Shown piece after piece: positions 1-64,000 of a stretch of 64,000 bases of DNA (position 1 is the first letter of the stretch; each line of letters opens with the position of its first letter). Both the position numbers and the translations under genes were made by a program. A model generated the notes under the pieces. It made no database searches. It saw only the letters and a program-made list of their open reading frames with translations, and was not told where the DNA came from. This DNA is from Tortispora ganteri (taxonomy: Eukaryota), in contig PPNB01000004.1 of NCBI GenBank assembly GCA_003707115.1, positions 496,001-560,000 on the forward strand, given 5' to 3'.

Positions 1-1
1 C

Positions 2-1549
2 GCTATCCCTGTCGCTTATGCATTATCAGGTATGACTGTTTTGGCCTGGATTATGTTTTTACTACTTCTCGTTACTCCTAGACGCCGGCCGTGGCTCCAG
101 CAGTTTGTATCGCTTTTCACCGCCGTATCACTGTCGGTGGCAGTAGCTATGAGCTCATCCATCCTTGAAGAACAATACGTGGAAGGATATCTTCGTGTCT
201 CAGAGCTATACGATGTTATAGGTGATGGTACTACGATATCTATATTAAGAATCGTATCTAGTGCTCTAATATTCTTTGCGCAGGTGCAAACGCTACTGCG
301 CCTATGCCCGCGATATCGCGAAAGAATGCTTATTAAATGGATTGGTCTTTTCTTAATTATCATTGCCACTACATTTAATACTCTTGATACTTTTTTGGTC
401 GATGATTCAGATGAGAGCTTTGTTGATGCCCTTCCAGCGCTTGCATACCTCTTTCAAATAACTATCTCTGTCTTATATGCTGTTTGCGTATTTTATTATG
501 CATTCAGCAAGCGCCGATTTCTCATTTACAACTTCTCGATTCTATTCCTATCGATGCTTGCCCTTATTGCTGTTCTAATCCCGGTGGTATTCTTTACAGT
601 TGATCTGGTAAGAAACTACATATACCTTTGGGGTGACTATGTCCGCTGGGTCGGTGCTGTCGCCGCCACTGTCATAGTCTGGGAACTATGTGACCGGATA
701 GAAAAGGTAGAAAAGAAAAAGCAAAATGATGGAGTACTGGGGCGCCCTATGTATGATGATGATGACAAACATTACGATCTAAAACCAAAACGAAGCAGCT
801 CAGTTAGACCTGATTGCAATGATTCCAACTGGCATATGACGTTTCCTATGCAAGATTTGGACAATATCAGCTTGAAAGGCAAGGTAAAACAGCTTGGTAC
901 TTTTATCATGACTGGAAGGCGAACAGGAAGCCCGATCCATAGACAAGAAATTGTGCGGTCGCCAACGCTATCCAGGAACGATATAAATTTAGCACCTATG
1001 GCTAGTTTTACACAGCAGAACTCCTCTCAGTGTGATCACTCATTCTCGGCGCGTGGCTCTCCTGTAGCAATTGATGGCACTATATCTCGACACTCGGCTT
1101 CTCCAGATATCGAACAAGAACACTCACCAACTGTGAAGCGCCAAAATATATGGCGAACCATAGTGCACAGATACAAACGAGATGATTCAACCGCGAGAGA
1201 TGACGAAATTATGAAGCATCATGTGTACCCTATAAAGTACGGCTCTAATAGTAATGAGGTACAGATACCGGCAAGTGTCGGTAAGCCTCAGAGAGCCGCA
1301 TCTGCTGATGACGCATCTCGGCTTCGTTCGCCGCCGCCCACTATCCAATCTCCAGAAAGAGCTATAACGCGTGGTACTTTTGCTGCGTGCTCAAGGCCTG
1401 TTGGTGATGATGACTTATATCACTATGACGGCGTCAATTCGGAATCTGCTGCTCCTGGATACAGTAATCTAGGAAGTTCTTCAACTGCAGGGGAATTTCA
1501 ACCCCTGCCTGGATTCCATCCAGATGATTATCACGACGACAAAAGATAA
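2..1549 (+). CDS. RIM21: PalH/Rim21-family 7-TM ambient pH sensor; probably 5'-truncated by the window edge
   Basis: Frame is open from position 2 to the ATG at 32. Hydrophobic helices with PalH-like motifs (RRRPWLQ, FAQVQTLLRL, WGDYVRWVGAVAATVIVWE, ERIE-like..DGVLGR) are followed by a long low-complexity cytosolic tail. Confidence 0.85.
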   Translation, partial: AIPVAYALSGMTVLAWIMFLLLLVTPRRRPWLQQFVSLFTAVSLSVAVAMSSSILEEQYVEGYLRVSELYDVIGDGTTISILRIVSSALIFFAQVQTLLRLCPRYRERMLIKWIGLFLIIIATTFNTLDTFLVDDSDESFVDALPALAYLFQITISVLYAVCVFYYAFSKRRFLIYNFSILFLSMLALIAVLIPVVFFTVDLVRNYIYLWGDYVRWVGAVAATVIVWELCDRIEKVEKKKQNDGVLGRPMYDDDDKHYDLKPKRSSSVRPDCNDSNWHMTFPMQDLDNISLKGKVKQLGTFIMTGRRTGSPIHRQEIVRSPTLSRNDINLAPMASFTQQNSSQCDHSFSARGSPVAIDGTISRHSASPDIEQEHSPTVKRQNIWRTIVHRYKRDDSTARDDEIMKHHVYPIKYGSNSNEVQIPASVGKPQRAASADDASRLRSPPPTIQSPERAITRGTFAACSRPVGDDDLYHYDGVNSESAAPGYSNLGSSSTAGEFQPLPGFHPDDYHDDKR

Positions 1550-1701
1550 CTAAAGGAAATGATTTAATATAAGAGACGGAATTGGAATAGGATATATTGT
1601 GTAGCTAGCTTGCTCTACACCTTACCCATATATATAGTTTGTACTAGTTAGAGCCGCACACCTCCCGCTAAGCAAGAGACATCTCATATTGTAGAAAGCA
1701 A

Positions 1702-2793
1702 ATGTCTCTGACGAACCAATATATCAATTTTGACAGACTACTGTCTGATAATTTTAATCCATCGACATACGCGAACATTTTCGTATTGGAAACACACACA
1801 GAAAGCGATGACACGGTAGATTTGGGGCCTGCAAAGACTAAGGCTAACTTTGAATTAGATGAAGTCAACATTATGTTGTCGGAAAGAACGAACGCCCACT
1901 CTAGGGATATTTTGAAATTTGTTGATTCTGTCAACCAATTGTCTATTAAAAGAGATAGTCTTAAAGAAAAAGTGAACTATGTATCTACATCTTATCAAAG
2001 ACTAGTAAAGGATATATCCATTTACTATGATGCACACAAGATTTATCAGGACCTCATTCGAGACCATGAAACTATGGCTCGATTACGTCAATTAGCACAT
2101 TATCTCGGCCTTGTGCGTCAAATATCATTATCTGAAAAGACAAAGAACGCCTCTTACGGCTCTTATCTTGTTTCTCTCATACAGGAATCTAAGGATTTCT
2201 TGCTGACTCATCCACAGATACAAAACTTGGACACAACAACTCGGGCAAACCAGTCTGTCCTTACTATAGAAACTGACATCAGAAATTGGGCCATCTCGAA
2301 TCTTTCAAAGGTCACCGAACATATGGAGGAAGCATCTTTCGACGTTCAATTGATCTCCTCTGCAAGCTTATGCTTATTTGCTATGTCTCCAAAGCTTTTT
2401 AGTAGCACCATAAGAGATATACAACATAGCTTAGTCTCCTCATCCTTACCTTACTTACTAAATTCTTCTCCGACAATGGTTACACAATCGCTAAAATCTA
2501 TCTCAACTAAAGCGTCTATGCTCCGCTACTTTGAACAGATTTTAGCGAAAACATACCCCAATGACCAAAGCCTCGCTTCATACCTCCAAACTGATCTCTC
2601 GGTGGATTCCTTAGTATCTGAATTCTGGATAGAACTTGCTTCTGCATGGCAAAACCGTCTCAGCAGACAATCTCGATGGAGATCTGCTCACGGTTCAATG
2701 CGCAAGGCCGTAATAGATGCCGTGTCTCAGACTGCTGCAAGTCAAGATTCACTGGCAGCCATGTTAAAAGTCCTAGATTCTATTGCAAAATAA
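1702..2793 (+). CDS. COG5: Conserved oligomeric Golgi complex subunit 5
   Basis: N-terminus FDRLLSDNFNPSTYANIFVLET..DDTVDL...FELDEV resembles the fungal Cog5 N-terminal signature; helical 363 aa protein. Confidence 0.75.
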   Translation: MSLTNQYINFDRLLSDNFNPSTYANIFVLETHTESDDTVDLGPAKTKANFELDEVNIMLSERTNAHSRDILKFVDSVNQLSIKRDSLKEKVNYVSTSYQRLVKDISIYYDAHKIYQDLIRDHETMARLRQLAHYLGLVRQISLSEKTKNASYGSYLVSLIQESKDFLLTHPQIQNLDTTTRANQSVLTIETDIRNWAISNLSKVTEHMEEASFDVQLISSASLCLFAMSPKLFSSTIRDIQHSLVSSSLPYLLNSSPTMVTQSLKSISTKASMLRYFEQILAKTYPNDQSLASYLQTDLSVDSLVSEFWIELASAWQNRLSRQSRWRSAHGSMRKAVIDAVSQTAASQDSLAAMLKVLDSIAK

Positions 2794-2927
2794 TATAATA
2801 ACAGTCAAAGCTTAAAAAGGTATACAATTACTTGGATATTTAAGTAAAATATACACTCGTTGGTACATGAAAGTCGTAAGAATATCCACTTCGCGTGTCC
2901 AAAGAAAAAAAACCAAACCAACAAATA

Positions 2928-5900
2928 TTAACGATACACCAAGATAGTCCCAGCTCTGTCCACTGATATGACAACATTATAAGGATTATACATCACAGCA
3001 ACATCCAAAACAACATCTAAATGAGTTTTAAGAAGCAGCTGTTGTTCCTTTGTGACTAAGGAAGTTCGCGATGTGCGGTTTTGACGCTTAGTTTGCGGGC
3101 TATTCTGCACTGGCTTTATCTGCTCAGTGGTAACAGTCAAAAACGCAGATATGTATGCCGAATTATATGTAACACGGACATCATCGTTCACAATACCAGA
3201 CAGAATACAGGATTTGGTTGGAATATTCATATCCCAAAATCTCACAGTCCTATCCACCCCTGAAGTAATCATATATTCCGGATTTCCATTTTCTTCATAA
3301 CCACCTAAAACAAACGCTCTAAACCCATGATCAGAATGAGACGTTTCAAGCCTACCTTCACGCACACTCTCAGAAGTTCGGCTATCTGAAATTAAAGATC
3401 CGACATCTAGCGCAGAATCATCTTCTCCCATTTTTATGGGTTCATACGACAGATTCCTTCCCTTGGTAGCCCCTGGGTCTAGTCTATAGACTTGACGACA
3501 TTGAATCTTCTCTATATCCCATAATGTCACTTCACCTCTACCACTGCCCCCCGACACCAGAATCCAAGTTGGGTGCTGTTTAGAGGGGTGTACTTCAACA
3601 CGGTTGATTGGCTTACTGCCAGGTATCCCCCAGGACCTCAAATTAAGATGGAATCTAAGATCCCATAAATCCAATATTCCTCTAGAAGTACCGCATACAA
3701 GCCAAGTGGAGTCTTTGGATACACAAAACGACAAAATATTCCCATGTTCCAAAGGGTTTTCAAGTTTCCACAATATATTCATATTCTGCAAGTCTAGAGC
3801 GATTATACTTCCTGTAGTCATAGACAATAATAACGTTTCAACTTTATCAATAACTGCATAAGAAATATGAGTTGCATACCCTTCGTCCAGAGAACAAGTG
3901 CGGATAACCGAAAACTTTCCATAAGAAGGAAGTCCATCTTCTGCTGTAGAGCTTACTGAAACACGAACAACTGCAATATCACCGTTACTGGTAGCCAAAG
4001 CAAACGAATGCCGAGCTCCGAGGAAACAAATTGACTTCACTTTTGCTGTTTTCGGATGGTGATACGTCTGCATCGCTCTATTCACAACGTTTTTTTCAAG
4101 CCTTTCAGCATCCCATAGTTTAACCGTTCCATCATCAGAAGCCGTTAAAAAAAATGCATGATCCGGAGATACAACTACACGGTTAATAGGTCCGTTGTGG
4201 TCGTGATACTGCGCAACAAAGATACCGCTGGGATGCCAAGGTTCATTCAAGGCCTTACTCAAAAACTTCTTCTGACGGCTGGAAGAAATAATCCTGCGTT
4301 CATCTTTTCGCAAATAGGGTGAAAGTATTGGACCAAGTTCAGGCAAACTTTTTGCAAATGTATCGAAACCTGTGTTATCAAGGAATTTCATAATATAGGG
4401 ATTCTTTCCCTCATATGAGAACATCAATTTCCTGTCTTTTGTCAACCCAGACGTCTTCTTTGGTCGAGTTACCGAATTTGGCAGTGAACTGGCTTCAAGA
4501 ATTCCGCTGGCTAAGGCATCTGAAGTTGCAATCTCCGCGGAAGCCTTGCCAAGTGGTGTATCATCACTCAATAAATCTGTCGGTTTGTGCGGGTGAGAAT
4601 TGGAAGATATTAAATGCAAGTCTGAAAGGCTAGAGCTCAGATCGCGATTGTCGCAGGATGTAGCTTGAAAAGAATCACTCTGCGCGAACGAGCCCCACAT
4701 AGGATTTATTTCTTTGCCAAGTGTGGACCGTAGGGTGCTAACGCTGCTATTATGATCCTCAAAATCAAATGCAAAAGATTGATCTTCTGCAAACACAGTT
4801 ATAGGAGTTAAACCGTGTTTTGTCAGAGACAATTTCTCATCAACAGTAGATGAAAGTTGCTCTCCTTTATTAAACTTCAAGCTGGTTGCAGTTCGATATA
4901 TGTAATCTCGCAAATTAGCTATTTTCCACAAATCACGAGAGCCTAAGCCTGCTCCTTGCAACTTGTCAACCCAAGTTTTATCGTCCTTAGATAGAGGAAT
5001 TGTAGATTGTTGGTGTAATAAGTATGAACCAAATACTCCAGGTGTGGCAGAAGAGTTGATCATCCTCCACCACTGCTGCTGTCTGCAATTTTCCCAAAAT
5101 AGAGATTTCTCGGACCTTTGAGCCCAAGAAATTGAAATATCAAACACGACTCTGGAGATTGGAGATACCATAACTTGAGATAAAGAAACAACGTTATAGT
5201 CATTAGTATCACATACCAAATAAGGACGTAACGTAGGCTTCAAAAAAGAGGCTATATCTACGTCGTCCAGTAGTTTAGCAGCTGCAACAAAAAAAGATTT
5301 AACATGTAGTCGCAAGGCAAAATTCGGGTGCACTGAAAATGCAGCTGCAGTTCGCAATATGTCCCATAAGCGATTGCGGCGTATCATCCCAAGCTCAGCA
5401 AAGCTCGTAAATGCATAAAATATTCGCTCAATGACATGCTCATCATGATCCGTAAGTGACTGCAACATTAAAGGAATAATATACTCGTGAATACTGACTT
5501 CGCCGATAAAAGCTGTAATGGCAACCACTGAATCGAAAAATGCGAGTCTCAACATTTGGTTTTTGTCATTTAGATAAGCGATTAGATGACCAACCAACAT
5601 CTCGCTTATATTCCTATTTCCCAAAAATACACAAAGAGACGACATAGAAGAAAGTAGGGACCTTCTAACAGATGAATCGGAGTCTGTCATCAAACGATTA
5701 ACTTGTTCTTTGAAAAATGAGACAAGATATTTCCATGATCTATCATACGCAGTTTGACTGAAGGCGGCTATTTCCATCTCTATCTCTGTACTGTCATCAA
5801 CCTGCTGTGCAATCGAATTTGAGGCTTGTAGAGCCTGTACGAGTTCAAGATATCGAGAGGCAGATTCACTGAGAGAAGCAAGACACTGTGCATACATACT

Positions 5901-7385
5901 TCTAACAGATGAATTAGGATTATCACAAAGAACTCCCAGATTCGGTAAAATATATACAGGGAAGATTTGTGAGTTAACAGGGGCAATTATGCGTACAAGC
6001 GCAAGTAACTGTGTCAAGGTCCGAAGGGCAGCTATAACGACCATAGGAGACGGATCCTTTAGCAATTGTATAACATAAGGAATGCATCTGTCCAGTTTGA
6101 TTTCGTCCGGTAGCATTTCCGAAAACGATAATATCAGCTCGCATGCCATTACACGAGAAGACGACCTCGTAGAATAGAGTAAGGAAGACAGTACGGCAGA
6201 AAGGAATAGTAGACAACCGTCTTTAGTATCAGAAGTGTCATCAAATTGCGAGAGAAGTTTTCTTTCTGCATTAGGGATATCTATAATAACAGGAATTGCA
6301 GATCCATCTGAATTAAGGTTAGAAAATGATTCAATGCAGGTATCCATACCTATAAAGTATGATATTTTGTCAAAATCAGTATATATACGTTCAATATGGG
6401 TATCTGGCTCGTGAAATTCCGAAAAAGAGTTCATTGAAGCATTTCTTCTTGGAACTATGTCATAGATATTAGCAAAATATTGGTGACAAAAGGTATAAAA
6501 ATAGTCAGGAAAACAACGATTTCGGAATTCGGTGAGATACTGATCTGCAGATAAGCGATTCTCTGGTGAGAGGGAGATCATATGAGTTACCAGTTCCCTA
6601 ATATCGAGATCTTGTATAGAATCCACTGGTGGAGTATAGTTTCCTGAGGCATAATTAAACAACTGCGCCAGAGTAAATAGTGGAGTACCATTCAGAAAAA
6701 GTTCCGCAATAACACATCCGGCGGAAAAAATGTCCATTGCAGGTGTCAGCGTATTGGATATCACACCTGATTCCAATGAATAAAACCTCTCTGGTGCAAG
6801 GTAGCATATGTGACGTTGAGAGACGTCATAGAAAAACAAAAAGTCAGCAGGATCATTGTCCGGTAAGTATGCAGGTTTGAAAGATGCGATGTCAGTTAGG
6901 AAGACCCAATTCCAAGACGTGACTAACAAATTTTCTGATTTAATATCACCATGACAATACCCTAATTGATGCATGTCTCTCAAGGCGGTCAATGTCTGAA
7001 AGGCAATCCATTTCTTTTCAACGTCTTCTAAAAAGGGTCGAACGGAAATGCGATCATAAAGGTTGCAGCCTACATACTGTCTAATAAGATAGCCCGCACG
7101 ATCGGTCAAAACAATACGTGAATAGTTAAGAATGTTCGGGACTGGCTTCAAAGCAGTGGACAGTTTCCTTAAGTTGTCTGCAATCGTATTTAGATCAATG
7201 TCATCGTTAGGCCGTACAAATACTTTCACGACTACTTGACCTTCGGAATGTAAACCTAACACTGACTTCAGAAATCTAGTAGTCGTAAGGGTTGATTCGT
7301 ACTGAATATCCTTCAGCTCAGATATGTAAGCATCTATTCCCACGTTTGCAGGAGGCGGAGCTATACGGGACAATTGCCCGCCCAT
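2928..7385 (-). CDS. VPS15: PI3K regulatory subunit Vps15 (kinase-HEAT-WD40)
   Basis: MG myristoylation start; kinase motifs HGDIKSENLLVTSWNW, YLAPERF and MDIFSAGCVIAE; HEAT region; C-terminal WD40 (FFLTASDDGTVKLWD). Confidence 0.97.
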   Translation of the reverse strand: MGGQLSRIAPPPANVGIDAYISELKDIQYESTLTTTRFLKSVLGLHSEGQVVVKVFVRPNDDIDLNTIADNLRKLSTALKPVPNILNYSRIVLTDRAGYLIRQYVGCNLYDRISVRPFLEDVEKKWIAFQTLTALRDMHQLGYCHGDIKSENLLVTSWNWVFLTDIASFKPAYLPDNDPADFLFFYDVSQRHICYLAPERFYSLESGVISNTLTPAMDIFSAGCVIAELFLNGTPLFTLAQLFNYASGNYTPPVDSIQDLDIRELVTHMISLSPENRLSADQYLTEFRNRCFPDYFYTFCHQYFANIYDIVPRRNASMNSFSEFHEPDTHIERIYTDFDKISYFIGMDTCIESFSNLNSDGSAIPVIIDIPNAERKLLSQFDDTSDTKDGCLLFLSAVLSSLLYSTRSSSRVMACELILSFSEMLPDEIKLDRCIPYVIQLLKDPSPMVVIAALRTLTQLLALVRIIAPVNSQIFPVYILPNLGVLCDNPNSSVRSMYAQCLASLSESASRYLELVQALQASNSIAQQVDDSTEIEMEIAAFSQTAYDRSWKYLVSFFKEQVNRLMTDSDSSVRRSLLSSMSSLCVFLGNRNISEMLVGHLIAYLNDKNQMLRLAFFDSVVAITAFIGEVSIHEYIIPLMLQSLTDHDEHVIERIFYAFTSFAELGMIRRNRLWDILRTAAAFSVHPNFALRLHVKSFFVAAAKLLDDVDIASFLKPTLRPYLVCDTNDYNVVSLSQVMVSPISRVVFDISISWAQRSEKSLFWENCRQQQWWRMINSSATPGVFGSYLLHQQSTIPLSKDDKTWVDKLQGAGLGSRDLWKIANLRDYIYRTATSLKFNKGEQLSSTVDEKLSLTKHGLTPITVFAEDQSFAFDFEDHNSSVSTLRSTLGKEINPMWGSFAQSDSFQATSCDNRDLSSSLSDLHLISSNSHPHKPTDLLSDDTPLGKASAEIATSDALASGILEASSLPNSVTRPKKTSGLTKDRKLMFSYEGKNPYIMKFLDNTGFDTFAKSLPELGPILSPYLRKDERRIISSSRQKKFLSKALNEPWHPSGIFVAQYHDHNGPINRVVVSPDHAFFLTASDDGTVKLWDAERLEKNVVNRAMQTYHHPKTAKVKSICFLGARHSFALATSNGDIAVVRVSVSSTAEDGLPSYGKFSVIRTCSLDEGYATHISYAVIDKVETLLLSMTTGSIIALDLQNMNILWKLENPLEHGNILSFCVSKDSTWLVCGTSRGILDLWDLRFHLNLRSWGIPGSKPINRVEVHPSKQHPTWILVSGGSGRGEVTLWDIEKIQCRQVYRLDPGATKGRNLSYEPIKMGEDDSALDVGSLISDSRTSESVREGRLETSHSDHGFRAFVLGGYEENGNPEYMITSGVDRTVRFWDMNIPTKSCILSGIVNDDVRVTYNSAYISAFLTVTTEQIKPVQNSPQTKRQNRTSRTSLVTKEQQLLLKTHLDVVLDVAVMYNPYNVVISVDRAGTILVYR

Positions 7386-7645
7386 GCTGCAATAGTTGGG
7401 GTGATAATGGTCATTTCGTCTGTTGATGCTATAATGTATCGGCTACGCACGTGATCTCCCAGCGGCTTGGGGGCGGGAGTTTAGAGGATAGCCAAATGAT
7501 CAGAAACCCTACTGAACCCTTCATAGAATACCCTTGACCACCCAATAAGGTGTCGCTCAAGGGGTACCACCAGCAACCTTCATCGAGACGCTTAGGTGTT
7601 CCTTAGTAGATATCGCTCCTTTTTCATCCATTTGACACAGAAAAT

Positions 7646-9181
7646 ATGAGCAAATGTAAGTTATTCAGTTTATATTTTTTTTATTCATAGTTGTTGAATT
7701 AATAATTGATGAATATTCATCGAACTATTTTACTGTAGAATAGCCGATGCTAACGTGAATTAGCTGTACGTTTTATCGATTTGGTAAAACCATTTATGCC
7801 TATCATTCCGGAGGTTTCGACCCCGGAAAGGAAAGTGCCATTTGATCAGAAAATTATTTGGTCGGCTGTCAGCCTGCTGATTTACTTGGTCATGTCTCAG
7901 ATTCCCTTGTATGGTATAATGTCTTCTGATAATGCTGACCCTTTGTATTGGTTACGTATGATGCTTGCATCCAACAGAGGTACACTGATGGAACTCGGCA
8001 TCACCCCTATAATGACCTCTGGAATGGTTTTTCAGATACTTGGAGGAATAAAAGTCCTTGATGTTAATCTCGATCTTCGCTCTGATAGAGAGCTTTATCA
8101 AACTGCCCAAAAGCTTTTGGCTATCATCCTATGTTTCGGTCAGGCTACCGTTTACGTCCTTACTGGAGCTTATGGACCTCCTGCCTCCCTTGGTGCTGGT
8201 GTTTGCCTTTTGCTTATTTTGCAGTTGGTCTTTGCAGGAATTATCGTCATTCTCTTAGACGAAATGCTCCAGAAGGGTTATGGCCTTGGCTCCGGAATCT
8301 CCTTATTCATTGCTTCCAACATTTGTGAGCAAATATTCTGGAAAGCGTTTTCCCCAATTACTCATAACACTGGACGTGGAACTGAATTCGAGGGTGCTGT
8401 TATTGGCTTTATTCACCTCCTCTTAACTCGCCGCAACAAAGTTAAGGCACTTTATGATGCTTTTTACCGCTCTTCTCTTCCTAACATGAGTCAACTCCTT
8501 GCTACAATCATCGTTTTTGGCGTTGTAATCTATTTGCAAGGTTTCCGAGTTGAGTTACCGGTTCGTTCTAGTAGAGCTAGAGGCCCCTACGGAAGTTACC
8601 CCATTCGCTTGTTCTATACCAGCAACATGCCTATTATGCTTCAATCTGCTCTTACATCGAACGTTTTCATCATTTCCCAAACTTTGTTTAGCAAATTCCC
8701 CAACAACCTTTTTGTTCGCCTTATCGGAACCTGGGACAGTCGCCCTGGCACTGCTCAGCTCTCAGCTGTCGGAGGACTTGCCTACTATATGCAACCTCCC
8801 CTCAGCCTGCATGATGCAGCTATTGACCCTATAAAGACTTTTGTATATATAGTTTTTGTCATTGCATCTTGTGCATTTTTCTCTAATCTCTGGATTGATA
8901 TTTCTGGTTCATCTCCTCGTGATGTTTCTAAGCAATTCAAGGAACAAGGTCTTGTCATTGCTGGATATAGAGAAAACATGGCTTACAAGGAGCTCAAGAA
9001 AGTCATTCCAACTGCTGCTGCTTTTGGAGGAATGTGTATTGGTGCGCTTTCAGTAGTGTCTGATTTGTGCGGCACTCTTGGAAGTGGTACAGCTATATTA
9101 GTAGCTGTTACTACTATCTACGGCTATTTTGAGATTGCTGCCAAAGAGGGCGGTGGAGTCCCAATGCCTGACCTCTTATAA
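7646..9181 (+). CDS. SEC61: Sec61 translocon alpha subunit; exons 7646-7655 and 7764-9181
   Basis: Typical SecY/Sec61 motifs ([37 protein letters not shown]). The intron GTAAGT...GCTAAC...TAG (7656-7763) restores the start [14 protein letters not shown]. Confidence 0.96.
7656..7763 (+). other. Spliceosomal intron in SEC61 (108 nt, phase 1)
   Basis: Donor GTAAGT at 7656, branch GCTAAC at 7749-7754, acceptor TAG ending 7763; splicing keeps the frame. Confidence 0.92.
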
Positions 9182-9445
9182 AATTGAATGCAGGCTTGCT
9201 CTTTTCTTCTTTGAAGTTGCAGAATCAATGTAGAGTTCTTAGCCTCAATCTACCCTCCAAAATTATTTGTTACTTACGACAGTCATTCTTATATGATCGG
9301 TAAAGACAAAATGATTAAGTTATGGTAGACAAGCCATACATAATGTAATTCGTACCAGTTAAGTACTTCAAGATAAAAGACTGCGATTTCCGTTTATATG
9401 AAATTAAAGACTAAGTGAATAAAAATAGCTTGTAGATAGGTCTCG

Positions 9446-11078
9446 TTATTCCCATTCCACAGTGGCAGGAGGTTTTGAAGTCACATCGTAAGTCACACGC
9501 GCAACACCTTTGACTTCATTTACAATTCTGCGGCTGACTTTCTTTAAGAACTCCGCATCGAAGGCAAACCAATCAGCAGTCATAAAGTCATTAGTCTCTA
9601 TAGCTCTTAATGCAATGACTTGATCGTAAGTTCGTTTATCACCCATAACACCCACTGACCTAACCGGTAACAACACAGCAAAAGCTTGTGATATCTTTCT
9701 ATACAGACCAGCAGCCTTGATTTCCTCAATGTAGATAGCATCAGCTTCTTGGACGATCTTAACCTGTTCAGGGGTTACCTCGCCTAAAATTCTAATAGCA
9801 ATTCCAGGTCCCGGGAAAGGATGTCTCCAAACGAGAGATTCTTCAATTCCCAGCAGTTCACCTAATGCACGGACCTCGTCTTTGAAAAGCTCGCGCAAAG
9901 GTTCAATCAGCTTCAGCTTCATGTCTTCCAATAGACCCCCAACATTGTGGTGCGTCTTAATAGTTTGGGAAGGTCCCTTAAAGGATATACTCTCAATCAC
10001 ATCCGGGTACAAAGTTCCTTGCAAAAGATACTCAATCTTTGAGGTAGATTTCTTGTCGATTTCAGCAGCTTTCTCTTCGAAAATTTCAATGAACGTATTG
10101 CCAATTATCTTGCGCTTCTTTTCAGGGTCCGTAACACCTTTGAGTTTATTTAAGAAAATATCACTGGCGTCAACAACTTCCAAGTTGATACCAAGGCTTT
10201 CGATAAGAGTCTTCTTAACAGTAGTGCACTCGTTGAGTCTCATGACACCGTTGTCCACTAAAATGGCATGAAAGCGGTCACCGATGGCCTCTTTCATGAG
10301 TTTCGCGGCGACGGTAGAATCGACTCCTCCAGAAACTGCACCAATAACTTCAGCAGTTGGGCCAACTACTTGGCGAATTCTATCAATTTCAGTGTCGATA
10401 AAGTTGGCCATGCTCCAACTCTGCTCAGCCTTGCAGATGTTAACAGCAAAATTCTTAAGAAGCTGAGTTCCATGTGTTGTGTGAGAGACCTCAGGGTGAA
10501 ACTGAATTCCATATATTTGCTTAGTAGAATGTTTAATAGCAGCGAATGGAGCATTTGAAGTATGCGCGACGATCTCATAATCTTTAGGAAGATCAGAGAG
10601 CTTGTCGCCATGAGACATCCATACTTGAAAATTATCCATGCCATCAAACAGACTGATATGAGCATCTATTTGCATTAATGCGTGACCATACTCTCTTTTC
10701 ACTCCAGCTTGAACATTGGCCGGGTTTACGATCCAAGCAAGTTCTTGCATTCCATAACAAATACCCAAAATAGGAACATTTAAATCAAATATAGCATGAT
10801 CTACATGGGGAGCGTCCTTATCGTACACAGAATAAGGACCACCAGAAAGAATTATTCCCTTAGGCTTAAAGGGAAACTCAGAGACTTTGGTAGTGCAGGG
10901 CAGCATTTCTGCGTAGACATTAATATCACGAAGCCTTCTGGTGATAAGATGAGAATACTGGGATCCGAAGTCGAGCACCAAAATAGTGTCAAAAAGTTTA
11001 GTAACCTTTAGAGCAGAGTTAGCATACAAACTAAAACAGCTTTAGAATGCAATTACTTACTTGTACCGCTTGATCCAT
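9446..11078 (-). CDS. GUA1: GMP synthase (glutamine-hydrolysing); exons 11078-11061 and 11005-9446
   Basis: Motifs DFGSQY, GICYGMQ, QFHPEV, SGGVDS, IKTHHNV and C-terminal KPPATVEWE. Spliced start is [22 protein letters not shown]. Confidence 0.97.
11006..11060 (-). other. Spliceosomal intron in GUA1 (55 nt, phase 0, AAG acceptor)
   Basis: Minus strand reads GTAAGT...TGCTAACTCTGCTCTAAAG; the join is in frame. Confidence 0.88.
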
Positions 11079-11449
11079 GATTGTCAAAAAAGAATAAAGA
11101 AAGAACTATGAAGTTAATGACAAGGAGGAAAAAATGACATAAAAGTAAAACTTTAACAGCTTTAAACTGAATTAAGTTTCATCTTACTGCAAGTATGTAC
11201 ACATTTCAGCTAGTGGTGGAACAGAAATACTTCATATAAATTGATTTAGACTGTAAATAATCCAGCTGGATGTAAGCATGAGTAGGAAAAAAGATGCTAA
11301 CAGACAGAAAAGCCGGAGAATTACCCGCAACTGATACCTTTGGCTCAAAGGTGATAAGGTTTTTTATTTGAGAAGTAGGGGACAGTAGCATGTACATATG
11401 AACCTAGCGGATAGAAGGTGCACAGTTTACTCCTGAGATCTATAATTAA

Positions 11450-13357
11450 ATGGAGGAACAGAAAAAATCTAAGTCTAGCGATATTAGATTTACTTCTGCC
11501 ATTGCACAAACTAATTCGAATTTATCAAAGTTATCAAAAACAGTAGTCTCAACTGCAGCGACATTAGCTAATGGCGACATATCGTCTGCCACTAATTATC
11601 AGATAGCTCTAGCGGATACATTTGTCCCTATAGCGCGCCGACCTAGTTTGCAACGAAAACTGTTATCGTTCAGTAGAACTCCTAGTGAAGTATTGAGAAC
11701 AGCTTTGTCTCCGAAAGAATTTAAGTACCATGCCAGTACAGAAATACCTGAAAGTCTGCTAAAGGATATACCCGAATCGTCTGCTGAATACTCTTTATTT
11801 CAGGGATTTGCTGCGACGGTCCCAGACCCAAATAAACCGTCTAGAAAGCTACTGGAATCTGCGCCTGGAGCTCCAAAATCTTTAGAAAGTCAGAAATCAG
11901 AAATCTGTCACAAACTTGAACTACTCGATATACGGAAGTCGCTAGCTTCAACCGAGATTCGCGAGATCGACCAAAAAATAGCACGCTTCGAAGAAATTCG
12001 AAATATCGTATTTCAAAGAATGCAAGATCTGGAAGAACAAGAAATTCAGAGCGAAAGAGACCTTGTAAGGATTGAGAACCTAATAGAAGATGCTGCAGAG
12101 AAGAAGACAATGGAAAAAGCAATACGCCTTGCAACTGCTCCTTCCAAGCTGCATTCTTCAAACGATATTCATGACACATGTGAGCCTGATGTTCATTCTC
12201 AGACTTACGCTACAAAAGCCGGTAATGAATCAGGTAATGTTACCGCTAATACACCCCCTCTCTCTCCAAGCTTCATGTCTGAAAGCGTGTACGGCAAGCT
12301 TCAATTATCTCCACCAAAGATTCGTAAGCCCAAAGCTCAGTCTTACCGCAGCAAAACAGTGCCTACTTTGCATCAATACTACAAAATTGGCAAGAATATC
12401 AGGACTTTCACTTGCCATTCAGACTCCGTAACCGCCCTCGACTTTGATATACCTTTTGGCACCCTTGTGACCGCTGGCCTAGATGACACCGTTAAGGTAT
12501 GGGATATGAGTAATGGTAGAAGCTACGGGACTTTAGTCGGGCACAAAGCTTCTGTGAAGTGTTTGCAAATAGATGATGGTCTAGTGGTTACTGGATCTAC
12601 CGATGCAAGCATTCGGCTCTGGGACCTGAACCGATTCGAGAAGTACACTATGGTACCGAAAGATTACTCTGAGCAAGAAGATGTATGTATTTATGAGCTA
12701 GATGCGCATGTTGATGAAGTCACAGCAGTGTGCATTTCAGACACCAAAATGGTCTCTGGTTCAAACGACAAAACTCTACGGCAGTGGGACCTGAACACGG
12801 GTAAATGCACACAGACTTTGGATATATTGTGGGCAGCTGCCCAAAGCTACGCAGGGATGAATGGTATAGCTAAACGCTCTTCTCATGTATTCAACGATGT
12901 CGACTTTGTAGGCGCATTGCAATGCTTTGACGCAGCGCTTGCAACTGGTACTGCTGATGGCATAGTCCGACTGTGGGATCTGAGAACGGGGCAAGTGCAG
13001 CGATCCCTGGTTGGTCATACCGGTCCCGTAACAAGTCTGCAATTTGATCAGTTCAGTCTAGTTACTGGCTCAATGGACAGAAGTGTACGTGTCTGGGACT
13101 TACGCATGGGTACCATCAGAGACGCTTTTGCGTATGAGCATCCTATCACGAGTTTGAGTTTCGACGCGCAGAAAATAGTCACGGCTGCGGGGGAAAACTT
13201 CGCAAAGATCTACGACAGAGTTAAAGAGGAGCACTGGACTTGTGGAGCCGGCGCAAAAGGTGATGAAAATGCTTCCACTGTTTTGCAAGTAAAAATGAAA
13301 GAGGGGTATTTGATTGAAGGTCGCGCCGACGGACGAGTTGGTGCATGGGCATGTTAA
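11450..13357 (+). CDS. MDV1: Mitochondrial fission adaptor Mdv1/Caf4 (N-terminal extension, coiled coil, WD40)
   Basis: YSLFQGF motif, coiled coil (LELLDIRKSLASTEIREID), WD40 starting TALDFDIPFGTLVTA, and FDAALATGTADGIVRLWDLR. Confidence 0.92.
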   Translation: MEEQKKSKSSDIRFTSAIAQTNSNLSKLSKTVVSTAATLANGDISSATNYQIALADTFVPIARRPSLQRKLLSFSRTPSEVLRTALSPKEFKYHASTEIPESLLKDIPESSAEYSLFQGFAATVPDPNKPSRKLLESAPGAPKSLESQKSEICHKLELLDIRKSLASTEIREIDQKIARFEEIRNIVFQRMQDLEEQEIQSERDLVRIENLIEDAAEKKTMEKAIRLATAPSKLHSSNDIHDTCEPDVHSQTYATKAGNESGNVTANTPPLSPSFMSESVYGKLQLSPPKIRKPKAQSYRSKTVPTLHQYYKIGKNIRTFTCHSDSVTALDFDIPFGTLVTAGLDDTVKVWDMSNGRSYGTLVGHKASVKCLQIDDGLVVTGSTDASIRLWDLNRFEKYTMVPKDYSEQEDVCIYELDAHVDEVTAVCISDTKMVSGSNDKTLRQWDLNTGKCTQTLDILWAAAQSYAGMNGIAKRSSHVFNDVDFVGALQCFDAALATGTADGIVRLWDLRTGQVQRSLVGHTGPVTSLQFDQFSLVTGSMDRSVRVWDLRMGTIRDAFAYEHPITSLSFDAQKIVTAAGENFAKIYDRVKEEHWTCGAGAKGDENASTVLQVKMKEGYLIEGRADGRVGAWAC

Positions 13358-13421
13358 GAATATTTCATAATCATTATTTCATGGGTGGCAGGTTTCTATA
13401 TGTTATTAAAAAAACCGCTCA

Positions 13422-14210
13422 TTACGAAGGAAACAGTTCAAGCATTTCCTTTAGTGACAGTTCAAGCCCTGCTTTATCGAGCAATATCAGGATACCTTTG
13501 GGAAATATTCCATAATCCTGAAAAGTACGTCGTGAATCTGCTTCTTCTGGTGGACGAGTGAATTCATATGAAGCGAAATGTTTAGCGTGTCTCAACATAA
13601 CTTCGTCTTCAGGGTGAAAGTAAAACATTTCTGATTGTGCAGCTTTCTTCTTTTTTTTAGGCTTTGGATCATCAATTTCTGAGTCCGTAGCGGTGAACGT
13701 TCGGGACACCAAAACGAAGGTGTCGAGATCAGGAAGCTCGCCTTTGGAAGTCGCCGTTTTCAATTCCTCTAAAAGCATTCTATACATATGAGGCATTACT
13801 TCAGTCGGCATATTCAATAACCTTTCAGATAGAATCAGGCCTGTTGACTCTAATTTTGAGTTCAAAGTGATTTTAAAAGAATCATCGACTTTAGAGTGTA
13901 TATATTTTAACAGATCTCCCGTCACGGGTTCTGGACGTCTTAAAGATACAACACTTAAGAATGCAAACGGATCGCTATCTTCTCCATCACATTTAATAGA
14001 TGAGCCAATGTTTTGCTGAATAATTATATCCGCTAGTGACGTTAGATCAAAAAGAGGTCCGTCAACATTGAAAAGCTGTCTAAGAAGGTTTTGAATAGCT
14101 TCGAAATCAATTTCCTTTGTGTCAAAAAAATCAAAATCAACATTCACAATCTCCTGTTCGTGTTCATCTTCCATTATTTCTTCGCTGTTCGATTCAGCGG
14201 ATCGTTTCAT
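13422..14210 (-). CDS. BCP1: Bcp1/BCCIP 60S biogenesis factor
   Basis: VNVDFDFFD, IKCDGEDSDPFAFLSV, GLILSERLLNMP, YFHPEDE and DSRRTFQDYGIFPKG. Confidence 0.93.
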   Translation of the reverse strand: MKRSAESNSEEIMEDEHEQEIVNVDFDFFDTKEIDFEAIQNLLRQLFNVDGPLFDLTSLADIIIQQNIGSSIKCDGEDSDPFAFLSVVSLRRPEPVTGDLLKYIHSKVDDSFKITLNSKLESTGLILSERLLNMPTEVMPHMYRMLLEELKTATSKGELPDLDTFVLVSRTFTATDSEIDDPKPKKKKKAAQSEMFYFHPEDEVMLRHAKHFASYEFTRPPEEADSRRTFQDYGIFPKGILILLDKAGLELSLKEMLELFPS

Positions 14211-14581
14211 AATTCTAAAATATTCACTTTCGTAGATAGCTGTCAGTAGATAAAATGAGCAAATTTTGTAGTTTTTAAAGTTCTAAGGTGAGTTCAAACT
14301 TTAAATTCACAACAATAATCGGACTAAGCGGCTGCACACTACCCTCATCTTGCATTCTACTATCCTCTTTTCCGTTCAAAGGTATCCTACCTTACTTATT
14401 CTACATTGCTTGTCTTTCTTGGGATACACTTGGTTTATTTAAGAGTACGTTAATTGTGAAGATCTCCAACAATTGAAGTTCCTACAATAGCCTCTAGGTC
14501 TTGACCCCTGTCTGAAGACAGCCTTATCGCAATAACTACACATAATATTCTGCTTGATCTTGCCGCTAAACTAAGTCGATT

Positions 14582-15364
14582 ATGTTAAAATATATTCTAC
14601 GTCCATCACTGGCTTTTAGAATAGCATGTTATGGGCCTCACAGATACGCCAGTACCGTGTCTTCTGCGGACTGGCCTACGAAGAAGTACCCCACACCGTA
14701 CGAAATCTTACAGGTAGACGCGAACGCTTCTAAGGAAGTTATCAGGTCTCGCTTTCTTGACCTAGCTCGTCTTTATCATCCAGACTCGAACTTCTCCAAC
14801 AGCGACATAACAAAAAAGGATAGGTTTCAGATTGTTCATTCGGCTTACAAATTACTCAGCTCACCCCACGACCGGCGCCTCTATGATGAAATAGGTGCCG
14901 GCTGGATATACAGCTCCGCCGCCAACGGCGTCTATGGCGGTAATAGATTCACTAATACAACTTACAGAAATTCTATGTCTATGTATAATGGCGCACAAGA
15001 TATCAATGACAGCTGGTTTAACGCGGCCACTTGGGAAGACTTTCGTAAGTTTGATCCAGAATATAATGCGAAGCTACGCAAAGATTTCGAAGAACGACGA
15101 GAGTATGCGCGTAAATACAGGTGGTACTATCTTGGTTTATGTATTTTATTCATGACGGTTGGGTTCTGCCTGCAGGTTTCTTGGGCTATGGACCGTTCGG
15201 ACAAAGTCACTAATATTGTTGTTGCAAGAAACCGGCGATTGCAAAACGAATTGAATATGGCAAGGATAAACTACGGGTGGGAAGACACAAGAGAGGCAAG
15301 AGTAAACAGGTTCCTAGCTGTTCGCAAAGCGAGACAGAGAGAACCTGAGGACGGTTCAAATTAA
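14582..15364 (+). CDS. JID1: Mitochondrial J-domain protein, Jid1-like
   Basis: Presequence-like N-terminus, WP...PTPYEIL, J domain with YHPD, NAATWED motif and a C-terminal TM segment. Confidence 0.8.
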   Translation: MLKYILRPSLAFRIACYGPHRYASTVSSADWPTKKYPTPYEILQVDANASKEVIRSRFLDLARLYHPDSNFSNSDITKKDRFQIVHSAYKLLSSPHDRRLYDEIGAGWIYSSAANGVYGGNRFTNTTYRNSMSMYNGAQDINDSWFNAATWEDFRKFDPEYNAKLRKDFEERREYARKYRWYYLGLCILFMTVGFCLQVSWAMDRSDKVTNIVVARNRRLQNELNMARINYGWEDTREARVNRFLAVRKARQREPEDGSN

Positions 15365-15428
15365 TTTATACAACATGATAATATGGCTCCTAGTATCAAC
15401 TGATCTGCTACTCTATACTAGCAGTTAA

Positions 15429-16401
15429 TCAATCAAGCATTCGCAACGCATATTCGAATGAGAGGAATGTGGCTGCATTAACAGGTGCAGCACGTAACAA
15501 GGTAGTAGAAATGCCTTTGAAGAACACCGATACTCCCATCTCCTTGTAGAGCTGTTTGGTGCAAGACCAACTGGTTTTATAGGCCTGCTTTGATACCTCC
15601 AAAGCATCAGTTTGCATCCTTGATTTGACAACATCTGACGGATATATTGAAAGCCACATAGCGTATCCGGCCATAGCACCGAATCCGCAAAGCCACGCTC
15701 CGGATACATCTTTTCGTTCACAGTTGTTCTTATAGCAATACTCTTTGAGGCAAGCTTCATAAGCTAGGAAGTACATTCCCATTCCGTGACCCTCGCGAAT
15801 AAGGGTCGGTGTGATACCTCTAAATACTCCCTTCACCCCGCTGGCTGATATAATCTGTTTCATACAGTCAAGTGGACCTTTGAATTGAGGATTTGTTGCG
15901 CTCTGTGTTTGCAGCCTGATTCTAACCTGTTCAATGGGACCTGTGATAAAGGCGGAAGCCAGACCAGCAGCTGATCCACACATATAAAACTGAATATTGG
16001 ATAATCGATGATCGTCATGCCCCTGAGACTTATTGTAAGCGAAGAAAAATCGCTTAGTAGCCTCGTTGACTCCGAACTGCGTGGAAACTGCAGCGCCGAC
16101 ACCGATCAAAGGAGTTAGGGTACCTTTATAAAATGCCAATGGCCCTTCGGTTTTTACCAATTTTTTGGCGACATCCAATGCTCCAGTATATTTGCCAGGG
16201 GGCGCGCTCTGCAAACGCACTTTAGTAGTATCAAAGGGTTGTCCAGATAGCACTTGAGCTGTAAATCGTTAGCTTGAACATCCCTTGAAAACTAGCGACG
16301 ACTATTGTCACAAAGCCAGCGATAATTTAATACATACCAATGCCGCCAGCAGTACCTGCGAAGATATCTTTCACCGCTCTATACGGGTCTGGTTCGGTCA
16401 T
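15429..16401 (-). CDS. YMC1: Mitochondrial carrier (SLC25), Ymc1/Ymc2-like; exons 16401-16338 and 16258-15429
   Basis: Three carrier signatures (PFDTTKVRLQ, PIEQVRIRLQ, PSDVVKSRMQ) and FYKGTLTPLIGVG. Spliced start is MTEPDPYRAVKDIFAGTAGGIAQVLSGQPFD. Confidence 0.88.
16259..16337 (-). other. Spliceosomal intron in the YMC-like gene (79 nt, phase 1)
   Basis: Minus strand reads GTATGT...GCTAACGATTTACAG; the join is in frame. Confidence 0.92.
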
Positions 16402-16846
16402 GAGAGTATAGATTAGAGATAAAGTCGACGAAAAAAAAGTGAGTTTAGACCATCGAGAACGTTTTCTTTTTTCTTTTTTTTGGCGCTTAACGCGATCCCA
16501 ACCCCAGTTAGGAAGTTGTGCTAGGCGCCGAACGATCGCGTAAATTTCCTTTTAACTATATTAAGTTTCTTCTTTATGTCATAAATTGCTTAGTCCAGTT
16601 GCAAGCGTGCTAAAGCGCATCAAAAACAATAAAAGACTGAATAAACTCCAGCTTTCAACTGGCTGTTTAAGTAATCCATGCGCCGGTTCGGCGCAGTGTT
16701 TGGCGGGAAGGAAATTGACCGAGGGACTTACCCGTTTAGTTGAATGAAAAGTCACCCCCGCTCTCAGCAGTTACCCCACACAATTTCGAAATCTGTATAA
16801 TAGAATAGCGATTGAACCTTTACCTACGCACTCCAATATTGTGAAT

Positions 16847-17650
16847 ATGGATCAAAAAGTGTGCATTATTACTGGAGCGAATTCCGTTATCGGAATCGGC
16901 GCCGCCACAGCCAAACTGCTTGGTAAAGCAGGTGTGAAAGCAGTTTACCTGTGCGACGTTGTGGGAGACAATCTTCAAACGACAGCTGAAAAGTTGAAGC
17001 GTGAATACCCTGTGACAGATTTTATAGCTTATAAACCATTTGATGCGGCAAGCGAAGAAGCAGTAAAAGAAGTCGTTGCTGATGCCATTAAAAATTATGG
17101 CAGACTGGACTTTTTCTTCGCTAATGCTGGAATAATTGGTCCAGTTTCGACATTCAGCGATATTGGCGAGAAAGATTTCATGAATGTATTAAGAATTAAC
17201 ACTCTCAGTGTGTTCCTGGCCATAAAATATGCTGCTACTGCCATGAAAAAGAAAGGGATAACTGGCTCTATTGTGGCGACGGCATCTGTTGCTGGCACTA
17301 AATCTGGTGCTGGCACTACACCGTATTCGGCTTCAAAAGCTGCAGTAATTAACCTTGTTCAAACAACAGCATGGCAATTAAGTGGAACAGGCATTCGCAT
17401 TAATGCCATATGTCCAGGGCTGATTGAAACAGGTATGACTAAGCCAACATATGATGCTGCTCGTCAAAGAGGAACTATCTCCAGGATTGGTCAATTGAAT
17501 CCTACCAGACGAGGGGGTCGTCCAGAGGAGGTAGCTGAAGTTGTGGCTTTTTTGGCGAGTGATAATTCGAGCTATGTTAATGGACAATTCTGGCTCGTTG
17601 ATGGAGGATTGAGTGCCTCGTTGCCTGTTATGCCTGGTAAGATGCATTAG
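16847..17650 (+). CDS. Classical short-chain dehydrogenase/reductase
   Basis: TGANSVIGIG Rossmann motif, ANAG, catalytic YSASK, NAICPGLIET and VDGG. Confidence 0.9.
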   Translation: MDQKVCIITGANSVIGIGAATAKLLGKAGVKAVYLCDVVGDNLQTTAEKLKREYPVTDFIAYKPFDAASEEAVKEVVADAIKNYGRLDFFFANAGIIGPVSTFSDIGEKDFMNVLRINTLSVFLAIKYAATAMKKKGITGSIVATASVAGTKSGAGTTPYSASKAAVINLVQTTAWQLSGTGIRINAICPGLIETGMTKPTYDAARQRGTISRIGQLNPTRRGGRPEEVAEVVAFLASDNSSYVNGQFWLVDGGLSASLPVMPGKMH

Positions 17651-18306
17651 TCACAGTCGTTTTCACTATCGCTATCATCGCTAAGACTCAATTCGGTTAA
17701 TTTATAGTTTTCAGGAAGCTCACCAGCGTAGAATGTAGGAAATTCTTTGAAGAAATGGCCCCATATATGGTCGCCTATGATTGTGTCCGGTGCTACTGAT
17801 TGAGCTGTATTGTCGGCATTCAAAACGAACACCTGCCTTTTTTCTGTTAGGCTGAGCACCTTATCAATAGGGTCTGTATCGAGGATGTCATGGATGATAT
17901 GTCTTTGAGGTGGGTCGATGAGTTCTATCGTCCATAGAAACTTATTCTGAAACTTGTCGAACCTTGATCTGTTCTCTTTCGCCCGTGTGAGCTGTCGTGG
18001 GGCCTTAATAATGGCAACGCCGCCCATAATACGTGGTCTGGCGGGCCCCGTATTAGTTGCATTGAAAGAAGCATATAATGCAGGAGCGACAGAATTTTGG
18101 ATCTTAGTAATAAAATTGTAGTCTCTGTTGAGAGTTTCAAGCGTGAGAAGTGACTGTCTGGGTACATAATTGGCCGGGTTTTGAATGCCAGTACATTTAG
18201 TAGATGCTTTATGAGCTTTCTGGCACTGAGAAGTACAAAACTTTAGACCACAACCTGGACAGCAATATAATGCTTCATTATTATTACATTGTTCGCAGAA
18301 AACCAT
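17647..18306 (-). CDS. BCD1: Box C/D snoRNP assembly factor with zf-HIT domain
   Basis: CEQC..YCCPGC..FCTSQCQKAHK...CTG zinc finger, LNRDYNF, R..ENRS and FLWTIE. Confidence 0.8.
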   Translation of the reverse strand: MVFCEQCNNNEALYCCPGCGLKFCTSQCQKAHKASTKCTGIQNPANYVPRQSLLTLETLNRDYNFITKIQNSVAPALYASFNATNTGPARPRIMGGVAIIKAPRQLTRAKENRSRFDKFQNKFLWTIELIDPPQRHIIHDILDTDPIDKVLSLTEKRQVFVLNADNTAQSVAPDTIIGDHIWGHFFKEFPTFYAGELPENYKLTELSLSDDSDSENDCD

Positions 18307-18425
18307 TAGGTATGCAGAAAAGTAGAGGCTGCGTTATTGCCGTTCATAAGTTGGGATGAGAGCAAGCAAAAAAAAAAACCTACCTCGACTCTTCTTTAGG
18401 CGAACCTGACCATCACGCTAGAATC

Positions 18426-18701
18426 ATGAAACCATCGCTACATTTACTAAAGCGAAGTGTATGGAAAGGGCCGTATGTTGTGCCTTTACCATTGAAAGAG
18501 GCTCGTGAAAAAAATATGCCTATTAAGACTATGGCTAGATCGTGCATGATTCTACCGAGTTTTGTAGGATTACGATTCCAGGTTCACAATGGCAAAACGT
18601 ACGTGCCAGTCGAAATAACGGAAGATATGATAGGTACTAAACTAGGTGAATATGCGCCTACGAGAAAGAGATTTACTTACAAGTACACTGCAAATAGATG
18701 A
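18426..18701 (+). CDS. RSM19: Mitochondrial ribosomal protein uS19m
   Basis: [24 protein letters not shown] and [14 protein letters not shown]. Confidence 0.95.
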
Positions 18702-18753
18702 TTTAATTATGACAAATACAAACTGAATGTTCCTCGTATTATGATAGGGTACA

Positions 18754-19443
18754 TTACCTGTAGAAAGCCGGACGACGTATATCGACGCCATACTCTGCCA
18801 AAGCGGAGCTCAAGTCGTCCAAGGTTAACGTGATTTTCGCTTTAGTATTTGTTTGTTGTTGGCTATTTGAAGACGCCAATTGCATGCGAATTCTTGAGTA
18901 CTGATAGGCATCTGTAGCAATATCTGTGATAAACTTCTGTGTAGCCAGCGCAAGTAATCTCTTAATCCTTTTGTCAGAGTTAGCAAATCCGGATTTCATT
19001 AAATAGTAGTCCGTAATAGCATCAGGTATAACAGGCGGCTGATCTTCCATTGAATTCAAAAGTTCTTTCAGAGTTTTGTCTTTAGGCAGTTCTCCAATCT
19101 CCTCAGGATTTGGTATAATACTTAGTTCTGACATATCGATATCCTCAACCAAGTCTTCAGGCCCAGCATCCAGACCTTCTATATCTTCACTTTTGATTTC
19201 CATCTCTTCAACATCTTCCATCGCTTCATTCTCTTCTGTTTCTGGCCTCACATCATCCTTAGCATCACTATTATCAGTAGCCTCTACGTTCGCCTCCACA
19301 GTTGTATCGGCATTCTCCTCGCTTTCAGCTTCTTCGATTTCTTCTACTTTATAAACTGATTCCACCTCTTCTACTTCTTCGGCCTTTTTTTCTTCATCCC
19401 TCGGCTCTTTAGTATCGCTCTTTGATGCCCTCGTTCTAGCCAT
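18754..19443 (-). CDS. TAF10: TFIID/SAGA subunit Taf10 (probable start ATG 19443)
   Basis: [58 protein letters not shown]; acidic N-terminus. Confidence 0.95.
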
Positions 19444-19761
19444 GGTGTATACAATGGTTAGTAGAAGTCCCAGGCACGTTGAACCGCGATTTATTAGTGC
19501 TATACCACTGTGCATGCTAATTGGTCTTAGGTGCAAACTCACTCTTCATAGTCTATTATACTTCTCTCTCTTGGTTTCTCTCTCAAATTCGGCCTCTAAG
19601 AATTTATGTATTTGCAAGCTATTCAGTTTCAGTCAATCATTCTGCCTATTCTCATATGCCTTGGCTTGATAGGGAAACCTCCCAAGTACCAAAGAAAAAG
19701 TTTTAGGAAGCTCTTCCTTTTTCCTAATTTTCAATCACTTCTACATTTCGCCGCAAATACA

Positions 19762-20643
19762 ATGCTGAGAACTATTAAACCAAAAACCGCTAGAGGTAAA
19801 AGAGCTCTAGATGAAGCAGCGCCGAAAGTGGTTGAGAATCCTAAGAAAGCGTTGTTTGTTCCAGGCAACACATTTACTGATTTCCTCAATAAAGTAGTTA
19901 ACGACCTTATGGGATTAAAAAAGCCATATGTGAAGAAATTCTCAAAGAAGAACGATATCAAACCTTTTGATGACGTTACATCTATTGAGTTCTTTTCTAC
20001 TAAGAATGATACAGCATTTGTAATTACAGGCTATAACTCAAAAAAGCGACCTAACACTCTTTGTTTCACGAGACTATTCGATCACAGAGTACTAGACCAA
20101 ATCGAATTTCATATTAACAAGGATACCGCGAAACTTATTAATGATTTCAAATCGAAAACATTTCAAGTAGGTATGAAACCTATTATAGTATTTTCTGGTT
20201 TGGCTTTTGACACAGATCCTAAGTTTAAACTGGTAAAGAACATGTTCCTCGACTTCTTCAGGAATGATTCAGTCACAGATCTTGATCTTTCCAGTCTACA
20301 ACACACTATATACGTATCTAGTGAAGTAAATGACGGTATTTCAATTGTCAAGTTCCGTGTTTACTTGATCACTACGAAGAAGACGAATCAGCGAACTCCT
20401 ATGGTCGTACTGAATGAATGTGGTCCCCGACTAGACCTCACTATTGGCAGAATTGAATACACTAACAATGAACTGCTTAAGGAGGCTATGAAAGTACCTA
20501 GAGAAATACAACCGAAAGTTAAGAAAAACATTTCTAATGATGATATGGGTGACACATTCGGAAGAATTCACGTTGGAGCTCAAGATCTTAAAAATCTACA
20601 AACGAGGAAGATGAAAGGTTTGAAGAAGCAACGTTTGGAATAG
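19762..20643 (+). CDS. RPF2: Brix-domain ribosome biogenesis factor (probable start ATG 19762)
   Basis: MLRTIKPKTARGKRAL..APKVVENPK, SKKRPN, ECGPRLD and QDLKNLQTRKMKGLK. Confidence 0.95.
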   Translation: MLRTIKPKTARGKRALDEAAPKVVENPKKALFVPGNTFTDFLNKVVNDLMGLKKPYVKKFSKKNDIKPFDDVTSIEFFSTKNDTAFVITGYNSKKRPNTLCFTRLFDHRVLDQIEFHINKDTAKLINDFKSKTFQVGMKPIIVFSGLAFDTDPKFKLVKNMFLDFFRNDSVTDLDLSSLQHTIYVSSEVNDGISIVKFRVYLITTKKTNQRTPMVVLNECGPRLDLTIGRIEYTNNELLKEAMKVPREIQPKVKKNISNDDMGDTFGRIHVGAQDLKNLQTRKMKGLKKQRLE

Positions 20644-20704
20644 ATTACGAAAAAATAGACTCTGGCATTACTATCGACGTGTATTTGTATTAGCTAAACA
20701 GCAT

Positions 20705-21724
20705 TTATTGAGACTTATTGTCAATAAGTCTTAATAAATTACGCAGTAACATTGAGATTGTAACTTTTCCAATCGATGGTACGTACAGAGAAGCATGGTT
20801 TTTCACCTCCGGGTCAAAATTTTTAAAGCTTGAGAAATTGATGCATACAGCTCCATCCTTAAGATATTCAACTGGAAATTTATAAGATTCTGTAGGCACA
20901 CCTGTGATAACAACATCAGAAATACGAGTAGCATCTTTAAGTGATATATCGACATCAGCGATCTCATGGTGTTTCATCTTTAGGCCCTCACCTCTAGTGA
21001 ATCTCTGAACATTATCTATATCAAACGAATATACCACAGCTCCGTCATTAGCAAGCAGCGCAGCCAATGGTCGTCCGACAATTTCACTTCGATTGATCAC
21101 AGTGATTGTTTTACCGTATAGTCTATTGCCGTATGGAATCAGAGCATTATACACACCCAGGTACTCCAAGATCTTGACAATAGCAAGCGGAGTGCAGGGG
21201 AGTATGGATTTTTTCTTCTCTTCCTTATCTAAATAACGAACGTTGTGATATAAATTTTGCAAGTATATGTGACTCAGCCCTTCAACGTCTTTCTCTGGAG
21301 ACATAAGTTGTTGAAGATACTGATCCTGCCTTGTTCCGAATACAGGGAAGTAGACCATCATTCCGTTAACTTCGTCATCTTCGTTAGCGGCAAGTATTTC
21401 ATCTTCAAGCTCTTCCTTGTTCACTTCCTTTAGAATATACTTGAATCCAGACTCTTCGCATGTCTTTTTGGTCCAATTGGCATACATTCGAGCTGCAGGA
21501 TCGTCATTTGCCAAAAATCCAACCAGTACCGGTTGTCTATCAAACGTCTCAACTTTCTGTTTTATTTCGTCAATATAGTCTTTAGCAATTGAACTTGCCA
21601 AAACAGTTTCTATAAAGCTGGTTAGGTACAATGAATCAAAATATAAGAGTGAATCAAAAAGCTGATTCGATACACTCTGTAAACCGTTATGACTATAGTC
21701 CTACTTACTGCAAGGAACACTCAT
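20705..21724 (-). CDS. MTD1: NAD-dependent methylenetetrahydrofolate dehydrogenase; exons 21724-21709 and 21609-20705
   Basis: KDVEGL, ILPCTPLAIVKILEYL and NRSEIVGRPLAALLANDGA. Spliced start is MSVPCKTVLASSIA. Confidence 0.95.
21610..21708 (-). other. Spliceosomal intron in MTD1 (99 nt, phase 1)
   Basis: Minus strand reads GTAAGT...TACCTAACCAGCTTTATAG; the distal TAG gives the in-frame join. Confidence 0.88.
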
Positions 21725-22159
21725 CGCTGATTATTACACAATTTTCAAATTCTTTAAATTATCCTCCAAAACTTTTTTATCTTTCTTATATACTATTATC
21801 AAACTAAGAAGCGCGGACGGTGGATGAAAAAATATAGTTCCTAGACAGACTAATTTCTATCACGAAAAGGTTGTACAAAATATCATACATTACCTAATTG
21901 GGTAAGTGACAATTTTTTGTCGATTTTTCTTCATCTTTCACACTTATTTAGCTCCGAAACTTGAGCCGCACCTATTCTCGCCTTTAGTCTACGAGCACGA
22001 TCTAGGTCAAGGGCTCTAAAAGCCCAATATTGTTCAGTAAACGTTGATCTATCTATAAGATTAGGCACAGGCTTGCAACTGGTATTCTGGGTTCCAGATC
22101 TACTCTCATTCAGGTCTCTCTTACTTCTTACACCCTTCCCCAGTACCCCCCTATACATT

Positions 22160-25063
22160 ATGGATATTCAAACCCTCATTTCCAGTAACCAATATAATGG
22201 CATTGCGGCTTTAATAAAGTCGCGTGAACTGACGATTATTGACTTCATAACGACGTTACATCCTTATCTGATTGACACCGACGACGATACCCGTGCCAAT
22301 GCTAACTTCTGCTTGTCTAGTGTCATTGCGCTCATCACCGATACTCTTACCATTCAGCAGGTATCGGTGTTATTGCAGTTCTTTATCGATAAACTGAACG
22401 ATAGCGCCACTATTGAATCCTCACTAGACGCCATTTCAATATTGTCTGAAAGAGTTTTAACTGACTCTGAACTCACGGCTCTAATTGAAGCATTGAGCGC
22501 GGTCGATATGCAGTTTCTTCTTCAACCAGTACGCTACAAAGTATTCAAACTTGCAAATGTTTTGCTAAACTCTCAGAAGCTTCCAAACTCTTTTGTTAAA
22601 ATGTACATACATCTTGCAATGGGTGAAAAGGATCCAAGGAATCTGCTTGTTTCTTTTGAGAACGTATATTTAATTATTTCGAAACTTGACATTTCTCACT
22701 CGGTTGAAGATTTATTCGACATTTGCTACTGCTATTTTCCAATCTTATTTAAAGCATCGGCAAACTCAACTAACATTACCCCTGCTCAACTAAAAATGTC
22801 ATTGAATAAAGCTCTGAGTGCTACTCCCCTATTTGCATCTCAGCTTATTCCTTCCTTACTCGAAAAACTTAACTCTACCGCTACCTCTGTAAAAGATGAT
22901 GCTCTCACTTTACTCATTGCTTGCATCTCTTCTTATGAACCAGAAACTGTCGATTCATACTATAAGTCCATATGGAATACCGTCAAGTTTGAAGTCTATC
23001 ACACTCCTGAAGATTCCACAAGAAGTCTATCTTTGAAATTGCTGCAATTATTAGCTACCTCATTATCGCTCTGCGAATCCGATTCAGTAAATCTCTATAT
23101 TGAGTCTGTTATAAATGAATCTCTTGCAAAAATCACCGACCCTTCTGCTAGGGATTTGCTCCCTTATAGCTCGTTACTTTCATCTATTGCACAGTCAACG
23201 CCATATGTTTTTAAAAAAATATCTGACATGGTTATAAATGAAGTCATAAGCACTTGTCAAAAGTCTGCTGATATAGCTAAAAAGAAATCACTTCTGGCTA
23301 TTCTATCTCAATTGGTAGAGTCTTCTTACAAGGCTTACGGTTCGGCACACACTGATGGAACATTTCAGCCTCAAAAACTTCAAAATCCTCTGATAGATCA
23401 TTCACAATCATTACTGGATACCTATAACGATTATATTTTCTCTGCTTCAGACTCTCAATTTCGAGTTCTCGCAATTGAAGGTCTCGTGTTACTTGCCCAG
23501 TCTTCTTTACTCTCAAGAGACCAACTTTCATCTTCAATACAGTACATTGATGATATTTTACTCACTGAAAATGATAAGTCTTTAATAGATGTATCATTGA
23601 AATCACTGCAATCTCTGTCTAACATAGATGATTCTTTGATCATTGATATCACCTTTCCTGCTCTTCTCTCAGCTCTGGATTCAGCTGAACATATCCCGAG
23701 AGAGTATGGCTCAGTTCTTTACTATCTTTCATATTTATCAGTGCGAAGATCTGTATTTGATGTTCTGATTCGTCGTATTTTATCAAGAGTGGATTCTAGT
23801 ACTGATGAAGAGTATCTAAGTACTCTTCTTGGCGCGCTTCTTTATTCTCTCAAAATCCATCAAGATACTGATTACACTTATTACGTGTCTCGACTAGCCG
23901 AACCGCTTATAACTAGGCTTGTTAGATCATGGACTAATAGTTCATTGCCCATTCTATGCTCTTCTTCAAAAATTGTGCAAACAGTTGCTCGCATAGTAGA
24001 AATTATTATCAGAAACTCAACTGTTCAAGAATCATTCGCTTCTGAACTTATTACTCTCATGTTTTCAGAAAACTCATCAAAGTTTGGCGAGGGTGAAAAC
24101 TTTCATCCTTTGAAATCGCAAGCGGATATCTCAAAAAGCGAGACTGCTATGATTCTGTTCTGCAGGAGCTTTGCTCCATTAAAAGAAGATACTCCAATCC
24201 CCGGGATCGATATCGCTTTGCTGATAGAGGATCTGTACCAATTTAAACTGAAATCAAAGGATGCACATTCATACAGATTGATCACTCTTGCCCTCTTATC
24301 TAATAAGTATCTACATAATGTTAGCATTGTTGAGAACCTGGCAAGTTTTGACTCTCCTTCAGACCTGGAGAAGTTGGCTTGGATTAGCAAGGGACTATGC
24401 ATGAAAATGAATAGTTTTGGTTTCCATGTTTTCGAAGAATGCCTCAACAAAATAGGCGATGAGATACTGACGCCGATGCAAGCTATTGCAGTTGAAGTGA
24501 TTCTCGCCGATAACGAAATAGTTGAGAAAGAAAACTACGCTACTATTAAGCGGTTATATAGGCAACGGTGTTTAGGAATTGCAGTTCCTATTATTGTTGC
24601 TAAGTCTAAAGAAGGTACGGACCTTGAAAGGACGAATTCGCTCATAGCACTTGGCAAAATTATCAAACATGTTCCTGCAAAAGCATTATCTAATGAAATG
24701 GGGCAGCTCTTTGCGCTATTGCTTCAATGTTTAGACATAGATCAACCTTCTATACAAGAAGCTGCTGAAGAAGCGATTATTTCATCGCTAGATTTGAACG
24801 GAGATATTGTTGAGGAGCACCTTAACGGTGTGACAAGCCGTATGCTGAAGCTTAGTGTTTCAAGTAGTAGTTCTGATGTACGCAGGAAGGCATTAGAATG
24901 TATTACACATATACCCCTTGTCCTGAAAAGAAGTGATGTGCAAATTATTGCTAAACAGGTCTTGAAAGGAGTAGTTCCAGCGTTAAATGACAGTCGTCGA
25001 TCAGTGCGAAAAGCTGCCGTCGATTGCCGTGAAGCGTACTATCGTTTCGAGAATGCAAACTAG
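22160..25063 (+). CDS. MET18: MMS19/Met18 cytosolic Fe-S targeting HEAT-repeat scaffold (probable start ATG 22160)
   Basis: GEKDPRNLL, DLFDICYCYFPI, IWNTVKFEV, LYRQR and C-terminal LNDSRRSVRKAAVDCR. Confidence 0.93.
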   Translation: MDIQTLISSNQYNGIAALIKSRELTIIDFITTLHPYLIDTDDDTRANANFCLSSVIALITDTLTIQQVSVLLQFFIDKLNDSATIESSLDAISILSERVLTDSELTALIEALSAVDMQFLLQPVRYKVFKLANVLLNSQKLPNSFVKMYIHLAMGEKDPRNLLVSFENVYLIISKLDISHSVEDLFDICYCYFPILFKASANSTNITPAQLKMSLNKALSATPLFASQLIPSLLEKLNSTATSVKDDALTLLIACISSYEPETVDSYYKSIWNTVKFEVYHTPEDSTRSLSLKLLQLLATSLSLCESDSVNLYIESVINESLAKITDPSARDLLPYSSLLSSIAQSTPYVFKKISDMVINEVISTCQKSADIAKKKSLLAILSQLVESSYKAYGSAHTDGTFQPQKLQNPLIDHSQSLLDTYNDYIFSASDSQFRVLAIEGLVLLAQSSLLSRDQLSSSIQYIDDILLTENDKSLIDVSLKSLQSLSNIDDSLIIDITFPALLSALDSAEHIPREYGSVLYYLSYLSVRRSVFDVLIRRILSRVDSSTDEEYLSTLLGALLYSLKIHQDTDYTYYVSRLAEPLITRLVRSWTNSSLPILCSSSKIVQTVARIVEIIIRNSTVQESFASELITLMFSENSSKFGEGENFHPLKSQADISKSETAMILFCRSFAPLKEDTPIPGIDIALLIEDLYQFKLKSKDAHSYRLITLALLSNKYLHNVSIVENLASFDSPSDLEKLAWISKGLCMKMNSFGFHVFEECLNKIGDEILTPMQAIAVEVILADNEIVEKENYATIKRLYRQRCLGIAVPIIVAKSKEGTDLERTNSLIALGKIIKHVPAKALSNEMGQLFALLLQCLDIDQPSIQEAAEEAIISSLDLNGDIVEEHLNGVTSRMLKLSVSSSSSDVRRKALECITHIPLVLKRSDVQIIAKQVLKGVVPALNDSRRSVRKAAVDCREAYYRFENAN

Positions 25064-25125
25064 TACACTCAACAAGCATTGTATATAAGAATGAAAACTT
25101 CATGGTATATAAGAATATAGCAACA

Positions 25126-25881
25126 TTAAATTTTCATGAATCGTTTTAAGAGACGGGACTCGACACTGTCTAATACAGATTTAGAGTCCAATAATGCAAT
25201 GCTGTCAGCGTCGGCAAGGAACGTTTTGTGTGGATGTTCTCCAGGTGCCATGTTAGGCATCATGATATTTGCCATAGACGCAGCAGGCAAGCTTGCATCT
25301 ATGGAAGTGATTTCGGTATCAAACAATAAACTATAGAAGGATTTCAGGCCGAATAGAGTGAGAAGATACCAGGAAATCGAGGAGACCCAGCTTGCATCCA
25401 AATCCCGCGTATATATACCACTTTGGAGCATAGATTTGAACTGATAAGTTAACGGGAATGGCAATTGAAAAAGTACAAACCCAGAAAAGAAGTAATTGAC
25501 CCATGTCATCACTACAGTTTGCGGCAGCATATTAGCGATATTGCCTTTCAAAGAGGTAGTCATAGCTTTGGTGCCTGAAGGGTCAGACATGGGATTTAGT
25601 TTTTGGTCCTTGGTTTCTGGGTCTTTCAAAGCATGTCCTTGACAAAATTTTTCAATCAGAAATTGTCTTCTTTGGCTTAGTCCAGTCTTTGAGAGAGCAC
25701 AATGGTTTGATATGAGATTTCGACCGCGAAGTAGCCACTGTTGCTGTCGCAGTTCTAGCGGTTCAGGATTTGGCGAGTCTAATAATAATAAGGACAGATA
25801 GTTCTTTAATAGTCCTACCAGAAACATAATGTACAATATTGGGTATAGTACCCATGCAATTAATTGCGGATCAAGCAACAT
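25126..25881 (-). CDS. EMC3: ER membrane protein complex subunit 3 (Oxa1 superfamily)
   Basis: MLLDPQL..WVL.PI, PQTVVMTWVNYFFSGFV, LPFPLT.QFKSMLQSG and LDASWVSSISWY. Confidence 0.95.
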   Translation of the reverse strand: MLLDPQLIAWVLYPILYIMFLVGLLKNYLSLLLLDSPNPEPLELRQQQWLLRGRNLISNHCALSKTGLSQRRQFLIEKFCQGHALKDPETKDQKLNPMSDPSGTKAMTTSLKGNIANMLPQTVVMTWVNYFFSGFVLFQLPFPLTYQFKSMLQSGIYTRDLDASWVSSISWYLLTLFGLKSFYSLLFDTEITSIDASLPAASMANIMMPNMAPGEHPHKTFLADADSIALLDSKSVLDSVESRLLKRFMKI

Positions 25882-25983
25882 GGAGGAGTAAGTTATTGAG
25901 AGTAGAAAGTCGGGTGGGACCAGCAGCTACATTACTTAGAAAGAGAAACTAGTCAACGTTTAGACACGATTATCTTCAGAGAA

Positions 25984-26475
25984 ATGTCAATCAATCGATC
26001 TTCCACTGCTGATATGAAAAAGCATACAGATTTTGAAGTAATTAAATATTACAAGAAATTGTATGAACGAAATTACTACTATGAAGATGTATATTTGGTG
26101 ATCACATTCACCGCACTTGCAATTGCAGCTCTAACATCCTGGTATGACTACGACAAAGGATTCCAGAACGCGAAAACGGCTACCACAATCGGCGTCAGTT
26201 TATTTTTCATAGTTTATGGTGCTTCAATGGTGTGGAATATGACATACAATAAGAACTTACTATTCTACGGTCAATCAAAGGACGAACAAATATGGGTCAG
26301 AACATCTACTAAAAAATATACGCCAATTTATCAAATTGAGATCACATTTCTACGGGGCAACAATAAGAAAACGATAAAAGAAAAGACACCGTTCGGAAAC
26401 ATTTTTACCGAATCAGGGTCAATCGCCGTAAATCACTTTCAATCGTGGCTTCAGTCTTTAACGAAAGATGAGTAG
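25984..26475 (+). CDS. SPC2: Signal peptidase complex subunit 2 (SPC25 family)
   Basis: Two TM segments, TKKYTPIY and PFGNIFTESG resemble Spc2/SPCS2; the size fits. Confidence 0.7.
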   Translation: MSINRSSTADMKKHTDFEVIKYYKKLYERNYYYEDVYLVITFTALAIAALTSWYDYDKGFQNAKTATTIGVSLFFIVYGASMVWNMTYNKNLLFYGQSKDEQIWVRTSTKKYTPIYQIEITFLRGNNKKTIKEKTPFGNIFTESGSIAVNHFQSWLQSLTKDE

Positions 26476-26531
26476 ACTAAAATATGAATAAGATGTGTCT
26501 TCACTATCCGCCTGTCATCGCGCTCAAGAAT

Positions 26532-26978
26532 CTAGTACCTGAATTTAGATATGTCAATATTGTCCGATGGAACGACTTTTCCTAGGTCGTTTACAGAGTC
26601 AAACCCATCCAGAACAACTTCGCTGACGCCAAACTGGTACATGCCGGGTTTGTCCTCAATAGCTGCTCGTCTGTGCACCGCTTCAGCAGTGAGACAGTCA
26701 ATCCTCTTCTGTGCATATTCCGTCGACTCTATCTTAACTTCATCCGTACTGGACATTAAACTGGTAAAAGCTCTCCTAATAGGTGTAGTGCCTTGCTCAT
26801 CCGCATATGCTTTGTCGCTCACATAGACCACTCCCGCAATCGCAACATATCCAAGCGTCTTGATAACGCCTGATGACATAAGTGACGTCTCCGGTGTTAA
26901 CGGATCGTGACTGTCATGAGAGAATCTAACGTATCGCGGTTTTAATGTTCTAAAGCTTTGTCTACTAATTCTTAGCAT
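26532..26978 (-). CDS. Small single-pass mitochondrial protein, possibly a fungal complex I accessory subunit (17.8 kDa type)
   Basis: Arg-rich presequence MLRISRQSFRTLKPRYVRF, a His-rich stretch and one TM segment. The layout resembles the Neurospora 17.8 kDa subunit from memory only. Confidence 0.45.
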   Translation of the reverse strand: MLRISRQSFRTLKPRYVRFSHDSHDPLTPETSLMSSGVIKTLGYVAIAGVVYVSDKAYADEQGTTPIRRAFTSLMSSTDEVKIESTEYAQKRIDCLTAEAVHRRAAIEDKPGMYQFGVSEVVLDGFDSVNDLGKVVPSDNIDISKFRY

Positions 26979-27132
26979 TTTGTCGAGTTCTAAGTAGCTT
27001 GCGTTGCCTCGCCTTTCTTCGTGCTTATGATTGGTCAACCTCCTAGCAACATTCTTAACTTACAGGCTACCCCGTATTCTTTTCTAGATTACACTGTTCT
27101 TCTTGCACCATTGTATATACAAAATAATTATC

Positions 27133-27813
27133 ATGGAATTGTGGCTGATCTGGACCATAGTAGCATTCGGTCAGGTATTGGATATTTATAGAGGCGACCT
27201 GCGTGCGCTAGACGAATACACAGCTATAGACACTGCGCTTTCAATAATAGCTTCCAACGTTGTCGACACCGATCCGCAACTGCACCATGCATTAGACGTG
27301 CTCGAAGAATTAAATCATGACTATAAATATGCTATTTATTCAGTGAACTCAGAAATGCTGCCAATATTATCTTCAAAAATGGCTAAGACAGTAGATCCGC
27401 AGATCAAGGCGCTGATGGCTATGAACGTAGCGAGTTGTTTAAGAAATAATCAGCAAACATTACAACACTCAAAATCAATGGTTGCCCTTCTATTGGACCT
27501 CATAAAAATTGAAACTTCTTATGAAGTCAAAATGAGACTCATAAGCGCCCTCTCTGCTGCGCTTCAGCATCCTGAATCTGTGAATATTTTCAAGCTGAAA
27601 AATCATGGAACAGTTGAAAACGTATGTTTTACTAACTCTGTTCCTGAGCTAGTAGGTAAATGTGCATCGCTATTCCAAGATATAGCCGGTGACATGGATG
27701 CTTCTAAAAGAGAACAATGGAAGTGTAAATTGAGCTCGTTTTTGACTGACCACGAATATCAATGTTCACATGCTACTATCCAACGGATTCATGATTGCAT
27801 CGCGATTTTGTAA
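27133..27813 (+). CDS. SIL1: Sil1-like ER Hsp70 nucleotide exchange factor (armadillo core), short
   Basis: Signal-peptide-like N-terminus; LDVLEELNHDYKY and VASCLRNN match Sil1/Fes1-type motifs. Confidence 0.65.
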   Translation: MELWLIWTIVAFGQVLDIYRGDLRALDEYTAIDTALSIIASNVVDTDPQLHHALDVLEELNHDYKYAIYSVNSEMLPILSSKMAKTVDPQIKALMAMNVASCLRNNQQTLQHSKSMVALLLDLIKIETSYEVKMRLISALSAALQHPESVNIFKLKNHGTVENVCFTNSVPELVGKCASLFQDIAGDMDASKREQWKCKLSSFLTDHEYQCSHATIQRIHDCIAIL

Positions 27814-28737
27814 TTGCCACACTTTAATAATAGCCCGATAAACTCCTTTATTGGTGCTTCTCACGGTTTCATGACATAACTTTCCCTCTATTTGTTTGAA
27901 AAATTCAGGGATACCCCCTCCGACTCCGAAATAAATCTGCTTGGCCGCTACCAACCCGTACCCGTTAGGATTAATCGTATTCTGAAGTACCAGTGTGAAG
28001 TCGCTGATTGTACTTGGCTGATATATTGTTTCTGATGCTATCACCAAGTCATGCTTGCCTATAGCTTCAGCCATTTTTAATCCCCAGTGTCCACTGATAA
28101 CTCGTAACTGTATATTCCTGCATCTCAGAGCCTCGACAAATGAGTCCCTCACTTCCTTGACTAGCGGCAGTTCACCATCACGCTCAATATACGCAAATTT
28201 ATCAATTTCGTCATCAGGTGTGACAAATAGCGATTTACGTTCAGAGTCCTCGAGAGTACTGTACCATGCTAGAATTAAATTAGGAACAGTGACAAGTCGC
28301 AATACCCCAGGATTGTAATCGCAAACCACTAGTTCCCCAGAACTATTGTTCAAGATCCAGTTTTTTAATATAATGCACGAAGGAATTGCCGTGCCGCACC
28401 CTAACTCGACAACTGAATTTGGTATCGATATGTCTTTAAGGTACTCTCCAACATCGTAAGAACATTCCCAAGTTTTTAGACCTCCTTCGTACTCACCGGG
28501 TCTGAGATCTTCTGTATTTTCTAACAGTACATTCTCTTCGTCCGATAAATTCTGCTTGCTCATTAACTCATGTTTGATGTCGAAAAGGTCTCTCTTCAAC
28601 ACCGGTCCGTCGGTATAGCTGATTCGCCCTGGTAGTGATCCTAGGAGTTCCTCTAAACGGATTTCTCTGAACTCTTTATTGTCTTTATCGGGCAGATTTT
28701 CATTCTTTGGAGGATCTACAAAATTGAAACTAAACAT
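27766..28737 (-). CDS. HPM1: Histidine protein methyltransferase (METTL18 family)
   Basis: KRDLFDIK, GEYEGGLKTWECS, VVELGCGTAIP, DYN..VLRLVTVPN, ASETIY and AAKQIYFGVGGG. Confidence 0.93.
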   Translation of the reverse strand: MFSFNFVDPPKNENLPDKDNKEFREIRLEELLGSLPGRISYTDGPVLKRDLFDIKHELMSKQNLSDEENVLLENTEDLRPGEYEGGLKTWECSYDVGEYLKDISIPNSVVELGCGTAIPSCIILKNWILNNSSGELVVCDYNPGVLRLVTVPNLILAWYSTLEDSERKSLFVTPDDEIDKFAYIERDGELPLVKEVRDSFVEALRCRNIQLRVISGHWGLKMAEAIGKHDLVIASETIYQPSTISDFTLVLQNTINPNGYGLVAAKQIYFGVGGGIPEFFKQIEGKLCHETVRSTNKGVYRAIIKVWQLQNRDAIMNPLDSSM

Positions 28738-28821
28738 ATTCAAAGATTGGAAACTTTTACTGTGTGTGAATGGTATGGATTGTCTATGTGTCTGTATCTT
28801 GGTATGTTTATTGGTTACTTA

Positions 28822-30003
28822 TTAAGCTTTAGAAGCAGCTTCCAAACCTGTTTGAATGTCGTTAAGCAAATCTTCGATGTCTTCGATGCCCACAGACAGT
28901 CTAATAAGATCATCATAAACACCAACCTTCTCTCTCTCTTCCTTTGATATTCCAGAATGTGTCATGACAGCCGGTACTTCACATAGTGATTCGATGCCTC
29001 CAAGGGACTCGGCCAGAGTGAAAATCTTGGTGGTGGAACAGAACTTCGCCGCCCCTGCAGCTCCTCCAACTACACGGAAAGAGATCATACCTCCTCCAAG
29101 ACCATCTCTGTGTTGTTTAAGTACAATATTATGTCCTTTATGCGACTTAAGTCCAGGGTAGTTCACAGCCACTACAAAAGGGGATTGTGCAAGTCCCTCA
29201 GCGATGGCCTGGGCATTAAGAGATGCTTGACGAGACCTCAGGTGGAGTGTCTTTAGACCACGGTGCGCAAGCCATGAATCAAAAGGCGAAGGGACGGCAC
29301 CAATAGCATTTTGTAAGAACCTGAGCCTTTCGTGAATAACGTTCGAGTTCGTGACGGCTATACCCATAACGACATCAGAGTGTCCGTTCAAATACTTGGT
29401 GACCGAGTGAACAACAATATCAGCTCCAAGAGTCAAAGGATTTTGAATATATGAGGAGGCAAAAGTGTTGTCGACTACAACTTGAATGTTCTTCGCGTGC
29501 GCAAGATTAGCAACTTTCTGAATATCAGTAATGGACAGAGTCGGGTTAGAGGGAGATTCAATCCATACTAGCTTGGTATTCTCCTTGATAGCAGCATCGA
29601 AGTCTTCCTCAATATCGTGCACTAAAGTGACTTCGACGTTATGTGCATGTGCCACTTGGGTGAAGTATCTGTGAGTGCCTCCGTACACATCAGCGACTGA
29701 AACTACATGCGATCCAGGTGTGAGTGATTGCAGTACAACGGCAGTGGCAGCAGAGCCAGAACTGAACGCCAAACCGTGTCGGCCTTTCTCTAAAGCAGCA
29801 ACAGCCTTCTCGAATGCATCACGGTTGGGATTGGCAGATCTTGAGTACTCGTATCCGATAGGCGCGCCAGGTTCGGATTGCGCAAATGTAGTGGAAAGAG
29901 AGATAGGGGAGATAACAGCTCCAGTAACCGGATCAGATTCGGCTCCGGCGTGTACGGCGGAAGTGCCAAATCCATATTCGTTCGTAAAGCTATCAGCAGT
30001 CAT
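28822..30003 (-). CDS. CYS3: Cystathionine gamma-lyase
   Basis: YEYSRSANPNR, ESPSNPT, PLP-lysine motif HSVTKYLNGHSD, and LAESLGGIESL. Confidence 0.95.
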   Translation of the reverse strand: MTADSFTNEYGFGTSAVHAGAESDPVTGAVISPISLSTTFAQSEPGAPIGYEYSRSANPNRDAFEKAVAALEKGRHGLAFSSGSAATAVVLQSLTPGSHVVSVADVYGGTHRYFTQVAHAHNVEVTLVHDIEEDFDAAIKENTKLVWIESPSNPTLSITDIQKVANLAHAKNIQVVVDNTFASSYIQNPLTLGADIVVHSVTKYLNGHSDVVMGIAVTNSNVIHERLRFLQNAIGAVPSPFDSWLAHRGLKTLHLRSRQASLNAQAIAEGLAQSPFVVAVNYPGLKSHKGHNIVLKQHRDGLGGGMISFRVVGGAAGAAKFCSTTKIFTLAESLGGIESLCEVPAVMTHSGISKEEREKVGVYDDLIRLSVGIEDIEDLLNDIQTGLEAASKA

Positions 30004-30139
30004 TTTTGTATTCTAGAGAGTAAGCAGATGGCGTCGCCTCAAGTATTGTCTAAAAATGAGTGCAGTTTTTATTTAAATAGTTTCGTATTCTGCGTCACCG
30101 CGCAGCGTGAGTAAAATATTCTCTTCATTATTGTGTCAT

Positions 30140-30147
30140 GTCACGTG
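30140..30147. promoter_or_regulatory. Cbf1-type E-box GTCACGTG upstream of CYS3
   Basis: Exact RTCACRTG about 137 bp upstream of the CYS3 ATG; Cbf1 is an established regulator of yeast sulfur genes. Confidence 0.55.
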
Positions 30148-30303
30148 TTAAATATTGGGACCATTTACCTAATATGGTAATGGTATTAATAAGCAGCGAT
30201 GAGGTGGGAGCTTTCCGAGGGTCTTATCGGTAAATTCATCATAAAGGTTCCTAGAACAATGACTGATAAGTGTATGCTGCGGTCAATGGTAAAGAAACCA
30301 TCA

Positions 30304-31254
30304 TTAATTTCTCAGTCGTTGCTTCTTAATCCTCTGACGTTCTATTTCGCGCTTCTCCTCTTCGAGATCTTCCATTCGTGCGTACTTGGAACTGCGTAGT
30401 TCCTCTTCGAGCACTTGACTCCCTGAAGCTTCCATGTCGTCGTCATCTATGTCGTCGTCTAAATCGACAAAATCCTCTCTAGTGCGACCACGTCCAAGTA
30501 TCTTCCAAATTTCCTTGCGATAGTCATCAGTATCACACTGCTCTTCTTCTTCATTCCCACTGTCTTCTATGAAATCATCCAAATCTTCATCATAGTCTTC
30601 TTCGTATCTGCCACTGATACGTTCGGTTCGTTTTCTCTTCTTTAATTTAGCTTGGAGTTCTTTGCTTGGTTTGGAATAAGATAAGCTTTCCTTAGTGGAA
30701 GCAGAAACTAATGCATTAGTCCGAATCTGAGGTTCTGTACTAACTGATCTAGATTCTGAGGCGAGCCTAGCTTCTCTTGCTTTTTTCCTTTCGAGCGCAC
30801 GCTTTTGTGCTGAAGTCAGTGACCTCGAAGATTTAATATCTATTTTCAATTTCTTGTTCTCTGAAGAGCGGGCTTTCTGCATTAACTCACGGAAACTGAG
30901 CTTCGGTTTAGGTGGTTCTTCGATCGGCTGTGGGCCTGCAAACCCAATAGGAACAGGTTTGGTTGCAGCTTTAGCCTTCTGTAGCTTCTGCGTACGCTTA
31001 ACATTCTTTACTGCTTCTTCCTTTTGTATCTTCTCTGCGGCCCTTGCTTCTTTCAGTCTCCTGACTTTCTCTTGTTGCAACAATCGATCCTTTTCAGACA
31101 GAGCACGAGCGGCTGGTTGCTGAGTACGAATCACCTTTACGGTTTTCTCAGGTATCTTTTGCGGCTTCAGGCCTTCAGATTCTGGTAGTGGACTAACAAT
31201 TTTGTTAGTGCTAGACTTTCCTGTTTTTACTTGTGATAATAAATTACTGAACAT
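30304..31254 (-). CDS. SPT2: Chromatin protein Spt2
   Basis: LSFRELM, DLDDFIED, EIWKI and DMEASGSQVLEEELRSSKYARMEDLEEE (SPT2 C-terminal domain). Confidence 0.88.
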   Translation of the reverse strand: MFSNLLSQVKTGKSSTNKIVSPLPESEGLKPQKIPEKTVKVIRTQQPAARALSEKDRLLQQEKVRRLKEARAAEKIQKEEAVKNVKRTQKLQKAKAATKPVPIGFAGPQPIEEPPKPKLSFRELMQKARSSENKKLKIDIKSSRSLTSAQKRALERKKAREARLASESRSVSTEPQIRTNALVSASTKESLSYSKPSKELQAKLKKRKRTERISGRYEEDYDEDLDDFIEDSGNEEEEQCDTDDYRKEIWKILGRGRTREDFVDLDDDIDDDDMEASGSQVLEEELRSSKYARMEDLEEEKREIERQRIKKQRLRN

Positions 31255-31497
31255 GTAAAAATCAAAGGAGAAGGGAGGGTCGCAATGAATGAGTGCTGAA
31301 TGCTATTTCAGGAATGTGGGTGAGGTTCTGGGCGGAGAAAGGGTCCGAAAACCCAAGACATATCCTCCAGCTTGCCCGCAATTGCACAGGAATCCCAAAT
31401 CGTCTACTGTGGAATTGATCGCGTTATTACGAACTACAATATTACACTACATGAAAAGTCTTATAAGAAAATTCTGATCGTATCACACATAAAACAC

Positions 31498-31827
31498 TTA
31501 GTCAAACAGACCAAAGCCCATGTCGTCATCAGACTCTTCCTTTTCTTCCTCCTTAGCTTCTTCAGCGGCTTCTTCAGCACCACCAGCACCGGCAGCAGCT
31601 CCTCCGGCAGCGGGGGCAGCAGCTCCTCCAGAGGGAACAGTAGCAAGCTTCTCAGAACCTTCAGCAATGAGCTCGTCGACGCTCTTGCCTGAGACCTCCT
31701 TAAGGAGAGTCTCAATACGAGCCTGATCGACTTCAGCACCAACCGATCCAAGGACAGCAGAGATGTCGTCGGCAGTGGGCTCCTTGCCAGCAGAAGTGAG
31801 CAACAGATAAGCAGCAATGTATTTCAT
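31498..31827 (-). CDS. RPP2: 60S acidic ribosomal protein P2
   Basis: [10 protein letters not shown] start, Ala/Gly hinge and C-terminal [13 protein letters not shown]. Confidence 0.98.
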
Positions 31828-31959
31828 TTTTTTTCGTAAAGAGAAGAATAATCAAATTAAGCGGTTAAAAAATTCGCAGACTATCCTTTCGAATAATGAC
31901 AATTAGTGTGTGAGTTCGCTGAGTGCTTCGTCTGGGAGTATGCGTTGCAGCAAAAGTTT

Positions 31960-32032
31960 TAGCAGTCACAACCCTACCTAAGGGTATTTTTGTGCCACTT
32001 ACCTTGCACAGCTTACCCTAAGTAGCAGTCAC
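31960..32032. promoter_or_regulatory. HomolD boxes (CAGTCACA/G) plus a HomolE/IFHL-like element in the RPP2-RPS15 divergent promoter
   Basis: TAGCAGTCAC occurs twice (31960-31969 and 32023-32032). ACCCTACCTAAGGGT is at 31971-31985 and TACCCTA at 32014-32020. Confidence 0.75.
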
Positions 32033-32124
32033 GCTCTCATACGCGCAGCCCTTTTCCAACAGCAAACACCCAATACTCTGAGTTCACACCTAACTCTGCT
32101 AGTCTTTATCCTATAGTATTCAAC

Positions 32125-32583
32125 ATGGCTGACGATCACGAAACAGTCGAACAAATGGAAGCCCGCAAGCGCCGGTCATTCCGAAAATTCTCATACCGCG
32201 GTGTTGACCTCGAAGACCTCGTCCAAATGGACCGTGGAGACTTCGCCAAACTCGCCCATGCTAGAGTTCGCAGACGTCTTAGCCGTGGCCTCCCTGCTAA
32301 ATATGATAACCTTCTAAAGAAGTTGTTAAAGTCTAAGGAAGAATGCCTGCCCAACGAGAAGCCTGCTGTTGTTAAAACCCATCTCCGTAACATGATTGTT
32401 CTTCCTGAAATGATCGGCTCAGTCGTTGGTATCTACAATGGTAAGGTCTTCAATCAGGTTGAAATCAGACCCGAAATGGTTGGCCACTACCTGGCTGAAT
32501 TTTCTATCTCATATACTCCTACTCGTCACGGTCGTCCTGGTATTGGAGCTACTCATTCTTCGCGCTTCATCCCTCTTAAGTGA
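32125..32583 (+). CDS. RPS15: 40S ribosomal protein uS19
   Basis: [36 protein letters not shown] and [18 protein letters not shown]. Confidence 0.98.
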
Positions 32584-32662
32584 TCTACGTCTTGAATTTC
32601 ATGTCCTTTATACTCAACACTACATAGATTTGATGTATCAGTCTTAGTACTATTGTAATGAA

Positions 32663-33970
32663 TTATATAATTGCCATCCCAATCAAATCCGATTCAACTT
32701 CCTCTCCAGAACTAATTTCCGGTGCTGCAGGGAATCCCACATGTCGTTCCATCCCTGCCAGCAGGGAAACTTCGGCTGAATATGATAGTCTTTGTCGAAC
32801 TTGTAGGCTTTTGCTTTCCGGAACTTTGTATGCATAATCTGGTACGATTATGTCAAAAGCTCTTCGCTCCCTTGTAATTTTGTACCATGTAGATGTCGCC
32901 TCTAAGAGCATTCGCTCTCTAAAATCAGACCTAAGCCTTCTGAATTGCTGATGAATAGACAATCTACCAGATCGGGTTTGTTCATTAATGGACTCTGTCC
33001 TTAGCTTAATATGCGTGTCAATTAAAGCTAAACGATCATTCTTTTCTTCATCTAACTTCGCTATAATTTTTGCCAGATCCGGGTGTGTGTCGTCTTCGCA
33101 AAGTTGGATCTCAGCGTCAATACGCGCCAATTGGTTCAAATGTATCGTGTCTCGTAACTTTGCGAATTCAATTTCAATTTCTGTAAGACCTTCTAAAGCT
33201 TGCTTTCTAATTTCAGCAAATTCATCCTCATCGCCAGAAACTCTATCCTCTTCTTCTTTAGTCTCATTCTCTGCTTCAGACAGTTCCTTCGACTTCGCAG
33301 CGTCGTCTTCTGCTGGTCCGTCAGCATTCTCCTCCACGTCAGCGTCTTCCTCCTGTTGCTGATTTAACTCTTCATTTTTAGCCAAACCATCTTGCTTATT
33401 AGCTTTGTGTTCATCACTGCCATCTTCAACGTGAGCTTCTTGTAACTCTCCTTCTGGTTCTTCTTTCACCTCATCCAGTTTTGCGTCGGTGTTTGACTGG
33501 GGCAGAGGTTGCGCCTCCCCTTCAGGATTTGATGCTTGTTCAGGGCTTAATTCCGCGTAAATTTTCGGTGTATCATTGGCCTCCTGTGAGGTCTCCAATT
33601 CTGATCCTAACTCAGGGTTTATCTCTGCGTTAAGGCTCTTTTCCACAGATATACCTGTTCCGGAATTCTCATTCTCAACGTCTTTGCTTCCGGCTATCAC
33701 CTCGTCGGTATCAACTTTTTCTTCAGAAATGTAGTCTTGGGCTTCAAGGTTAGCCTTTGCTCGTTTCCTTGATCCGGAAGACCCAGTAGAATCCGTAGAA
33801 CCGCGGTGTGTTCGTTTTCTGGTGCCATTCAGAGAATCAGATGCGAGCGGGTCATTTTCAGCAAGTCTGTCATTGGATGCGGAGTCGATTTCCTCGACTC
33901 TTTCCGTCTCTGCTTCAGAGTCGGCGATGTCGCTAAGTTCGGAGGAATCAGAATCCATAACTCCAGTCAT
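32663..33970 (-). CDS. DEP1: Rpd3L deacetylase complex subunit, Sds3-like (Dep1)
   Basis: Acidic N-terminus, then RKQALEGLTEIEIEFAKLRD, THP, WYKITRERR and VGFPAAP. Confidence 0.8.
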   Translation of the reverse strand: MTGVMDSDSSELSDIADSEAETERVEEIDSASNDRLAENDPLASDSLNGTRKRTHRGSTDSTGSSGSRKRAKANLEAQDYISEEKVDTDEVIAGSKDVENENSGTGISVEKSLNAEINPELGSELETSQEANDTPKIYAELSPEQASNPEGEAQPLPQSNTDAKLDEVKEEPEGELQEAHVEDGSDEHKANKQDGLAKNEELNQQQEEDADVEENADGPAEDDAAKSKELSEAENETKEEEDRVSGDEDEFAEIRKQALEGLTEIEIEFAKLRDTIHLNQLARIDAEIQLCEDDTHPDLAKIIAKLDEEKNDRLALIDTHIKLRTESINEQTRSGRLSIHQQFRRLRSDFRERMLLEATSTWYKITRERRAFDIIVPDYAYKVPESKSLQVRQRLSYSAEVSLLAGMERHVGFPAAPEISSGEEVESDLIGMAII

Positions 33971-34130
33971 TGTTAAGCAAAATCAATAGATGTGTAAAGA
34001 AGAAGAGCGGGGTTTTGGATGACTATGCGTAGAATGTGCGCCCCCAGTTAAATTACTTTAACAAAGCGACGTTACCCGGCTTGCGATTAAGTAGAGAATT
34101 TATTTGTATTGAATAACGGTAGTTGACGAC

Positions 34131-35282
34131 ATGGCCATTTTCAAGGAACCTGTAGATGTCAACGAGTCTGTTGATAATCTTTTTAAAACTAGTGAAGGTC
34201 CCGTAAGTCAGATACCGATAAGGTCCAAGAGTGATGAACCAGTATCTGGTTCTGATTCTGACTCTGACCGGGGTACAGAAGAAAACTATTCGATCGAAGA
34301 GCAGTTAAAAAATGAATCATTTCCTGATCAAAATGGAGAAAAGAAAAGAAAAAAGAAGAAAATAGACGCATTTACCGCTGAAGACACTTACATGAAACAT
34401 CTGATAGATGAAGAAACCTCTAGCAAAAAGTCTACAAGTAATGATGCCAATCATACCAAAGATTTCAAACTCTCGAAACCTATCAAACAAGAGCTCGAAA
34501 AAGCACCTAAAACGATATTCGTAGGAAATGTTCCTTCAAGCGTGATTCTAGATAAAGCTGTATACAAACGGTTTAAGAAAATTTTCTCTAACATCGGTTC
34601 TGTGGATTCTATCAGATTCAGATCGATTGGATTCAAAGAAATTCTACCGCGGAAAACCGCCTTTTTGGCCGGTAAGATCAATGAGAATTCAGATGTTAAT
34701 GCTTATGTTGTGTTTGCCGATGATAAAGATGCTAAGCAATCATTGAACTTGAATGGTACAGTATTTGAGAGCCATCATTTGCGGATTGACTCCATTATGC
34801 ACCCGCGACCGCAAGATCCAAGACGATCTGTTTTCATTGGCAACCTAGAATTTGGAACTATCGATGAAGATGTCTACAAGCATTTTCAAAAATGTGGCAA
34901 TATTGAATATGTGCGCCTCATTCGGGATTCGACCACTAACCTTGGAAAAGGATTCGGATACGTTCAATTCGTCGACTCGGTGGCTGTTGAAAAGGCGATA
35001 CTTCTCAATGGAAAGCCCATGAAAACCAGAGATGGAAAGTCTAGGAACTTAAGGGTTTCACAAGCCAAACGTATCTTAATGAACAAACGAAAAACAGAGC
35101 TTCAAGTTAAGAAGATCAAGAAATCAAAGAAATCTCTCAACGATCTTGATGCCGATTCTAAATCTGCGTTAGGAAGATACGCCAAGATTGTGAACAAGCA
35201 TAACAGATCTAATAAAAAGGGAAGAGTGACTAAAAGAAGCACTGAATTTAAGAAAAAGGCCAGAGAATCAAAGAAGAAATGA
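34131..35282 (+). CDS. NOP12: Nucleolar two-RRM protein Nop12
   Basis: TIFVGNVP, SIRFRSI, NAYVVF, HHLRIDS, SVFIGNL, YVRLIRD..TNLGKGFGYVQF; basic tail. Confidence 0.92.
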   Translation: MAIFKEPVDVNESVDNLFKTSEGPVSQIPIRSKSDEPVSGSDSDSDRGTEENYSIEEQLKNESFPDQNGEKKRKKKKIDAFTAEDTYMKHLIDEETSSKKSTSNDANHTKDFKLSKPIKQELEKAPKTIFVGNVPSSVILDKAVYKRFKKIFSNIGSVDSIRFRSIGFKEILPRKTAFLAGKINENSDVNAYVVFADDKDAKQSLNLNGTVFESHHLRIDSIMHPRPQDPRRSVFIGNLEFGTIDEDVYKHFQKCGNIEYVRLIRDSTTNLGKGFGYVQFVDSVAVEKAILLNGKPMKTRDGKSRNLRVSQAKRILMNKRKTELQVKKIKKSKKSLNDLDADSKSALGRYAKIVNKHNRSNKKGRVTKRSTEFKKKARESKKK

Positions 35283-35407
35283 AATGTGATCTAAACCGGG
35301 AGTTTCTTTATGAACTTACGAATCTGGCTTAGTTCTTCATGAATGAGACATGTGACCATTTGCTTTTTTTTTCGTCATATCTTTATGTAATGTCCTATAA
35401 TGCAATT

Positions 35408-35893
35408 TCATGTTGACGGTTCAATTAGACCTTTAGATTGTAAAAATATCAGCTGGTTTACTAGCTCTGCACACTCTTTGTGTATATCATTTTGAACTAG
35501 TTTGCTGAATAGAGTGGTAGGTTTACTAATTTCAGGTATGTGAACGAATCGACAGGATTTACCGTTCTTGCAACTACCATTCGACGCATAGAACTTGCAC
35601 ACCTTGTACTGACTTCGAGATCTTTTGTTATTTCCTTTTCCTGCTTCTTTATTAGTCGTTAATGAAGTCTCTTCTTCCTCTTTTTTCTGTCGAATACGCT
35701 TATTAGAGGGCCAATGCTTCTTACGCTCAGCGATCCATTTGTCTATATCTTCTTGTGTGTTGAGAACAATAGAGGTTCCTTGTATCGAGATATCGTTATT
35801 TCTTTCGCTCTTTTCTTCGTCAAGATCGCTCACTTCAGTATCTTGACATGATGATTCTGGAGGCGGTGGCGGCGGTCCGAATATGTATTCCAT
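35408..35893 (-). CDS. Small NUFIP1/Rsa1-domain protein with a CCCH zinc finger
   Basis: IQGTSIVLNTQEDIDKWIAERKKHWPS (NUFIP/PEP motif) and CKFYASNGSCKNGKSCRFVH (CCCH). The start codon is uncertain. Confidence 0.75.
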   Translation of the reverse strand: MEYIFGPPPPPPESSCQDTEVSDLDEEKSERNNDISIQGTSIVLNTQEDIDKWIAERKKHWPSNKRIRQKKEEEETSLTTNKEAGKGNNKRSRSQYKVCKFYASNGSCKNGKSCRFVHIPEISKPTTLFSKLVQNDIHKECAELVNQLIFLQSKGLIEPST

Positions 35894-36150
35894 TATAGGA
35901 TCGAAACTCAAAGACTATTCTTGAAAACGAAGAATCTACCAAATGGCTTATAATGGAATTTATCTGCCCCAAAAATTATCGCATATGTCTATAAAATATC
36001 TAATTTTGTTTAATTATATCTTGAAAATTTTGATAACGATTTATATGCCAATTTAAACATTTTCCGGCTCGAATTAGACACATAACGAGCCATGGATCTG
36101 TCTATAATCTTCTATGCGGCGCACGTCGCCAACTTAGCCTTCGAACCACC

Positions 36151-37152
36151 ATGTCACAAAGAAAGAACCTCGCGATAGGAATTGTCCACTTTTTGCAGAA
36201 ATCTATTGACGACGGAACCATCAATAGTGACGATAAGGAATCTATTGAAGTCGCCATTCAATGTATATCGGACGTATTCGGTGTAGATGTGTCTCAAAAG
36301 GAATCAGTGTATGGCAATCGAGACCTGCTGGACATATTCACCGCCTTTGAGAAAGTAAAGGAGAAATCGGCTCCTTTAAAAGCTCCAAAGAAATCCGATG
36401 CCGATGCAGATAAATTGAAACAAGAGGGTAATGCAAAATTATTGGCTAAAGACTACGAAGGCGCCATCGAATGTTATACCAAGGCATTAGATATATCACC
36501 TGAGAATGTCGTTTATCTCTCGAACCGTGCGGCTGCCTATTCAAACATGAAAAAGCACGAACTAGCTGCTGCTGATGCCCAAAAGGCTATAGATATAGAT
36601 CCATCATACTCTAAGGCCTATTCTCGTCTTGGCCTTGCTAAATTTGCGTTAGGATCCTACCATGAGGCAGTTGACGCCTACCAACGCGGAATTGATGTGG
36701 AAGGAAATGGTGGCTCAGATGCTATGAGGAAAGGCCTCGAAACAGCTAAAGCGAAAGCTAATGAGTTGGACGAACTTGCTGCTCCTTCTTCCACTGCTGA
36801 CCCCTCTTCTTCGACTAATTCTGGTGCTGGCGCAAGTGGTATGCCTGACCTCTCGTCATTAGCTTCTATGTTTGGAGGTGCAGGTGGTGGCTCAGGAGGC
36901 AGTGGTTTCGACTTTGCTTCCATTATGAACAACCCTCAAATAATGCAGATGGCCCAACAAATGATGTCTAATCCGAATGTCGCTTCTCTAATGAACAACC
37001 CTCAGATTAAAAGCATGGCTGAAAACCTCCAGAACAATCCCGATGGCTTACAGGGCTTGCTGAACAACCCTGATATTGCCAACCTTGCAAAATCGTTTAT
37101 GGGTGGCGGCTCTGGTGGAAATTCTGGCTCTGGACCCGGTACTAGCTCTTAG
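36151..37152 (+). CDS. SGT2: SGT2 co-chaperone of the GET pathway
   Basis: Dimerisation motif ESIEVAIQCISDVF, TPR repeats (LKQEGN, YLSNRAAAY, YSKAYSRLG) and an STI1-like NNPQ-rich C-terminus. Confidence 0.95.
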   Translation: MSQRKNLAIGIVHFLQKSIDDGTINSDDKESIEVAIQCISDVFGVDVSQKESVYGNRDLLDIFTAFEKVKEKSAPLKAPKKSDADADKLKQEGNAKLLAKDYEGAIECYTKALDISPENVVYLSNRAAAYSNMKKHELAAADAQKAIDIDPSYSKAYSRLGLAKFALGSYHEAVDAYQRGIDVEGNGGSDAMRKGLETAKAKANELDELAAPSSTADPSSSTNSGAGASGMPDLSSLASMFGGAGGGSGGSGFDFASIMNNPQIMQMAQQMMSNPNVASLMNNPQIKSMAENLQNNPDGLQGLLNNPDIANLAKSFMGGGSGGNSGSGPGTSS

Positions 37153-37200
37153 TTTGCTTTATTCTTTATAAGTGTCATTGGCTAAGTAATTGTAAATCTG

Positions 37201-40200
37201 TCATATTCCTTCCCTGATCATATCCATTGTCATTAAGTAGCTATCCAACTTTTCACGAGCTTCAAGCAGAGAATCTTTAACATAGCGTCTAATAGCATAT
37301 CTCATTTCATTTTCGTGATCAATATTAAACGCAGCTAGTTCCTCCGCCGATCCCCTTTGCGCTTCCATAAAATCACTTTTTAGCCTTGTCAACGCTCTAT
37401 CCGTAGCATCAATCTTTTGCGCATCACTCTGAGACTTGGTTTCATTGCTTTTTCCAATAAAAGCGCCAGTCCATTTGTTCGGGAAAATCTGAGTTTGCTT
37501 GCTTAACTCTTCCTTACCTTGAATGGTGTCTTTGATTTGTTCGCCAATCTCAAGAATCTGATTCAACTTATGCACAACAGAATGCAGACATGTATATCTA
37601 AAAGTTAATCTCGTAGAAAAGTCAAGAGAGGCTCTCGTGTAAAATCTCATATATTTTAAAACTCCAAGTAACTGTTTCGGAGAGTTGAATAGCTTCAGCT
37701 TCATATCGCATGAAGCAATCGCCCTTTCAAGGCATCTATGAGCTTCTTCAAGATCAAATATTCTATTGCAGACATGAACGCACGATATGTGAACACTTCT
37801 ATACTTAGAACGAGTAATATCAAATGTCCTTCTTGAAAAGTCAAGGAATTCATGCATACCCGGAAGTTCCTTCTCATCTAAAGAGTATGACTCAATCGAT
37901 TTCTTTCGCCTCGGAGATGATCCATGACGAATTGAATCTCCAGTGATATTTGTCGCATCAGTAAATACAAACTCGTGCAGGATACTTAACTTCGAAAAGT
38001 GGGGGTGGCGTAAAACAGTTTGCAGAAACATGTCAAGTCTCAAACTCATGTCATCAATAATAGAATAGCACACTCTAGACCCGATACTAAATGGATCGCG
38101 CATAAGTTTAAAAGGTGGTATCCATGAATATGGCTTCTCCTGCACAAAATAGTTGTATAAATCTGAAAATTCGGTAAACGTTCTAGAGTGTATCAGCTCG
38201 GAGTTCTCAACAACTTCTGAACCAGACTCTATCAAGAAAAATACCGCATAATCCGGTACAGCTGTGCCTTTAACGGTGACATGAATCTTTATATCCTGGT
38301 TAACTGCATTAGTATCATAAAGATGATGCTTGTCAAGAGAAATTCTCAATCTGATATCTTTAGCTAAATCTGCGGCAGTATAGTTTCTTATTCTGCGATT
38401 GATATCAACTCGTTTATCGGCACACATTATGTCAACCATTTCGCCCATACTTCCTCGAGCATACAGCATTAATGGAGTCAATGCTTTCTGGTTACAGGAA
38501 TTTGGATTGATCTGGGAATTTTCAAGCAAGTACTTCAGGGCAAGTGGGCTGTCGCGAATGACGTGCAGAAGAGTGTTACCCTTAGCATCCACATGACTGA
38601 AAGCCTTTAATTTTTCGTTGTTTTCAACCAATTTTGCGGTTTTCAATCCCTTCAGGACAAGTCGATCGTAATTTGAATGATCATAAGAGCGGCAAAGGGC
38701 CATAAGAGCTGTTTGCCCTTTAGCATCTTTATAGTTCCAATCGACAAAGCTTCCTATCTTGTCAATTAGAGCTGGTATCGCAAAAAAATAATGAGCAGGT
38801 GTCCTGCCCCATTTATCCGAAATTTTCAAATACTCTATTACAATGGACTTATCCAAAGTAAGTAGGTAATCAGATATATGAAACGCAATAGGACGATTTT
38901 CAGATTTTACTGCAACTGATAAGAGAGTGGCACCATTAACATCAGTATCGTTGAGAACATAATCGGACGAAAGTTTGCATAAGTGATCAAAAAGTTGAAT
39001 GAATTCAGCGTTGTGTGAATCTGCAAGGTACTTGACTAATGCAGTTTCACCATTGGCATCTTTGCTTAACAGTATAGACAACCAGATGTCATCCGACGAC
39101 ACGTTAAGGCTTAGTTTTTTGTTGAACTGCAACCTATTCTGAAATATTGTTAGATCAAAACTGGTTGAGCAGTAGTTCCAGAAGACTTTGTTCGCATGTG
39201 AGATTTCAAGTAAAGTGTCATGCGCAGCCTGAGCGTACATAAGGACGGCCTCAAAAGTAGCCAATGCATAGCCTGTATGGCCAGAAGATACATCTGTTAT
39301 ATTTAGCTCTTTCATCATGAATAAGTAGGAAGCGTAGTGTTTCATGTTAGCTTTCACGACAGTGATAAGCATTAGCGAAACAAGGGAATCTGCATCTATA
39401 CGGTACGTTTCTGCACGAAATAATACTCTCTCACTTAACACATTTAGAGCACTTACTATGCGTTCAACCATAAGCCGCGGGCTCTTACAAGTTTCAAGAG
39501 AGCGTAACAAGGACACTGCTGAACTAACACGAGCAGAGAGGCATCTTTCCAACGCATAGCTAAAGTCTGGCAAAGATATCTGAGATATGTTCAAGTTCTC
39601 AATTCTCTGAAAAATCTGGTATAATTTCGCATCTTCTTCCAATTTCAGGGCTAAAACAGTAGGCCAAATGTTGTCAAACAAACATTGATAAGCGTAGTCT
39701 TCAAGGACAAGTGAGAATGACGGTTTGAATTCAATTGCAGAGTCGAATTGGAAAGAGCCAGCCTTGGATTCGACGTGCGCAATAGTATTGAGAGTTTCAG
39801 AAGATAGTTCTTCCTCGCTGAGGTTATCGCTGGGGAAAGAATTGATTATTGGATCAATTTGAGAACTAATTGAAGTACGTCCATACGGGTAAGCAAGGAA
39901 GTACTGATCCATTGAGTGGAAAGCTGTGGCAGGCAGCTTTTTCAATGAAATTGAATCTGCTGCTAAAGGTATTAATGCATTAGATATACACAGGACTAGA
40001 AGGTGAGCGTCATCAGTATAAGAGGGTGATTCTATCCCGTAGAACATATCCTTAGTGATTCGAGAGGACGTAAATGACGCAAACCCGTCACTTGTGAGAA
40101 TTGAGCTGTTTTTTATTCTAAGCCTTCTGTCGTTTATGGTACAATAAAGCTTTTCAGACGAACTCGATAAGCCTGCGTCAAAGAGTTTAGAAGTAGCATT

Positions 40201-40386
40201 GAGGTCTATGATGTGAGAGGCTATAAAGTCTTCATTGCTTGTGACTTGTTGTTCGTCTATAAGGAATGTAGAAGCAGGTGGTAAAAGAACAACATAATGA
40301 TGAGGGGATCGTGTAATTCTCTTTAGGTACTTTGATTTAGGGTTGATATTGTATATTGCCTTCAAAATAGGATTGAAAGGCTCCAT
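37201..40386 (-). CDS. VRL1: VPS9-domain, ankyrin-repeat and PX(-BAR) Rab GEF, Vrl1/VARP-like
   Basis: VPS9 motifs IDADSLVSLM and GYALATFEAVL; ankyrin repeats (GETAL, GRTPAHY, GQTALMALCRSYDH, GNTLLH); PX-like RTFTEFSDLY..PYSWIP. Confidence 0.8.
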   Translation of the reverse strand: MEPFNPILKAIYNINPKSKYLKRITRSPHHYVVLLPPASTFLIDEQQVTSNEDFIASHIIDLNATSKLFDAGLSSSSEKLYCTINDRRLRIKNSSILTSDGFASFTSSRITKDMFYGIESPSYTDDAHLLVLCISNALIPLAADSISLKKLPATAFHSMDQYFLAYPYGRTSISSQIDPIINSFPSDNLSEEELSSETLNTIAHVESKAGSFQFDSAIEFKPSFSLVLEDYAYQCLFDNIWPTVLALKLEEDAKLYQIFQRIENLNISQISLPDFSYALERCLSARVSSAVSLLRSLETCKSPRLMVERIVSALNVLSERVLFRAETYRIDADSLVSLMLITVVKANMKHYASYLFMMKELNITDVSSGHTGYALATFEAVLMYAQAAHDTLLEISHANKVFWNYCSTSFDLTIFQNRLQFNKKLSLNVSSDDIWLSILLSKDANGETALVKYLADSHNAEFIQLFDHLCKLSSDYVLNDTDVNGATLLSVAVKSENRPIAFHISDYLLTLDKSIVIEYLKISDKWGRTPAHYFFAIPALIDKIGSFVDWNYKDAKGQTALMALCRSYDHSNYDRLVLKGLKTAKLVENNEKLKAFSHVDAKGNTLLHVIRDSPLALKYLLENSQINPNSCNQKALTPLMLYARGSMGEMVDIMCADKRVDINRRIRNYTAADLAKDIRLRISLDKHHLYDTNAVNQDIKIHVTVKGTAVPDYAVFFLIESGSEVVENSELIHSRTFTEFSDLYNYFVQEKPYSWIPPFKLMRDPFSIGSRVCYSIIDDMSLRLDMFLQTVLRHPHFSKLSILHEFVFTDATNITGDSIRHGSSPRRKKSIESYSLDEKELPGMHEFLDFSRRTFDITRSKYRSVHISCVHVCNRIFDLEEAHRCLERAIASCDMKLKLFNSPKQLLGVLKYMRFYTRASLDFSTRLTFRYTCLHSVVHKLNQILEIGEQIKDTIQGKEELSKQTQIFPNKWTGAFIGKSNETKSQSDAQKIDATDRALTRLKSDFMEAQRGSAEELAAFNIDHENEMRYAIRRYVKDSLLEAREKLDSYLMTMDMIREGI

Positions 40387-40518
40387 CTATCAAGGCATTT
40401 AGATGGTATGGTTGGCAAGGGGCTAGGAAGAGTTTGTATTAGAAAGTGGGCCTACATATAAAAGCAATAGTAGTATGATTGATATTAGTAATATATAAAA
40501 TTTTAGAACCCCAGCTAT

Positions 40519-43500
40519 TTAAATAAAAAATTTCTCTTCGTCGATTATGCCAAAAAGATATTGCACTTCTTGTATCATCTTCAGTATACAATCGTGGATA
40601 GTCATAGTCACCAAAGAGTACATGTAGAATAGCACAAACCCATCCTCGGTCAGAAGTCCTTTAGACCGTTGTTCATCTCGAAACGCGTTAATCTTCATCA
40701 GTAGTCGATCACGAGCATGTGTTACAGAAGGTAATCGCTCTGGCAATGGCATTGACATAGAAAGGGCAGATGCGAGAACATAGAAATGCAAGAATATTCT
40801 CGAGCTCAGCTCCCTCCGTTCTTCCAGAGTTCTATCAAGCAGTTCAGCCTCAAGCAGAGATGCAACTGGCTCACGAGAAATATCTACACTGATACTGCTA
40901 TAAGAATCAATAATTTCGCGCGTCCATGCAAGCAGCTTGCGATAACTGTCCGCCGGAAATGGGCCTTTCAGCCTTGGCTCTTTTGGCGCAAATTTCAAGT
41001 AGCTTTCTAATAAAGTGACCATGTTTTGAAGGTTAGATTCTGAGTTAGCTGAGATATACTGTTTAGGCACTTGGTCTCCTCTTGCCAACGAATTTAACGG
41101 GTCTGCTCTCCATCGCAGCCCAAGCAAAATCCACAGTTTACTCAGCCCATTCTTGAGGCTTGCTCGAGCACTTAACGGCATGACATATATGGTAATAGCA
41201 ATACCCCAAAGGATACCAATAACAACAGATAAACAACGATGAATAGCAATTTCCGTAATTATCGGACCATCCACCTCACCAGGCTCTCCAACCACACCGC
41301 CTTTGCCAAGTGTGTAGGAATACAAACATGACAAATTGAATGTCAACAGCACAAATCGACCAAAAGCTGGAACATCTTTCCAGGTCAAAACGATGTAAAA
41401 GCAGGGTATAGAAAGCAACCAGCCAGCTATGGCAAGTGCATAAGGATTCTCTGGGAATAAAAACCAAGCTGTCATAGCAGCTACAGCTCCGATAGTAGTT
41501 CCTATTGCTCTGGGCAGCGCCGTAAGTGCTGTACCACCAATAGACATATTCATCATAATAGAATAAGTAACTACTGCCCATTCAAGATGCCAATGTTGGT
41601 ATGCTTCCCTTGTACTAGGAATAACAGCGGGGGCCCCGAGGATTATTGCTCCAAGTCCGACTTTAAGGCCAAATTTTACGTCATTATGTCGAAAATGTCG
41701 AAGTGCTTTCCAAACAACAAAGCCAAACCGACTGTGACGACTGTTGTCATAAGCTTTATCGTGAAAACTCATACGAATGGCACCATCCGCAGCCAAATCA
41801 TACACTCCGTCATTTCTGTGGAAGAAATGTGCCATAGATGAAAGCGTTCTACCGGCACTGTCGACATTCAAACTTCCCCAAAACTTTGCCCATTGCCAGG
41901 TGCGAGGCCTTCTCTGATTGAGATAACCCCTGTAATCTTCCATAACTTCCAAAAACGTCAGCAATTCCGAAGCCAAGTTCTCAAGGCTGTACGCAAAACT
42001 TCCACAACTTGCTGCAATTTCTTCCTGATCAGCAGCAATATCGGGAGTTTTAGATCCTGACGTCTCAGAGGTATATAGACTAGCAATTGATTGTACTCTA
42101 ATCGCAGAATATTGATCTAAGCATGTTTTCAGACTAGCGTAGTAGCGAGAAGTGTCGCGCAGATAGAACTCTGGGGCAGCATCGAAGGGCATATCCGCCA
42201 GAATATTACTCATAATATCGGAAATGTTGCGAATAGGTGGTCCCAAATGGTAAACAAAGTTAAGGAAGTTCTCTCCGTGCACAACGTTCTGAAACATAGA
42301 AGAGCTGCGAGCATGCGATGGAGTAAATACGCTTCCATAGCCTCCTGGTGGAATGTTTGAGCCGGAGTGACTATGCATAGGAGTTTGAGTTTGTACAGTA
42401 ATGTTCGGTACTGGGTTTTGTGTGTGTTCAGTATCCTCATGTTGCAGTCTGTTAGTAATATCTGTAGCACTTAAAGGATTGTTGTCTATCGACATAATAG
42501 AGACTCTATGTTGCAAAGGCATCTGGCTATGTTGAATGAACAAAGACCATTGAGTGCGTGCACAACTTGTGAGAGCATTTAGATTAAGTACCAGCTCTTT
42601 ATATGAATTAGATATTCTTAGTAGATGCTGGTATTCTTCTTCTTTTCCGGAAAAAAGTAGCTCAAAGTGGGCGTCAGATAAGGAGTCTTTCACTTTGGCA
42701 GAATCTGACCTGTGCTTTTGGTAGAGATTGTTGAAATATGAGGAATCAACGTCTCCGCCAGACATGAAAGCGTGAATAGTTGATGTCAATATTTCCGAAA
42801 ATGAGCCCATAGCGTTAATCATGTTCTGTTTATACTCCAATGTACCGTAAGTAGGCCAAAGCAGCAAGCAGATGATGACAGTATCCAACACACCCATAGT
42901 AATTATGTTGAAAATTTGACCTAGTCTAGAAAGGTTGAACTCGCCTTTATATATAGAATCGTCTTTAATTAGCATAGCAATGATGGATATAGATGCCAAA
43001 GAGCAAGCGGTGTTAAATGTAGGTTTGCCGATCGATATACGGAGATATGCTAGAGAGGATAAAGCAAATCCAAAGCCAACCAGGAGCACAATAATTTGTC
43101 CAAGTGACCAGCAGCCTAGACGAGTAAAAAGAAAAGAAATGCAAAGACAGGTAAAATTGATAAAAAGACCAGCGAACAGGGCCATTAGGGCGAATAAGGT
43201 TGCTTGAATCATTGATCCAACAGTTCTAGCTGGATGAAAGTACACAGCAACAGTGGCTGTTAAATGTTTGCTATTACTAGGGCCTAAAAAATTAGATATG
43301 AGAGGCACATATACCGCCAGAGAAGCTAAAAAGTATGCGAAGGAGCATTTGAGGGTACGTTTGGCGAGAGAAGAAGAATAGGTGTGTGAGAGCGCTTTTA
43401 ACAGGGCATGACGGTGGAAAACAACCGAGGCTAATTGACTCGCTTTTTTATACCTTGTATAATTTTCATCGCTAGAATCAGAATTGCTCAGCAAGCCTGT

Positions 43501-43602
43501 TCTCGCTGAGAAACTTTCGTAGGTATTGTCGAAGGAGTCTACTGAGCGATCCCTGACGAGCGATTTGCGAGGAGAAACAGGAAAAGAATCGTGATAAGAC
43601 AT
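40519..43602 (-). CDS. Multi-pass membrane protein of the ArAE/FUSC-like (ALMT-related) family
   Basis: LKCSFAYFLASL, VYFHPARTVGSM, KFGLKVG, EWAVVTY, RAIGTTIGA and EPRLKGPFP; two TM blocks separated by a cytosolic region. Confidence 0.8.
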   Translation of the reverse strand: MSYHDSFPVSPRKSLVRDRSVDSFDNTYESFSARTGLLSNSDSSDENYTRYKKASQLASVVFHRHALLKALSHTYSSSLAKRTLKCSFAYFLASLAVYVPLISNFLGPSNSKHLTATVAVYFHPARTVGSMIQATLFALMALFAGLFINFTCLCISFLFTRLGCWSLGQIIVLLVGFGFALSSLAYLRISIGKPTFNTACSLASISIIAMLIKDDSIYKGEFNLSRLGQIFNIITMGVLDTVIICLLLWPTYGTLEYKQNMINAMGSFSEILTSTIHAFMSGGDVDSSYFNNLYQKHRSDSAKVKDSLSDAHFELLFSGKEEEYQHLLRISNSYKELVLNLNALTSCARTQWSLFIQHSQMPLQHRVSIMSIDNNPLSATDITNRLQHEDTEHTQNPVPNITVQTQTPMHSHSGSNIPPGGYGSVFTPSHARSSSMFQNVVHGENFLNFVYHLGPPIRNISDIMSNILADMPFDAAPEFYLRDTSRYYASLKTCLDQYSAIRVQSIASLYTSETSGSKTPDIAADQEEIAASCGSFAYSLENLASELLTFLEVMEDYRGYLNQRRPRTWQWAKFWGSLNVDSAGRTLSSMAHFFHRNDGVYDLAADGAIRMSFHDKAYDNSRHSRFGFVVWKALRHFRHNDVKFGLKVGLGAIILGAPAVIPSTREAYQHWHLEWAVVTYSIMMNMSIGGTALTALPRAIGTTIGAVAAMTAWFLFPENPYALAIAGWLLSIPCFYIVLTWKDVPAFGRFVLLTFNLSCLYSYTLGKGGVVGEPGEVDGPIITEIAIHRCLSVVIGILWGIAITIYVMPLSARASLKNGLSKLWILLGLRWRADPLNSLARGDQVPKQYISANSESNLQNMVTLLESYLKFAPKEPRLKGPFPADSYRKLLAWTREIIDSYSSISVDISREPVASLLEAELLDRTLEERRELSSRIFLHFYVLASALSMSMPLPERLPSVTHARDRLLMKINAFRDEQRSKGLLTEDGFVLFYMYSLVTMTIHDCILKMIQEVQYLFGIIDEEKFFI

Positions 43603-43680
43603 TTAAGCGCAGAATGAGGCCTATCAATTTAAGCACATAAGTTGATTAAAATAAAGGAATACGATTCTCAATTAAGTAAT

Positions 43681-43720
43681 TATGAAACAATATGAAATAA
43701 TATGAAATAATGTGAAACAA
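43681..43720 (+). repeat. Four tandem 10-bp units T(A/G)TGAAA(C/T)AA containing TGAAACA pheromone response elements
   Basis: Read directly: TATGAAACAA TATGAAATAA TATGAAATAA TGTGAAACAA. Confidence 0.9.
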
Positions 43721-43888
43721 TTCCGCTAATTGGAAGGGGTAGACAATTTATTGATAGTGAAGAAGGTTGGCGGTTTGGGAAGTTTCAAAAGGCGGAGATA
43801 GAGTATAATAAATTGTATATGGTGGTGGGAGCCAGAATCATTCTCCAAAGCGAGATCAAAGGAAAGAAAAAGGTACCAAAAGGCAAAA

Positions 43889-44509
43889 CTAATTGTGCAA
43901 TAGAAGATCGGAAAAGTCGGAGAACTTTTCCGAGTCATCATAAAGATAAACCATGCTGTTTCTCAAGCTTATCTGCAAGCTTGTAGGGTCGAGTTCGTAT
44001 AAGACCATTACGATGGCCCAGCTCAAGGCAGCGAATGCAGGATAGACATAGCCAGACAGCTTGCCATTAAAAGAAGGTATAAGACCGTTCCGAATTGAGT
44101 ATTTAGCCATTCCCATTACGGCTCGCGAAAAGACATACAGAACCACTTGCTGGCTTACGGGACTTTGATTCCCACGACCGAACATCAAATAACCAGCTAA
44201 GACTCCAGCTACAAACGTATGGGAAAGGGTATGCTTGCCTTGAACTTTCCGGAGTACAATCGAAGTAATTTTATAGACAGCGACATATTTGGCGAGCCGT
44301 GTAGAGTGATCTAATGATGCTTTTGTAACCCCTCGAAACCGAGATTTGTATGATCCTTTCTTAAATAACAGCGCCATCACGATCGAATGGGTAACTCGCA
44401 CTTTGAAACCGTATATAAACCCGTTCCTTGCTCCTTTTAAAACCGACAGGATATCATGATTTTTCGGATCAGCAATGTATTCGTCCAACTTAGCAATTAT
44501 GCTATCCAT
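43889..44509 (-). CDS. Peroxisomal membrane protein 4 (PXMP4/PMP24, Tim17 family)
   Basis: HDILSVLKGARNGFIYGFKVR..HSIVM, QQVVLYVFSR, WAIVMVLY and SMVYLYDDS. Confidence 0.9.
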   Translation of the reverse strand: MDSIIAKLDEYIADPKNHDILSVLKGARNGFIYGFKVRVTHSIVMALLFKKGSYKSRFRGVTKASLDHSTRLAKYVAVYKITSIVLRKVQGKHTLSHTFVAGVLAGYLMFGRGNQSPVSQQVVLYVFSRAVMGMAKYSIRNGLIPSFNGKLSGYVYPAFAALSWAIVMVLYELDPTSLQISLRNSMVYLYDDSEKFSDFSDLLLHN

Positions 44510-44797
44510 TATTCACTAAAGTGTAGCGCTTGTCTATTGCAAAGTAACATGTAGCTCGCTCTTGTTTGTCATTTTCCCGAGGTTTATCCAATCTAGGTTA
44601 CGCCGGCACTGAAATTTAAACTTTCCAACTGATGCGGGGTGTCCAATCAGAAGCAACCATTTTCTTGTCTCTCTTAATTAGGTAGCTAGCTGATAGCAGT
44701 TGAGTCTAATTGTCTACGCCTATTCGGCGACTCATATTCAGTGCAGATCTATGACGCGCATATAAACACTATCGTGCACCCACCTAGTCTCCTAACT

Positions 44798-46117
44798 ATG
44801 ACTGTAAGCGGTGAAGTACTTCATATTAGCATTGGTCAAGCCGGTGCGCAGATTACGTCTGCACTGTGGGACCTGTACACCAAGGAACACGGTATTGGTC
44901 ATGATGGTCAAGCTGTAGGTGATCTCAATGGGAACTATAGCACTATCTTTCAGGAGACTCAGAAAGGATCCTTTGTCCCTAGATCTCTTTTCTTTGACTC
45001 TGACTCAGCCGCTTTAGATATTCTACGGTCTGATAAAGCAAAGGGTCTATTCCGCCCTGATTGGATATCGTCTACTATTGAAGGCAGTGCTTCCACTTAT
45101 GCGCGCGGCCGCTACGTGCTCGGCCCTGACAAAATAGAGGAAGCTGTAAACAGTATTCGCAAGGTTACAGAGTGCTGTGGAGAGCTTAAGGGTATAGTGA
45201 TTGTTCGAGGAATGGGCGGGGGAACCGGATCTGGTCTAGGATCCGGCATTATTGAGGAACTAGCAAACGAATTCAAAAAACCAACCAAACTTGAATACGC
45301 CATTTATCCTTCTCCAGGTCTAGCTACTGGTGTAGTTGAACCATATAACTCAGCACTAGCTGCAAATGCGTCCAATGGACATGTTGACTGTTCCTTCATT
45401 GTCGATAATCAAGCACTTTATAGAATGGCGGATCGGAAACTGGACATACCCGACGCCAAGTTTGATGTTCTTAACAATATTGTTACTCAAGGAATCTCTG
45501 GATTATCTGCATCTATGAGGTTTCCCGGAAAACTTAACATGGACATGAACGACTTTCATACCAATTTAATACCATTTCCCCGTCTCCAATACCCGATTAT
45601 ATCACTGGCACCGCTCAGCAAATCTATCTCTCACAGCATGCACAATTCCTATTCCATTACCAAAGAGGCATACAACGGATCAAATAGTCTGCTTACATGT
45701 GATACTACTCAAGGCAACTATATGGCTTCTGCATTGGTTTACAGGGGATCGTTTTCCCTGCAAGAAGTTAATGCTGCCATCGCGCGTTGCAAAGATTCTA
45801 AAGTCGTCACATTGCTAGACTGGTGTCCTACTGGATTCAAAGTGGCTCTTAGTCCCGAGCATATCCATACGGTTGCTGGATCTCCATTTAAATCGGTGGA
45901 CCAGTTCGCATGTGTGTATTCTAATCATACCGCAATCCGTCAGTCGTGGTCGTCCCTGAAGCGCAAATACGATCTTATGTTTAGACGTCGTGCGTTTGTC
46001 CATTGGTTCGTTGGTCAGGGGATGGAAGAAGGTGAGCTATTAGAAGCCCGAGAGTCATTAGACGACCTTGAAGAGCAATATGAAGAAGTTAGTGGATATA
46101 GTGCGACAGAGTACTAA
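44798..46117 (+). CDS. Divergent alpha-tubulin-like protein (439 aa from ATG 44798)
   Basis: GQAG, YARG, GGGTGSG, VVEPYNS, DWCPTGFK, RAFVHWFVGQGMEEGE and a terminal EY identify the alpha class, but many normally invariant positions are substituted. Confidence 0.9.
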   Translation: MTVSGEVLHISIGQAGAQITSALWDLYTKEHGIGHDGQAVGDLNGNYSTIFQETQKGSFVPRSLFFDSDSAALDILRSDKAKGLFRPDWISSTIEGSASTYARGRYVLGPDKIEEAVNSIRKVTECCGELKGIVIVRGMGGGTGSGLGSGIIEELANEFKKPTKLEYAIYPSPGLATGVVEPYNSALAANASNGHVDCSFIVDNQALYRMADRKLDIPDAKFDVLNNIVTQGISGLSASMRFPGKLNMDMNDFHTNLIPFPRLQYPIISLAPLSKSISHSMHNSYSITKEAYNGSNSLLTCDTTQGNYMASALVYRGSFSLQEVNAAIARCKDSKVVTLLDWCPTGFKVALSPEHIHTVAGSPFKSVDQFACVYSNHTAIRQSWSSLKRKYDLMFRRRAFVHWFVGQGMEEGELLEARESLDDLEEQYEEVSGYSATEY

Positions 46118-46274
46118 AACTGTGCTTTGCATATCGTTGTATGCTCTTTCTTTTACTTTAGAAGAGAATTAAAGAAGAACAAAAACAAATATTTACTCTC
46201 TTAGTTGTATTTTCATTATAAAAAGAATATTATTGATTATCGCTATTTACAAGATTGGCTTATGCTATATAGAT

Positions 46275-46556
46275 TCATTTTGATTGGTTGGGGAGTGTAC
46301 CTGCTTTCTCTTCTTCACGCAACTTCTCAAGGGTAGATTCGTCAATCGGCGGAATAGGAATATCGCCAAAATCATCCGGCGATACTTTCGAAAATGCGTA
46401 CATGTAGATCGCGCCCATTCCAAAAACGATTCCACTGCCTAGCAGCACGTTTTTCCAAAAAAACGGCGCTCGGGCTCTCAGCATAGCTGGTGACATTTTC
46501 CAACTTCTTGAATCTGTGTATTTCCCGATCGGTACATAATTATGTGTGCGTGTCAT
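46275..46556 (-). CDS. COA3: Cytochrome c oxidase assembly factor 3
   Basis: MSPAMLRARAPFFWKN, one TM segment, and DDFGDIPIPP. Confidence 0.88.
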   Translation of the reverse strand: MTRTHNYVPIGKYTDSRSWKMSPAMLRARAPFFWKNVLLGSGIVFGMGAIYMYAFSKVSPDDFGDIPIPPIDESTLEKLREEEKAGTLPNQSK

Positions 46557-46768
46557 GTTGTCTTTCTCTTTTTTTCTTCCTTGGTAAGATTGAATATCGA
46601 AGTGGACACACAGGTTCACCAGGGTCTTTCCCCTTTTGGGATCTTAATAGAACCATCACCTCCCCTCACGCACCTCCACCACGGTCCTTCCTCCTACAAT
46701 CTAGCTTCTTCAACATTTAGCCCCTAATAACTGTCATTTTTCTTACCAAAGGCTAGCTACATGTATCA

Positions 46769-48358
46769 ATGAGTGATCCGACAGCTCCATTGTTCAGCAA
46801 TGATGAAGCTGAACCTCCTACTTCTCTATCTGAAATTTGGGGGTGGCTCTCATTTGCCTGGGCCTCTGAGCCTTTCATAGTTTGTGGAATGGGTTCATTC
46901 ATTCCTATTCTTTTAGAGCAGTATGCCGCTGAAAACGCAGTTTATGAAAATGACCCCTCTAAACATTGCCAGCCTAATTTTAAGCTGCCGAAACCTCCCG
47001 GCTCTGGCACCAGCGATATTGATTTAGGTCGTTGTTTAGTCCCTATACTTGACACTTATGTCACATCTTCCGGCTTTGCCCTATACTCCTTTGCTTTCTC
47101 GGTCTTTGTTCAGGCTATTTGTGTTATCAGCTTTTCGGGCTCAGCTGACAAAGCAAATAACCGTAAAAAATTGCTAGTATCATTTGCAGCCTTAGGTGGC
47201 CTCTCCGTCATATTGCTCTCCGGCGTCTCCCCAGATCAGTTCTATATATTACCATTTTTGGTTGCAATAGCTAACACTGCATTTGGTATGACCTCGGTTT
47301 GCGGTAACTCATTTTTGCCTTTACTTTCTCGCAACGATCCAAAAGTGAAAGCTTGCACAGACGAAAGTATTGCCACAATAAACGCATTGTCATTTTCTGA
47401 ACTGGACTCGGATCTGCGCCGTGAAATAGATGACACTATGTCCAGTGTTGCCGCCAAACTTAGTAGTAAAGGTCTTGCATTAGGTTATCTGGCCGCCTTC
47501 CTTGTTCAGATTTGTGGGCTGATTATTTTAAGCTTGTTCAACTCGTCTATTAACGGCCTTCGCTGTGCTCTTTTACTTATCGGCATTTGGTGGCTCGTAT
47601 TTGATATACCTTCAATGTATCTTATAAGATCGCGTCCAGTATACTCAATTACATCAGAAGCTAATATATCTCTATTGAAGGAGGTTGTTTATGGGTGGCA
47701 GACATTGTTTAAAACTGTACGTGAAGCAAGAAAACTGCGTGATATTACAACGTTTCTAGTTGGATGGTTCTTTTTGTCTGATTCCATCACGACTATTAGT
47801 AGTTCTGCCATCTTGTTTGCTAAAACAGAACTGCATATGAATGCAGCCGGTCTGGCCACGATCAGCATAGTTGCAATGGCAGCAGCCATAGTTGGTGCTC
47901 TTTCTTTGGACAAAGTGCTCCATAGACACGCATCTTTATCTTCGCTACAATCTCTTGTGGTATACGTTGTCGTTGCTTCCATTGTTCCACTTTACGGAGT
48001 GGCGGGTTTTTTTACCAATAAATTTGGCTTCCATTATCCTGGAGAAATGTATGTTGCTGCGGTTGTCTACGGCCTAGCTTTAGGTGGTGTTGGCGCCTCA
48101 AGCCGCGCCGTATACTCGCAAATGATACCTCCAGGTCGTGAGAACATATATTTTTCACTTTACTCAGTCACTGATAAAGGATCTAGCATTGCGGGACCTT
48201 TCATGACTGGACTAATCACAGACAAGACGCTGAATATTAGATACTCGTTTTACCTTCTTCTAGGAATGTTGCTTGTCAGTATCCCCTTGTTTCTCTTTGT
48301 CAAGGTTCAGAGAGGCGAGCAAGCTGCAAAAACCTTTATTGCTGAGAATGATATTTGA
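46769..48358 (+). CDS. ATG22: Vacuolar amino acid efflux MFS transporter Atg22
   Basis: EIWGW.SFAWASEPF, IPILLEQ, NSFLPLL, FLVGWFFLSDSITT and YSVTDKGSS. Confidence 0.92.
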   Translation: MSDPTAPLFSNDEAEPPTSLSEIWGWLSFAWASEPFIVCGMGSFIPILLEQYAAENAVYENDPSKHCQPNFKLPKPPGSGTSDIDLGRCLVPILDTYVTSSGFALYSFAFSVFVQAICVISFSGSADKANNRKKLLVSFAALGGLSVILLSGVSPDQFYILPFLVAIANTAFGMTSVCGNSFLPLLSRNDPKVKACTDESIATINALSFSELDSDLRREIDDTMSSVAAKLSSKGLALGYLAAFLVQICGLIILSLFNSSINGLRCALLLIGIWWLVFDIPSMYLIRSRPVYSITSEANISLLKEVVYGWQTLFKTVREARKLRDITTFLVGWFFLSDSITTISSSAILFAKTELHMNAAGLATISIVAMAAAIVGALSLDKVLHRHASLSSLQSLVVYVVVASIVPLYGVAGFFTNKFGFHYPGEMYVAAVVYGLALGGVGASSRAVYSQMIPPGRENIYFSLYSVTDKGSSIAGPFMTGLITDKTLNIRYSFYLLLGMLLVSIPLFLFVKVQRGEQAAKTFIAENDI

Positions 48359-48393
48359 CTAATTGTTTCAATGCCTATATGATTCAGGCCGAC

Positions 48394-48420
48394 TAATAAT
48401 AATAATAATAATAACAATAA
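48394..48420. repeat. (TAA)n microsatellite
   Basis: Seven perfect TAA copies followed by CAA TAA, between ATG22 and TAF1. Confidence 0.9.
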
Positions 48421-48588
48421 TTGCATCACACACGGTCTATTCGAGAATGCTACTAGCTACACATAAAGCTCACGTACACCTTCCTCCCAAAGTAAGTATA
48501 CTTCATTACCACAATTACCCGAGTCCCCCATTTCGCACACCACCAACATACGAAGGTTCTGTGTATATTCACTGAAACACTGTAAATA

Positions 48589-51558
48589 ATGGTGAAAGAG
48601 GAAGATATTGACGAAGTTTCTGCTTTAATTCTGAACGGCAAAGTTGATGGTAATTCAGATGCCAACGGATTGTCTGATTTGAGCTCTGTGTTAAGCTCTG
48701 GACTCGGATTCCAAGTGCCTGACATCGGTGGCTCGGACGCCATCCAACATGCAGATAATGCTGTGGATTTTGAAGATGAAGATGAACTTGCCGACGAAGA
48801 AGACTTTATGACTGACAATAAATCGAATGATGCATTTTCTACCTCGGATAATCCTACTGGATCTGACATTGTTATGACAGATGATCTCAAAGATTTCGAT
48901 GATGACGCTACCGCCACCACAAACCCGGACGTCCTCTTCGATTCTGTAGCATTACAAAATGCCAAATTGGAAAAGGTCAAAGAAGTTTTTCCTGAATTCA
49001 GGCCTCATAAAATTCTGAAAATGACTGCAATGTTCTCTTCTAAACCTCTAGAGTCAACTCTGCGTCCGTTAAAACCTCCGAAACCATGTATTCCGTCCAA
49101 AGTTTCCTTGGATGTCGATCTGGAACAATCATCGATATATTCAAACTACAATAATGTTTGTTTGAGTAAGAGAAAACCAGCTCGTAAAGTTAGCCAAATC
49201 GGATCTCAGCTTGGCACAGAACGCGCCAGTTCCACGAAACAAAAAGTTGCCAAACGTGAGTTGTGGTCAAGAGACTATGAAACCTTGGCTCTGGCCACTG
49301 CAGAATGGAAAGACGAAGATATACTAAACCCACAGAGTATTGTGGAATCCAAAATAGTGTTGAATAAACAGCTTACATCGGTAGAGAATCAGAAATTTGA
49401 ATTGGTGGATTGGGATGAACCTGATTCTGCCATTTTTCAAGGTGACCTTTCAGAACTGGCATCAAATGTTTACCTGGACCTTAATGACCCGAAAATGCTG
49501 CTTCAATCTAAGTCGGATATATCAACTACTAAGAATACGATTGCTCACGACCTCTCTGCGGGTGCTAACTTGAATTCCGTCCTAAAACACCGCTACAATT
49601 TTTCTAATGATGAGGCTTATGATTTGTTAAAGGAAAATTACCAATCAAAAGTTCGCTCAGTTATTGGCAATCTCACTATCGATCATTCTCTTCCTGCTAA
49701 ACGTTTACAAAGCCCGTATTATAAAGTGAGATTATCCAAAGCTCAAGCTCGTTCTTATCACCGCCCTAACTTTAATGTGAAGCCACGGTTCGTTATTACA
49801 TTTAATAAGCTGAAACAGAGGAAGAAAAAGCGAGATATGGGTAAGAAGATTAGCGAGCTGTTCGCTTCAACTAAAGATTTAGCTGCTAATGATACTGCTC
49901 AAATCTTTGTCACTGAATATTCTGAAGAGTTTCCTATGGTTTTGTCTAATTTTGGAATGGGGAGCAAAATTATTAATTACTATAGGAAAACTTCGGAGAC
50001 AGATGAGAATAGACCAAAATTAAGCACGGGAGAAACATATGTCCTCGGAGTGCAAGATCGCAGTCCCTTTTGGAATTTTGGTTATGTGGATCCCGGAAAA
50101 CTTGTTCCAACTTTGTATAATAACATGATCAGAGCTCCTATTTTTGCTCACAAACCGCAAGATACTGATTTTTTGCTCTCGCGGTCGACCACTGCTAAAG
50201 AAGGCCAAAAATATTACTTGAGACCACTAAAGAACATTTGGACAGTTGGACAGACGTTCCCAGTTACTGAAATACCTGGCCCTCATTCTAGACGCGTCAC
50301 AACTGCCTCTAAAAATCGCTTAAAGATGATAGTATACCGCATTTTACATACTAAAGAGCGAGAAAGGCTTGTGGTTAAGGATATTGCTGAGCATCTTCCA
50401 GGTCAGACCGATATGCAAACTCGTCAACGACTGAAGGAGTTTATGGAATACCAACGTACGGGTGAAGATCAAGGATTTTGGAAGCTGCGTAATGGTGACC
50501 CTCTTCCTGAAGAGAATGAGATTAAAGAGCTCATTACTCCTGAAGAAATTACAATGCTTGAAGTCATGCAGGTTGGAATGCAGCGTTTGGAAGATGCTGG
50601 TTATGGTAAGACTGTTGATGATGACAGCCAACAAGATGGCATGAGTGTTGAAGAGCAATTGGCTCCTTGGATGACTTCTAGAAATTTTATTAATGCTACT
50701 CAAGGAAAGGCGATGCTGAAACTTCATGGTGAGGGTGAGCCCACTGGACGTGGGGAAGCCTTTAACTTGATACGAACGTCTATGAAAGGTGGTTTTAAAG
50801 CTCAAGGAGAATCGGTTGGTGATAAGTTAGACAAATCCAAGTTTGGTGGACACGCATATAATGTCGCTCTCCAGCAAAAAGCGTACGAAGAAGAGATTGC
50901 AAAAATCTGGGATAGGCAGTATAAATCTCTTTCTATTTCAAATATTGATGACATACCATGGCAGATGGACTTAGAAGAAGAGAAGAGGAACGAAATAAAT
51001 GAATTGGACAATTTGTTTGGCGATACCAGCAATTTTGACAAGCAAGACGACGACGATGGCATTTCTCAGTCTCAATTTTCGCATGCTAGTGGGAAGAGCT
51101 CATTTAACCGGGTTCTCAGAATTACTAGACAAACTAAAAACAAAGATGGTACTATGGATACCAAAACTGAGTATATTCATGATCCTAACGTCATTCATGC
51201 CTATGTTAGACGACGTCAAGAAATCGAAGACATGGCTATTCCGGAAGACGAGATCACTATTACTGATAACCCGGATGTGAATGCTAGAAATCGCAAGCGC
51301 TTAGAAAAGGTTTTAGCAAGACTAAAGCGAAATCGTGAACGGCGTGAAGCCCGAAAGGCGCAGCGAGGAGAATATACCACTGAAGAAGGTGGTGGGGAAG
51401 GAGACGAAGACGGCGATAAGAGCAAGATGAACAGGCCTACTACCAGAAAATGTGCCACATGTGGACAGATTGGGCATATTCGTACAAATCGCGCTTGCCC
51501 GATGTATAATGAAAGGCTTGGGCCTGGAGGAGAAACTCCAGCGGAGGCGAGATATTAA
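48589..51558 (+). CDS. TAF1: TFIID subunit 1 (fungal type, no bromodomains)
   Basis: AVDFEDEDELADEE, EYSEEFPMVLSNFGMGSKIINYYRK, PGPHSRRV, APWMTSRNF, and zinc knuckle CATCGQIGHIRTNRACP. Confidence 0.97.
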   Translation: MVKEEDIDEVSALILNGKVDGNSDANGLSDLSSVLSSGLGFQVPDIGGSDAIQHADNAVDFEDEDELADEEDFMTDNKSNDAFSTSDNPTGSDIVMTDDLKDFDDDATATTNPDVLFDSVALQNAKLEKVKEVFPEFRPHKILKMTAMFSSKPLESTLRPLKPPKPCIPSKVSLDVDLEQSSIYSNYNNVCLSKRKPARKVSQIGSQLGTERASSTKQKVAKRELWSRDYETLALATAEWKDEDILNPQSIVESKIVLNKQLTSVENQKFELVDWDEPDSAIFQGDLSELASNVYLDLNDPKMLLQSKSDISTTKNTIAHDLSAGANLNSVLKHRYNFSNDEAYDLLKENYQSKVRSVIGNLTIDHSLPAKRLQSPYYKVRLSKAQARSYHRPNFNVKPRFVITFNKLKQRKKKRDMGKKISELFASTKDLAANDTAQIFVTEYSEEFPMVLSNFGMGSKIINYYRKTSETDENRPKLSTGETYVLGVQDRSPFWNFGYVDPGKLVPTLYNNMIRAPIFAHKPQDTDFLLSRSTTAKEGQKYYLRPLKNIWTVGQTFPVTEIPGPHSRRVTTASKNRLKMIVYRILHTKERERLVVKDIAEHLPGQTDMQTRQRLKEFMEYQRTGEDQGFWKLRNGDPLPEENEIKELITPEEITMLEVMQVGMQRLEDAGYGKTVDDDSQQDGMSVEEQLAPWMTSRNFINATQGKAMLKLHGEGEPTGRGEAFNLIRTSMKGGFKAQGESVGDKLDKSKFGGHAYNVALQQKAYEEEIAKIWDRQYKSLSISNIDDIPWQMDLEEEKRNEINELDNLFGDTSNFDKQDDDDGISQSQFSHASGKSSFNRVLRITRQTKNKDGTMDTKTEYIHDPNVIHAYVRRRQEIEDMAIPEDEITITDNPDVNARNRKRLEKVLARLKRNRERREARKAQRGEYTTEEGGGEGDEDGDKSKMNRPTTRKCATCGQIGHIRTNRACPMYNERLGPGGETPAEARY

Positions 51559-51650
51559 TTTAATTAAGTGAGAATCGAAGCAAAAGTTTTCGTACAACCT
51601 ACTTTTTTTTTAATTTCAATTTTGCATAAGTATCAATCTTGTACAGTTGA

Positions 51651-52331
51651 TCACACCAACTCGCCGTAGTATACGGCAAGAGCTTTACAGCCCTTTCCGA
51701 AGTAAAGATACTCCAAAGATACAGACAGTCGACGCTTGCTTACTTCTATGTAAGAATGCAAATACGGATCGTACTTTGTCAATTCATTTGTATCCATTGT
51801 TCTGGGAAGATAAAATGCAAGATTAGGAGTGATTTTCGAACAGCGTTTAAACAGTTCTTTGAAGGGCAGAGGCAATAGTTGATCGCCAGAAAAGACTGAA
51901 TTGCGAAGATATGAAGGACCACCCCATGGAGGTGATAAGAACATGAAATCAGGTCTGAAAGTTGCAATTATTTCTGACGCATGCAGAAAATCACAACAGC
52001 AAAACTTTATCTGATGTTTCACATTATAGATTTCTGCATTATGTCTAGCGGCTTCTATTTCTTCTTCACTTATGTCCAGAGCAAGGATTTCGCAGTTTGA
52101 GCCCAGTTCCAACGCAAATTGTATGATATTGCCACCTACTCCACAAAACGGATCACAAACTCTGATAGGCCTATCTCTATTATTCAGTTTAGATTTTATT
52201 CTTTGAGCTATCCTTTTTGCCACTGGTTCGGGAGTTACAGAATAATAGCTTTGTTCTGTAAGATGTATTCCCTCGTCATACTTAGAAAAATAGAAGTGCG
52301 TACTATGGCGATATCTGCTCAAGTCAGACAT
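51651..52331 (-). CDS. TGS1: Trimethylguanosine synthase
   Basis: FSKYDEGI, YSVTPEPVA, DPFCGVGGNIIQFA, FLSPPWGGPSY and YLPR. Confidence 0.93.
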   Translation of the reverse strand: MSDLSRYRHSTHFYFSKYDEGIHLTEQSYYSVTPEPVAKRIAQRIKSKLNNRDRPIRVCDPFCGVGGNIIQFALELGSNCEILALDISEEEIEAARHNAEIYNVKHQIKFCCCDFLHASEIIATFRPDFMFLSPPWGGPSYLRNSVFSGDQLLPLPFKELFKRCSKITPNLAFYLPRTMDTNELTKYDPYLHSYIEVSKRRLSVSLEYLYFGKGCKALAVYYGELV

Positions 52332-52364
52332 GTTCAATTAAGAATAGACTAACTCGCTTCTTTA

Positions 52365-52384
52365 ATATATATATATATATATAT
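52365..52384. repeat. (AT)10 microsatellite
   Basis: Read directly, just upstream of the TGS1 start. Confidence 0.9.
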
Positions 52385-53746
52385 CTGTAACACAATTATA
52401 TGTAAACTTGTGATTACAAAATAAATGCATATCAGCTAATGGCTTTTCAACTGTAGTATATAAGTGTGTATTTGTCGAACGCGATTTGGGCTATGGTTGG
52501 TGATTCGGTATTAACTTAATTTGGGTTGCCCATTATTTCAGCAGTCACAACAATCACATAGAGCTACAGGCCTAAAACAAGCAAGCATGCAGACCATATG
52601 AAGCTGGCAGTTTTTAGTTTGCTATATAGATACATTTGAATAAAGTTCCTCACCGAGGGCCTAAGCTAAGTAGCTACAAAGCTCATTCTCGATACCAAAA
52701 TGAATCCTGAAAAATACTACTTATTCTAGCGGCGGCTCAAAAGTATAATTGCTCATAAGGTTTTCCCCCTCCCCCCATCACACTCGCTTGGAACTCGCCT
52801 TTTCACGCACTCACGCACCCAAGCAAAAAACCCACCCACTTACTCATTCTCGAAGTTCTTTCCTATATTTTCTCCTTCTACTGTCTTAACAGGTTTGATT
52901 TCTTTTATTTGATTAGCTAAGACCTGTTTTTGTTTGTGTAAGATTCTAAAAGACCTTATAAGCACATCGCATCCAAAAAAAAAAAGCCTAGACAGAAACC
53001 CCTTTTCTAGTCGCACAAAAGAGATAAAATCTACTACCTGAACTGTTGGTCGCCAATTCGTTCACCTATACTATTTCTTCCCTAAAAGCACCAAATCTGC
53101 TTCCTACAAGAAATACAGTTGAACAGTATTGAATCATCTGAAATAGCCCGACCTGAACCATTCCACAGGTCTACTCGCTTCCTTACCCCATTTAAGTAAA
53201 GAAAGAGAATTACCTGAAATTTTACTTCAAAAGTAGTCGCTCGGCATCACCAGAATTACACAGCTTCAGTTTATCATTCTGTTTGTCTCCCGAATACTTT
53301 CCTACTTATTGATTACAAGCCCCTACCTGCGTTCTTTTTTTTTCTGCTTCTTTCGAGGCTGTTAATAACCAATAGGCCTCGACTAAACCCAGCACCTTTT
53401 TTACCCTGTGTTTTTTGGTCGCTGCTCTACCACTTTGTGACCTTTTATCGTCTGCTGATTATTTTTACTCAGTCTAAAAGGAACTTAGATCCACCGAAAA
53501 CAATTTCTTAGGTTTCTTTTATATACAAAGTGAAAGAATTTGTGGATATTTAAACTCTCGGCTTTTCTTGCCATTTCACTAATATCTAAGTCACTTTCCT
53601 GTCTCTAACTGCACCACATTTTGCAGCACCGATTTTCCCTTCTCGTCAAACTCAGAAGGCCCAGAATAGCTATATTCAGGACTAAATTAATCTTTGTGAA
53701 GTCCATAATACTCTCAGACGATTTCTGACTCGAAAGAGAGCAAAAT

Positions 53747-55840
53747 ATGACTAATACAGACCCACATTCTCCAACAGCGTCAGTTGCTAAGACAGACCAA
53801 AATGTCACTGATCTCTCTAAAGATCTTTCAAGCATCTCTTTAGGCAAGTCGCATCCATCAAGTTCCACTTCTCTTGCCCCTGCTCCGCCACCCGCGGTGA
53901 ACGCTTGGAAAGTACAAACTCCTGCTAGCGTCGCCGAGATTTCCGACGAGTCTGTGCTTACGCTTGCCTCTACCTCTGTCGAATCCAATGAACAACTGTC
54001 AGCTGAAACATCGTCGAACGTGAAACTTAAGCGATCTGCTGGAAAAAGTAAATGGGTTAAGTTGCCTCAAGATTTTATTGAGCCTCCCTCTGCCTCTCTA
54101 TCGTCTGCCCCAGCCAGTGGATCATCTCCTGGTGCTCCTTCTTCTGCTAACTCAGCTGCCAATATTAATACGATTACGTCACAACCGGAGTCCTCCAGAT
54201 CTGAAAAACGCAACAATGGCCAAAAGAAAAACAACCGCAATCGACAGAATCACAACTCCAATGCACCCTCCAATGGTTACAAGAACAACCAGTCTTTGAA
54301 CATGCAGTATTACCGATCGGATGACGCCAAAAGCTCTTCTGCAAACAGACAGTCTTCTGTGAGCATTGAGGCTAAGCACCACCGCTCAGGAAACAATGGT
54401 AATAACTTTAGATCTAACCGCACTGCTGGATTGAACTCGGATCATTCTTCTTCTGACCTTAACGATTCCATTTCCAACGGTAACACGTCTGGGGTTTCAA
54501 GCTCAAACTGGTACCGTGACTATCAAAATAATGACAAAGCTCGTCACAAATCATTTCCATCTAATTCCTATTCTCAAGAGTTTCAAGGCGGAAACCGCAG
54601 ACAACGTGCTAGTGCCCCATTTATTGCAGGCCCGAACATTCCGAGTTCTTCTCCGCACATGCCGCCTCCAATGTTTTTGCCGCCTGGATCAATGGGTTTC
54701 ATGCCACCTCCTTATACTCCTGTACCATTTCGTGCACCTAATGGACTTATGTATCCAATGCCAATGCCTATGATGCCTCCTAATATGCCGAACTCAGGCT
54801 TTGAGGGAGGCCAAGCCGTTCGACGCAATTCTGAAACTTCTTCAGCTAGTCCAAACAACCAGGCATCTCAGACTACCTTACCTTCAGAGGATTTACCTGC
54901 AAGATCCGAGCCTCAAACTGCAGATCAAATGTCATCTGGTTATCCACAAGTTCCTAGCTCATTCCCGATGGTTGTACCTCCTGAATTTATGTATATGCCA
55001 CAGATGGTGCCTCCTATGCCTCAAGGTTTGATGCCTCCGGCCCCACTTATTCCGATAATTGGGCAACTTCGATATTACTTCTCTGTTGATAACTTGATCA
55101 AAGATATCTACTTGAGAGGTAACATGAATTCACATGGTTTGGTACCTCTCTCTGTAATTTTGGCGTTCCAGAGGATAAAGAAATTTACTGGAAATGACAT
55201 GGCAATGCTTAAGGATGCAGTTAAATATGTTCCTGAAATTGAGCTGTTTGGCGATCATATTCGCCTCAGATTCGAGTGGGAAAAATGGGTCATGCCTATG
55301 GAGTCACGTACTGATGCCGGAAAAGACGACTCTGTTGTTGCTAAACCTTCTGTAGTGACAAACATCACTCCGGAAACTGTATATATCATTGATCAAACAA
55401 CTGGCGGCGATAAGGAAAGTACAGAGCACTTCTATGAACCATCTGTTCCAAATTCTCCCGTTCCGCGTCTTGCAACATGTGACCAGCCTGTTGGATGGAC
55501 AATCTATGATGAAATTCCTGATAATGCTGAAGGCCTTTCTTATGCGCAATATTCCAAACGACTGGCGGATAGTGAAGTTGATAAAGGCGCATTGATTAGA
55601 TTTTGGCGTTATTTCCTTGAGTTTAATTGGAATGAAGATATTTTCAACGATTTTGAAACATATTTACGGCAAAACGAAGATATATATGCCAGGGAGTCTC
55701 TTTATCGCTTAGCTATTGCATTGCAAGCAAAGAATGGTTATATTCCTCCTAGATTATGGGAGAATGCGCTTCAGTATGCTTCATTTGACCGACAAGCTAA
55801 TCGTTTTTATGGTATCCATAAGTTCGGCTTTCCTGCGTGA
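53747..55840 (+). CDS. SRO9: La-related protein (Sro9/LARP1 family) with La motif and degenerate C-terminal DM15 region
   Basis: PAPPPAVNAW and KWV N-terminal motifs; La motif QLRYYFSVDNLIKDIYLRGNMNSHGLVPLSVILAFQRIK; DM15-like LIRFWRYFL..FNDF...YGIHKF. Confidence 0.88.
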   Translation: MTNTDPHSPTASVAKTDQNVTDLSKDLSSISLGKSHPSSSTSLAPAPPPAVNAWKVQTPASVAEISDESVLTLASTSVESNEQLSAETSSNVKLKRSAGKSKWVKLPQDFIEPPSASLSSAPASGSSPGAPSSANSAANINTITSQPESSRSEKRNNGQKKNNRNRQNHNSNAPSNGYKNNQSLNMQYYRSDDAKSSSANRQSSVSIEAKHHRSGNNGNNFRSNRTAGLNSDHSSSDLNDSISNGNTSGVSSSNWYRDYQNNDKARHKSFPSNSYSQEFQGGNRRQRASAPFIAGPNIPSSSPHMPPPMFLPPGSMGFMPPPYTPVPFRAPNGLMYPMPMPMMPPNMPNSGFEGGQAVRRNSETSSASPNNQASQTTLPSEDLPARSEPQTADQMSSGYPQVPSSFPMVVPPEFMYMPQMVPPMPQGLMPPAPLIPIIGQLRYYFSVDNLIKDIYLRGNMNSHGLVPLSVILAFQRIKKFTGNDMAMLKDAVKYVPEIELFGDHIRLRFEWEKWVMPMESRTDAGKDDSVVAKPSVVTNITPETVYIIDQTTGGDKESTEHFYEPSVPNSPVPRLATCDQPVGWTIYDEIPDNAEGLSYAQYSKRLADSEVDKGALIRFWRYFLEFNWNEDIFNDFETYLRQNEDIYARESLYRLAIALQAKNGYIPPRLWENALQYASFDRQANRFYGIHKFGFPA

Positions 55841-56791
55841 TAATGACCACTGTCCCGCTTCTTTATGGACAATGCGTTATGTTCCTGAGAAAGCCCGATA
55901 ATAAAAAGAGCATGTACTAGTCTTTTTGAAAGATCCTCATTAGTTATACTTTGCATGGATTTGTTCGAATGCCATCTCGATAGTTTTCTATTTGGATAAA
56001 GATAAAGATTGTCAGTACATGTGAAACACAGAATGTATATTTCTATCATTTAGTTGGATGCAATGTTATCACATTCCATGTGCACTTTGTTTATATCTTT
56101 ACTGATTAAATGGATAGAATTTTACTTGTCTTGAAATGTGAATTGAAGGATGTGCAATGACTTTTTCTGAATGAGCGTTGTGTACCCGTCCGCTTGAGAA
56201 TCAATGAAAGCAGATTATGTTGCGGAATCTGTAATTCGGCCTTATCTTCCTGTCTGCGGGGAATTAGAGCGTATGTATTTTCGTCTTCATTTCTGACATA
56301 AATATCTAACTTGTTGGAAGTTCTTGTTACATGAATGTTCTTCTTTCGTTATCTCTCTTGCCGTTTATAAAGATTCTGAAGCTAAGAGTTCGAATCACTG
56401 GCAGCTTTAACATTCCTCTTTGGTTTCAGCCTATGCCAGCGTTTATATAGACGGCATGATATACATTCTTGTGGTACGAAATTCAGCTGTGAATAAATGA
56501 AGAGCAATGTGAATAATTTATGCTTACATAGTTCTATTATATATAAAATACATACACGAAATGATGAAGGTGAGCTCATATAAATAGATCTTTCTCGATT
56601 ATAAAGTTTTCTACAACGAAATTAACCCTAACTCTGCTGTTTGAATTCGCTGGTGAATCTCTCTAATTTTCTCGGTAACACCAGTATCACCAAACTATTA
56701 TCCTGTACCTATACTGCTGTCAATATTCCTATCAGACTTTTGTTTGTTCAACAGGAATTTTGAAGTGCTATTGATTTAACTTATTTTACAT

Positions 56792-59254
56792 ATGGCACAA
56801 GAGAGTAATGGCGCAGCCGTAAAGCCCGTGGTGCTTTCTCCTAAAGATGCTGCTTCTTTTCGCGCAATGGTGAAGCTTTATGAGTCTAAGAACTATAAGA
56901 AAGCTCTCAAATCTGTAGAAGGTTTATTAAAAAAATACCCTACTCATGGTGAATCACTCTCGATGAAAGGTTTGATTCTGTCGTTCCTGAGCAGGAAAAA
57001 TGAAACTCCGGAGTACCTCGACAAGGGAGTGCAGTATGACCCGACTAGCTACTTATGTTGGTACGTGAGGGGACTTTTTTACAAAAGCGAAATGGACTAT
57101 GATGAGGCACTGAGGTCTGTAACTAATGCTGTTAAGTATGGTCCATCAAATACTAATGCGGTCAAAGAGTTAGCTAATCTGCAAATTCACAAGCGTTTAT
57201 ATAAAGCTTATGTTATAACGCGAAGCAATTTGCTTCAAGCTCAGCCAACGTTGATTTCAAGTTGGACCTCATACGCCATTGCTAAAGAGCTTAGTGGTGA
57301 TGTTAAAGGAGCAATAGATGTTATAAACTCGTTTGTTGACTCTTTAAGGGTAGTTCCAGAACCTCGAACTGACCCTGCTTTTGCTGAAGCCATAACCTAC
57401 CGAAATTCGCTTTATTTCACTTTACAAGACTATGAATCTGCTCAAAAAGATTTAGAAATGGTTCAAAGGCATGGCTTAGATAATCTTTACCTATTAGAAG
57501 CAAAGCTAAAACTTGCCTTGTGGGAAATGAAGATTTCTAAAGGATCCGATGCTTCTGCACAAGCAGCTGTAATGGCTGCGATGAATGCTATTCAGTTTAA
57601 CCCGGACGATAGTAAATATTACGCATACCTTGAGGATGCTCTAGGCTATAATCGTTCGAAATTATCAGAAAGGGATGAAGATGCTATGCGAGAGTATAGT
57701 GTTCTTTATGATAATCTCATTGAGCAGTTTCCGAAAAGCTTAGCGGCTAGAACAATCCCTTTGGAAGTATTCCCCGCAGGTGGAGAATTTGAAAAGTTTG
57801 CCAAGTCTTACATTTCTTCGATGTTGAAAAGAGGTGCACCTTCTTTATTTGTTAGTCTAAAATTCATTTATACTGATGAACTGAAGGTTTCCTGTGTTGA
57901 AAGAATTGTAACCGAGATTTATGAGAAATCATTGCTAGATCCTGATGCTATGCCTACTACAACAGTTTGGGCATTGAATTTTCTGGCTAAGCATTACGAT
58001 GCTATGAACCAACGTCAATTAGCGCTGGAAAAAATCAATGAAGGACTGGATCACAGCCCAACATTAATAGAATTGTTTCTGAGTAAAGCAAGAATATTAA
58101 AGCATCTTGGACGCTATAAAGATGCCAGTGCAGTGCTAACTGAGGCGCGAAAACTTGATCTTCAAGATAGATTTGTCAATTCTAAAGCAGCAAAGTACAA
58201 TCTCAGAGCAAATCAAATCGATGAAACTCGAGCAACTATTTCATTGTTTACAAAGAATGATAAAGAAGGAGATGGTATAGGAGATTTGAAAGACATGCAG
58301 GCACTCTGGTTTATTAGAGAAATGGCTGCTGCCTATAAACGTTTAGGTGTATTAGCTCTAGCGGCAAAGAGATATCGCAATGCCATTGATATCTTCAAAG
58401 AATGGTATACTGATCAGCATGACTTTCATGCTTACGCTGCACATAAAGGCATTATTCGGGCTTACACGGATTTGATTCGCTGGGAAGATCATCTTTATGA
58501 AGGCCATGTATTTGCGGATATCTGCTGCGAACTGATAGGCATCTATTTAGAAATTTTTGATAATCTCAAGGGTAAAGATGAAGAACAGAAGAAAAGGTTG
58601 GTAACGGTTCCCCCTGAATTCAAAATCAGTGCAACTGGATGGGCTACTGAGGATGTTGATCGTGACGGTGAACAGTTTTTGCAGGATAATGATCTATTAG
58701 ATGAGGCATCCAAGTTAGTTAATATTCTTATCAAAGAGCAATCAAAATCTCAAAGCAGTTGGAAATGCTCTTTTGAAGTTCATTTACGTTTGAAGAAGTT
58801 CGTGTTGGCGTTACAGGCTATCAACCGCAGTTTGAATCTTCCAGATAAGGGTGGCGATTGGTGGCTTGCTTCTGCAATTGCGCGACTTAGAATGGCAGTT
58901 GCGCAGGAAACTGATCCGAAAATTCTTCCGGAGGCTATTAAAAGCGTTATTGAAAAGTCTCTGCCGAGTGAGTTTCGAAATGTTCCCACTGAAGACGCAG
59001 TCAAGTTTCTAACCGATATTGGAAGCAATTCTGAGAGTGATGATCGAGAAAAATGGAGCGTCATTGAAGCTTTACTTCAAATCAACTGTACTGCAAATGC
59101 CTTAAAATGTTTAAACACTTTGAAGCTTGACAATATAAAATGCTGCGAGTGTGGATTAGCTATTCTTCAACGCTATGAGAGCAACGAGCTGATAGAGGTA
59201 TTGAAGAAAAGATGTTCTGAAGATTACAAAGATGCTGATTTCTATCAGTATTAG
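56792..59254 (+). CDS. NAT1: NatA N-terminal acetyltransferase auxiliary subunit (NAA15)
   Basis: YESKNYKKALK, HGESLSMKGL, HSPTLIELFLSKARILKH, LDLQDRFVNSK and DQHDFHAY. Confidence 0.95.
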   Translation: MAQESNGAAVKPVVLSPKDAASFRAMVKLYESKNYKKALKSVEGLLKKYPTHGESLSMKGLILSFLSRKNETPEYLDKGVQYDPTSYLCWYVRGLFYKSEMDYDEALRSVTNAVKYGPSNTNAVKELANLQIHKRLYKAYVITRSNLLQAQPTLISSWTSYAIAKELSGDVKGAIDVINSFVDSLRVVPEPRTDPAFAEAITYRNSLYFTLQDYESAQKDLEMVQRHGLDNLYLLEAKLKLALWEMKISKGSDASAQAAVMAAMNAIQFNPDDSKYYAYLEDALGYNRSKLSERDEDAMREYSVLYDNLIEQFPKSLAARTIPLEVFPAGGEFEKFAKSYISSMLKRGAPSLFVSLKFIYTDELKVSCVERIVTEIYEKSLLDPDAMPTTTVWALNFLAKHYDAMNQRQLALEKINEGLDHSPTLIELFLSKARILKHLGRYKDASAVLTEARKLDLQDRFVNSKAAKYNLRANQIDETRATISLFTKNDKEGDGIGDLKDMQALWFIREMAAAYKRLGVLALAAKRYRNAIDIFKEWYTDQHDFHAYAAHKGIIRAYTDLIRWEDHLYEGHVFADICCELIGIYLEIFDNLKGKDEEQKKRLVTVPPEFKISATGWATEDVDRDGEQFLQDNDLLDEASKLVNILIKEQSKSQSSWKCSFEVHLRLKKFVLALQAINRSLNLPDKGGDWWLASAIARLRMAVAQETDPKILPEAIKSVIEKSLPSEFRNVPTEDAVKFLTDIGSNSESDDREKWSVIEALLQINCTANALKCLNTLKLDNIKCCECGLAILQRYESNELIEVLKKRCSEDYKDADFYQY

Positions 59255-59446
59255 TATACATATTGATTGAAACTACCTCGTGATCGTCAATAGCGATATT
59301 AGCTTTTAAAAAGAACGCTTAAGGTGTTTGAAATTTTGATATGAAGTAGACAGAATCTCTAGGTTTCCGAGACATATATTGAGATTGAGAGCAGATATGA
59401 ATTCGTGGTATGGGAGCGCAACTGGGCGGATATTTTGCGGCAGGAT

Positions 59447-60082
59447 CTAAAACATATTAGCCACATGACGAGCTCCTAGACGTGATATCAATGTAAGACC
59501 CTGAGATCCCAGGGGGACATAGGAAACGACGTAGTATAATGACGCCACTATCTGACCAACTGCTGCTAATAGAGTTAATAAGGTAGATTTCAAGGCTATT
59601 GCGAAATACAAGGTTAAAGCTATTGAGCCTATATAGGCCGCGGAGAAGAGGCGTCTCTGAGGAGAGATAAGGTGTGAGAAAAAGTATGAGAACCCTTGTA
59701 GGAATGCAAACGCAGTAATGAATAGAATAGAGCCAATCGACCATAATAAAGCAAACTTTCGAGGTTTTAGAGCGAGAACGGGAAACATAAAAAACCCAAA
59801 TACAAAGCATACGGCCGTACCAGCGAGGCAAGCCGCGCATATCAGAATTCTATCCCATCTCGACAAACCAAGCATGTCGTCAAACGATGAGGCAATACTG
59901 CTCTGAGTTTGCGGGTTAGATTCAAGGTTTCGAGCATCCGAACCTGGTATACGCACGAAGTCTTGGATGTAGTTTACAGGTGCACTATTTGTAATAGAAC
60001 CCCAAAAGCCCCTCGAAGAAGATTCATCATTGCTCTCCTCAGATCTAAAATCAGCTAGTGCAGATCTAAAACGATCAGACAT
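59447..60082 (-). CDS. SFT2: Got1/Sft2-family vesicle transport membrane protein (probable start ATG 60082)
   Basis: LSRWDR, LKPRKFALLWSIGS, HLISPQR and YYVVSYVPLGSQGL. Confidence 0.92.
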   Translation of the reverse strand: MSDRFRSALADFRSEESNDESSSRGFWGSITNSAPVNYIQDFVRIPGSDARNLESNPQTQSSIASSFDDMLGLSRWDRILICAACLAGTAVCFVFGFFMFPVLALKPRKFALLWSIGSILFITAFAFLQGFSYFFSHLISPQRRLFSAAYIGSIALTLYFAIALKSTLLTLLAAVGQIVASLYYVVSYVPLGSQGLTLISRLGARHVANMF

Positions 60083-60722
60083 TACTATTGGCAAAAAAAA
60101 TATAAGGCGTGCGAAGTACGGTGAAGAGAACCTAAGCGCAGTGAAGATAGTGGGGGAATGAAACCCAAAAGCGCGCGAAAGCCGGGGGAGAAACGAACGA
60201 CGACAGTAAAGATTACAGGGTATTTACTCACGGTAAAGATCTTTCACATAAAATTGAGTCAAATCCCAGTGATACATTCTATTATTTGCACTTTTGAAAC
60301 AGAAAACTCGAAGTAAAAGTTATTAGTTCAGCGTTTCAACTGGTCTAAAGCTCGGCATTAAGTGGAGGGCAACCGGCTCAAGGGACTTGGCGGTTGAACA
60401 TTATAGGAGCAAAGAAGGTATAAAAAACATGCTCGCTTTCAAACTTCTCAAACTCGATGACTAAATTGCATAACGCATTAATATAACAATTAAGATTTTT
60501 CGCTTCTCTACCGAATAAGGTTCCGAGTAATGATAACTGAGGGGCAATTGCGCGCAATCAATATTGATCGTATCAAAGGTGTAAGAAGTTATCAAAGCAG
60601 GGCTCACAAGTGTATACAACATTGGACACATGATAGTCAGGTCAATATTAAAAAAATGGGGACAGAACCATTCATCTTCATTTATCTCTATTCTGCAGAG
60701 CGGAACAAGGATAAGCACAGAT

Positions 60723-60744
60723 TAAGGGTCCAATAAGGGTCCAA
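60723..60744. repeat. Perfect 11-bp tandem duplication TAAGGGTCCAA x2
   Basis: Read directly in the SFT2/bHLH intergenic region. Confidence 0.85.
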
Positions 60745-60928
60745 TCGTATATATCTCTAGATTTGTAACGTTCGCTGCAGATTGAGATAAAAAATATATT
60801 TTGAAATCCCGTAGATTAAAAGACTTTAAATAAAAAGATTTCTGCTCGTTGCACACCCCGTACTCTATGCAAACTGCACTTTAGCTAACAGATAACAACT
60901 AAAGTATTCAAATACAGCACTTTGTATA

Positions 60929-61915
60929 ATGAACCGCGTTCAGAACGTATTTTTAGCCGAAAATAATCATGGAGATACTATATCCGTAGTCGACAAGCCA
61001 GAATCGCTGAAAAACAAAGACGCCAATTATGCTTATTTCAAGTCGAACGGCACTGGATCAGAAAGCGGCATATCGGAAAACGCCGAAAGAAATAGAGTAC
61101 CGATCAGACAAAAGCAATCACAAGTCACAGAGCGCAAAACCAATTCCGTTAACCTAATTGAATTTTCCAATCCTTTTCCGATGCGCGAAGCAAATCTCGG
61201 AATTGGCAATTATGCCATAAAGAAGGAGCACAAAGAAGAATGGAATATTGAGTATGAGCTGGAACAGCAAAATAAAGAAAATGGTTTCACTATGTGGGGA
61301 TCTCCTATGGAATATCAAGACACACGCATCAGCCCATTTGATAGCATATCGCGCACCTCGGTTGTGAGTGAGGTAACGTCTCAACTATCATCAGACTCCA
61401 TTACGCCACTGAATAGCCCAAGGTCCAGTCAATCTATTGCAGCAGGAGAATATCTCTCGATGAATAACATTTACAATATTGACTCGCACAGTTTCGCTAC
61501 CGCGGCAGCTGCAACTAGCGTGGTCACGGAAAATGTTAATATGAAAGAAAGGTCATTGAGTGTGGACTATACCCATATCAAACATATGCAAAAGCAAAAA
61601 ACACGTCGTGAGTCTCATAATGCAGTGGAAAGAAGGAGAAGAGACATCATAAACGGAAAAATTGAAGAACTGGGTAGTCTCTTGTCTGGCAATTATCGCA
61701 TAGTTCCCGAGATTAAAGGAGTGTCTAAGCAGAAGATTTCCAGTATTAACAGCCAGAGGCGTGAAGGTAAGCTTAACAAAGGCACTATACTATGTCATGC
61801 CGTTGAATATATGAAAGATTTGACACGAACTGTTGAGTACCAACGAGTGAAAATGAAACTGTTGCAGAAGGAGAACCTTGAGTTGAAAAATGCTCTAGAC
61901 AACAAAGAAAGTTAA
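60929..61915 (+). CDS. RTG3: bHLH-leucine zipper transcription factor, Rtg3/MiT-TFE-like
   Basis: RRESHNAVERRRRDIINGKIEELGSLL...NKGTILCHAVEYM plus a zipper. It is divergent from SFT2, as RTG3 is in S. cerevisiae (recalled). Confidence 0.7.
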   Translation: MNRVQNVFLAENNHGDTISVVDKPESLKNKDANYAYFKSNGTGSESGISENAERNRVPIRQKQSQVTERKTNSVNLIEFSNPFPMREANLGIGNYAIKKEHKEEWNIEYELEQQNKENGFTMWGSPMEYQDTRISPFDSISRTSVVSEVTSQLSSDSITPLNSPRSSQSIAAGEYLSMNNIYNIDSHSFATAAAATSVVTENVNMKERSLSVDYTHIKHMQKQKTRRESHNAVERRRRDIINGKIEELGSLLSGNYRIVPEIKGVSKQKISSINSQRREGKLNKGTILCHAVEYMKDLTRTVEYQRVKMKLLQKENLELKNALDNKES

Positions 61916-61962
61916 TGCAAAAATGCAGCAGAGAATACATTTAATTAGGAGAAGCAAAGAAA

Positions 61963-62520
61963 TCACTCTGCTTCAGCGGCAGCTTCTTCTTTAGCTAGTC
62001 CTTGTTGGAATATGGCTTTTCCAGTTAGTTTCGTAGAAGCAGTGTTTCTAGGAAATTCACTCTCAAATTTCATTCGCCATTCATTATAAGACTCTTTAGT
62101 AACAGGTGTTCCAAAAAATTTGGCTTGCTCTACCTTTTCTTGTTCTTCAAGTTCTTTTTCTTTTTGACGTTCGATAGCAATAAGTTGTTCCCTTAAAGCT
62201 TCTTCGACCTTATCTTTAAGCGTAGTTGCAAGACTAAATACCGATGGCATTCCAATATTAGCCTGGGCTTCAATCTCTAGATCTGATTTAATGTGGCTGA
62301 GTTCAGATTGACTCAAACTTGAACATTTTACGTCTAGTATAGGTATCTCCGTCTCAGGATATCCTGAGACAAAGATTACCGACAACGTAACAGTTTCGTT
62401 ATCATCCATTTCCAGGGGTAATGTGATATCAAGGTGTGTGTCATTATATACAGTTAATTCGCTGGGGTAAATTGAACGCAGGATCTCAATCTCCTGTTCC
62501 TGTTCTTCTTTATTGCTCAT
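61963..62520 (-). CDS. GIR2: RWD-domain protein Gir2/RWDD1 (start ATG 62520)
   Basis: EEQEQEIEILRSIYP, GYPETEIP, IGMPSVFSL, KFFGTPVTKESY.EWR and KLTGKAIF. Confidence 0.92.
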   Translation of the reverse strand: MSNKEEQEQEIEILRSIYPSELTVYNDTHLDITLPLEMDDNETVTLSVIFVSGYPETEIPILDVKCSSLSQSELSHIKSDLEIEAQANIGMPSVFSLATTLKDKVEEALREQLIAIERQKEKELEEQEKVEQAKFFGTPVTKESYNEWRMKFESEFPRNTASTKLTGKAIFQQGLAKEEAAAEAE

Positions 62521-62602
62521 GTCCTTTAAAGAGTGAAGGTGGAGTAGATGCTGAATTACTTGGGAGGAAGACAGCCAATTCTTGTAGCAAGTAATCCAGA
62601 AA

Positions 62603-63322
62603 ATGACTGCACGAGTATGGATAGGCCTTGGATCACTCACAATCGGCGCTTCGATCGTGGCTTATGATCGGAATTTAGCCAAGAGATTTCCTACTCAAAC
62701 GCCACCAATTGGAATGCAATGTAATATGATTGCGTTAAGGCCACCGAAAGAAAGCACGTACGTTGATGAACTAATATGCTTTTCCGAAGAGCTGGGTTCT
62801 CCTTCAATGGATTTAGTCCTTGACGCGTTTAAGAGATCAACATATTATAAGTTTGAGAAGTTTATTGGCGCCAAATTACTAAGAATGTCGCCGAGCTCGC
62901 AGGCTCCAGTAGACTTTTATAACTACTCAGTAACCTCAGAACAACCTCTTGAACCTGATGCTATATACTCGATAAAGCGACAACTACCCAATTCTGTTTT
63001 GCTTCGATGGGAGCTGCCTTATACACTTATTCGTATATCTGAAATAAGTGCAAACCGTCTAATGTGCCCATGGAGACTAATGAACGGTGGTTGGTTGGAA
63101 TTCAATCGGGTCGACGAAACTCTGCTCATGGTCTTCGGCTTCGAATACAACCTGTCCGGCGGCGACAGTAAACGCATCCCTGATTTCCTGCGTCCAGTTC
63201 GCCTGTTTCTTTCAAGGTGCCTTTTTGCCTCTCTCTTAGCTCAGTTGCGTGCTATACCTTCACGCCCTTCCTTGAATGAGCTTCCTTCCTTGAATTTACC
63301 CACTCCGTCCTCAGGCGAATAG
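62603..63322 (+). CDS. Hypothetical protein with an N-terminal hydrophobic anchor
   Basis: 239-codon ATG-initiated ORF filling the space between GIR2 and NNR2; no family recognised. Confidence 0.65.
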   Translation: MTARVWIGLGSLTIGASIVAYDRNLAKRFPTQTPPIGMQCNMIALRPPKESTYVDELICFSEELGSPSMDLVLDAFKRSTYYKFEKFIGAKLLRMSPSSQAPVDFYNYSVTSEQPLEPDAIYSIKRQLPNSVLLRWELPYTLIRISEISANRLMCPWRLMNGGWLEFNRVDETLLMVFGFEYNLSGGDSKRIPDFLRPVRLFLSRCLFASLLAQLRAIPSRPSLNELPSLNLPTPSSGE

Positions 63323-63410
63323 TTCGTCTCCCAAATTTCAAAATGCCTCAGCCCACCCACACACATACACACCATTTTGATTTCTCTACATTTAATATAA
63401 CACCGCTCGC

Positions 63411-64000
63411 ATGCATTACGGTAACACTGCAGCTAAAAGAATTATTCCTCCGCTGAAAAAGTCATTTCATAAGGGCCAAGCCGGTAGAATAGCTGTTTTC
63501 GGAGGGTCCAAGGACTACACAGGCGCCCCATACTTTTCTGCAATGGCCGCGACCTTATTAGGCGCTGATCTCTCGCATGTTATATGTTCTCCCGAAGCAG
63601 CATCTGTTATAAAAACATACTCTCCCGACCTTATGGTACATCCCACTATAACCGACTTCGACTCCGTGCTTGACAGGGTTCATGTGTTAGTAGTGGGTCC
63701 CGGCCTGGGTCGGGATCCCGAAATGCAAAATGCCGCAGCTAAATGTATCGCCGCAGCTAAATCAAGAAATCTGCCCTTAGTAGTAGATGCAGATGGGCTT
63801 TGGCTGATTCAAAATCAACCTGATATTATCAAAGGGTATTCTCGTGCCGTTCTGACTCCTAATGTGGTGGAGTTCCAGCGTTTGCTTGAGGCAAGTGGAA
63901 TCTATGAAAATGGTAACACTGACGTGCAGGTCCTTTCGAACTATCTAGGTGTGGCAATTGTTCAAAAGGGAAGTTCTGATGTGATTGCGTACCCTGGGTT
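63411..64000 (+). CDS. NNR2: ATP-dependent NAD(P)HX dehydratase (YjeF C-terminal/CARKD); runs off the window end and is absent from the ORF track
   Basis: Translation by hand: [47 protein letters not shown]...GPGLGRD...VVDADGLWL...LTPNVVEF. Confidence 0.93.

Follow-up and report, generated by a model that had tools for sequence, protein, structure and literature searches.

A divergent alpha-tubulin paralog of Tortispora ganteri with aspartate at the catalytic Glu254 position

The locus encodes an intact alpha-class tubulin

We analysed a gene for a divergent alpha-tubulin paralog within a 64-kb stretch of Tortispora ganteri DNA, here called the window, and compared it with the corresponding DNA of three related genomes (relatives B, C and D) and with the proteins of Tortispora caseinolytica. 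The ORF list and translation place the gene at 44798-46117 on the forward strand, with 439 open codons, no intron and a TAA stop codon at 46115-46117. The features of the locus are as follows.

44510..44797, +, intergenic region upstream of the gene, alignable with relatives C and D over its final 80 bases only (44718-44797)
44798..46117, +, complete CDS, 439 aa and TAA stop (ORF list, Pfam, 439-aa T. caseinolytica protein with identical ends)
44798..44824, +, N-terminus MTVSGEVLH, three extra residues followed by alpha2-type Gly-Glu-Val-Leu-His (alignment with 15 alpha2 and 28 other alphas)
44900..44941, +, H1-S2 ('Lys40') loop, 6 residues below consensus length and without Lys (alignment)
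44996..45007, +, T2 loop DSDS, residues 67-70, with Asp69 for canonical Glu71 as in alpha2 (alignment)
45080..45097, +, T3 loop EGSAST, residues 95-100, with D98G, A99S, N101S and N102T (alignment)
45215..45235, +, T4 motif GGGTGSG, intact (alignment)
45518..45568, +, T7 loop/H8 motif RFPGKLNMDMNDFHTNL, with canonical Asn249, Asp251 and Asn258 retained (alignment)
45551..45553, +, GAC, Asp252, at the catalytic Glu254 position (sequence read, gap-free Tub1 alignment)
45605..45637, +, M-loop region lacking 2 residues, 3 of 14 columns matching the consensus (alignment)
45851..45904, +, S9-S10 loop of alpha-type length, 8-residue segment present (0 gaps versus 8 in beta-like rows)
46019..46090, +, H11-H12 loop and H12, best-conserved part (24 of 28 invariant positions retained)
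46091..46114, +, C-terminal tail SGYSATEY, about 8 residues below consensus, without acidic run, EY retained (alignment)

The predicted protein matched the Pfam domain Tubulin (PF00091; 160.2 bits with a cut-off of 33, E = 9e-47) and, C-terminal to it, Tubulin_C (PF03953; 80.7 bits with a cut-off of 26.6, E = 1.4e-22). It scored 506.7 bits with an alpha profile versus 261.9 bits with a beta-like profile. A search of the PDB matched 213 distinct sequences, the best 60 of which were all alpha chains (E = 1e-127 to 4e-114). In the S9-S10 loop, the rows of the paralog, alpha1 and alpha2 had no gaps, versus 8 for every beta-like row displayed (8 of the 11 identified for this comparison); we take this 8-residue segment to be an alpha-defining feature. 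The AF2 model (pLDDT 87.3, pTM 0.90) was used for a Foldseek search, and all 50 matches listed were chains from tubulin entries, with TM values of 0.91-0.95. Hence, the paralog is an alpha-class tubulin, and the initial annotation was right to read the ORF as intact and alpha-class.

We considered a 5' intron with an upstream mini-exon, beginning at an ATG near 44632 and using a CTAAC that lies roughly 10 bases ahead of position 44798, which would give an MRGE start. This model was rejected because the splice sites would be non-canonical, because the candidate exon lies in 44585-44717, where relatives C and D have 138 unrelated letters instead, and because the database entry for the T. caseinolytica ortholog starts at the same intronless site.

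A canonical alpha copy, which the initial annotation advised looking for, is present in T. caseinolytica (CANCADRAFT_43583, P0066), and the loose ends of a second contig from relatives C and D read as canonical alpha-tubulin; tblastn found no second tubulin in the 64-kb window. The paralog is 43.1-45.4% identical to five canonical alphas, whereas the canonical fungal alphas in the comparison set are 73-84% identical among themselves, a divergence well beyond the usual conservation of this protein, as had been claimed.

Aspartate occupies the position of the catalytic glutamate

The T7/H8 motif comprises residues 241-257 of the paralog, in which the GAC codon encodes Asp252. A phmmer alignment with yeast Tub1 (4ffb_A) was free of gaps over the motif and placed Asp252 under the Glu of LNVDLNEFQTNL. 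Glu is absent from all 17 residues of the motif in the paralog, and the proposed Asp at the Glu254 site was thus confirmed. T7/H8 carries the further changes V250M, L252M, Q256H and V260I.

We then recorded the residue at the Glu254 column in 347 proteins and found Glu in 279, Lys in 22 (beta-like) and Asp in 15. The 15 Asp carriers are the two Tortispora orthologs and 13 representatives of other divergent alpha-like clusters. Asp at this position is therefore rare but not unique to Tortispora. The effect of this replacement is known from human TUBA1B E254D, which polymerises, nucleates more easily, hydrolyses GTP about 4 times more slowly and undergoes almost no catastrophe (Roostalu et al. 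2020, PMC7018511, in excerpt); what the initial annotation stated about the biochemistry of E254D is thus in print.

Invariant positions are unevenly retained

To describe the divergence we used as baseline 43 canonical alphas (15 alpha2 and 28 other), among which 204 columns show conservation of 95% or more. The paralog is changed at 62 of these columns. The losses are concentrated in T3 (4 of 6 invariant positions altered), H5 and H7 (5 of 11 altered), and the parts retained include H11-H12 (24 of 28 positions kept), S5/T5 (13 of 15 kept) and the terminal EY. The motifs GQAG (T1, residues 13-16), GGGTGSG (T4, residues 140-146), VVEPYN and WCPTGFK are present, as are the canonical residues D69, A100, G143-G146, E183, N206, N228, Asn249, Asp251 and Asn258. 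The site for the protein's own GTP has the changes E71D, D98G, A99S, N101S and S140G. These five positions presumably lie around the gamma-phosphate and Mg of this nucleotide, and we take T3, E71 and S140 to be nucleotide contacts. With 62 of 204 columns changed, including T3, E71D, S140G and H7, GTP binding or dimer geometry could deviate further than assumed here.

Among the lateral elements, the match to the consensus was 21% in the M-loop (with its deletion), 33% in H2-S3 and 38% in H1-S2, and the loss of two residues from the M-loop means that entry into the lattice is not assured. In total, the paralog departs from the 85% consensus at 110 positions versus 33 for an alpha-tubulin of a Hanseniaspora cluster. 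The individual changes listed in the initial annotation were all found in the sequence: DLEP to DSDS in T2 at residues 67-70, EDAANN to EGSAST in T3 at residues 95-100, a Lys40 loop shortened by 6 residues and devoid of Lys over residues 30-55, the MTVSGEVLH start and the EVSGYSATEY tail with its terminal Tyr. The weak binding of motors and MAPs proposed there fared less evenly; the shortened tail fits, but the H11-H12 ridge is the best-kept part of the protein (24 of 28) and the terminal EY is present in both orthologs.

The gene is conserved and under purifying selection

The closest protein is an unstudied 'hypothetical protein' of T. caseinolytica (CANCADRAFT_31774), which is 98% identical, has the same 439 residues in length and shares both start and end. 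The two differ at 9 of 439 residues, all at positions that are already non-canonical in the paralog, with 4 in the tail and 2 in the H1-S2 loop; D252 and the terminal EY are identical. Apart from this ortholog, an exhaustive search of about 15 billion proteins through their 50%-identity cluster representatives gave no match above 46% identity, and a search among proteins of near length gave none above 45%. Shorter proteins yielded only fragments, whose identity over conserved parts did not exceed 55%, and the ESM Atlas only generic tubulin clusters. No publication on this gene appeared among the titles and abstract openings of the literature on Tortispora and tubulin or in the excerpt of PMC12483275, and the papers listed on divergent alpha-tubulins included none on a yeast by title.

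The gene is syntenic in the three related genomes, with no frame-breaking indel. One contig of relatives C and D aligns without gaps over 44718-46135 and differs at 98 letters, and one of relative B spans 43890-46608 with 6 gaps, none of which breaks the frame. The adjacent intergenic DNA of the relatives has many indels or is replaced wholesale. Divergence amounted to about 7% at the nucleotide level (relatives) versus 2% at the protein level (T. caseinolytica), from which we estimated a dN/dS of 0.030-0.041, assuming that the T. caseinolytica gene has diverged as much as those of the relatives; the estimate combines nucleotide totals from relatives C and D with the T. caseinolytica protein and takes the identity of these genomes as given. 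Because of this difference between nucleotide and protein divergence and the low dN/dS, we conclude that the paralog is held by purifying selection and is not decaying.

This dN/dS equals the mean of 0.03 published for fungal alpha-tubulins (PMC5381371, in excerpt). The ENC of the paralog was 58.3, within a range of 48-61 for 22 genes of the window, and codon bias as weak as this is a hint that expression may be low or conditional.

Descent from alpha2 or alpha1

The ascomycete alpha2 class, to which Aspergillus nidulans TubB belongs, is described as lost in Saccharomycotina (PMC5381371, in excerpt). TubB is required in sexual development before meiosis I (review PMC9294176, in excerpt). The initial annotation had likened the GE start of the paralog to TubB, and the alpha2 class indeed has the same extra Gly and a GE[IV]LH start. 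At the extra N-terminal column, at least 90% of the 15 alpha2 rows have Gly and at least 90% of the 28 others have a gap; the paralog has Gly. Of 11 strict signature columns the paralog had the alpha2 state in 4, the other state in none and neither in 7; the alpha2 states include the extra Gly, E71D and F267Y (Tyr at canonical position 267). With relaxed columns the counts were 5 alpha2, 6 other and 12 neither (of 23). At the strict threshold, the controls gave, in the same order, 2/10/0 for the Hanseniaspora-cluster row P0096, 0/10/1 for Dacryopinax, 0/11/2 for T. caseinolytica alpha1 and 4/7/1 for Saitoella. The signature sites are thus a hint of descent from alpha2.

Profile scores give an alpha2 origin no support, since the paralog scored 459.9 bits with an alpha2 profile (38 rows) versus 500.7 bits with a non-alpha2 profile (the 64 listed rows minus the probe rows), a deficit proportionally equal to that of alpha1 controls. 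ML trees under a site-heterogeneous model placed the Tortispora pair in a polytomy (quick tree) or beside long-branch yeast alpha1 rows with support of 49/29 (careful tree). In AU tests, neither a clade with alpha2 (p = 0.338) nor one with T. caseinolytica alpha1 (p = 0.277) was rejected. The branch to the pair had about 10 estimated changes per column versus at most 0.7 for any other row. Kinship with the Hanseniaspora-cluster alpha and another long-branch yeast row, suggested by shared rare residues, was rejected; all of these are conservative replacements, which we read as homoplasy or long-branch attraction.

The gene has close to an even chance of being a lineage-specific alpha1 duplicate, and a relic of the TubB-type alpha2 class is a serious possibility somewhat short of that. 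By analogy with TubB only, the paralog may have a role in meiosis or sporulation. A more elaborate scenario would make it the sole known budding-yeast survivor of alpha2, now slow-hydrolysing and possibly with a long-branch beta2-type partner, that forms hyperstable arrays for one stage of the life cycle such as the shaping of twisted ascospores; taken as a whole, this appears a long shot. The twisted ascospores gave the genus Tortispora its name.

Proposed function and alternative explanations

The paralog is probably a specialised subunit that alters microtubule stability and, on balance, we lean towards a functional, lattice-competent isotype of the Tortispora lineage that slows hydrolysis. 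Such a protein would bind GTP at its own non-exchangeable site, join beta-tubulin via the nucleotide face and be incorporated into protofilaments by its T7/H8 face. As Glu254 is shortened to Asp, hydrolysis of the GTP on the neighbouring beta-subunit should slow, judging by the human mutant, and a lattice containing the paralog might stay longer in a GTP-like state and resist catastrophe. The remodelled M-loop, H1-S2 and H2-S3 loops and the short, non-acidic tail could further change the lattice and its partners, and motors and CAP-Gly-type partners would still bind by way of the conserved H12 ridge and the terminal Glu-Tyr. The replacements V250M, L252M and Q256H near Asp252 could offset or aggravate an effect that was measured in human tubulin.

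It is unlikely, in our view, that the paralog acts outside ordinary microtubules, either in a separate polymer with a divergent beta-type tubulin or off the lattice as a cap, nucleation factor or regulator of tubulin homeostasis. Such a role would fit the extreme shift in constraint on the branch of the pair (about 10 changes per column versus at most 0.7 elsewhere), the poor conservation of the lateral-contact elements (21% in the M-loop, 33% in H2-S3, 38% in H1-S2) and the loss of 4 of 6 invariant T3 positions. However, the most altered loops are also the most variable ones in canonical alphas, the M-loop having three invariant columns of which two are kept, and preservation is good in the longitudinal elements and in the H12 ridge. 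A divergent beta partner is conceivable, since a long-branch beta2-tubulin is reported to persist in some early-branching yeasts, namely Yarrowia and Galactomyces (PMC5381371, in excerpt).

We regard it as quite unlikely that the paralog is an ordinary, largely redundant and fast-evolving alpha isotype in which the effects of Asp252 and of the remaining changes are compensated and no special dynamics arise. In Aspergillus, overexpression of either alpha isotype largely rescues the loss of the other (review PMC9294176, in excerpt), Glu to Asp is a conservative change, E71D is normal throughout the alpha2 class and fast-evolving yeasts such as Hanseniaspora likewise gather conservative replacements in alpha-tubulin. 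Against this, the 62 near-invariant changes exceed those of every other fungal row, the 110 departures from the consensus compare with 33 in the Hanseniaspora-cluster protein, and E254D alone gives a strong phenotype in the human protein (PMC7018511, in excerpt). The strong present-day constraint on so derived a sequence argues for a distinct, selected function.

A decaying duplicate on its way to a functionless pseudogene, compatible with the very low identity to all other tubulins and the weak codon bias, is close to refuted and highly improbable, with the ORF intact in both the T. ganteri window and T. caseinolytica, no frame-breaking indel in three more genomes amid indel-ridden intergenic DNA, 2% protein versus about 7% nucleotide divergence and a confident AF2 fold; the specialised paralog of the initial annotation came through this check.

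Few eukaryotic proteins are as conserved as alpha-tubulin, and dynamic instability depends centrally on the Glu254 switch. In Tortispora, a yeast that can be cultured and whose genome is compact maintains, under strong selection, an alpha-tubulin that naturally carries the Glu to Asp replacement once engineered as a means of slowing GTP hydrolysis, along with altered lateral loops and a much reduced tail. The gene is thus a simple system for asking what a cell gains from a subunit that may hydrolyse slowly, which fraction of the alpha-tubulin sequence is truly indispensable and whether early budding yeasts retained an alpha2 class thought to be lost. Its value is limited for now in that the protein is already in databases, if unstudied, and divergent alpha-like proteins with Asp are known in other lineages.

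Comparison with known tubulins

Canonical alpha-tubulins, represented by Tub1 (4ffb_A) and CANCADRAFT_43583, share with the paralog both domains and the fold (TM 0.94 to 4ffb_A), the length of S9-S10, the GQAG, GGGTGSG, VVEPYN and WCPTGFK motifs, the H12 ridge and a C-terminal aromatic residue. The paralog differs from them by Asp for Glu254 and for Glu71, by EGSAST for EDAANN in T3 and by its shorter H1-S2 loop (6 residues fewer), M-loop (2 fewer) and tail (about 8 fewer, without acidic run). Like the proteins of the alpha2 class, it is a second alpha beside an alpha1. However, the alpha2 proteins listed are 82-94% identical to the alpha2 query P0123 (animal alphas about 70%) and all alpha2 rows in the set keep Glu254, whereas the paralog is 43-45% identical to alpha2 and has Asp.

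The 13 other Asp-bearing alpha-like proteins, for example the 'tubulin alpha chain-like' proteins of Penaeus and Glandiceps, resemble the paralog in being intact and in having changes at the catalytic Glu and in other loops. They come from unrelated lineages, are 32-40% identical to the paralog and by name include no fungal protein, and orthology to the paralog was seen for none of the 13. The only direct functional model of the residue change is human TUBA1B E254D (PMC7018511, in excerpt), which has the same Glu to Asp replacement at the residue that activates hydrolysis of the beta-tubulin-bound GTP. The human protein was engineered with this change alone and is otherwise a canonical alpha, whereas in the paralog the change is natural, fixed in at least two lineages and set amid many other T7/H8 changes.

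Gene, class and fold

The gene and the sites discussed here are as follows:
44798–46117, + strand: single ORF of 439 codons with a TAA stop, encoding the divergent alpha-tubulin paralog P0001
45551–45553, + strand: GAC codon of Asp252, which sits at the catalytic Glu position
Residues 241–257 of P0001: T7/H8 motif RFPGKLNMDMNDFHTNL, containing Asp252

P0001 has Pfam Tubulin and Tubulin_C domains, both far over their cut-offs. A search of all PDB chain sequences returned 213 distinct sequences matching P0001, and the best 60 of these are alpha-tubulins throughout, with yeast Tub1 at the top (4ffb_A, E 1.1e-127). The protein scored 506.7 bits with a profile of 43 canonical alpha-tubulins versus 261.9 bits with a beta-like profile of 11 sequences, and it contains the 8-residue S9-S10 segment that is missing from all eight beta-like rows printed. 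An AlphaFold2 model (input alignment of 50 sequences; mean pLDDT 87.3, pTM 0.90) aligned with chains of solved tubulin entries at TM scores of 0.91–0.95 and 40–44% identity among the 50 matches listed. Together, the domains, PDB matches, profile scores, S9-S10 segment and model identify P0001 as an alpha-class tubulin whose predicted fold is intact.

Asp252 and the pattern of divergence

The initial annotation had described a natural Asp at the Glu254 site together with several altered motifs, and each of these sequence items is present in P0001. A gap-free HMMER alignment of RFPGKLNMDMNDFHTNL with LRFDGSLNVDLNEFQTNL of Tub1 places Asp below the catalytic Glu, and the P0001 motif lacks any Glu, so that an alternative alignment has none to use. 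The protein starts with MTVSGEVLH and ends with EVSGYSATEY, the T2 and T3 loops read DSDS and EGSAST, and the Lys40 (H1-S2) loop is Lys-free and 6 residues below consensus length. Alignment with the consensus also revealed a 2-residue deletion in the M-loop and a C-terminal tail about 8 residues below consensus length.

Asp at this site is not unique to Tortispora. Across 347 proteins, the Glu254 column holds 279 Glu, 22 Lys (beta-like), 15 Asp and 11 Gln, the rest being other residues or gaps. Besides P0001 and its T. caseinolytica ortholog P0002, Asp occurs in 13 very divergent alpha-like cluster representatives (including P0131, P0144 and P0217); three of ten examined carry names, two being 'tubulin alpha chain-like' (Penaeus; Glandiceps) and one a hypothetical protein (Ranatra). 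The Asp-bearing 'tubulin alpha chain-like' proteins of Penaeus are about 700 residues long and conserved across four species of that genus.

Global identity of P0001 to five canonical alpha-tubulins is 43.1–45.4%, compared with 73–84% among those proteins themselves. At near-invariant columns (at least 95% conserved over 43 alpha-tubulins from animals, early fungi, basidiomycetes and both ascomycete classes), P0001 has kept 142 of 204 residues and changed 62. The branch leading to the Tortispora pair in a maximum-likelihood tree measures about 10 changes per column, and every other row has at most 0.7. This length reflects substitutions at otherwise frozen sites and signals a shift in constraint, not elapsed time alone.

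For the regional counts we take the boundaries of helices, strands and loops to be those of the bovine tubulin structure. Invariant positions are best kept in H11-H12 (24/28), S5/T5 (13/15), the H1-S2 loop (9/10) and N-terminus/T1/H1 (12/15); GQAG, GGGTGSG, VVEPYN, WCPTGFK, Asn249, Asp251 and Asn258 are unchanged. T3 keeps two of six (D98G, A99S, N101S and N102T are changed), and the other worst-hit regions are H5 (1/5), H2-S3 (3/6), H7 (6/11) and S10 (3/6). In T7/H8, nine of 14 are kept, the changes being V250M, L252M, E254D, Q256H and V260I. Consensus identity falls to 18% in H5, 21% in the M-loop, 25% in H4 and 29% in the S9-S10 loop, the lowest values of all regions. Judged by these regional counts, P0001 retains its longitudinal elements together with the outer H12 ridge; the lateral loops and residues near the gamma-phosphate of alpha's own GTP are remodelled. 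The earlier proposal of weak motor/MAP binding fits the shortened tail only, and the retained H12 ridge speaks against it.

Occurrence

We searched 5.8 billion clustered proteins for near-length relatives, scoring 8000 candidates. Among the 120 matches listed, the sole close relative is P0002 ('hypothetical protein CANCADRAFT_31774', T. caseinolytica NRRL Y-17796; 439 residues, 98% identical), and no other exceeds 45% identity. When 1.84 billion representatives of 50%-identity clusters were scanned exhaustively with HMMER, 11114 proteins reached E ≤0.001, the best 150 of which include none above 46% identity apart from P0002. Searching shorter proteins returned fragments alone, with identities of 55% or less across conserved parts. 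As far as these data reach, the isotype is confined to Tortispora. Databases already contain the protein as an unstudied entry; the literature covered (titles, abstract openings and one set of passages) held nothing on it.

The T. caseinolytica genome that encodes P0002 also has a canonical alpha-tubulin (P0066, CANCADRAFT_43583, 450 residues). The window thus belongs to a near relation of this yeast. In two of three related genomes (relatives C and D), a second contig matches the window only at 45989–46036, and its loose ends translate as canonical alpha-tubulin sequence, identical to P0066 across 20 residues.

Conservation and selection

The stretch is present in two sequencing runs of the likely source organism and, in part, in runs of relatives B, C and D. 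Contigs from one sequencing run per relative were aligned to the window. Relative B provided one collinear contig over 43890–46608 with 187 differing letters and six gaps, none of them frame-breaking (for example, a CCT insertion 5' of the start, and an extra A in an A-run at the stop that preserves TAA). For relatives C and D, the stretch 44718–46135 is spanned by one contig with 98 differing letters and no gaps, and the intergenic stretches 44585–44717 and 46136–46196 are swapped for unrelated sequence (138 and 66 letters).

P0001 and P0002 differ at nine of 439 residues (two in the H1-S2 loop, three in the rest of the body and four in the tail), each at a position already non-canonical in P0001; Asp252 and the terminal Glu-Tyr are identical. 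A minimum of 11 nucleotide changes is required for these differences. Assuming 80–98 coding differences for the T. caseinolytica gene, dS is 0.27–0.36, dN 0.011 and dN/dS 0.030–0.041, an indirect estimate that combines nucleotide counts from relatives C and D with the T. caseinolytica protein and assumes the same genome. Divergence over the stretch is about 7% in all three relatives, making the conclusion on selection robust to the choice of relative. For the neighbouring Tim17-family gene, 18 substitutions listed in C and D cause three amino-acid changes, and 40 in B cause 12. The low dN/dS and this comparison argue for purifying selection on the P0001 gene, no weaker than on its neighbour, and the estimate, which is not near 1, agrees with the suggestion of a genuine maintained paralog. 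A decaying duplicate is very unlikely, given the intact frame in the relatives and the estimated dN/dS.

Upstream intergenic conservation in relatives C and D is limited to the 80 bases directly before the ATG. By eye, this stretch contains ACGCGC about 40 bases 5' of the ATG (44754–44759), which resembles a cell-cycle (MCB-type) box, a single short match that could be due to chance.

Genomic context

The neighbours encode Sgt2-like, VPS9-ankyrin, Bre4-like, Tim17-family, Coa3-like, Atg22 and DUF3591 proteins, a cap-guanine methyltransferase, a La-domain protein and a NatA auxiliary subunit. All of these are housekeeping genes unrelated to the tubulin gene, with no cytoskeletal gene cluster among them. 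One is marginal:
46275–46619, − strand: small ORF downstream of the P0001 gene, matching the Coa3 coiled-coil family slightly under the Pfam cut-off (25.9 versus 27 bits)

It starts at GTG as listed and is probably shorter. The window is gene-dense (about 41% G+C; 44 ORFs of at least 150 amino acids, nested and overlapping frames included), and ARAGORN found no tRNA genes across the 64 kb.

Origin

Fungal alpha-tubulins form two classes, alpha1 and alpha2. A survey assigns A. nidulans TubB to alpha2 and reports loss of this class from Basidiomycota, Saccharomycotina and Taphrinomycotina (PMC5381371). Descent of P0001 from a lineage-specific alpha1 duplication has close to an even chance. P0001 scored 500.7 bits with a non-alpha2 profile versus 459.9 bits with the alpha2 profile, a deficit proportionally equal to that of alpha1 controls. 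The Tortispora pair fell in a polytomy in a quick tree and next to long-branch yeast alpha1 rows in a careful one (support 49/29); we consider the tree uninformative on placement. In AU tests, neither a clade of the pair with T. caseinolytica alpha1 (p 0.277) nor one with alpha2 (p 0.338) was rejected. The rare residues common to P0001 and a Hanseniaspora-cluster alpha-tubulin are conservative replacements in every case, which we read as homoplasy.

An alpha2 relic is a serious candidate too, at somewhat less than an even chance. The resemblance of the GE start to Aspergillus tubB holds: retrieved alpha2 proteins begin M(R/K)GEILH, sharing the extra Gly and GE start. At 11 strict signature columns, where 15 alpha2 rows share one state and 28 other rows a different one (uniformity of at least 90% within each set), P0001 has the alpha2 state in four (the extra Gly, and His, Asp and Tyr at canonical 6, 71 and 267), the other state in none and neither in seven. 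The corresponding counts are 2/10/0 for the Hanseniaspora-cluster protein (P0096), 0/10/1 for Dacryopinax, 0/11/2 for T. caseinolytica alpha1 and 4/7/1 for Saitoella. These sites hint at alpha2 descent; under a relaxed threshold the counts are 5, 6 and 12 of 23.

The Saitoella complicata protein (P0063; Taphrinomycotina), with four of 12 alpha2 signature states, falls with the alpha2 clade (SH-aLRT 97, bootstrap 70); the 2014 survey has alpha2 lost in Taphrinomycotina (PMC5381371).

Proposed function

P0001 would pair with beta-tubulin, enter the microtubule lattice and slow hydrolysis on the beta subunit below, giving stabler microtubules. Remodelled lateral loops and a tail that is short and non-acidic may contribute additional differences, and the conserved terminal Glu-Tyr may retain partners able to recognise the C-terminal aromatic residue, as known from work on CAP-Gly proteins. 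Human E254D tubulin, as described in PMC7018511, polymerises, nucleates more easily, hydrolyses GTP about 4 times more slowly and almost never undergoes catastrophe.

The effective number of codons (ENC) of the gene is 58.3 (48–61 for 22 window genes), a weak codon bias that hints at modest or conditional expression. By analogy with TubB, which is linked to sexual development in a review (PMC9294176), P0001 might act in that process; the analogy is weakened because T. caseinolytica, designated 'f.a.' and without a known sexual state, still has the gene.

Overall, P0001 is a genuine alpha-tubulin isotype, extremely derived and kept by selection, whose estimated dN/dS of 0.030–0.041 equals the mean of 0.03 reported for fungal alpha-tubulins (PMC5381371).
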